Below, in pieces: positions 1 through 34,588 of a stretch of 34,588 nt of DNA. The translations under genes were made by a program, and so were the position numbers. Numbering within the stretch: the stretch's first letter is position 1; each line of letters opens with the position of its first letter. The notes under the pieces were generated by a model. That model was not told the origin of the DNA, made no database searches, and worked only from the letters and a program-made list of their open reading frames with translations. The stretch comes from a virus (taxonomy: Duplodnaviria; Caudoviricetes): IMG/VR virus record IMGVR_UViG_3300020043_002535, positions 1 to 34,588 of that record; one strand, written 5' to 3'.

Positions 1-121
1 ATTTCACACTAAAGTTCTAAATGAATTATTAAGAGTATCAAAAATCATTTGCTATAATTTTCAAATTGTAACTGGAAGCAAAGAGGCATTTTTTAAAATA
101 ATTGGGGATTTTAATAAAGAC
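1..121. repeat. Direct terminal repeat, 121 bp, identical to 34468-34588; most likely the assembly overlap of a circular contig
   Basis: ATTTCACACTAAAG...TTTAATAAAGAC occurs at both ends, and one ORF reads through the join in frame. Confidence 0.95.
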
Positions 122-553
122 ATAAAAGATATTATTATTTGGGATAAAGGACATGGTCAACCTGCTATGCACGAGCAAGTAATGAATAGTTGCTATGAAT
201 TTATTTTAATTCTTGAAGATGATAAGAGAGCAGGTAGACTTATACAAAATGCTAAATTTAAAAGAGGTGAAATGAATAACATTTTAAGAATAGGTAGAGG
301 TGAAAAGATAAGTGATATTCATGGTGCTATTTATCCAGAAATTTTAGTTGGTGAACTTATAAAAGCATTTAGCGAAAAAGGCGATTTGATTTACGATCCT
401 TTTATGGGAAGTGGAACTACTGGAATAGTTGCTCACAAACTTGATAGGAATTGGATTGGAAGTGAAATAACAGAAGAATATTCTAAAATTGCACAAAATC
501 GTATTCAAAGTGCAATTGGGCTTTTTTCAATTACAAACTCTGAATTACCATGA
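1..553 (+). CDS. C-terminal part of a beta-class N4-cytosine/N6-adenine DNA methyltransferase; full gene 34235-34467 + 1-553, 261 aa
   Basis: HGAIYPEIL and DPFMGSGTT (SAM-binding motif I) and WIGSEI. The frame is open from position 2 and continues the SPPY-containing ORF at the other end. Confidence 0.9.
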   Translation, partial: FHTKVLNELLRVSKIICYNFQIVTGSKEAFFKIIGDFNKDIKDIIIWDKGHGQPAMHEQVMNSCYEFILILEDDKRAGRLIQNAKFKRGEMNNILRIGRGEKISDIHGAIYPEILVGELIKAFSEKGDLIYDPFMGSGTTGIVAHKLDRNWIGSEITEEYSKIAQNRIQSAIGLFSITNSELP

Positions 554-1113
554 GCCGCGACATCTACAACAGCATCGAAGCCATCAACGCTTCAAGCATC
601 AAGAGGCATTTCACTGGCAGCATCCAATACGCTGCCGGTGCTCTCGAGCGAGGCGCGGAGTTCCATCGCAACCTGCTGGAGACCGAGCCAAAGTATATGC
701 CGCTGCAAGTTCGACTGATCTACGAGACAATCATGAATCATCCAATGCTCCGCTTGGTATTCGAAAAATCAGCAAAGGAAATCACCTTCATCAAGGAGAT
801 TGATATCGATGGGCGCAAGGTGGCAGCAAAGGGCATCCTCGACTTGCACTGCCCGATGTACTCAATCAATGCAGACATCAAGACAACATCTTGCACAACG
901 CTTCGAGCATTCGCCAAAGACATGACTAAGCACTACAATCACATCCAAGCTGTATGGTACTCGTACCTCACTGGATACTCGCCGACAAACTTCTACTACA
1001 TAGGAGTGCCCAATAAGTTCAAAGGTGAACTTTTTATTCATAGACATACAGCTGACGAAATTGAAACAGCAGAAAACCTCATACGAGAGTACCTGGTCCA
1101 CAGAGGGCTTTGA
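550..1113 (+). CDS. PD-(D/E)XK exonuclease, RecE/DUF3799-like
   Basis: INASSIK, G..FH, KGILD..., ADIKTT and Q..WY motifs; ATGA overlap with the upstream stop. Confidence 0.75.
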   Translation: MSRDIYNSIEAINASSIKRHFTGSIQYAAGALERGAEFHRNLLETEPKYMPLQVRLIYETIMNHPMLRLVFEKSAKEITFIKEIDIDGRKVAAKGILDLHCPMYSINADIKTTSCTTLRAFAKDMTKHYNHIQAVWYSYLTGYSPTNFYYIGVPNKFKGELFIHRHTADEIETAENLIREYLVHRGL

Positions 1114-1135
1114 GAATTACAGTTTTACCAATGTG

Positions 1136-1393
1136 ATGTATTACTTTCTGCATCGCGACTTCATATATATAGAGACAAATTTCAAGCATTTAAAGATGAT
1201 GTATAATCACTTCGATGATGCAACGGTATTCATCAGCCTTGCTGATGACACCAAATATGTCGAATACGTTTGGAGCACACCTGGAAGAATTAAAACAACA
1301 TTTAAATCCTATAACATCCATGACATCTACACCATTGAGAAAAGTACAACAGCTCTGCAATGTCAGAGCGAAAACCCTGAGCGAATCAGATGA
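1136..1393 (+). CDS. Hypothetical protein (start uncertain)
   Basis: Fills the gap after the nuclease; the ATG at 1136 is in the 1025..1393 frame. Confidence 0.45.
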   Translation: MYYFLHRDFIYIETNFKHLKMMYNHFDDATVFISLADDTKYVEYVWSTPGRIKTTFKSYNIHDIYTIEKSTTALQCQSENPERIR

Positions 1394-1577
1394 GCAGTAC
1401 GCTCACGCAATGGCAATGGCCTATGAGCACATCGCACTTGTATGCGAGAACGAAATACCTAACGAGAAGCAGATGATCATCGATATCTGCAACGAGTGCG
1501 CTAAGGATATGATGAGTGGAAATTTAGCTGTCGGAAAGTCCGCCGGTGAACAACTTTATAAAAAGAAGTACCAATGA
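1320..1577 (+). CDS. Hypothetical protein
   Basis: MTSTPLRKV... start chosen within 1215..1577; its stop is coupled to the next gene by ATGA. Confidence 0.55.
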   Translation: MTSTPLRKVQQLCNVRAKTLSESDEQYAHAMAMAYEHIALVCENEIPNEKQMIIDICNECAKDMMSGNLAVGKSAGEQLYKKKYQ

Positions 1578-1771
1578 GTCCAGAAGAGAAAGCAGAGGAA
1601 ATATATTGGAAGTACTATCAATTAGTTGCAGATGGTTCACATCCCGAAGAAAATGCGAAAGAGTGTACATTGATTATGGTTAATGAGCTATTAACTAATT
1701 CAACATTTTTATTAAGTTATGGAGAATTGTATTACTGGAATCAAGTTAAACAAGAAATAGAAAAACTATGA
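1574..1771 (+). CDS. Small hypothetical phage protein (..YYWNQVKQEIEKL type)
   Basis: Coupled by ATGA on both sides; AT-rich. Confidence 0.65.
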   Translation: MSPEEKAEEIYWKYYQLVADGSHPEENAKECTLIMVNELLTNSTFLLSYGELYYWNQVKQEIEKL

Positions 1772-1971
1772 AAAAGCAGACAGCATTAAATATAATCATT
1801 GAAAACTTCAATCTTTTATCAGATAATAATTTTAAAACTTGGTTTTTAAATTCAATGGATGAATTAGAAGCAATGGAAAAGGAGCAGATTGAACAGGCTT
1901 ATTGGGATGGATACCAAAATATTCCATCGATGAAACCCGAACAATACTACAACGAAACCTACGGCTCATGA
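1768..1971 (+). CDS. Small hypothetical phage protein (MEKEQIEQAY...QYYNETY type)
   Basis: Coupled by ATGA on both sides; the motif resembles small proteins common in Bacteroidota phages. Confidence 0.65.
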   Translation: MKKQTALNIIIENFNLLSDNNFKTWFLNSMDELEAMEKEQIEQAYWDGYQNIPSMKPEQYYNETYGS

Positions 1972-3470
1972 TCCTCCGACCCTATCAAGAGCGATTCATC
2001 AACAACATATCTGCGAAGCTGCGCATCCATCGCAAGGTGGTTGCTCAGCTCGCAACAGGTGGAGGCAAGACAGTGTGCTTCGCTGCGATATGTGACCGCT
2101 ACTGCGCTCGATCAGAGCAGGATATACTTATCCTCGTTCACCGAGAAGAACTACTCACACAAGCGAGCAAAGCAATCAACTTTCCAGTGCAAAAAGTGGT
2201 GGCAGGAATGAAGACTATCCCACATGCGAGAGTGTATGTCGCAATGGTCGAGTCAGCTCACAAGCGGCTTGCAATGTTCCAAAATATCGGCATGGTCATA
2301 GTTGACGAATGTCACATCGGTAACTTCACCAAGGTAATTGAGCACTTCACTGACAGCTACATCATTGGCTTCACTGCCACACCACTTGCCGCCAAGAAGA
2401 CCAATCCACTGCGCAACTACTTCGATGACATAGTTTGCGGCATTGATATCCCCGAGCTAATCGAGCAAGGATTCCTATGCCCTGAGCAAACATACTCCGC
2501 ATCATCCATTGTGGAACGAGCCAAGCTCAAGATGAAAGCAGGTGACTTCGACCAGGCACAGATGGGAGCCATGTACAAAGAGCCCAAGTACATCGACACC
2601 ACAATCAACGCCTATCGCAAGAACTCGCTCGGTCGCAAGACAATCATCTTCAATTGTAATGTCGAGCACTCTCAAGCAGTTAATGCGGCCTTCATTGCTC
2701 AAGGATTCAACTCTCGGCATCTGGATGCAACCTCACCGGATCGCGAGGAGATACTAAACTGGTTTGCCAACACTCCAGATGCCATCCTAAACAACATCGG
2801 AATTGCAACAACAGGCTTTGACCAGCCAGACATCGAGACGGTTATCGTTAACAAAGCAACAGCATCCATGCCGCTATGGCTTCAGATGTGCGGCAGAGGT
2901 GCAAGGCCGCATCCAGTGAAGCTCGCATTCACCATCATCGACCTTGGCGGCAATTGCCTCACGCATGGCTCTTGGGCTGCTTCCCGAAATTGGGAGGATA
3001 TCTTCCACAATCCCAAGAAGCCAGGCAGTGGAGTTGCTCCAGTAAAAGAATGCCCCAAGTGTGCAGCTCTCTTGCACACCTCGAAAATGAAGTGCGATGC
3101 GCAACACCTCGGCATGCTCTTCCCTTGCGGCTACGAATTCCCCAAGAAGATAGTGCTCGATCAAGGCATCGAAGACTTCATCCTCATGACCGATTCGGTC
3201 GACATCAAGAAGCTAATCGCAATGAATGAGCACCACAAAGAATATCGCTCACTATTCGTAGCCATTGAACATGTTGCTCTGCTTGCAAAAAAGAACATCA
3301 AAAAATTAAATCATGAGAACTATTTGCACATTGCAAAAAAGAATCACGAAATTGCGAGGCTCTGGTGTCGTGAACGCAACAGGAGATTCAACCGCTTCCA
3401 CAAGGACTTGGCTGACGAAAAACTAAAAACAACCCTTAAATCAATATATAATGCTGATATCATCCTATAA
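1968..3470 (+). CDS. SF2 DExH helicase (RadD/UvsW-like) with a C-terminal zinc ribbon
   Basis: LRPYQ, LATGGGKT, DECH, GFTATP, TGFD and QMCGRGAR motifs, plus CPKC...C...C. Start moved to the ATGA overlap at 1968. Confidence 0.92.
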   Translation: MILRPYQERFINNISAKLRIHRKVVAQLATGGGKTVCFAAICDRYCARSEQDILILVHREELLTQASKAINFPVQKVVAGMKTIPHARVYVAMVESAHKRLAMFQNIGMVIVDECHIGNFTKVIEHFTDSYIIGFTATPLAAKKTNPLRNYFDDIVCGIDIPELIEQGFLCPEQTYSASSIVERAKLKMKAGDFDQAQMGAMYKEPKYIDTTINAYRKNSLGRKTIIFNCNVEHSQAVNAAFIAQGFNSRHLDATSPDREEILNWFANTPDAILNNIGIATTGFDQPDIETVIVNKATASMPLWLQMCGRGARPHPVKLAFTIIDLGGNCLTHGSWAASRNWEDIFHNPKKPGSGVAPVKECPKCAALLHTSKMKCDAQHLGMLFPCGYEFPKKIVLDQGIEDFILMTDSVDIKKLIAMNEHHKEYRSLFVAIEHVALLAKKNIKKLNHENYLHIAKKNHEIARLWCRERNRRFNRFHKDLADEKLKTTLKSIYNADIIL

Positions 3471-5583
3471 AAATGTCCATGACAAGCAAGATGTAGACAT
3501 AGAAATTGACAACTTCCTCGAAGGAGTCCGCTCTGGAAGATGGCAAGACATCGCACTCGAAGTGCGCAATGCTCCCAATAAAGAGATAAAAGATGCCATC
3601 AAGAAGAGAGCACCACTTGTAACCATAAGCGGATCATTCTCAGAGCGCAAAGTCGATGGACTCCGAAAGCACTCAAACTTCATAGCCATTGACATCGACA
3701 ACCTCGATGATCCTGCCGCAACAAAAAAGCGCATCGAGAAAGATTCATACATCTACGCTGCATTTATATCCATCAGCGGCCAAGGGCTATGCTTAGTCAT
3801 CAAGATTGATGGCACTCGGCATCTCGATGCCTTCAACGCAATTGCTGCATATCTTTACAACGAATATCAGCTTATCGTAGATCAATCAGGCAAAGATGTT
3901 TCGCGTGCTCGATTTGTCTCTTACGATCCTTTCCTGCTTCAAAATAGCAAGTCAGCAACATTCAAGAAATACCTTCCTAAAAAGAAGCAGTACAAAGCCG
4001 AGAAGATTCTGGTCATTAAATCAGACTTCGATGCCATCATCGACCAGATGGACAAGAAAGGGCTCAACCTTTGCGAAGATTACTCCGATTGGATAAGCAT
4101 CTGCTATGCCCTCGTTTCCGAGTTTGGCGAAGAAGGCCGAGACCATTTTCACACCCTATCATCACACAGCTCAAAGTACAACTCACTTGACTGCGATGCG
4201 CAGTTCACCGCTTGCCTTAACAACCACAGCGAGTCCAAGTTCAAAAAGTCCACAATCAGCACCATCTACTTCCACGCAAAGCAGAACGGCATAGATAGAT
4301 ACTCCGATTACACCAAGAGCATCATGCGCCATGCAACTACGCAAAAGGCGGCAGGGCTGTCCACAGATGCCATCATCGAGACACTGGAGAAGCATGCAGG
4401 AATAAGTCCTGAAGACTCCAAGGAGATTGTCGAGCAGATGGCAAGCAAAGATATTAAGTTTAAATCCGAGAACGTAAGCGAGGACATTGCAGCTTACATC
4501 AAAACATTCGACCTCAAAAAGAACCTAATCACTCGCAAGGTGGAACTTAACGGCAGAGCAATAGATGACAATGACATCAACTCGCTATTCCTTGACTCAA
4601 AAGCAGTATTCAAAGAGTCAACAAAAGACCTTATCACTTCCATCATTTTCTCCAATCGCATACCATCTTACAATCCGCTACATGAGTTCTTTGAGGAGGA
4701 GCTATATCAAACAACAGAAGACCATTGGCCAAACATTCAGCTACTACTTAGCAGCGTAATCACAGACACACCGAATGCAGATAAGTTCATTCTCAGATGG
4801 CTTCTTTCAGCTGTCGCATCTGCCTACGGAAATCACTCAGCACTTGTGCTCGTATTCTGCGGTGAGAAGCAAGGCACTGGAAAGACATACTGGTTTCGCT
4901 ACCTACTACCTAAGCCAATCAGATACTTATATGCAGAATCCAAGATGGATGCCGGAAAGGATGACGAGATCCTCATGTGCGGCAAGCTTATCATCAATGA
5001 TGACGAGTACGGTGGTAAATCCAAGAAGGAAGAGAAGCGACTCAAAGAGCTTACCTCCAAAGAATACATCAATGTGCGCGAACCATACGGCCGCGTTTCA
5101 GTGGATCTAAAGCGTCTCTCAGTATTCTGCGGAACGACTAACGAAACGCAGATACTTAGTGATCCAACAGGCAACCGCCGAGTGATTCCAGTGCACATCC
5201 TTGACATCGACCATGACTTATACAACCAGTGCGACAAGGTAGGCCTATGGCGCGAGCTGTTCTGCATGTTCCAGATGGGAGCTGAGTACACCATCCTCAA
5301 AGAAGATATCCTCGAGCTCAATGCCTCAACAGAGATGTTCAAGCTTTCAACTCCAGAGGAAGACTTGATACACAAGAAGCTTCAACCTGGAGGCACAACA
5401 CACTATGGAGAATGGATGTCACTCACAGAAATTCAGCAGTACTTGATGGCTGACACCAAGTTCAACTACCTCAACACCAACCGCATTGGGCAGATTCTCA
5501 CATCTCATGGCTTTGAAAAGCAACGCAGATCATTGAATCAATCCAAGGTCATGATGTATTTTGTGAGTCGAAATCCAACCTAA
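3451..5583 (+). CDS. Primase-helicase: BT4734/VirE-N domain + PriCT-2 + VapE-like P-loop ATPase
   Basis: IAIDID, SISGQG and D.SGKDVSRARFVSYDP; YSDWISICYAL...FHTLS..SSKY; GEKQGTGKT, DDE and DPTGNRR. Confidence 0.88.
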   Translation: MLISSYKNVHDKQDVDIEIDNFLEGVRSGRWQDIALEVRNAPNKEIKDAIKKRAPLVTISGSFSERKVDGLRKHSNFIAIDIDNLDDPAATKKRIEKDSYIYAAFISISGQGLCLVIKIDGTRHLDAFNAIAAYLYNEYQLIVDQSGKDVSRARFVSYDPFLLQNSKSATFKKYLPKKKQYKAEKILVIKSDFDAIIDQMDKKGLNLCEDYSDWISICYALVSEFGEEGRDHFHTLSSHSSKYNSLDCDAQFTACLNNHSESKFKKSTISTIYFHAKQNGIDRYSDYTKSIMRHATTQKAAGLSTDAIIETLEKHAGISPEDSKEIVEQMASKDIKFKSENVSEDIAAYIKTFDLKKNLITRKVELNGRAIDDNDINSLFLDSKAVFKESTKDLITSIIFSNRIPSYNPLHEFFEEELYQTTEDHWPNIQLLLSSVITDTPNADKFILRWLLSAVASAYGNHSALVLVFCGEKQGTGKTYWFRYLLPKPIRYLYAESKMDAGKDDEILMCGKLIINDDEYGGKSKKEEKRLKELTSKEYINVREPYGRVSVDLKRLSVFCGTTNETQILSDPTGNRRVIPVHILDIDHDLYNQCDKVGLWRELFCMFQMGAEYTILKEDILELNASTEMFKLSTPEEDLIHKKLQPGGTTHYGEWMSLTEIQQYLMADTKFNYLNTNRIGQILTSHGFEKQRRSLNQSKVMMYFVSRNPT

Positions 5584-5584
5584 T

Positions 5585-5795
5585 TGGACAGGCACGGACA
5601 GGCACTTTTTTTTTCTGCCTGTCCATTGCAAACCATTGCTACTCTAAGTGTTCAAAGCTTTTGGACAGGGGACATGCAAAAAATCTATTATTAACAGAAT
5701 ATATATATACACACACACACATGCACACACACACACACACATGTAGCAACCTCCAAAGTGTCGAATGTCGCCTGTCCTGCCTGTCCGCCTGTCCA
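5585..5795. repeat. Iteron-like GGACAGGC repeats in both orientations flanking an AT-rich stretch and a (TA)n(CA)n tract; candidate replication origin
   Basis: GGACAGGC at 5586 and 5596, GGACAGGG at 5663; GCCTGTCC at 5617, 5770, 5779 and 5787. Non-coding, directly after the primase. Confidence 0.7.
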
Positions 5796-5797
5796 AA

Positions 5798-6142
5798 ATG
5801 AGCGAGGTTGCAACACAAGCGAAAGCCTTCCAAAACCTTTGGAATGCCCGCCCAGACTTAAGAGGACGCATTTTTGCGATTAACAACAATTCCATCAACG
5901 GCATAAAGGGAGCAATGAATAAAGCGATGGGAGTCATAGCAGGAGTTGCTGATATGTGCTACTTGAAGCCAGAAGGCAAGACTTGTTGGATTGAATGGAA
6001 GACAGAAATCGGCAGACAGTCAACAGAGCAAGTCAAGTTTGAAAAGCTTTGCCGATCACTGGGCCATGAGTACCACATTGTAAGAAGTGAGGAAGAATTT
6101 TTAAAAATCATTAACCATGACGACCGAGGAGAAGATCATTAA
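5798..6142 (+). CDS. VRR-NUC domain nuclease (probable junction resolvase)
   Basis: MGVIAGVAD, WIEWKT..GRQS.EQ and Y.IVRS motifs; start moved to ATG 5798, after the repeats. Confidence 0.85.
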   Translation: MSEVATQAKAFQNLWNARPDLRGRIFAINNNSINGIKGAMNKAMGVIAGVADMCYLKPEGKTCWIEWKTEIGRQSTEQVKFEKLCRSLGHEYHIVRSEEEFLKIINHDDRGEDH

Positions 6143-6371
6143 GACCATGAACGAGTGGTATCCAATCGAGGGCAAGATTGTCGATGGTTGTGTTACTTAT
6201 CATTCAACACAGCGCACGCATGAGAGCTTCAGGATGCACTTGATGAATGCCAATCCAGAAAGCATCGTCTATCAGTACTACTTGAAACGATGCGCAAAGT
6301 GGATAAAGCTTTTAAAATTGCACAATCAAAAGTTAATCCCTATATTTGTGCCCAATGGAACAAAAGATTGA
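6117..6371 (+). CDS. Hypothetical protein
   Basis: 84-aa ORF overlapping both neighbours. Confidence 0.55.
   Translation: MTTEEKIIKTMNEWYPIEGKIVDGCVTYHSTQRTHESFRMHLMNANPESIVYQYYLKRCAKWIKLLKLHNQKLIPIFVPNGTKD
6341..6348 (+). promoter_or_regulatory. Bacteroidota sigma-70 -7 element TATATTTG
   Basis: Matches TAnnTTTG; 6 nt before ATG 6355. Confidence 0.5.
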
Positions 6372-6540
6372 GAACAGAGGAGGCAAGAGAACAGGAGCTG
6401 GTCCGCCATTTAAGTATGGCGAGGAGACTTGCAACGTGACTTTGCGCATACCAAAATCAAAAAAAGAAGATATCAAGCGACTTGTTTACGCATACCTTGA
6501 GCAGTACAAATCAAAACGAACAGATGAATATGGCTGCTAA
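6355..6540 (+). CDS. Small DNA-binding protein (RGG.R.GAG arm + ribbon-helix-helix-like region)
   Basis: RGGKRTGAGPPFKYGEETCNVTLRIPKS. Confidence 0.65.
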   Translation: MEQKIENRGGKRTGAGPPFKYGEETCNVTLRIPKSKKEDIKRLVYAYLEQYKSKRTDEYGC

Positions 6541-6829
6541 CAGATGGCGAAGTGGATACATGCGGATTCAAGATGACACCTTCACTGGATACTTGACACC
6601 GACAGGATCAGTTCAAGATGTTGAGGTGACATTCAAGCTTAAGGCAATGCAGAAGATTATGGAAGCATCGGAGAGTATCCAGATGGAAGTGCCTAATGAA
6701 TATCTCATCGGAGTATTGCGTGACAGTGATCAAGGTTATAAGACTGCCGATGTAATTATCTACAATAAGGTTGTAAGATTGAAATTGACTGAGGAAGATA
6801 TCAAAAGAAGCAAAACACTATCTTTGTAA
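6524..6829 (+). CDS. Hypothetical protein
   Basis: ATG at 6524 or 6530 within the 6482..6829 frame. Confidence 0.55.
   Translation: MNMAANRWRSGYMRIQDDTFTGYLTPTGSVQDVEVTFKLKAMQKIMEASESIQMEVPNEYLIGVLRDSDQGYKTADVIIYNKVVRLKLTEEDIKRSKTLSL
6819..6826 (+). promoter_or_regulatory. -7 element TATCTTTG ahead of the packaging/late operon
   Basis: Matches TAnnTTTG; 7 nt before ATG 6834. Confidence 0.6.
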
Positions 6830-6833
6830 AACT

Positions 6834-6968
6834 ATGCCACTATTTCAAGGCGACTCGCCACAGATCATCCAAATGAACATCAGAAAGCTAATCGATGAAG
6901 GTTATTCTCCATTGCAAGCAGTGGCGATTGCTAACGCTGAAGCAGCTAAGTTTAAGAAGCGAAACTGA
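6834..6968 (+). CDS. 44-aa protein absent from the ORF track (MPL..G.S...I..NI...QAVAIA type of small phage protein)
   Basis: Manual translation MPLFQGDSPQIIQMNIRKLIDEGYSPLQAVAIANAEAAKFKKRN; it stops 1 nt before the next ATG. Confidence 0.7.
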   Translation: MPLFQGDSPQIIQMNIRKLIDEGYSPLQAVAIANAEAAKFKKRN

Positions 6969-6969
6969 T

Positions 6970-8244
6970 ATGAGAGCGGAGATAGTCAAGATTTCAGAAG
7001 TTAAAGTCAACCCAAACAATCCTCGATTGATTAAGGATGATAAGTTTGCAAAGTTGGTGCAGTCAATCAAAGACTTACCTCAGATGCTTGCAATTCGACC
7101 TATCGTAGTTAATACCGATATGGTTGTACTTGGCGGCAATATGCGACTCAAGGCTTGCAAAGAAGCAGGATTAAAAGAAGTGCCTATCATCATTGCAGAT
7201 AACTTAACAGAGGAGCAGCAGCGCGAGTTCTTAATTAAAGACAATGTAAGCGGTGGTGAATGGGATTGGCAGATGCTTGCTAATGATTGGGATAAAAATG
7301 AGCTTGAAGCATGGGGAATAGACATGCCATTATTTGATGAAGAAATAATAGAATTGGTAGCAGAAGAAGATAACTTTGAGATACCTAATGAAATTGAAAC
7401 AGATATTGTTATTGGAGATTTATTTGAGATAGGTCAGCATAAATTATTATGTGGAAGCTCAACAGAAATTGATACTTGGCAAAAATTATTTGGAGATAAA
7501 TTATGCGATATGGTAATGACAGATCCTCCTTATAATGTTAATTACGAAGGAGGGAATGGATTGAAAATTGAAAATGATAATATGTCAAATGATTCATTTT
7601 ATCAATTCTTATATGATTTTTATACAGCATTAGGATCATATACAAAATCAGGTGGATCATGGTATGTTTGGCATGCTGATAGCGAAGGTGCTAATTTTAG
7701 ACAAGCATTTAAAGATTCAGGATTGTTATTAAAACAATGTCTAATATGGGTTAAAAATTCATTAGTAATGGGTAGACAAGATTATCATTGGAAACACGAA
7801 CCGTGTCTTTATGGTTGGAAAGAAGGAGCAGCACATTATTTTACTGAAGATAGAACTAAAACAACTGTTATTGAGGATATAGTTGATTTTAAAAAATTAA
7901 GCAAAAAACAACTTTTAGATTTAATAAAAGAAGTAACTTCTGATAAACAAAAAACTTCTATTATTCATTGTGATAAACCATATAAAAATGATGTTCATCC
8001 AACAATGAAACCAATTAAATTATTAGCACCATTAATAGAAAATTCTTCTAGGATTGGAGAATTAGTTGCAGATGGATTTCTTGGCAGTGGATCAACAATG
8101 GTTACAGCCCACCAACTTAATCGCAAATGCTACGGCATGGAACTTGACCCAAAGTATTGCCAAGTGATTGTCGATAGAATGATTAAACTTGATCCATCGC
8201 TTACAATTAAGCGCAATGGTCAACCATATCAAACTACAGGGTAA
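6970..8244 (+). CDS. ParB-like N-terminal domain fused to a beta-class DNA (adenine-N6) methyltransferase
   Basis: NPNNPR...RPIVV...GGNMRLKA; then TDPPYN, HPTMKP, DGFLGSGST and GMELDPKY. Likely start MRAEIV at 6970. Confidence 0.9.
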   Translation: MRAEIVKISEVKVNPNNPRLIKDDKFAKLVQSIKDLPQMLAIRPIVVNTDMVVLGGNMRLKACKEAGLKEVPIIIADNLTEEQQREFLIKDNVSGGEWDWQMLANDWDKNELEAWGIDMPLFDEEIIELVAEEDNFEIPNEIETDIVIGDLFEIGQHKLLCGSSTEIDTWQKLFGDKLCDMVMTDPPYNVNYEGGNGLKIENDNMSNDSFYQFLYDFYTALGSYTKSGGSWYVWHADSEGANFRQAFKDSGLLLKQCLIWVKNSLVMGRQDYHWKHEPCLYGWKEGAAHYFTEDRTKTTVIEDIVDFKKLSKKQLLDLIKEVTSDKQKTSIIHCDKPYKNDVHPTMKPIKLLAPLIENSSRIGELVADGFLGSGSTMVTAHQLNRKCYGMELDPKYCQVIVDRMIKLDPSLTIKRNGQPYQTTG

Positions 8245-8255
8245 AATCAGGGAAT

Positions 8256-8564
8256 ATGCCAAAAGGAATTCCACCAGATCATAGTAAGTTCAAGAAAGGG
8301 CAGAGCGGCAATCCAAACGGACGGCCTCGCAAGCTTCCTGCATTGGATAAGCTGATGGCTGATGTATTGGGCGAGGAGAAGGACGGCATCACAGCAGGCG
8401 AGGCGATATTGAAAGCACTAAGGGCAAAGGCTACTAAAGGCGATGTGAGGGCTGCTGAGGTACTGCTTGACCGAGCTTATGGCAAACCGAAACAGACTCA
8501 TGACACCAACATCACAAGCACTGAGCCCTTGGTGATCATCCGCACAGAGCCCAAGAGTGAATGA
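8256..8564 (+). CDS. terS: Terminase small subunit (DUF5681-like)
   Basis: FKKGQSGNPNGRP and LLDRAYGKP; directly upstream of terL. Confidence 0.8.
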   Translation: MPKGIPPDHSKFKKGQSGNPNGRPRKLPALDKLMADVLGEEKDGITAGEAILKALRAKATKGDVRAAEVLLDRAYGKPKQTHDTNITSTEPLVIIRTEPKSE

Positions 8565-9838
8565 GCTACACGCTAACTGAGACACAGACAGTTGCATTTG
8601 ACCAGGCGATTAGTGGCGAGAAGCGAGTAATTGTTTTCGGAGGCGCAATTCGAGGCGGCAAAACTTACTGGCTGCTGCTCACCATCAGTCATCTTGCACT
8701 GCACTATGGCGGATCCCGTTGGGTAATTATCCGCAAGAGCTTACCCGATCTAAAGCGAACAACCTTCCCAAGCTTCACCGGTCTGCTTGCCGATGGCTTA
8801 AACGCACATATCAAGAGTTGGAATCGAGACACCAATGTTGTGACATTCAACAACGGCAGTGAGCTGATCTTCATGGCGGAAAGCTTTGACGAGGACAAAG
8901 ACCTCAACCGCTTTCGTGGTCTCGAGGTAAACGGCGCAGGGCTCGATGAGGTTAACGAGCTGCAAGAGCCGACCTTCTACAAGGTGCAGGAGCGCATCGG
9001 CAGTTGGAACAAGGCCCATGGCAAGCCGCCAATCGTTTGCCTTGCCACTTGCAACCCTGCTAACAATTGGGTGAAGAGCATCATCTACGATCGCTATCGA
9101 GACAACAGTCTACCTGAGAAGTGGAGTTACATCCCGAGTAAGATCACAGATAATCCGCACATCCCTGCCGAGTACCTTGAGAGCTTGAAGGAACTTCCTC
9201 CGGTCCAGTATCAGCGTTTCGTGGAAGGCGATTGGGATATCCTCGATGACGTTGCTAATCCATTCCTTTACGAGTGGCAAGACGATAGGCACATCGATGA
9301 CAGTGTTGCACTTAATGGCAACATCCCGATCTTCATCTCAGTCGATTTCAACATCAATCCATTGTGCGCACTGGTCATCCAACAGCTGCCGAGGGGATGC
9401 GTGGTGGTTGATGAGATTAAGATTGAGAAGGGCAGCGTTGATGCGTTCTGCGATCACATCGAGCGCATGGGTATCCCAATGGGTCTATTGCGCATCACAG
9501 GCGATGCAATGGGCAAAGGTGGCACTGTGCAACAGCGCGACAACTCGAGTGCGTACACGCAGATTAAAAGGCGGTTGCACCTATCCGACTCGCAGATCAT
9601 CATCCCTGCCAATCCGACCCACTACAACAGCCGAATCGATTGCAACGCAGCACTCCGCAAGTTGGACATCAGAGCAAACTCGGTCAAGTGCAAGGGCTTC
9701 GTGTTCGATGCAAAGCAGGTCCAGTGCGATGCCAACGGCAGCATCATCAAGAGTAACAGAAGAATCTTATCTGAGCGTGCTGACTTCTTGGATTGTTTTC
9801 GTTACTTTGTAAACGCAATACTTAAACGATACCTATGA
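8561..9838 (+). CDS. terL: Terminase large subunit
   Basis: GGAIRGGKT, LDEVNE, ATCNP, SVDFN and DFLDCFRY motifs. Confidence 0.93.
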   Translation: MSYTLTETQTVAFDQAISGEKRVIVFGGAIRGGKTYWLLLTISHLALHYGGSRWVIIRKSLPDLKRTTFPSFTGLLADGLNAHIKSWNRDTNVVTFNNGSELIFMAESFDEDKDLNRFRGLEVNGAGLDEVNELQEPTFYKVQERIGSWNKAHGKPPIVCLATCNPANNWVKSIIYDRYRDNSLPEKWSYIPSKITDNPHIPAEYLESLKELPPVQYQRFVEGDWDILDDVANPFLYEWQDDRHIDDSVALNGNIPIFISVDFNINPLCALVIQQLPRGCVVVDEIKIEKGSVDAFCDHIERMGIPMGLLRITGDAMGKGGTVQQRDNSSAYTQIKRRLHLSDSQIIIPANPTHYNSRIDCNAALRKLDIRANSVKCKGFVFDAKQVQCDANGSIIKSNRRILSERADFLDCFRYFVNAILKRYL

Positions 9839-10173
9839 GCGTATGTTCACCATGTTATGATGCAGGAAGTTATGTGAACGCCTGCCTAACAGAGTTCAGC
9901 TTTGGAGTTGTTCCTGCTGATGACACAGATTACATTGTTTGGCTGCAACACAATGCAACCAAGAAGATAATGCAATTTGAAGCAACGAGTGATGCAGATG
10001 GCTACATCACCATCGAAGGCATTCAATTAGATCCACTTCAAGGATATACGATATGGGTTACAGAAAGCGCAGACTCTTACGTGCAGCAAGACATCACAGT
10101 CGATGGCGATACATACAAGTGCTTATCATTCTCGGCTGCTTCGGTTGGTCAAAGTCCTGTGGTCATTCCATGA
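9835..10173 (+). CDS. Hypothetical acidic beta-rich protein with N-terminal CxxC, possibly a virion protein
   Basis: Coupled by ATGA on both sides; begins MSVCSPC. Confidence 0.6.
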   Translation: MSVCSPCYDAGSYVNACLTEFSFGVVPADDTDYIVWLQHNATKKIMQFEATSDADGYITIEGIQLDPLQGYTIWVTESADSYVQQDITVDGDTYKCLSFSAASVGQSPVVIP

Positions 10174-10376
10174 GCAAGGTAAGAGCAATACTCGAGGGGT
10201 GGTGGTACTACCTAACGAGCAACAAGGCAAAGACGGAGATGAGTAAGCCGAGAACTGCAATCTGTTCGCTTTGCCAACATAAGGACAAGGTGCTCAACAC
10301 ATGCAATGCGTGCGGCTGCTTCCTTCCTGCGAAGACCAGAGTTGAGGATGCAGAGTGCCCATTTGGATACTGGTGA
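10170..10376 (+). CDS. Small Cys-rich metal-binding protein (DUF6171-like)
   Basis: R..IC..C...C..CGC....K......CP...W pattern; start at the ATGA overlap. Confidence 0.7.
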   Translation: MSKVRAILEGWWYYLTSNKAKTEMSKPRTAICSLCQHKDKVLNTCNACGCFLPAKTRVEDAECPFGYW

Positions 10377-10377
10377 C

Positions 10378-10635
10378 ATGGCAGGCTTCATCCATGTGCG
10401 CACGAAGTTGATTCAGTTCATGGATACTGAAGATGAGCAGCTGCAACAATTGACAGCCGAAGAAATGGGATACACCGACATCATTGTAAATGTCAATGAG
10501 ATTATGTACGTGTTTGATGACGGCCATAACACGATCATCAAGATGTCGAATGCCAACGAACTACAAGTAAAAGAATCAATACATGAAGTACATCAAAGAA
10601 TTAAAAGGACGACTGCGCTCTTTATTGGGCAATAA
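10378..10635 (+). CDS. Hypothetical protein with an FlbD-like C-terminal motif
   Basis: IIVNVNEIMYV...TIIKMSN...L.VKESIHEV. Confidence 0.55.
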   Translation: MAGFIHVRTKLIQFMDTEDEQLQQLTAEEMGYTDIIVNVNEIMYVFDDGHNTIIKMSNANELQVKESIHEVHQRIKRTTALFIGQ

Positions 10636-11209
10636 GAAGACAAAGCACAATCTCGTTGAGGTATTCACTCACGAAGGCCACACATACTATCGATTTCCGA
10701 AAGAAGTCAATCTACCACTGGAAAGGTTCTCAATGTCCATGTCATTGCTTGAGCGACTGAGCTCGGGAGTTAGCGGAGCGGAGATGGAGCTGATACTTAC
10801 CGAGATGGAGAAAGCACTTGGCGCAGGGCTAAGCAATCCAAAGAACGCGGCACTTATTGGCGCATATATACACGTGATACGTGAGCGGCAAGATACTGTG
10901 ATCCATCGCGACATCTTGCTGAACATTGCAGCGACCTGGTTGGTGCGAGATGATGAAGATCCGAACATTGTCAACAGCGACATACACAACTTTAAGCTTG
11001 AGTTATTCGAGCAGCTGAGCAAGGGAGGTGCGAAGGATTTTTTCTCAAGCTTGGGTATCGATCCGCTGATGCCCTTGTTAACTATGTCTCCAGAAGACTT
11101 TCAGACATTATGGGAGTACAACCTGGTACAGCAAAAAAATCTCAAAGAGTCATTGTTCCGGCTGAGTTCTCACCGAGAGCAAGGGCGCAAAAAGCTGGCG
11201 ACTACATGA
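10583..11209 (+). CDS. Putative tail assembly chaperone
   Basis: Helical protein upstream of the tape measure gene, followed by a short ORF in the -1 frame. Positional inference. Confidence 0.5.
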   Translation: MKYIKELKGRLRSLLGNKKTKHNLVEVFTHEGHTYYRFPKEVNLPLERFSMSMSLLERLSSGVSGAEMELILTEMEKALGAGLSNPKNAALIGAYIHVIRERQDTVIHRDILLNIAATWLVRDDEDPNIVNSDIHNFKLELFEQLSKGGAKDFFSSLGIDPLMPLLTMSPEDFQTLWEYNLVQQKNLKESLFRLSSHREQGRKKLATT

Positions 11210-11325
11210 GGGAGCAGGTGATGATTCTCAGTGGTGGCAGCGTTGTTGAATATAACGAGATGATGAGTGGTGATGTTGACTTTTATTTGCGTAAATTTGA
11301 GGCCAACATCAAAGCTCAGAAGTAA
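11206..11325 (+). CDS. 39-aa ORF or -1 frameshift extension of the chaperone (gpT-like)
   Basis: MREQVMILSGGSVVEYNEMM...; -1 frame relative to the 10583 ORF; its stop overlaps the TMP start (TAATG). Confidence 0.5.
   Translation: MREQVMILSGGSVVEYNEMMSGDVDFYLRKFEANIKAQK
11292..11299 (+). promoter_or_regulatory. Possible -7 element TAAATTTG before the tape measure gene
   Basis: Matches TAnnTTTG, 25 nt before ATG 11325, but lies inside coding sequence. Confidence 0.35.
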
Positions 11326-13568
11326 TGGCAACAGCTACTATTCAAGTCGCTTATGAAGCGGAAACATCCAGTCTCAAGGCGACAGTCAATGAGATCAATC
11401 AGATCAACGACAAGGTAGTACAAGGAGCACAGGAATCAGCAACCAAAGTCAAGGGATTCTTTAGCAACATTGCCAATTCATTTACGGCAGCATTCAGCGG
11501 CGGCGAGGTTAAGAAGACACTTGACAACCAAGCGAAGGCCATCGACAATCTGGGCAAGTCGGGCAAGAGCTTAACTGGTCAGCTAAGAGGATTGAAGCAG
11601 GAGCTCGCAGCACTTGAGACAGCAGGGCAAGATGGAACAGATGCTTTCAATAAGTTATTAATCTCAGCGGCAAAGCTTGAGGATCAGATAGGCGATACAA
11701 GAGATCGAGTGCGAATCCTTGCATCGGACACATTCAAGTTTGATGCTGCGGTAGGTGCAACACAAGCACTTGCTTCAGGCTTCGAGATTGCGCAAGGTGC
11801 AGCGGCATTGTTTGGATCAGAGAGTGAAGACTTGCAGAAGTCATTGCTTAAAGTACAGGCTGCCATCGCTGTTGCTAATGGAGTGCAGCAAGTGGCTGCA
11901 TTGGTGACTGAGCAGAGCGCAGTCAAGACGGCAGTGCTCACGGCGGCTCAAGCAACATACGCAACTGTGGTCGGAACATCAACAGGAGCATTGAAGGTAT
12001 TCCGCTTGGCATTGGCTGCGACAGGAGTCGGTGCACTTGTCATCGGTCTTGTTGCCTTGTATGAGAACTTCGATAAGGTTAAACAGTTTGCCTACAATGC
12101 CATCCCTGGTCTCGAGTCGTTTGCCAATGGAGTCAGCAAGGTTGTTGATTCAGCTAAGAAACTTATCGGCATCGAAGATCCAAAGAAGACAGAGGATAAG
12201 GTTGCTAAGCTGATTGAAGCAGAGACTAGACGAGTGCAAGCTCAAGAGGCAGCTATCACAAGACGCATCAACTTGCTTAAGGCGGAGAATAAAGATACGG
12301 CAGCACTTGAGATTCAGCGTGAGAAATTGCTTCTTGACTTCGCCAATAAAAAAGTGGCAGCGATTAAGCAAGCAAGTGCGGCAGCGGCAGCGGCAGGCAT
12401 CGACACTGGCAAAGTATTGTTTGACCTTTCGCAAGAGATATTGGATCGCGAGAATGCTATCCAAGTGCTAAGGATTCAGAATACAAGAACGACAATAAAA
12501 ACAATTGAAAATCTTGAGACACTTGCATTTAAAGGTACTGTTAGTCGTAAGGAAGAAGAATTAAAGTTGAATACAGAAGTATCAAATGCCAATCGTGACC
12601 GGTTGCAAAAAGATAATGCAGAGCGCATTGCAGTTCTTGACCTTGAAAAGTCAGTTAATGGTGAAAGCTTGGAGAATACTATTGACACTATTAAAGCAAA
12701 GGCAAAGGCTGAATCTGATGCACTTGGATTCAGTGAAGCTGATTCATTAAAGCGTCAGAAGATTAATGCTGATGCAGAGGTGGCAATAACTGCTGCAACA
12801 AAGGAAGAAACTATTAAGCGTATTGATTTAGCTCTTCAATATGCTGACCAGGTGGTTAAAATACTTGATTCATTAAAGCAAATTAGCCAAGATCAATCTG
12901 AGCAACGTATTGCAGATATTGAAGCAACAAGTGCAGTAGAACTTGAAGCAATAAACGCAAGTAGCGAACTTGAGCGCGACAAGGAAAGACAAAGAGCCGC
13001 ACTTGCAAAAAGAACGGCAGCAGCAATTTCAGCAGAGAAGACTAAGCAAGCTAAACAAGATAAAGCTCTTGCATTGTTTGAAATTGGTATTAATACTGCA
13101 AAGGGTATCATCTCAGCACTTGGAGCAACACCTCCAAATCCTGTACTCGCTGCTTTTATTGCAGCAGCAGGAGCTGTTCAATTAGCAGCTGTCGCAGCTA
13201 AGCCTATTCCTAAGTTTGAGAAGGGTGGATTGATTGGCGGCAAGTTGCACAGCCAAGGTGGAACATTGATTGAAGCGGAGCAAGGTGAGTACATGGTCAA
13301 CAGAAGACAAAGCGCAAAACATCGCAGAGAACTGGATGCAATGAATCACTCGACTGAAGCATTCCGCAAGATGATTGATGAGAAGTATGTGCGCCCTGCA
13401 TTGATGTCTTATTCAGCAGGAAGAAGAGGTAAAGAAGGTGTTGTTGTCAACGCATCGCTTAACAGCAAGAGCATGGAGAAAGAATTGAAAGGAATGCGCA
13501 AAGACTTGAAGGCTCGCAACGTAGTGGTGAACATTAACCAACAAGATTCAAGATACCAATGGCAGTAG
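11325..13568 (+). CDS. Tail tape measure protein
   Basis: Ala/Gln/Lys-rich coiled coil with hydrophobic segments (ALAATGVGALVIGLVAL) and C-terminal PKFEKGG.IGG..H.QGG..IEAE.GE. Confidence 0.88.
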   Translation: MATATIQVAYEAETSSLKATVNEINQINDKVVQGAQESATKVKGFFSNIANSFTAAFSGGEVKKTLDNQAKAIDNLGKSGKSLTGQLRGLKQELAALETAGQDGTDAFNKLLISAAKLEDQIGDTRDRVRILASDTFKFDAAVGATQALASGFEIAQGAAALFGSESEDLQKSLLKVQAAIAVANGVQQVAALVTEQSAVKTAVLTAAQATYATVVGTSTGALKVFRLALAATGVGALVIGLVALYENFDKVKQFAYNAIPGLESFANGVSKVVDSAKKLIGIEDPKKTEDKVAKLIEAETRRVQAQEAAITRRINLLKAENKDTAALEIQREKLLLDFANKKVAAIKQASAAAAAAGIDTGKVLFDLSQEILDRENAIQVLRIQNTRTTIKTIENLETLAFKGTVSRKEEELKLNTEVSNANRDRLQKDNAERIAVLDLEKSVNGESLENTIDTIKAKAKAESDALGFSEADSLKRQKINADAEVAITAATKEETIKRIDLALQYADQVVKILDSLKQISQDQSEQRIADIEATSAVELEAINASSELERDKERQRAALAKRTAAAISAEKTKQAKQDKALALFEIGINTAKGIISALGATPPNPVLAAFIAAAGAVQLAAVAAKPIPKFEKGGLIGGKLHSQGGTLIEAEQGEYMVNRRQSAKHRRELDAMNHSTEAFRKMIDEKYVRPALMSYSAGRRGKEGVVVNASLNSKSMEKELKGMRKDLKARNVVVNINQQDSRYQWQ

Positions 13569-15556
13569 ATATAAAGTTCATTATCGATGGAGCTGATAGA
13601 GGACAGCCTACAAATGCAGAAGACTTTAGCGTTAATGTCACTGAAGATAAGAATATTAATGCAAGGATAGTATCCTTTGATAATGACCTCACCTTTGTTG
13701 GGGGTGTTTATGATTATCTATTTAGCAAGTTAGATCAAAGAGGCTTTTGCAACTTGATCAATGTTGAGGTGCAATACGTATGCGCAGGAGTTTGGAAGCG
13801 ATTAACAAATGGATACATAATCTTAAGCGAATGCAACTTTCTTCTTGATAAGTGCCAGGTGAAAACTAAGCTGTATGATGAAAGCTTTAGCACAAAGATT
13901 AACAACAACAAAGCAATTCCATTCTCACTGAGCTGCACAATCACTAAGAACTTAGTTCCAGTAGTTCCGCCTACATTGATTAGAGGAAAGTTCTTTAACC
14001 CTGCTAATGGAGTTTATGGAGATGATATCTTTGGCAACACTGTCTATGATGCCTTTAATCATTTAATTACTTGCATGAGTGATGGTCAGATTGATTTTGC
14101 AAGTAGCTTCTTTGAATTTGATTTAAATTTCGATGGTAATTTCTTACTCATCACTAATGGAGAAGCAATAAGAGAAAGAGGATCAAGAGAGACAGTTGTA
14201 TCTTTTGAGGATTTATACTTGTCAATGCACAAGAAGTTCAATCTTGGAATGGTATTCGAGAAGCAAGCCAATGGCAGGCCATTGCTTCGTATTGAACTTG
14301 CAAGCTATTTCATACAACAAGGCGCAACAGTCAACCTTTATGATCAACCTAATATAAGTCTTGCATTTGATAGAGACCGTTTGTATTCAGCGGTAAACTT
14401 TGGCTCATCTCCAGTGTTGGAAAAGGAGGAGTGCACAGGAGGAGTTTGCACATTTACGCAGACACCATTTAGAGGATTTAGAGAGGAGACATTCGGTTTT
14501 ACTGGTGAATGTAACACAAGCACTGTGCTTGACTTAAGAACAAGCAAGATTGTATTCGACACAAACGTGATTGAAGATGTTTATAGGTTTAATGCAGAGG
14601 ACAGAAAGTTAGATCCTTTTATTATTCAATCATATTGGTTTGTTGATCAGCAGAGATATTATGCTCGGCAGTTTGATCCATACAGCACAGGACAAACAGT
14701 GTACAATGGTGAGCTTCGTAATATCTACGTTTCAAACAATTGGATAAGTGGATATCCTAATAGCTTGTATAGTTTTCTTGAAAGCAACACATTTCCAAAC
14801 AATCCATCTGTGAATGTTAGATCTGCTTATGACATTGCATCACTTCCATCGTTCCCTATTCAATTCACAATATTCAATTCATACTTTGAAGAGACAGGCA
14901 ACTACATAACATTCCCGACTAATGTACTTAATCCATATAACTATTTTTCTGGTGATAGTTACATAGTACCATTTGCAGGAGTTTATAGCTTTCAGCTTTC
15001 AGTAGTACTTGCAGGACTTGGTCCAGGATCAGCAGGAGAACATGAGGGCTATGCAAACTTATTGCACTTTTCAAGCAATGCCACACTAATAAATTCATAC
15101 ACAGGCACAGTTGAAATTGCTAACTCTTTTGATGCTTTTATTGTAACTGTTAATGCTTCATTTGTAGCTAATGAAGGAGATATCATCAGAGGAGATGTTT
15201 GGTGTAGGGCAGTGAGTGCAAACTTTGGTCCTCAAAGAATTGGCAACAGTATACCATCAATAAATCAATTCACTAAGTTATTCTGTACTGCTGAACCAAT
15301 TGCACCAAACAATCCTGATGAAGAACTTGATCCAGTTAACATCGATGATGTGCGTGCTTATATCTACTCATTCGAGCGACCATTGCGCATGGAGGAGATT
15401 GAGAACATCCTCGACAACACATCAAGGCCGATTAAGTTCGGGCAGTTCGATGATCCACTGCGAGTGATTGAGGGATACATCAACAAGGTAGACATTAAGA
15501 GCATCATCAAGCAAGATGCTTCCATAATACTTAAATCAAACAAGATACTTCGATGA
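13559..15556 (+). CDS. Tail tip/baseplate hub protein with an inserted C1q/TNF-like beta domain
   Basis: Follows the TMP; YIVPFAGVYSF motif in the AT-rich middle section. Confidence 0.6.
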   Translation: MAVDIKFIIDGADRGQPTNAEDFSVNVTEDKNINARIVSFDNDLTFVGGVYDYLFSKLDQRGFCNLINVEVQYVCAGVWKRLTNGYIILSECNFLLDKCQVKTKLYDESFSTKINNNKAIPFSLSCTITKNLVPVVPPTLIRGKFFNPANGVYGDDIFGNTVYDAFNHLITCMSDGQIDFASSFFEFDLNFDGNFLLITNGEAIRERGSRETVVSFEDLYLSMHKKFNLGMVFEKQANGRPLLRIELASYFIQQGATVNLYDQPNISLAFDRDRLYSAVNFGSSPVLEKEECTGGVCTFTQTPFRGFREETFGFTGECNTSTVLDLRTSKIVFDTNVIEDVYRFNAEDRKLDPFIIQSYWFVDQQRYYARQFDPYSTGQTVYNGELRNIYVSNNWISGYPNSLYSFLESNTFPNNPSVNVRSAYDIASLPSFPIQFTIFNSYFEETGNYITFPTNVLNPYNYFSGDSYIVPFAGVYSFQLSVVLAGLGPGSAGEHEGYANLLHFSSNATLINSYTGTVEIANSFDAFIVTVNASFVANEGDIIRGDVWCRAVSANFGPQRIGNSIPSINQFTKLFCTAEPIAPNNPDEELDPVNIDDVRAYIYSFERPLRMEEIENILDNTSRPIKFGQFDDPLRVIEGYINKVDIKSIIKQDASIILKSNKILR

Positions 15557-17208
15557 GCTTTACTTCCATACCGAATCAGCCTATTATCTTTACAAGCAGC
15601 ACTGCTGTTGATTGCCCAGGATGCGGCGGCGATTATAAGCAGCTGCTTGATTTTAATGACCAAGTATTCTTTCAAGTTGAGTCCACACCATGCGACTTAT
15701 CTGTGCTGTTTAATTGGGATGGTTTCACAGAAGGCTGGGGAACTAACATTGATAATGGTACAGTATGCAGCGATGATATTACAGAAAACGGGTATTATTC
15801 TTTATTCTTTCGAACTAACTTTATATATCAGCTGTATCAAGTAACATTCACTGTGCTCACATTGGATCAAGGCACATTGCTTGTAAACATCGAAGGAAGC
15901 AGTGAATATCAAATCACATTGCCTGGCACTTATACTTTATATTTTGACAATCCAACAATGATTGATATTAATAGTATCAGTCTAAACTTTTACACTGTGG
16001 GAGGCAATGGATGGGTTGGCTGCTTAAGCACTAACGGAATCAAAGTGTACGGCCTTGCATCATCAAATCAGATGAAGGTAGGAATCGTGGATGCGGTAAC
16101 ACTTGAGACAGTTGACTTAGTTGCTCCGCTTTATACTGTGAAGGATAACAAGATCACAGCTGCATTCGACTTGACAGATGTCGAGCTCGGTGAGGGTTGC
16201 TATCGATTAGCGATGACTGACTTCTGCACCAACACTTGCGGACAGAATTATGTTTACAATGGAGTCTTTAGAGATGCCAATGGAGTGGCAGGATGGGCAT
16301 CAAGTGGAACAGGAACCATTACATTAAGCGAAGCAGAAGCAGAGTTTAGCCTTGGTGCAGGAGAAGATGCTACAATTACGCAGAACATAAGCAATGACTT
16401 ATGCGATGGATTGCAATACTTTGTTAGCGTGTTCATCGAGTCACGTAGCAATGTGAAAATATTTGCAAAGATTGGAACTAATCAAGAAGAATTAAGTGGC
16501 ACTGGATACCAGACGGTGCTTATCACTGCTGATGGAAACAATCCACTTGAGATATTGGTAGAAGAGTTTGGCGGTGCTCCTGCTTCTGCCGTCATCAAAC
16601 TTGTTGAGATTCAGATTGAGGACACCGACATTCAATGGAATCAGTACAGCGACATCCTTAACATTGGCGACTTCAATGACGAGTGCAAGTATTTTAAGAT
16701 TGAAGGTTGCAATGCAGAGGATCAATTTAATCTTGCATTCGGTGGCAGCAGCTTCTTGCCTGCAATTAGATTGGAAGGCCGCAAGTTCAGAGCGCAGTAT
16801 ATTACTGAGGTGAACAATTTCCGCTTTGCTTCCGGCAAGTATCAGACTACTTATGTTGATCGCGAAAAGAAATGGACATTTGCTTTCGGCAGATTGCCTG
16901 AGTACGTGCTTGACTTCTTAAGCACCATCTTCTACTATGACAACTGCTATGTGAATGGAGACTTGTACTATGCAATCGATGGCGAGTTCCCAGACATCGA
17001 GTACAATGATGCAGATGAGCTTGGAGCATTAACCATCGACCTTGCATTAAAGTCATCTAAGGTGCGCAAGACGATATGCAGCAACACAGATGCAGATTGC
17101 TTGCCATCGATATTGGACAACAACGATGAGCCGTTCTTGTTGGCGCAGGATGACCAAAGATTAACAACTGAAAATTCTGTTAACTTATATCAAGAATTTA
17201 TTTTGTAA
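15553..17208 (+). CDS. Tail structural protein (distal-tail-like) with inserted beta-sandwich/CBM-like domains
   Basis: Position; acidic and beta-rich; NG.F......W pattern; C-terminal LLAQD..RLTTEN..NLYQE. Confidence 0.55.
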   Translation: MSFTSIPNQPIIFTSSTAVDCPGCGGDYKQLLDFNDQVFFQVESTPCDLSVLFNWDGFTEGWGTNIDNGTVCSDDITENGYYSLFFRTNFIYQLYQVTFTVLTLDQGTLLVNIEGSSEYQITLPGTYTLYFDNPTMIDINSISLNFYTVGGNGWVGCLSTNGIKVYGLASSNQMKVGIVDAVTLETVDLVAPLYTVKDNKITAAFDLTDVELGEGCYRLAMTDFCTNTCGQNYVYNGVFRDANGVAGWASSGTGTITLSEAEAEFSLGAGEDATITQNISNDLCDGLQYFVSVFIESRSNVKIFAKIGTNQEELSGTGYQTVLITADGNNPLEILVEEFGGAPASAVIKLVEIQIEDTDIQWNQYSDILNIGDFNDECKYFKIEGCNAEDQFNLAFGGSSFLPAIRLEGRKFRAQYITEVNNFRFASGKYQTTYVDREKKWTFAFGRLPEYVLDFLSTIFYYDNCYVNGDLYYAIDGEFPDIEYNDADELGALTIDLALKSSKVRKTICSNTDADCLPSILDNNDEPFLLAQDDQRLTTENSVNLYQEFIL

Positions 17209-17213
17209 CTTTG
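17206..17213 (+). promoter_or_regulatory. -7 element TAACTTTG for the tail-tube operon
   Basis: Matches TAnnTTTG at the start of an 81-nt intergenic gap. Confidence 0.6.
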
Positions 17214-17289
17214 CCAAACATAGAGACCAAGTAGGTGTATTGCCGCGACCTATCCAACAGCGAAACAACAATACAAACTTTTTTTACAA

Positions 17290-17829
17290 ATGGCCTGTGT
17301 ATCATATTGCGACACATCCTTGCTTGACCACAACCTGGTCAATTGCAACGAATATAAGCTTGGCGGAGTTTCCGCTATTATCGTAGGTGCTTGCGGAACA
17401 GAATTGGTTGATCCATCAGATTCAGTTGAGGTTGATGCCTTGCTATCGGCAGGCACTGCCAAGCTAATCAGCGACATCAGATTCGCGCTTCCTGCGGGCT
17501 CACCTATTACTGTCGATTCACCAATCGGATGCGGAACTTCAATCCGCATTAACGAAGATCGTACTGCAACTCTTTACGATGCTAACGTGACAGATGAGAA
17601 CAATACGTTCTGGAACGATGTAAACAATCGCCGTATCTCTTGGATACTTGCGTACATGTGCGACAGCGGAAAGGTGATCTACATCACTGCTCCTGTTGGA
17701 ATCACGACCTCTGCAAACTTCATCTTGCCTGAGCAGAACAACGAGCTTCAGCGTTATGAGGTGACCTTCTCTTGGAGAAACAAAGATATCCCTGCTCAAT
17801 ATGATGCTCCTGCCGGAGTATTCGCATAA
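17290..17829 (+). CDS. Putative major tail (tube) protein
   Basis: 179 aa, acidic and beta-rich, with its own promoter and leader; C...GGV..I N-terminus and YEVTFSW C-terminus. Confidence 0.55.
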   Translation: MACVSYCDTSLLDHNLVNCNEYKLGGVSAIIVGACGTELVDPSDSVEVDALLSAGTAKLISDIRFALPAGSPITVDSPIGCGTSIRINEDRTATLYDANVTDENNTFWNDVNNRRISWILAYMCDSGKVIYITAPVGITTSANFILPEQNNELQRYEVTFSWRNKDIPAQYDAPAGVFA

Positions 17830-18782
17830 TGACTGAGGAATCAAAATCTACTACTCAGAGCATCACTCCTTCCACAGGGGTGGTGCTTCTTGCATTCGGC
17901 AAGCCTCAATATTATTGGGCTGCTTACAACCTTGCTTTCAGCATAAGAAAGCACAATCCTAATATCAACATCACAGTGCTTTTTGATGATCCGATTAAGG
18001 GCTTATCGCACTGCCAAGACTTGATGCAATACATCAATCACATTGGGCACATTGCACTGGAAGATATTTATACCAATAAGAAACTTGATCCAGGCAAGGT
18101 GAAAGTTAATCTATACAAGTACTTGCCATACGACCGCAACCTCTACCTCGATGTAGATGCGATTGCGCTCAAAGACATTCAGCCAATGATTGACGAGCTT
18201 GCTCAATCTGGCAAAGATTACATAAGCCATTGCGTTGGATATCACACCATCGACAAGGGGAGAGACTTCAAGGAGATGCAGTGGGCTTGGGCAGATAAGA
18301 TGTGGGCGCACTTTAACTTGCTTCAATCTTACGTGATGCCTGCCATCAACAGCTCGATGCAGTGGATAGTAAAAGGACCACAGGCAGAGGCGATTTATCG
18401 CACTGCAAAAGACTTGTACTTCAACAATCCGATACCTATCAAAGACCTTCGCATGAAGTGGGGAGGTGGACAGCCAGATGAGTTGTACATGAATGTCGCA
18501 CTTGCGATTCATGGCATTGATCCTGCGCTGAAGCAATACGAGAAGATTGGCGCAAGCGAGGGAGGGATGATTCACTTCTCAATGACTCGAGGCTTAAGCT
18601 TCCAAGAGATTACAGAAAACTACTACTTGCAAAGCTACTATGGCGGCGCAGGATTCACTCCGATTTTTTACATCAACTGGCTTGATAGGATGCTTAATGC
18701 AGACTTCAAAGCAATTGGCAAAAGACATAATTTTTTAATAAGCAGAATCACGCAAAATAAATACGCAGATGGAAAACGCTAA
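17829..18782 (+). CDS. GT-A fold glycosyltransferase (GT8-like)
   Basis: GVVLLAFG, LAFSIRKHNP, LPYDRNLYLDVD (DxD), INSS, QPDE..MNVAL and IHF motifs. Confidence 0.8.
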   Translation: MTEESKSTTQSITPSTGVVLLAFGKPQYYWAAYNLAFSIRKHNPNINITVLFDDPIKGLSHCQDLMQYINHIGHIALEDIYTNKKLDPGKVKVNLYKYLPYDRNLYLDVDAIALKDIQPMIDELAQSGKDYISHCVGYHTIDKGRDFKEMQWAWADKMWAHFNLLQSYVMPAINSSMQWIVKGPQAEAIYRTAKDLYFNNPIPIKDLRMKWGGGQPDELYMNVALAIHGIDPALKQYEKIGASEGGMIHFSMTRGLSFQEITENYYLQSYYGGAGFTPIFYINWLDRMLNADFKAIGKRHNFLISRITQNKYADGKR

Positions 18783-19341
18783 GCCAAAAAAAGGCAGACC
18801 AAAGAAAGAGATTGTGACCACTTCAACATTCAAAGAAGTTGCTCGTCATGATTGGAACTCAGAAGATGAGTGCGGTGCTTTTATGGCAAGCATCATCAAG
18901 ATGAGCAAGTACATGACTGTGCTTGAGATTGGAGTCTTTGAAGGTGAGACAAGTCAGCATCTTATTAAGGCTTTGCCAAAGGGTGGGCAATATGTCGGCA
19001 TTGATATCAATGATTATCGCACAGATGCTACTAAGTTATACATGAAAGAGGGTGGCAAGTCAATCGACTTCATCCTGGGCAATTCACTTGATGAGTTAAA
19101 CAAGTTGCCTAAGAATCATTTTGACCTTATCTTTGTAGACGGCGACCACAGCTTCGAGCATGTTCTTCCAGAGTTTAAGCTTGTTGAGAAGTTGGTGGCA
19201 AGAGGTGGAGTTATTGTTTACCATGACACCATCCATCTTGAAGGACCGAGAAAGCTTGTTGAATACGCTGCTCATTTTAATTATAACAATGTCACGCTTA
19301 ACACAACTGAAGGGCGCGGCATCTCAATACTACACCGATGA
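18769..19341 (+). CDS. Class I SAM-dependent methyltransferase (Methyltransf_24-like)
   Basis: VLEIGVFEGET, GIDI, FDLIFVDGDH and GGVIVYHD motifs. Confidence 0.88.
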   Translation: MENAKPKKGRPKKEIVTTSTFKEVARHDWNSEDECGAFMASIIKMSKYMTVLEIGVFEGETSQHLIKALPKGGQYVGIDINDYRTDATKLYMKEGGKSIDFILGNSLDELNKLPKNHFDLIFVDGDHSFEHVLPEFKLVEKLVARGGVIVYHDTIHLEGPRKLVEYAAHFNYNNVTLNTTEGRGISILHR

Positions 19342-19412
19342 AACCAAACTACTGCCGATCAAAATCTTGTGGTTCTAACATAATGGAGAGACCAAATGGC
19401 ACTAAGCTCTGA
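19338..19412 (+). CDS. Possible 24-aa Cys-containing micro-protein
   Basis: MKPNYCRSKSCGSNIMERPNGTKL; ATGA-coupled to the methyltransferase and overlapping the portal start. Confidence 0.4.
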   Translation: MKPNYCRSKSCGSNIMERPNGTKL

Positions 19413-21303
19413 GGACATTCAAAAAATAGTTAACCGATTCGCGGCGAAGCGAAAGGCTTGGGAACAGATGACACAATCGACTCCCTTGAATCCTATCACT
19501 AAGCAGCGAGCATCGAGCCAGTATCCAGAATATTGGAGCGGTTACAATTATGCCGCGAAGATGTATGACAGCATCTTGCCGCATAGCCGCTCCGATGTTT
19601 ATCCTGAGCATTTGCTTTCGGTGCGTGCTCCGAATCAAACGGATGCGCAGGCGATGTATATCAAGGCAAACTACAAGGCAACAACCTTGAGCGTGTTTGA
19701 GGACTTCAGAGCAACGATAAGCAGAGCATTCGCGGATCAGAACTGGAGCATCAGATACTCGCCAGAGTTGGATGCGCGATTCGGTGAGGAGACCTTTCAG
19801 CGATTTGTCAATAATGAGATTGAGAAGTTTGGCAGCTTGGAGATGTTTGTTAAGAATATGCTTCCAACCCTTAAGCTTGTCGATGCAAATGGTATCATTG
19901 CCATCTATCCAGATGACATTCCATATCTTGAAGATGAAGATTTTGAAGAGCCAGTAATCGGCAACGAGCTTCTTCGTCCAATGCCGACATATTACAATTG
20001 CAAGAACATTGTCGGGCAGAAGTTTGGGGAGTATTACTTGGTGATCAGCGATGACCACAGCTATGTGAAGGTTGGAAGCAAGACGGAAGAGAGCGGAATT
20101 GTTCTATACCTATATGACTCAATGGCTATCTATCGCATCGAGCAGACAGGCAAGAAGAGCGACATGACATTCAGTGAGCCTGTGCTTTACTTTCAGCACA
20201 ACCTTGGCTATGTGCCTTGCATCAAGCTGATGGGAGCACCTCAACTGATAGGTGATGAGATTGCATTTCAATCGCCATTCATCACAGCAGTGCCATTGCT
20301 TGACCAGGTTGTACTCGATGAGTCTTACTTGCAGATGAGCAAGGCAACAAGCGCATTCCCTTTTATGGTGGCTCTTGGTGAGATATGTGAGTTCATTGAT
20401 CGCGAAGGAAACAAGTGTAATGATGGACAGATATTCGATCCAATAAACGGAGGCTATCGCACTTGCTCTTCATGCTCAGGCAGCGGAGTGAAGAGTCGAT
20501 TCAGTCCAACTGGTATGCTACTAATTAAGCCAAAGACATCACTAAGCGAAGGAGACAGTGGACTCAGTGGCGAGTACTTGAAGTTTGTAAGTCCTCCGAT
20601 GGACACGCTTACCTTCCTGCGCAGTGAGATTGAGCAGCAGATGGCCAAGGCAAGACGCATATTGCATCTTCCTGCTTCAGACGAAAGTGGAACTGTTGGC
20701 GAGGCATCAACTGCAACAGGAAGCTTAAATAAGCTCCGCGCATTGTACGGATTCGTGAAGCCTATCTCCGATCAGCTATTCACCATTTATGAATTCTGTT
20801 TGGTGACAATGGGGCGCATGAGATATGGCGATTTATTCGGCGGAGTAAACTTGGTTTATCCAACATCATTCGACATCTCAACTCCAAGCGACTACCTTGC
20901 AATCATTGCTGAGGGAGTTAAGGCAGGAGTTCCTCCTGCGGTTACTTACTCGAATGTATATAATTACATCAGAGCAATTAACTACACAGATGAGGAGAGC
21001 AGTGCTTTATTCGAGCTGATTGTGAATACTGATGAGTTGCTACTTATGAGCAATGCCGATGTCCTTGCAAGACTTGCAAGTGGTACGGTTGAGAAGTGGC
21101 AAGATGTATTGCACAACTCAGCACCTCAACTTGTGATGGAGCTGATGCGTGACTACATTGCAACAGAAGAAGCACCGAAGTTCTTTGACCTTCCGATGAG
21201 CGAGCAGATAGCACAGCTAAGAGCAAAGGCAGCTGAGAAGATTGCAGTGACACTTGATCCGATTGCACAGGCACAACAAACTCTTTTGAATGGCATCGTT
21301 TGA
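19396..21303 (+). CDS. Portal protein with an inserted DnaJ-like zinc finger
   Basis: 635 aa; HNLGYVP motif; position before minor head, scaffold and capsid genes; CSSCSGSG. Confidence 0.8.
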   Translation: MALSSEDIQKIVNRFAAKRKAWEQMTQSTPLNPITKQRASSQYPEYWSGYNYAAKMYDSILPHSRSDVYPEHLLSVRAPNQTDAQAMYIKANYKATTLSVFEDFRATISRAFADQNWSIRYSPELDARFGEETFQRFVNNEIEKFGSLEMFVKNMLPTLKLVDANGIIAIYPDDIPYLEDEDFEEPVIGNELLRPMPTYYNCKNIVGQKFGEYYLVISDDHSYVKVGSKTEESGIVLYLYDSMAIYRIEQTGKKSDMTFSEPVLYFQHNLGYVPCIKLMGAPQLIGDEIAFQSPFITAVPLLDQVVLDESYLQMSKATSAFPFMVALGEICEFIDREGNKCNDGQIFDPINGGYRTCSSCSGSGVKSRFSPTGMLLIKPKTSLSEGDSGLSGEYLKFVSPPMDTLTFLRSEIEQQMAKARRILHLPASDESGTVGEASTATGSLNKLRALYGFVKPISDQLFTIYEFCLVTMGRMRYGDLFGGVNLVYPTSFDISTPSDYLAIIAEGVKAGVPPAVTYSNVYNYIRAINYTDEESSALFELIVNTDELLLMSNADVLARLASGTVEKWQDVLHNSAPQLVMELMRDYIATEEAPKFFDLPMSEQIAQLRAKAAEKIAVTLDPIAQAQQTLLNGIV

Positions 21304-22198
21304 TGAACTCGTTAAACAAAAAATTAAGCTGCTCGAGACTGTTCCGGAGGCTATTGTTACGGCGGCAGAAAAGACACAGCGAGAGGCATGGCGAAAACTC
21401 GCTCCGCTTCTCGCAGAGATGGATGTCGATACAACAGGCAACATCAGACAGACCGAGGATAACATACGAAGAATTGGATTAATAACAGAGGAGCTCAACA
21501 AGGTACTTGCAGGAGGCGAATATAAGGCCGCTGTGCAATCCTTCTTGAGCTCCATCGATGAAGGTGTTCAGCTAACTGATGATATCGCAAGAAAAATAGA
21601 CAGCACCTTCGAGCCAGATAATGTTCAAAGGCAATTACTTGCTATCTCCAAGCAGAATGCAATAAATGCTTTCTTTGGCTCAGGACTTCGCGACAATGTC
21701 ACAGTGCCATTCCTTGAGCAGCTGACTTCAAATGTTGCTGCTCGTGCTCCACTTAACCAAGCAGTAAAAGCATTGCAGGGAGTAATCGAAGGAACGGAGA
21801 CAACAGACGGCAGGCTGCTTGCCAATGTGCGCACAACAGCAAACACAGCACAAGCCATTGCTGACAGAAGCTATGCAGCGGCGGTGAACGAGGATCTCGG
21901 CATTGAATACTTCCAATACTTGGGCGGAGAGATACCTACCACAAGGCCATTCTGCGAACATCGAGAAGGGCAGATTTTCCACAGAGGAGAGATTGAAGCT
22001 TGGGGAGATGGTAAGAACTCGGCAGGCATTAACGACATTCGCAATGGAACTTGGGATGGCCGTATCGAGGGCACTGATTCAAGGAGTATATTCACCTTTG
22101 TTGGCGGTTGGAATTGCAGGCATTACCTTGTTCCAGTGATCAAGCAAAGAGTTCCTGCAACAGTTCAAGCAAGAGCGAAAGCAGAAGGTTATACATAA
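21290..22198 (+). CDS. Minor head protein (SPP1 gp7/Mu gpF-like)
   Basis: FQYLG....TRPFC...G..F and GGWNCRH motifs; follows the portal. Confidence 0.8.
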   Translation: MASFDELVKQKIKLLETVPEAIVTAAEKTQREAWRKLAPLLAEMDVDTTGNIRQTEDNIRRIGLITEELNKVLAGGEYKAAVQSFLSSIDEGVQLTDDIARKIDSTFEPDNVQRQLLAISKQNAINAFFGSGLRDNVTVPFLEQLTSNVAARAPLNQAVKALQGVIEGTETTDGRLLANVRTTANTAQAIADRSYAAAVNEDLGIEYFQYLGGEIPTTRPFCEHREGQIFHRGEIEAWGDGKNSAGINDIRNGTWDGRIEGTDSRSIFTFVGGWNCRHYLVPVIKQRVPATVQARAKAEGYT

Positions 22199-22211
22199 TC
22201 AAAACTTTTTA

Positions 22212-22219
22212 TATATTTG
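22212..22219 (+). promoter_or_regulatory. -7 element TATATTTG
   Basis: Intergenic TAnnTTTG, 4 nt before ATG 22224. Confidence 0.55.
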
Positions 22220-22223
22220 TCTC

Positions 22224-22445
22224 ATGAATTACTACATCATGAGCGATGGCACGATTAAGCGTGCAGGTGATGTACTCGCTAAAGAACTTATCAAGCGAGG
22301 TGCAAGAGAATTGAAACTAACACCAATAACAATAGACTATGGCAATCAAACAGGAGGAAGCACTGGAGCTGATCAAGTTCCTAAACCTCGAAGAAGCAGC
22401 CGATCTCGAAGCGGCAAAGGAAAAGTTCCAAGAAAATTGGATTAA
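22224..22445 (+). CDS. Small protein with a basic tail, overlapping the scaffold gene
   Basis: Starts right after the promoter; the first about 38 codons fill otherwise unused sequence. Confidence 0.5.
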   Translation: MNYYIMSDGTIKRAGDVLAKELIKRGARELKLTPITIDYGNQTGGSTGADQVPKPRRSSRSRSGKGKVPRKLD

Positions 22446-23160
22446 GCAGGAAGAAGTAAGCGGCAAGATTGGTAAGCTTACAGGCACAATCGCCAACGTA
22501 ACTCGTAAAGCATTTGAGCCTTTTGGTATCGTACTTACTGATGAGGACTTCAAAGGGCAGAAGGTTGAGGAAGTTATTCGCAGCGCATCAGAGAAAGCAA
22601 AGAGCGCATTTGAAACACAACGCGAGGAGTGGGAGAAGCGTGCATCTGGCAACGGATCAGAGGCATTGATTCAAGAGTGGGAGAAGAAATATAAGTCACT
22701 TGAGCGCAAGACTAATGAGCTTGATTCAGCTCGCCAAGATGTGATGAATCAGTTCGAGCAGTACAAGGTGCAAGTTGCAACAGACATCAAGACAAGCAAA
22801 ATCAATTCATCATTCGAGAAAGAGCTAAGCGCATTGAAGCTTGACCCAAGTGTTAACGAGTACACCATTCGCGGCTTCAAGTCAGCTGTCACAGATAAGT
22901 ATTCAATCGACCTTGAGGATGATGGTGCTTTCGTGGTTAAGGATAAGGCAACAGGAGAGAGATTGAAGAGCAAGGAGAAAGCAGGATCATTCCTAACAAT
23001 GTCCGATGTGCTTATCAAAGAAGCAACAGAGGCAGGCATCATCCAGAAGAATCCACATGCAGGGGCAAAGATTCCAATGCGCAGCCCTTTGATTCCGCAG
23101 ATGGAAACAGCAGGAGAAAAGAAGTTGAAAGGCATCAATCCGAGATTCTATCAAAAATAG
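22339..23160 (+). CDS. Capsid scaffolding protein
   Basis: Glu/Lys-rich coiled coil between the minor head gene and the MCP. Confidence 0.7.
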   Translation: MAIKQEEALELIKFLNLEEAADLEAAKEKFQENWIKQEEVSGKIGKLTGTIANVTRKAFEPFGIVLTDEDFKGQKVEEVIRSASEKAKSAFETQREEWEKRASGNGSEALIQEWEKKYKSLERKTNELDSARQDVMNQFEQYKVQVATDIKTSKINSSFEKELSALKLDPSVNEYTIRGFKSAVTDKYSIDLEDDGAFVVKDKATGERLKSKEKAGSFLTMSDVLIKEATEAGIIQKNPHAGAKIPMRSPLIPQMETAGEKKLKGINPRFYQK

Positions 23161-23162
23161 TT

Positions 23163-23435
23163 ATGCCGATTTACGAAGGATACAATGTAACTAGATCAGA
23201 GCGTGCTGATAAGAAGTACAAGGCTGTCGATGACGATGGCAATGTTGTGCATTTCGGAGCACCTGGCTATCGGATTAATCCTGGCACTGATGCAGGCAAC
23301 TCATACTGCGCAAGAAGCGCAGGCATTGAGACAACTCGCTTCTCCGCTAATTGGTGGGCAAGGCAGCTGTGGTCATGCGATGGAAGAGTATCAGTAAGCG
23401 ACAAGCCTTTTTTTGGTAAAATCGATTTACCTTAG
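23163..23435 (+). CDS. Small protein resembling Tlr6F/DUF5754-type viral proteins
   Basis: S.R.DKKY...VHFGA.GY...Y.AR...SANWWAR.LW. Confidence 0.6.
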   Translation: MPIYEGYNVTRSERADKKYKAVDDDGNVVHFGAPGYRINPGTDAGNSYCARSAGIETTRFSANWWARQLWSCDGRVSVSDKPFFGKIDLP

Positions 23436-23443
23436 TATATTTG
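23436..23443 (+). promoter_or_regulatory. -7 element TATATTTG preceding a short non-coding unit
   Basis: Exact TAnnTTTG immediately after the stop codon and 28 nt before a terminator hairpin. Confidence 0.5.
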
Positions 23444-23471
23444 TAGAGGGTATTAATGTTTTTTAGTTTTT

Positions 23472-23506
23472 AGCCGCACTTGTTAGGGAGTGCGGCTTTT
23501 TTTTTT
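23472..23506 (+). terminator. Intrinsic terminator
   Basis: AGCCGCACT / AGTGCGGCT stem followed by a T10 run. Confidence 0.85.
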
Positions 23507-23507
23507 A

Positions 23508-23515
23508 TAACTTTG
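23508..23515 (+). promoter_or_regulatory. -7 element TAACTTTG, capsid gene promoter
   Basis: TAnnTTTG directly after the terminator, 108 nt before the MCP ATG. Confidence 0.65.
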
Positions 23516-23623
23516 TATTTCTCTATGGTAGTCGGCAGGACTTTCAGCTGCAAAAAGTAGGCATCAAAGCAACAGCCTTCAGAATACGTTGCAACAATTC
23601 TACAATTACAAACGACTATTATC

Positions 23624-24667
23624 ATGTCTATTTCTCGTATACTTTCAGAATGCCCTAATGTGCAAATGTCACTGGGCGAATTATTTTTAGAGGTTGGTCA
23701 GCGTGAGCAACTTCCATTCCTTGAATTCTTATTATCTCCAGAGAACGCGAAATTGATTCGCACAGAAGTTGCTCCAGGTAATGGAAAACTAAAGACGGTT
23801 CAAGCTCGTTGGATTCAGCGTTTGCCTGAGACTGAAGTTGAAGAAGGTGGCGACATCCTTACTTGTACTTCTACTAATACGTATGGAGATTCAACCACTA
23901 CCTACACAGTTGAAACAACTGATACGTACACTGCATCTCAGTTAATCAATGCAGCGGACATCGCTCGTCATTGCCAAGAGAACAGCCGTTATGTGCTTGA
24001 GTCAATCATGCGCTTAATGGATGTAATCGACCGCAAGGTTGCATCTGCTGCTGCTGTTCAAGCTGTTGCTGCTATCGGTAACTGGGGAACAGAAGTTGAA
24101 GGTTTCTACACAGTATCTTCTGATTGCTTGGTTATCCCTACAATGTTAGCTGATAACGAGCCTAATGCATTTGCAATTGCTGACATTCAGCAAGCAACAC
24201 GCATGGCAAACTATCCAGGTGCACCAATTGCATTCGGTGGTGCTGCGATGCAGCGTTATGCTAACGCGATGGCAGCAGGATGCTGCACTCAATATGGCTT
24301 AGACTTACTTGCAATCACTCAGCAAAACGGATTCGGCTTTGCTTATGATTCACGTTTGGCTGCTGCTCAAGGTGCACAAACTAAGGCTTTGGTTACAACA
24401 GCAGGAGCAATCCAGTGGTTGTCATTTAACTTAGCAGAGTGGAACACAGGCATCACTCCAACAGCAGGAAGCAACTACTCTAAGACTTTGGTGTTCACAC
24501 CGGCAGGAGTTCCAGTTGACTTGACTATGAAGGATGACTGCGGTAACTTATCAATTGTATTGACTACAACTGGAGTTCTTGCAACATTGCCAACTGACAT
24601 CTACGAGTCTTCAGACAAGTATGCAGGAGTTAACTATGTTAACTGCGTGTCAATTGTAAATCCATAA
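23624..24667 (+). CDS. Major capsid protein
   Basis: 347 aa, downstream of the scaffold, bounded by its own promoter and terminator; strong GCT/ACT/GTT codon bias. Mainly positional. Confidence 0.75.
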   Translation: MSISRILSECPNVQMSLGELFLEVGQREQLPFLEFLLSPENAKLIRTEVAPGNGKLKTVQARWIQRLPETEVEEGGDILTCTSTNTYGDSTTTYTVETTDTYTASQLINAADIARHCQENSRYVLESIMRLMDVIDRKVASAAAVQAVAAIGNWGTEVEGFYTVSSDCLVIPTMLADNEPNAFAIADIQQATRMANYPGAPIAFGGAAMQRYANAMAAGCCTQYGLDLLAITQQNGFGFAYDSRLAAAQGAQTKALVTTAGAIQWLSFNLAEWNTGITPTAGSNYSKTLVFTPAGVPVDLTMKDDCGNLSIVLTTTGVLATLPTDIYESSDKYAGVNYVNCVSIVNP

Positions 24668-24692
24668 TCTTTTAAGTGCAACAATGAAAATT

Positions 24693-24719
24693 AGGAGAGG
24701 TGCAAGCCTCTCCTTTTTT
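24693..24719 (+). terminator. Intrinsic terminator after the MCP gene
   Basis: AGGAGAGG-TGCAAG-CCTCTCCT followed by a T run. Confidence 0.85.
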
Positions 24720-24722
24720 ATT

Positions 24723-24730
24723 TATCTTTG
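24723..24730 (+). promoter_or_regulatory. -7 element TATCTTTG for the neck/fibre/lysis operon
   Basis: TAnnTTTG directly after the terminator. Confidence 0.6.
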
Positions 24731-24748
24731 TGAAAAATAAGACAGCCA

Positions 24749-25786
24749 ATGTGCTACGAATCTCTACTCGGCTTACAAGGTTGCGACAGACCAGAGCCAA
24801 CTACTGGCCTTTACATTGATGACCTCGGCATTAATCAGACTTTACTCGGGCAGTTAATCACAGATCAATACAACAGCGGAGTTGAGCTGTTTGAAGCTAA
24901 GCGAGCATTCGCTTGGCGCAAGATGTCAACAGATGTTCTGAGCCGCTTAAATCCAATGATGAAAGCGGACACTGTTGTTGAATCAAAGAGAATCGGTCAA
25001 GTGGTTAGTAATGCTGCAAATATCGATGTTGCACTTGGTGCAAATAAGTATGCAGGAATCAGAGTGACTATTGATCCGAATACAGAAAGCTTTTTAAACT
25101 TCTACTTGTCAAATTTCAAGATTGACATTTATACAATGGCAACTCCTGTCGAGATATTTGTCTACGACATGACAACCCTGAAGCTGATTGATTCATTCTT
25201 CTACCAATCTGAAGCAGTTGAGCAGTTTATCGGCAAGACTTTCAAGGCGAATCGCAGAAAGTTAGATCTGGCTTTTGTATATGAGTCGCTTTATGATACA
25301 ACGAAAATGATTCCTAAGAAGGGGCACTGCTTCGACTGCTCAGGCAATGTAAGAGGTGCGCACATCTGCCCATTCGTGGATGCTGTTGGGATTGAATTGA
25401 CGACAGACGGAACTAATGTGCTGTCATCGAAAGCGAAGAAGTACACGCAGGGGATGTCGTTAGTTTATAACGTGAATTGCGACAGAGAAGCATGGCTGTG
25501 CTCGATTGGTGGATTGATGGCGATGCCGCTTGCTTATGCGACTGCGGTGGAGATTTATAACTATGGCTTGACTATCAGCCCTAATCAGCGAGTAAATACA
25601 ACAGTTAGTGTGAACACTGGCTTTTCAACTTCAGATCCTAACGATGGAATGATTGCAGGGCGAGACATAGCAGCGACAAGATACAGCGAAGAGCTCACAG
25701 CGATGTTGCAGAACATGCGACTTCCAAACGACAATACGTGCTTTGATTGCCGCCGAAACATGAAGTACGTCACAGCACTTCCATAA
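24749..25786 (+). CDS. Putative head-tail adaptor protein
   Basis: First gene after the MCP; helical ends with a beta insertion; two CFDC motifs. Confidence 0.55.
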   Translation: MCYESLLGLQGCDRPEPTTGLYIDDLGINQTLLGQLITDQYNSGVELFEAKRAFAWRKMSTDVLSRLNPMMKADTVVESKRIGQVVSNAANIDVALGANKYAGIRVTIDPNTESFLNFYLSNFKIDIYTMATPVEIFVYDMTTLKLIDSFFYQSEAVEQFIGKTFKANRRKLDLAFVYESLYDTTKMIPKKGHCFDCSGNVRGAHICPFVDAVGIELTTDGTNVLSSKAKKYTQGMSLVYNVNCDREAWLCSIGGLMAMPLAYATAVEIYNYGLTISPNQRVNTTVSVNTGFSTSDPNDGMIAGRDIAATRYSEELTAMLQNMRLPNDNTCFDCRRNMKYVTALP

Positions 25787-26247
25787 TGGCTACACCCAAA
25801 GAGATCAGCGGAAGGATTGATGCTTTATTCGCAGAATGGAGTGGAGGCTTTACTCCATTGTCATTTGCTGTTCTCGATATGCGCCGCGAGATGTTTATCC
25901 GAATCTTTGGAACTGGATCAAGCGGAGGAACTAATACAGCAGGGCAGAAGCTACCGACAAAACCATACACTCCTGCTTACGCAAAAATAAAAGCTGCAAA
26001 CGGCAGACCTCCATTGGAGCTTACAGGATTTTTAAAGCGATCTTTCGCAACAGACCAGGGTTCAGTATTTGCTCAAGGCTTTGGTGTTGCAATCTACATT
26101 CAAGCAGATGAATCTGGAAAGGCGGCAGGATTGCAAAAACTTTATGGACCAATATTTCAACCAACATCAGAGGAGCAAGATAGAATGTTGCAACTACATG
26201 CAGACTTACTTGTTGAGCAAATATCAAATCAGATAAGCAAACCATGA
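25786..26247 (+). CDS. Neck/tail completion protein (Mu gpG/HK97 gp10-like)
   Basis: RIF..G...G...PYTPAY...K...GR...LELTG.L..S; TAATG coupling. Confidence 0.65.
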   Translation: MATPKEISGRIDALFAEWSGGFTPLSFAVLDMRREMFIRIFGTGSSGGTNTAGQKLPTKPYTPAYAKIKAANGRPPLELTGFLKRSFATDQGSVFAQGFGVAIYIQADESGKAAGLQKLYGPIFQPTSEEQDRMLQLHADLLVEQISNQISKP

Positions 26248-28826
26248 ATCTACTTAAGACCATTATCGAGCGGCTCAATCAACGCATTGAGGTTGCTAAT
26301 ATCTTCGACAAGCAGTTCGGCCTTTGCGAGCTTAATGCAAACGGCAATGACAAGGCTTGGGTGCATTACATTGGCAATGGTCAAGCGGAGGTTGTAACCA
26401 ACTTCGATGCAAAGCAGGGTACATTGTTCTGGGCTAAGCGTAGCAAGGTGACTGTTGTCAAGACCGATGCCTACAAGATGAGCGGCTGCAAGCAGTTGTA
26501 TGTCACAAGCTTTCCCCTAACGGCTTACGCTGTTGTGCGCAAGAGCCATCTACCTTGCGATGGAGATGATGCTCAGGACTGGCTTGCTTCCAGAATCTAC
26601 AAGCTGACAAGTGGCACTGATCCACAATTCAAGCAGAATCTTGGAGTGATTAATTATGAAGTAATTCCAAGCGGTTATATCAACGAGATTAAAAGCCTAA
26701 CAGCAAACTATGAGTTTGCTTGCGTAACTGTTGACTTCGATATTCAAGTGATCACAACCACAGAAGATGGCTGCTACGATATATGCGCAACAGGCGATAT
26801 TCCCCTTCCAGACTTCCAACCTTGCACACCATGCTTGACTGAGGTTGCTGTTGATGGTGTGACTATCATCGGAAACGGAACGGCAGATGATCCGTTGGTG
26901 GCAATAGGAGGCGGTGGCGGTGGTGGTATTATGACTGCCATTGCATTCTCAACTGATCATCTTGCATCAACTGGTAATCAATATCAAATAGGCAATGTTG
27001 TTTGGTACAATGGAAACATCTACCGATGTATTGCTGCTAATGATTCAATAGTACCAACCAATGCTACGTATTGGACTAATCTTGGCGCAGGGTTTCAAAC
27101 CATTGAAAGACCTTCCGATTGGAATGCAACAAGCGGCAACAATCAGATTCTAAACAAGCCGACAATTCCAGTGCTTCCTGCGACCATTGTGGAATCAGTT
27201 GGAGGCACAGCACCGATTGCATCAACCGGCGGAGCAAATCCCGACATCAGCATCAGCCAAGCAGATGGAAGTACTGATGGATATCTGACCTCAACCGATT
27301 GGAATACATTCGATGGAAAGTTTGATGTGCCAACAGGAACAAGCACAGACTACCTCGATGGAACTGGAACTCCAACTCCATTCCCAACCATTCCGGTAGT
27401 GACAGGCTTCGTTCCTTACACTGGAGCGACTGCCGACTTAGATATGGGAACTCACAATGTGACTGCGGATCATATTGCGCTCAATGTATCGCCATCTGGA
27501 GCAGGCTTTGTGGTGGGTGCAACAGAGTGGAATAACACTCTTGGAAGTTCTCAAACATTGCTCAAGGGTGGCAATGTAATTTTAAAAAATGGAGTTGACT
27601 TAGTTGCTCGAATTGTTAACAAGGTGACTCCTAACACTACACTAACTAAAGCTGCATATCAAGCGGTTCGAGTAAGTGGCGCAACAGGAGGAAGGCTTTC
27701 TGTGGAACTTGCAAGAGCAAACAATGACAACAATAGTGCGGATACAATCGGACTTGTAACAGAAACCATTGCAACCAATCAAGAAGGTTTTATCATAACT
27801 GTTGGGCAGTTGTTAGATATTAATACCACCGGATCACTGCAAGGTGAAACTTGGGCGGATGGAGATGTTCTTTACCTATCACCATCAACGGCAGGAAGGC
27901 TTACCAACATCAAGCCGACCGGAGCAACAGGGCACATCGTGGTAATGGGATACGTTGAGTATGCTCACGCAACCCAAGGTGCAATCTATGTCAAGGTGAT
28001 GAACGGATGGGAGCTTGATGAATTGCATAACGTATACATCAACTCGCCTGCAAATAACGATGCGCTTATCTACGAGAGCTCGACTCAGCTGTGGAAAAAC
28101 AAAACCATTGCAACTGCACTTGGATACACTCCAGTTGCAACAACTCGCAGCATAGGTACTACTGCGCCACTAACTGGCGGAGGTGACTTAAGCGCAGACA
28201 GAACGATTGCCATCGCCAAAGCAACGGCTTCAGTTGATGGATATCTTGCAGCAACAGACTTCACAACATTTGCAGCCAAGCAAGATGCACTATCAAGTGG
28301 AGTAAACATCAAGACCATAAACTCGACTTCATTGCTTGGAAGTGGCAATATTGCAATTGCATCATTGGGAGTTTACAAAAACACTACCGATGGAGCTGCA
28401 TCAAGTGGAACGACTAACACCTTCAGTCAATCGGTGCTTGTTCCTGGCAACTCGGTTGTCGCAGGGAATGTCCTTGAGTTTAAGTTGAGAGGTCGTAAGA
28501 CTGGAGCTAATAACACCTACACCATTCGACTTTATGCGAATACTACAAACAACTTGAGTGGCTCTCCAGTACTACTTGCAACATATACTGCAACGCTTAT
28601 CCAAGCACTTGCATTGCAGATGACAAGAACATCGGCTGTGAAAAATGTAACAACCAATACTGAGATGGCACTTGCAACAACATCACTTGCAACTGACTTT
28701 GCAAATACATCATTCGCATCAATCGCAGTGGATTGGACAACCGACAAGTACATCATCGGTGCAGTTCAAAATACCAATGCAGCAGACTCCTCATTAATCT
28801 CACTAATTTCAATGACAATTATATGA
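26244..28826 (+). CDS. Virion protein: tail-terminator-like N-terminal domain fused to long fibre modules
   Basis: About 185-aa alpha/beta N-domain, then VDGVTIIGNGT..DPL, Gly7, Y..G.VV.YNG.IY...W (CBM5/12-like), two DGYL...D..TF..K repeats and NIKTIN..SLLGSGNI. Confidence 0.7.
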   Translation: MNLLKTIIERLNQRIEVANIFDKQFGLCELNANGNDKAWVHYIGNGQAEVVTNFDAKQGTLFWAKRSKVTVVKTDAYKMSGCKQLYVTSFPLTAYAVVRKSHLPCDGDDAQDWLASRIYKLTSGTDPQFKQNLGVINYEVIPSGYINEIKSLTANYEFACVTVDFDIQVITTTEDGCYDICATGDIPLPDFQPCTPCLTEVAVDGVTIIGNGTADDPLVAIGGGGGGGIMTAIAFSTDHLASTGNQYQIGNVVWYNGNIYRCIAANDSIVPTNATYWTNLGAGFQTIERPSDWNATSGNNQILNKPTIPVLPATIVESVGGTAPIASTGGANPDISISQADGSTDGYLTSTDWNTFDGKFDVPTGTSTDYLDGTGTPTPFPTIPVVTGFVPYTGATADLDMGTHNVTADHIALNVSPSGAGFVVGATEWNNTLGSSQTLLKGGNVILKNGVDLVARIVNKVTPNTTLTKAAYQAVRVSGATGGRLSVELARANNDNNSADTIGLVTETIATNQEGFIITVGQLLDINTTGSLQGETWADGDVLYLSPSTAGRLTNIKPTGATGHIVVMGYVEYAHATQGAIYVKVMNGWELDELHNVYINSPANNDALIYESSTQLWKNKTIATALGYTPVATTRSIGTTAPLTGGGDLSADRTIAIAKATASVDGYLAATDFTTFAAKQDALSSGVNIKTINSTSLLGSGNIAIASLGVYKNTTDGAASSGTTNTFSQSVLVPGNSVVAGNVLEFKLRGRKTGANNTYTIRLYANTTNNLSGSPVLLATYTATLIQALALQMTRTSAVKNVTTNTEMALATTSLATDFANTSFASIAVDWTTDKYIIGAVQNTNAADSSLISLISMTII

Positions 28827-29041
28827 TAGACATTACTCTTGAAGGTGGCTTCGTAACCTTCTATTCATCGGTGATAGGTGCAATCGCATCAAATGTGGAA
28901 TCTGTTGAGGTGGTTGATGACAACTGCATTCACCTGGGCACTAACGTAGGAGTGTTTCTAATCAATGTAAATCAGTTCACATTTAACGGCATCAAGTTCA
29001 CCAATTCAAGCAAGGCACTAACTTACATAACTAACAACTAA
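28823..29041 (+). CDS. Small hypothetical protein (possible fibre partner)
   Basis: 72 aa, MIDITLEGG...; ATGA-coupled to the fibre gene. Confidence 0.6.
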   Translation: MIDITLEGGFVTFYSSVIGAIASNVESVEVVDDNCIHLGTNVGVFLINVNQFTFNGIKFTNSSKALTYITNN

Positions 29042-29045
29042 CAAC

Positions 29046-29546
29046 ATGGCAGGAGTAAAAATTACATACTTAGGTACATTGACAACGGCTGTCAATGAAG
29101 ACTTACTTTATATCGTGGATGTAAGCGATACATCGCAATCTCCACAAGGAACATCTAAGCAGATTGAGGTTGGTAATATGTTCAGAAGTGGTAGCTATTC
29201 GCCTACAACAAGCGGAGAGATAAACTTAACAGCATCAGCTGTTGCTGCAACATTTATCAAAGTTGGCAATATTGCAACAGTATCGATTCAATTAGATATT
29301 TCATTTGCGGCAGGTGAGAACTCAGGTCTCTTTGAATTATCACTTCCATTTCCATCAAACTTTACAACTGAAAAGCAATGTTTTGGATTGCTTCAATATT
29401 CTTATGCAGGAACGGAATCTGAACTTGTTGCAGTAACAATCGGAGGAAACACAACCAACAACACCTGTCAAGTTGGAATTGAAGTTGTCACTGATGAATT
29501 AGTGATGCAATACGTTACTTTACAATTTCAGTATGAAATCGTCTAA
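29046..29546 (+). CDS. Short tail fibre/receptor-binding protein
   Basis: VKIT.L.......DLLYIVD N-terminal module; G.Y.P and F.KVGN..TV...SLPF tip-domain motifs. Confidence 0.65.
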   Translation: MAGVKITYLGTLTTAVNEDLLYIVDVSDTSQSPQGTSKQIEVGNMFRSGSYSPTTSGEINLTASAVAATFIKVGNIATVSIQLDISFAAGENSGLFELSLPFPSNFTTEKQCFGLLQYSYAGTESELVAVTIGGNTTNNTCQVGIEVVTDELVMQYVTLQFQYEIV

Positions 29547-29991
29547 GAACGGCATCCGTCTCATTCAGGAGTTTGAAGGCTTGCGCCTCACCTCCTACCT
29601 ATGCAGCGCAGGAGTGCCTACCATTGGCTACGGTGCAACCTACTACCATGATGGCAGCAAGGTAAGGCTTGGGCAGACCATCACCAGAGATCAAGCTAAT
29701 CAGCTGCTTGTTGACCATCTTAAGGAGTTTGAAGGTAGCGTACTCGGATTGCTAAACGGCACTAAGGTTAACCAGAATCAGTTCGATGCCCTTGTAAGTT
29801 TTTGCTACAACCTCGGTGCGGCAAACCTTGCCAAGTCGCAGCTATTAAGATTCGTAAAAGCAAATCCAAACGATCCAAAAATTGCAGCCGAGTTTCATAA
29901 GTGGAACAGAGCAGGCGGTGAGGTTGTGACTGGACTTGTAAGAAGGCGCAAGAAAGAGGCGCAACTATATTTCACTCCAGTCGTTTCATAA
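29533..29991 (+). CDS. Endolysin, GH24 lysozyme
   Basis: FEGLRLTSYLCSAGVPTIGYG (E-x8-C-x5-T), NQNQFDALVSF.YN.G and GLVRRR..E. Confidence 0.95.
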   Translation: MKSSKNGIRLIQEFEGLRLTSYLCSAGVPTIGYGATYYHDGSKVRLGQTITRDQANQLLVDHLKEFEGSVLGLLNGTKVNQNQFDALVSFCYNLGAANLAKSQLLRFVKANPNDPKIAAEFHKWNRAGGEVVTGLVRRRKKEAQLYFTPVVS

Positions 29992-29996
29992 ATATT

Positions 29997-30197
29997 ATGG
30001 CGGCAAGGAGAGTCAGCAAACCAAGGCAAATGCTTGACATAATAGTTAAGTATTGGAGGCCAACTATTGGCAGTTTGGTGATTCTCAGCTCTGTGTTCGC
30101 GCTTATCTTTAAGCAGATAACAACAGAGACACTTGCAGCTATAGTGGCAGCAATGGTGGCCGCAGGATATATACCAAAAAGCAGTGACAATGGATGA
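29997..30197 (+). CDS. Putative holin
   Basis: 66 aa with a basic N-terminus and two hydrophobic segments; follows the endolysin. Confidence 0.7.
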   Translation: MAARRVSKPRQMLDIIVKYWRPTIGSLVILSSVFALIFKQITTETLAAIVAAMVAAGYIPKSSDNG

Positions 30198-30672
30198 CGG
30201 AATAGACTCAGTACAAGTGATCACAACCCTGGATGCAGGTTGCGTGGTTGGTATTGGCTGCAAAGTCCATACGCATCACCATCGAATTGAGATTAAGCCC
30301 CAAGTTGTTTATCAATCAATGGAGAAATTCACTATCTTTGGGCGCAACTATTGCACTAATCAGTGGGGGCAGACTTTCGAGTTGCCTGCCGATGATTCAA
30401 TGCCAGAGCCACAGCCGATGCAACAAACCTACGCAAGCGATACCATCACACCAACGCAATCTGCATTCTTGATTGCGCCAAAGCCTGAAGCGAAGATCAT
30501 CATCAAGCCGCGCACTGAGTTCACCGAATACAAGCCGACAATGGATGCTCCAGTGATGGGCATGCTGTTGACTTTCACAATTTACATCACAGCACATTGG
30601 GCATGGAGCTCGATGTCTGCATGGTCAAACCTTTGTAGCGAACTCAAGCAATGTCTTCGCTATTCATCCTAG
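30190..30672 (+). CDS. Unknown membrane-anchored protein with a C-x5-C-x2-HxHHH motif and a C-terminal TM helix
   Basis: CVVGIGCKVHTHHH, a Pro-rich linker and PVMGMLLTFTIYITAHWAW. The start could be 30184. Confidence 0.6.
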   Translation: MDDGIDSVQVITTLDAGCVVGIGCKVHTHHHRIEIKPQVVYQSMEKFTIFGRNYCTNQWGQTFELPADDSMPEPQPMQQTYASDTITPTQSAFLIAPKPEAKIIIKPRTEFTEYKPTMDAPVMGMLLTFTIYITAHWAWSSMSAWSNLCSELKQCLRYSS

Positions 30673-31217
30673 AGCATTCGATTGATTTATTTTATGTGGT
30701 CACTGATCAAGACGGGAAAATTGTGTCCAACAATGAGCTGTTCAAGAACTATGTTAGCCACATAAAGCCAAAAAAAATCACAGACATCATAAGCATTGAA
30801 GGTGATAAGGATGATTTCATTGAAGCCATTGAACGAGCTCGCAAACAATCTCCAGAGCCTTCAAGAGTCTATGCTCGCACAAGACAGAAGAACACAAGCG
30901 ACAGATATAATGTTTGGAATTGCTTTGCGATTGCTGACACTCTACACTTTGTCGGCATCCAGATGGTTGATGTGACAAGCATAAGCTCGCATGATTACGA
31001 AAGGCAGCGCATACTCCTTGAGGAGTTTCGCTTTATGCTTAGCCATGAATTAAGGCAGCCATTAACCAACATCACTGGACTTATTCAGATGCTGATGCAA
31101 CACCAAGAAGCAAGCGAGGTAGATAAGAAGGATGTGCTAAGCATGATAAACACTTCAGTCAACAAGCTTGATGATGCAATCAAGATACTCATCAAGAAAG
31201 CAGCACGCGAGTTATGA
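30651..31217 (+). CDS. PAS domain + HisKA (DHp) protein lacking the HATPase domain
   Basis: VVTDQDGKIVSNNELF (PAS start), VGIQMVDVT (PAC end) and SHELRQPLTNITGL (H-box, His132); ends after the second DHp helix. Confidence 0.85.
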   Translation: MSSLFILEHSIDLFYVVTDQDGKIVSNNELFKNYVSHIKPKKITDIISIEGDKDDFIEAIERARKQSPEPSRVYARTRQKNTSDRYNVWNCFAIADTLHFVGIQMVDVTSISSHDYERQRILLEEFRFMLSHELRQPLTNITGLIQMLMQHQEASEVDKKDVLSMINTSVNKLDDAIKILIKKAAREL

Positions 31218-31396
31218 CGGATCAGCAAGCGGACGAGAGACTGGTTAAGGTTGCCGCTTGGTATGTGATTGAGCGAGGTATGCCGGTATGCGTTGCATTG
31301 CAAATATTGCAAGCGGAGCTCAAGGATAAAAGATTATTTTGGGAATCATCTAAACAACTTATAAAACTGATTCAAGATGGCATCTGTACGTACTGA
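31214..31396 (+). CDS. Small hypothetical helical protein
   Basis: 60 aa; ATGA-coupled to the PAS-HisKA gene and overlapping the spanin start. Confidence 0.55.
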   Translation: MTDQQADERLVKVAAWYVIERGMPVCVALQILQAELKDKRLFWESSKQLIKLIQDGICTY

Positions 31397-32024
31397 AACT
31401 ATTTATTTGGCCGTACTAATTGTACTGCTTTTTTTGTTACTTAAGTCTTGCTCTGATAATGTGCAATCGGATTATCGTCTTAAACACACGATATATGAGG
31501 ACAGCGTACTAATCGCCTCGCAAAAGAAGATAATCGCACAGGCGGGATCTGATGCAGCTAAAAAAGCACAGCAGATTGCAGAGCTCGAAGTCAAAGTAAA
31601 GAATGCAAGTGAGGTGGTGAAGATTGAGACCAGGACTGTAATAAAAACGCAGATCAAGCTTGGCGATACGGTGATGATTGACAAGAAGCCATACATTCAA
31701 CTTCCAAAGCCATTCCTTAAGCAGACCGAGTGGTACACAATCGGCGGCATGATTAACCGACTCGGATGGTTGCAGATTGATAGCTTAGTGATTCCTGCAA
31801 AGTTTACCTATGCAGTAGGTGACACCATGCGCACTGGGTTTTTAAATCGACTGCTTAAGAAGAGCGACACAGTTGTGCGCATGAGAGTCGACAATCCGAA
31901 TGTGGCCATCACTGGAATGGATAATATATACATCAAGGAAGATAAAAAGTGGCATCAGACAACAGCCTTTAAGGTGGGAGTTGGGATGATTATTGGAGTG
32001 GCTGTTGGAGTGACTGCAAAATAA
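31377..32024 (+). CDS. Putative spanin (unimolecular-type architecture)
   Basis: Hydrophobic signal ending LLKSC, a coiled coil, a beta-rich region and C-terminal TM FKVGVGMIIGVAVGV; last gene of the lysis block. Confidence 0.6.
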   Translation: MASVRTETIYLAVLIVLLFLLLKSCSDNVQSDYRLKHTIYEDSVLIASQKKIIAQAGSDAAKKAQQIAELEVKVKNASEVVKIETRTVIKTQIKLGDTVMIDKKPYIQLPKPFLKQTEWYTIGGMINRLGWLQIDSLVIPAKFTYAVGDTMRTGFLNRLLKKSDTVVRMRVDNPNVAITGMDNIYIKEDKKWHQTTAFKVGVGMIIGVAVGVTAK

Positions 32025-32101
32025 TAGCAAATTTATCTTGTTAAATATTAAGCACTTGCAATGCGAGGTAAAAATATTTTGCATTTATTTTAATATATGT
32101 C

Positions 32102-32131
32102 TTGCACATTCAAAATAAAGCTGTACATTTG
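32102..32131 (+). promoter_or_regulatory. Early promoter TTG-N19-TACATTTG
   Basis: Bacteroidota -33/-7 consensus with correct spacing, in an AT-rich intergenic gap. Confidence 0.75.
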
Positions 32132-32137
32132 TCAAAC

Positions 32138-32362
32138 AATCATTCACTCATAAATCATTTACTCTTTTACTCATGCATTCAGAAAAGCAAAAAAATATAG
32201 TACGACATGTAGATCATGCCATTTGGTATTGGGAAGAAAAATTAAAAGGTACTAAATTTTGGTGGGATGAAAATGAGTATAGCGAAGAGTGGATTATTTC
32301 ACAAATTAAATACTTCAAAGAATTCAAATCAATTTAATCATTCACTAATTCAATCATTCACT
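32138..32362 (+). repeat. Four AATCATT(C/T)ACT direct repeats arranged as two pairs
   Basis: Copies at 32138, 32153, 32336 and 32352; each pair lies just upstream of an ATG. Confidence 0.8.
32173..32337 (+). CDS. 54-aa Trp-rich first early protein, absent from the ORF track
   Basis: Manual translation MHSEKQKNIVRHVDHAIWYWEEKLKGTKFWWDENEYSEEWIISQIKYFKEFKSI. Confidence 0.65.
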   Translation: MHSEKQKNIVRHVDHAIWYWEEKLKGTKFWWDENEYSEEWIISQIKYFKEFKSI

Positions 32363-32650
32363 ATGAACACATTTTTCAAATCACACGACAGCACGCAGTA
32401 TTTTAACTACGATCATCTTAGCGGCATTATGCTAACAATCGTGCAAGACGGTTGCCATCAAGGGCTCTTTCAGAGATGCGATAAGAACTCACTTGTACTT
32501 GTTCGCCAGTACTCCAAAGAAATGCAACAAGGGCTACATGAATCAGTTCGCACTTATCATCCATCAGATGTTAACGAGTTCTTCAGAATGTATCAAAAGA
32601 CGCTGCACAATACACAAGTATCATTTAATCAATTAATAAATCAATTCTAA
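32363..32650 (+). CDS. Hypothetical early protein (95 aa)
   Basis: Start moved to ACT-ATG at 32363, after the repeat pair. Confidence 0.6.
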   Translation: MNTFFKSHDSTQYFNYDHLSGIMLTIVQDGCHQGLFQRCDKNSLVLVRQYSKEMQQGLHESVRTYHPSDVNEFFRMYQKTLHNTQVSFNQLINQF

Positions 32651-32658
32651 TTCAAACT

Positions 32659-33300
32659 ATGGCATTAAAAGCCCCATCAGGGAATAACACCTCCCGCCAA
32701 ATCGCACCGGAAGGAGCATTTGTGGCAAGATGTTACCAAATCGTTGACCTTGGAACAACGATGCAAACTGGTCAGTTTCCAGGTAAAAAACGCAAAGTGC
32801 AGTTTATCTTTGAACTGCCTACTGAAACTCACGCATTCGAGGAAGGCGGAGAAGAGAAGCCGTTCTATGCTCGCAGCATTTACAACCTATCAATGAATGA
32901 GAAGGCAGTGCTTCGCAGAGACATCGAATCTTGGGCAGGTAAAAAGATGAGCAATGATATCGCTTCCGACTTCGACATCTTCACGCTAATTGGAAAGCCT
33001 TGCATGGTCAACTTGACTCACGTAACTAAAGGTGATATGACCTATGCCAACATCATTGGAATCTCTCCAGTGCCTAAAGGATTAGTTTGTCCTCCCGCTT
33101 TTAACACGCCGCTTTGCTACAACACTGAGGAGCATGATGATGCTGTATTTAATCAGCTGCCTGAATTTATTCAAGATAAGATTAAGATGTCTGACGAGTG
33201 GATTGCAAGAGTGAGTAAGCCATTGACTCGAGTAGTAGTGGCTTCGATGGAATCAGCTAAATTTGAGGTTGAATCAGAAGATGATGGATTCCCTTTCTAA
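32659..33300 (+). CDS. SSB-like/NGO0469-family phage replication protein
   Basis: PEG...ARCY.IVDLGT, FELP, L..KA.LR...ESW.G and LIGKPC; acidic tail EDDGFPF. Confidence 0.75.
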   Translation: MALKAPSGNNTSRQIAPEGAFVARCYQIVDLGTTMQTGQFPGKKRKVQFIFELPTETHAFEEGGEEKPFYARSIYNLSMNEKAVLRRDIESWAGKKMSNDIASDFDIFTLIGKPCMVNLTHVTKGDMTYANIIGISPVPKGLVCPPAFNTPLCYNTEEHDDAVFNQLPEFIQDKIKMSDEWIARVSKPLTRVVVASMESAKFEVESEDDGFPF

Positions 33301-33307
33301 AATAACA

Positions 33308-33330
33308 AAGGGCGGTAATCAGCCGCCCTT
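33308..33330 (+). terminator. GC-rich hairpin after the SSB-like gene (weak terminator or processing site)
   Basis: AAGGGCGGT / GCCGCCCTT stem with no long T tail. Confidence 0.45.
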
Positions 33331-33358
33331 CATTAAAAACAACGAAATTCAATACACT

Positions 33359-34015
33359 ATGAACGCAGCTAATATAGAGAACATTTCGGAGTTCTACAAG
33401 GCACTGAACTCAAATGAAGTGCTCAAAGCGCAGAGCATGATTCAAAATGCGCCAAAGGATATCGAGGATAAGCTCTCATACGACATGAGTGCTGAGTCCA
33501 TCAAAGCAGCTAACGATGCTATCAAGCACATCGAAAGCAATCGCAAGATGGTAACGCTTCCGCTCGATGCTTACAAGAAGTCAATCATGGATGTCGAGCG
33601 TGATGCAGTTGCTCCGCTTAAGGAGTACATCGAGATCCGCAAAGCTATGATGGTAGGCTACTCCAACGAGCTCGCAAGAAAGAAGGCAGAAGCAGATGCA
33701 GTGATTGCACAGCAAGTAACCGATGCGCTTAAGTCAGCAAGCAACAGCGATGTGAGTGATATCTTCGCGAACTTCACCGATGCAACAACAACTACTACAC
33801 TTGAGATGGATCACACCAAGAACATACGCATCACCAAAAAAGCGGAGATAGTTGGCGAGGTTGATTGGATGACACTGCTCTGGACACTTATGCAAGCAGA
33901 GATGTTTGATGTAGCCGACTTACTCCGCAAGCTTCCAAAAGCAATGGAGATCACCAAAATGGAGAACATAAAAGGCATTGAAATAATCGAAGTTAAAACA
34001 CAAGCAATCCGATGA
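33359..34015 (+). CDS. Coiled-coil protein, possibly Gam/DUF1351-like and recombination-associated
   Basis: K.IE..RK..T.PL...KK.I pattern; start moved to ACT-ATG at 33359. Confidence 0.6.
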   Translation: MNAANIENISEFYKALNSNEVLKAQSMIQNAPKDIEDKLSYDMSAESIKAANDAIKHIESNRKMVTLPLDAYKKSIMDVERDAVAPLKEYIEIRKAMMVGYSNELARKKAEADAVIAQQVTDALKSASNSDVSDIFANFTDATTTTTLEMDHTKNIRITKKAEIVGEVDWMTLLWTLMQAEMFDVADLLRKLPKAMEITKMENIKGIEIIEVKTQAIR

Positions 34016-34248
34016 ATCCACTTGACAACATAGGCGCAGAGTTCGCCAACTTCAACCGCTTCTTAGACACTATCATCGACCCTCGCGAAGCAGACAACGA
34101 CACGCTTCAGGCCAAGGTCAAAGAAGCAATCATCCAAGCCTATTCAAATGGCTACCATGATGGACAAGAGGCAATGTATAAAAGGCTGCCAAAGCCATCG
34201 CCTAACGGAGGGGAGCAAGGAGGCCTCGATTATTATGAGTCTTTATAA
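34012..34248 (+). CDS. Hypothetical protein
   Basis: ATGA-coupled; AY.NGY.DG motif common in small phage proteins. Confidence 0.6.
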   Translation: MNPLDNIGAEFANFNRFLDTIIDPREADNDTLQAKVKEAIIQAYSNGYHDGQEAMYKRLPKPSPNGGEQGGLDYYESL

Positions 34249-34588
34249 AAGCAACCAGATTCAAATAAATAAACTTTACACTGAAAATTGTCTTAATACT
34301 TTAAAACGTATGCCTGATAAGTTTGTAGACTTAGTTGTTACTTCACCACCTTACAATATGCGGACAAGGATAAGAAATGGTGAATATACTACAAGAGAAA
34401 AAAGCGAACATTTTAGTAAAAAGTATAAGCATTTTAGCGATGATTTACCCATTGATGAATTTTATTTATTTCACACTAAAGTTCTAAATGAATTATTAAG
34501 AGTATCAAAAATCATTTGCTATAATTTTCAAATTGTAACTGGAAGCAAAGAGGCATTTTTTAAAATAATTGGGGATTTTAATAAAGAC
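34235..34588 (+). CDS. N-terminal part of the junction-spanning DNA methyltransferase
   Basis: Manual translation MSLYKSNQIQINKLYTENCLNTLKRMPDKFVDLVVTSPPYN...; open to the end of the window. Confidence 0.9.
   Translation, partial: MSLYKSNQIQINKLYTENCLNTLKRMPDKFVDLVVTSPPYNMRTRIRNGEYTTREKSEHFSKKYKHFSDDLPIDEFYLFHTKVLNELLRVSKIICYNFQIVTGSKEAFFKIIGDFNKD
34468..34588. repeat. Second copy of the 121-bp terminal repeat
   Basis: Identical to positions 1-121. Confidence 0.95.

Follow-up and report, generated by a model that had tools for sequence, protein, structure and literature searches.

Layout of the Cassette and Probable Host

The window (the whole 34,588-nucleotide stretch of viral DNA analysed here, a complete 34.6-kb record with direct terminal repeats at its ends) carries all of its annotatable genes on the + strand, among them those for helicase, primase, terminase, portal, methylases and lysozyme. 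Table 1 lists the features of its lysis cassette. An earlier sequence-only reading gave the gene order as endolysin, holin, then a membrane protein, a PAS-HisKA protein and a 60-amino-acid (aa) protein, and finally spanin, and this order is confirmed as six + strand open reading frames (ORFs); the three middle genes are called mem, PAS-DHp and small below. The chain of overlaps that was described from holin to spanin is present in the window (8, 22, 4 and 20 nt), but it is clade-specific and not a general trait: of 216 loci, 84 have overlapping mem and PAS-DHp genes and 132 have the two genes 12–41 nt apart. The base composition of the three genes is core-like as had been stated (GC 0.476, 0.414 and 0.432, against 0.434 for the genome), and terminator-like matches, none of which that reading had seen, occur at the chance level (5 found, 3.6 expected). 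Two ways of joining neighbouring products were considered and rejected: a programmed frameshift fusing mem to PAS-DHp, since the intergenic gap occupies all three frames across clades, and a holin–mem fusion, which is not needed: the overlap keeps a single frame in 212 of 216 loci, yet 4 loci have the genes in frame after a double stop. Neither a fused mem–PAS form nor a longer mem was found, a weak negative.

Table 1. Features of the lysis cassette and its downstream boundary (positions in the window).
Feature	Positions	Strand	Remarks
Endolysin, phage lysozyme, 152 aa	29533..29991	+	PF00959 E 4e-41; phrog_7 endolysin E 2e-56
Holin-like protein, 66 aa	29997..30197	+	Basic N-terminus, two hydrophobic segments; putative holin
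mem, membrane protein, 160 aa	30190..30672	+	Pro/Thr-rich N-tail, helix near residues 120–138; likely N-out
Candidate Bacteroidota sigma-A -7 box TATCTTTG	30333..30340	+	Inside mem, 318 nt before PAS-DHp start
PAS-DHp protein, 188 aa	30651..31217	+	PAS ~10–107, DHp hairpin ~116–187, His132 in SHELRQP
small, three-helix protein, 60 aa	31214..31396	+	ATGA-coupled to PAS-DHp gene; no known family
Spanin-like protein, 215 aa	31377..32024	+	u-spanin layout; putative spanin
Predicted canonical Bacteroidota promoter TACATTTG	32124..32131	+	TTG upstream at 19-nt spacing; bounds cassette downstream

The host of this phage is most likely a Bacteroidota bacterium, because 29 of 31 primase matches in GenBank phage records come from Flavobacterium, Cellulophaga or Nonlabens phages, TAnnTTTG boxes stand before several genes, and glycosylation sequons are found in envelope proteins. 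Among cultured phages, INPHARED contained no match to the PAS-DHp protein, the spanin-like protein or the putative capsid protein. Bacterial genomes gave two full-strength matches, on 2.7-kb and 4.7-kb MAG contigs, and these bear the same phage cassette themselves and therefore give no host assignment. No tyrosine integrase was found in 35 related records, of which 33 are at least 90% complete.

Holin-Like, Spanin-Like and Small Proteins

The labels holin and spanin that the sequence-only reading used agree with topology and position, and no protein family stands behind them: the two proteins matched no family in Pfam, PHROG or NCBIfam, the only hit being DUF6549 (E 2e-4, below cut-off). The 66-aa protein is a putative holin that would form timed holes, and its small size, two hydrophobic segments and endolysin-adjacent position fit that role. 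The 215-aa protein would be a spanin of u-spanin layout; by inspection it has a hydrophobic N-terminus followed by Cys25, a C-terminal hydrophobic helix and five sequons, and the Cys is kept in all 19 representatives compared. A u-spanin (T1 gp11 type) is described as having an N-terminal lipoprotein signal with Cys and a C-terminal transmembrane helix (PMC6139136).

The small protein has a three-helix AF2 model (pLDDT 81.7), and its gene overlaps the PAS-DHp gene by 4 nt in 193 of 200 loci. Searches of Pfam, PHROGs, NCBIfam, PDB sequences, the Atlas and Foldseek returned nothing for it, and VIA-align gave only generic three-helix matches (best Z 6.8). The searches speak neither for nor against an Sda-like role. 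A complex prediction with two PAS-DHp and two small chains scored 0.16 and 0.14 against a mark of 0.32 and is uninformative either way.

The PAS-DHp Protein Keeps a Histidine and Lacks a Catalytic Domain

The description of the 188-aa protein as PAS-HisKA holds: the HisKA match (PF00512, E 3.8e-8) is over the cut-off, at 33.7 bits against 26.9, and PAS_9 is under it (E 0.009). Its AF2 model (pLDDT 74.5) is a PAS fold plus a helical hairpin (helices 116–150 and 156–187) that gave 154 PDB matches at E ≤ 0.001 in Foldseek, with PAS/LOV chains such as 3f1o_A (rmsd 2.6 over 102 columns) among them. LOV photoreceptors have the motif GxNCRFLQ with its flavin-binding Cys, which is visible in the 4GCZ alignment; a LOV photoreceptor was rejected here, since that motif is absent and SHIxP and a short deletion are found at that place. 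The best NCBIfam match, to the PAS-DHp part of PhoR, is a weak, generic one that scores 36.6 bits where the cut-off is 334. The protein stops about 10 aa after the HisKA match and has no ATP-binding domain. Pfam matches to HATPase_c or a receiver were found in none of the 47 window ORFs scanned, and neither HATPase_c nor a receiver (PF00072) was found in any of the 35 related records, 33 being at least 90% complete. As judged from its predicted domains, PAS-DHp is not a histidine kinase or a two-component system.

The box that surrounds His132 is present in 212 of 212 ORFs of the main family (207 of which are 188 aa long), and His132 itself in 33 of 33 distant stand-alone clusters, where Asn28 is likewise invariant; it is one of only two invariant columns in an alignment of 40 sequences that are 19–52% identical. 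The PAS part has a conserved patch of its own, SHIxP, with His37 in 27 and Pro40 in 28 of 33. In HisKA kinases, an acidic residue at H+1 is reported to serve autokinase activity and T or N at H+4 phosphatase activity (PMC3510030). The window protein has E133 and Q136 at these two positions, and 15 of the 33 clusters have an acidic H+1, while at H+4 none has Thr, 2 have Asn and 14 have Gln; Gln at H+4 could be usable for phosphatase activity in the window's own clade. A His that is kept alone would fit a phosphate acceptor, sink or relay that is loaded in trans.

Among the long relatives of the protein (at least 250 aa), 57 of 78 matches end 40 aa or less from the DHp, and the five that were examined are multi-PAS proteins with HisKA and without HATPase_c. 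As most of these long proteins already end at the DHp, the missing catalytic domain was probably inherited. The only fused or longer PAS-DHp form found was P0121, a weak negative. A quick tree of 66 rows places the stand-alone SHIxP-type proteins together in a 38-row group (SH-aLRT 99, midpoint root).

Conservation and Linkage of the Cassette Genes

A profile scan found a relative of PAS-DHp on 430 viral contigs, and 218 main-family loci were analysed, a redundant set with 22 representatives at <90% PAS identity; tblastn identified the lysozyme, holin and spanin genes, and mem and small were recognised from their position and length. Where the flank is long enough, lysozyme, holin and mem precede the PAS-DHp gene (202 of 202 loci) and small and the spanin-like gene follow it (176 of 176); 160 of 160 full-flank viral loci have the six genes in order. 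The values of dN/dS, computed in three clades, are 0.18–0.23 for mem (the fastest-changing gene of the cassette), 0.06–0.09 for PAS-DHp, 0.11–0.13 for small and 0.09–0.12 for the holin-like gene, with lysozyme at 0.10 for comparison. The co-conservation of the three middle genes, which had been supposed from the window, is thus borne out by their order, and their dN/dS of 0.06–0.23 is that of purifying selection, which rules out decay. One locus (L203) has a shortened PAS ORF, and 6 of the 218 loci are clipped by contig ends.

The main family is syntenic throughout the region, so gene order within it proves little, and only five distant loci test linkage; every locus was found through its PAS-DHp gene, and relatives without that gene are invisible to the search. 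A search of 1.8 billion representatives gave about 30 more stand-alone clusters (170–200 aa), and neighbourhoods came from three distant clusters with five loci in all (L225–L229; PAS relatives about 26–37% identical), three other scans for distant loci having found none. In L227 and L228, whose query cluster is about 33% identical to the window protein, an M15 peptidase replaces the lysozyme (PF13539 E 2e-18 for L227) and the downstream backbone differs, and the order holin, mem, PAS-DHp, small ORF, spanin is kept. The same five genes are present in L229, whose lysozyme gene lies some 2 kb upstream of them, counted from the holin. In L226 (37%) the order is holin, mem, a 153-aa spanin-like gene, PAS-DHp and small, so that the spanin-like gene stands between mem and PAS-DHp, and L225 (26%) has holin, mem, PAS-DHp and the 153-aa gene, small not being detected there. 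L225 and L226 have a common downstream backbone, and their 153-aa spanin-like protein does not match the window spanin profile (E > 1). The main-family profiles match mem in five of the five distant loci and the holin in each of the four, of these five, that were tested (E 1e-6 to 1e-23), and the small profile matches L226 only, with weak or no matches in L227–L229 (E 0.12, 0.82, none).

Linkage of stand-alone PAS-HisKA genes to lysis neighbours had been put forward as a check on the lysis interpretation, and it was found: PAS-DHp follows the holin-like, mem and spanin-like genes through endolysin/spanin replacement. Because the endolysin and spanin genes are swapped or moved while holin-like, mem and PAS-DHp genes stay, the coupling of PAS-DHp to the membrane part of the cassette appears to be closer than that of the endolysin. 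The term insert, which the sequence-only reading had used for the three genes, is misleading, as the module is long-standing, and not a recent acquisition, and is under selection.

Sequons Point to a Probable Periplasm-Facing Tail of mem

The mem protein has a single moderately hydrophobic helix (residues ~120–138) followed by a Trp-bearing amphipathic tail. The Kyte–Doolittle peak is only 1.23 in the window and 1.07–2.07 across the proteins; D84, D119 and W145 are invariant at 14–45% identity. Pfam gave no shared family for 20 members (best E 0.043), and a suspected likeness to DUF4271 gave no match. Sequons of the form D-[ST]-[AILVMT] lie at residues 6, 69 and 84. The sequon D(S/T)(A/I/L/M/T/V) is reported to be glycosylated on extracytoplasmic proteins of Bacteroidota (PMC10897501).

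Among the 22 representatives, sequons occur at 6.0 times the shuffled expectation in mem and 7.4 times in the spanin-like protein, and in each case 0 of 1000 shuffles reach the observed count; these shuffle counts are not probabilities, as related sequences are non-independent. No such enrichment was seen in lysozyme, holin, PAS-DHp or small in the same comparison. A 94-aa ORF downstream, outside the cassette, has sequons at 2.5 times expectation. In the five distant loci, the observed and expected numbers are 19 and 4.0 for mem, 18 and 3.5 for the spanin-like protein, and 0 and 2.7 for PAS-DHp. In 28 of 28 mem proteins, all sequons sit on the N-terminal side of the hydrophobic helix. Since they carry Bacteroidota O-glycosylation sequons and all of these precede the helix, mem proteins are likely N-out with a periplasm-facing tail; a helix that is only moderately hydrophobic, and an N-terminus that by inspection is not signal-peptide-like, count against this topology. 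By their sequons, mem and the spanin-like protein would both be substrates of Bacteroidota O-glycosylation.

A Candidate Promoter Box of the PAS-DHp Gene

Bacteroidota sigma-A is reported to use TAnnTTTG (PMC7366714), placed at -12 to -5 (PMC9723704). The sequence-only reading saw no promoter within the cassette; a sigma-70 signal is not prominent there, but a TAnnTTTG box lies inside mem, and in other clades the box is at the PAS-DHp gene itself. All 126 of 126 loci of clades B, C and other have it ahead of PAS-DHp, beginning 12 nt (108 loci), 13 nt (15) or 15 nt (3) before the start codon, where chance would give 0.034 per 45-nt window, and this short spacing predicts a leaderless PAS-DHp mRNA; the leaderless class is given as 5.5% of mapped mRNAs in F. 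psychrophilum (PMC9723704). The same box stands before the start of 0 of 209 lysozyme, 0 of 216 holin, 0 of 216 mem, 6 of 200 small and 0 of 146 spanin genes, the last count excluding clade C, where starts were miscalled.

In the window's clade the box is at the PAS-DHp start in 0 of 84 loci and inside mem in 84 of 84 (clades A and D), in the same position bin in 79 of 81 clade A loci. The codons ACT and TTT that fix this internal box are invariant, as are 3 of 30 four-fold and 10 of 34 two-fold sites; the chance of such a box within a 435-nt stretch is 28%, and no TTG is found at the -33 spacing. A promoter box inside mem is thus plausible, not certain. Of the five distant loci, one (L225) has the exact box near the PAS-DHp start, L226 has TAAATTGC, and L227–L229 have TAAATTAG. 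TAnnTTTG boxes precede many genes of the genome, structural genes included, and so give no sign of early expression.

Possible Roles of PAS-DHp

We tentatively propose, with a confidence that falls somewhat short of an even chance, that PAS-DHp acts as a phosphate tap, taking up phosphate from the host's two-component signalling on its histidine and gating the timing of lysis. In favour of the tap are the invariant His132 beside drifting kinase and phosphatase positions, the lack of catalytic and receiver domains, purifying selection, the linkage to holin-like, mem and spanin-like genes through changes of endolysin, spanin and backbone, the conserved promoter box, the sequons that within the cassette are enriched in mem and the spanin-like protein only, and the different PAS proteins beside endolysins of cultured Bacteroidota phages. 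Transcription of PAS-DHp by host sigma-A would not depend on the lysis genes upstream, and in most clades its mRNA would have no leader. The PAS-DHp dimer would be unable to autophosphorylate, so that a host kinase or phospho-receiver would load His132, and the PAS domain may tune this loading. The mem protein would cross the inner membrane once, pair with the holin and expose a glycosylated tail to the periplasm, in a role comparable to that of an antiholin. Finally, the phospho-state of PAS-DHp, perhaps with small as an optional adaptor, would hold or release the holin–mem pair; this is the least-supported step, the link from phospho-His to holin being wholly conjectural. Part of the earlier idea of a split three-part sensor survives here, in that mem looks periplasm-facing; the three genes do not, however, seem to form one co-transcribed unit, because the PAS-DHp gene has its own candidate promoter box, small is absent from L225, and the spanin-like gene stands between mem and PAS-DHp in L226. 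Against the tap count the separate promoter, which fits an independent job equally well, the holin call, which is made from topology, and the lack of a signal peptide in mem.

An independent job could be that of a decoy, in which PAS-DHp, made from its own promoter, drains phosphate from a host kinase, or blocks the kinase by forming heterodimers, and so silences an envelope-stress or nutrient response and never touches the holin; small would help, mem would be a separate lysis accessory, and the placement of the gene would come from envelope stress caused by the lysis proteins or from inheritance. The promoter box specific to the PAS-DHp gene (126 of 126 loci in clades B, C and other), the lack of a membrane anchor in the protein, a phospho-partner that, as the phage has no receiver, must be the host's and the weak, generic match to PhoR all agree with this, and kinase inhibition through DHp contacts reportedly occurs in RetS–GacS. 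A decoy alone leaves unexplained the linkage to holin, mem and spanin through endolysin and spanin swaps, as well as the unrelated PAS genes beside endolysins in cultured Bacteroidota phages, and we regard it as somewhat unlikely. The sequence data do not separate the tap from the decoy.

It is improbable, in our view, that PAS-DHp is a ligand sensor and scaffold whose PAS domain binds a host metabolite and whose DHp only dimerises or docks partners, with no phosphate chemistry: the drift of the kinase and phosphatase positions, the conserved SHIxP patch and the lysis-cassette PAS protein of phage phi14:2, which has no DHp, would suit such a sensor, but the invariant His132 is hard to explain in a pure scaffold. 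We likewise give a low probability to the three genes being neighbours by descent with unrelated jobs, after an ancestor captured a host PAS-DHp gene beside its lysis genes, since the module outlasts changes of its own endolysin, spanin and backbone and the promoter box is kept while relocating into mem in one clade, even though the main family is syntenic across the region, the layout without a catalytic domain pre-exists in long multi-PAS proteins so that no phage-specific truncation is needed, and genes of unrelated function are said to occur within lysis cassettes (PMC6139136).

Returning to the phosphate tap, its general form, that lytic Bacteroidota phages of a widespread class wire their lysis clock into a host two-component phosphorelay, with a kinase-less PAS-DHp protein that comes from a leaderless host-sigma mRNA, is loaded by host kinases and gates the holin via a periplasmic partner glycosylated by the host, is in our judgement unlikely. 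Few systems of signal-controlled lysis timing in lytic phages are reportedly documented (lysis inhibition in T4, ICP1 and N4). In the present family, a kinase-derived protein that conserves its His is retained within the lysis module on hundreds of viral contigs (430). If PAS-DHp sets the time of lysis, lytic phages can read host phosphorelays directly and the six-gene cassette is a testable unit in Flavobacterium; if it is a decoy, it is a conserved phage inhibitor of two-component signalling. The family also gives a handle on PAS-DHp proteins without a catalytic domain, for which a limited literature search found no functional account, and the O-glycosylation sequon picks out those lysis proteins of Bacteroidota phages that likely face the periplasm and lack a family annotation.

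Comparison with Known Systems

In agreement with the sequence-only reading, no described system of this architecture was found in the mostly open-access literature; supplementary tables of lake viromes may list the genes. Control of lysis timing by a phosphorelay, if that is what the cassette does, is a type not found in that literature. T4 lysis control, as described, uses the holin T, the periplasmic antiholin RI and the cytoplasmic antiholin RIII (PMC8385771). The cassette is alike in having a holin-like gene, one likely periplasm-facing protein and small cytoplasmic proteins with a proposed role in lysis timing, and unlike in that no sequence match exists and the T4 system has no known kinase-derived component. 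RI is described there as having a cleavable signal peptide and as thought to sense superinfecting DNA, whereas mem has no signal peptide and a C-proximal helix. An RI-type antiholin combines such a signal peptide with a soluble, holin-binding periplasmic domain; mem does not fit this type, though it may still play an antiholin-like role.

VqmA has a PAS domain. The VqmA-phage protein of vibriophage VP882 is described as a transcription factor, one that acts through Qtip and cI to switch a temperate phage (PMC7790227). It resembles PAS-DHp in being a phage version of a host sensor; VqmA links lysis to a host signal, and PAS-DHp would do so on the proposed reading. In contrast to VqmA, PAS-DHp has no DNA-binding domain, its output is the DHp, and no tyrosine integrase is found in the 35 related records.

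In cultured Bacteroidota phages, a PAS protein also lies at or near an endolysin: Cellulophaga phage phi14:2 g078, annotated as a PAS fold protein, adjoins the g077 endolysin, and its homologue gp249 of Chryseobacterium phage MA9V-2 lies two genes after a GH108 gene. Unlike PAS-DHp, g078 consists of a membrane helix, a coil and PAS, with no DHp or His box, and g078-type proteins have no detectable homology to the PAS-DHp family (hhalign probability 0.9%). The phi14:2 protein g076 is sequon-rich (4).

HisKA sensor kinases (PF00512; FixL/YF1 4GCZ, ThkA-type 3A0R and PhoR) share with PAS-DHp the order PAS, linker helix, DHp and the H-box His, but the phage has no HATPase_c in protein or genome and no receiver, and H+1 and H+4 are unconserved. 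The presumed cellular multi-PAS proteins P0121, P0149, P0154, P0157, P0163 and P0167 share the C-terminal SHxxRxPL...LD, and long multi-PAS proteins are likely the source family; they differ in having several PAS domains, and the stand-alone SHIxP-type group is separate from them in the quick tree. Spo0B and ChpT are dimeric, kinase-derived histidine phosphotransferases, a class whose His takes phosphate from one partner and passes it to another; they depend on this His and do not autophosphorylate. Their catalytic-like domain is degenerate but retained, they have no PAS domain, and they serve defined receivers encoded in the same genome. PAS-DHp is like them in its kinase-derived, His-dependent design that is predicted not to autophosphorylate, and unlike them in its possession of a PAS domain.

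Promoter boxes and a variable slot

Many genes in the window, structural genes among them, have upstream a TAnnTTTG box, the −7 promoter element of Bacteroidota sigma-A (the table below lists the locations of these and other features), and the box at 22212 precedes the ATG at 22224 by exactly 12 nt, a spacing that, as before most PAS genes of other clades, predicts a leaderless mRNA. In clade C, a subdivision of the main-family viral loci, extra boxes lie ahead of both the small-protein and spanin-like genes in all 34 of 34 loci (L168 and L200 are examples). The 54-aa ORF downstream of the window's cassette is present in only 3 of 80 loci, and the position that it occupies is a variable slot.

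Locations of features in the window and in other loci
Feature	Location	Remarks
TAnnTTTG boxes	window 6341, 6819, 11292, 17206, 22212, 23436, 23508, 24723, 32124	Bacteroidota type
Extra clade C boxes	L168, L200: +511 and +708	relative to PAS start
54-aa ORF	window 32173-32337	directly after promoter 32124; low GC (0.285)
317-aa ORF and O-methyltransferase	window 17829-19341	
mem N-terminus	window 30190-30280	
153-aa spanin-like protein	L225:1523-1984	u-spanin layout by sequence; 4 sequons (O-glycosylation motifs)
153-aa spanin-like protein	L226:6475-6936	u-spanin layout by sequence; 4 sequons
253-255-aa protein	L226:3767-4534	in L229, ~1.5 kb upstream of PAS gene

Variation within and around the lysis cassette

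In two of the distant loci, L225 and L226, the 215-aa spanin-like protein is replaced by a second family of 153 aa, whose members carry an N-terminal Cys in a lipobox-like stretch and a helix at the C-terminus, and are 31% identical to one another over 68 aa. Shortly upstream of holin in L226 and another distant locus, L229, is a protein of 253-255 aa that contains several Cys residues and seems to begin with a signal peptide; the L226 copy has no Pfam match. The N-terminus of mem, the cassette's membrane protein, has a Cys-x(4-5)-Cys-x-x-His motif in several clades that is missing from clades B and C, and this arrangement of residues could make a disulfide or bind metal in the periplasm.

In 39 loci, 119-135 nt separate lysozyme from holin, and the five such gaps that we inspected (L002, L011, L035, L053 and L074) looked coding; in these a small optional ORF of ~40-48 aa lies 3' of lysozyme, between it and holin. 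A similar ORF is immediately downstream of lysozyme in L229, and the window is without it.

Genes before the portal

Immediately upstream of the window's portal gene are a 317-aa ORF, which has no family match and by eye gives the impression of a glycosyltransferase-like protein, and an O-methyltransferase (PF13578); the pair possibly modifies the virion or host surface.

Copies on MAG contigs and matches to phage proteins

Two MAG contigs, L219 (4.7 kb, labelled Bacteriovoracaceae) and L220 (2.7 kb, labelled Phycisphaerales), both carry the PAS-DHp phage cassette and are probably misbinned phage DNA. Comparison of the PAS model with BFVD gave matches to S0A2B2 (E 4e-3) and R9ZZL0 (E 3e-2), which come from the Cellulophaga phages phi18:3 and phi19:1, respectively, and are both uncharacterised.
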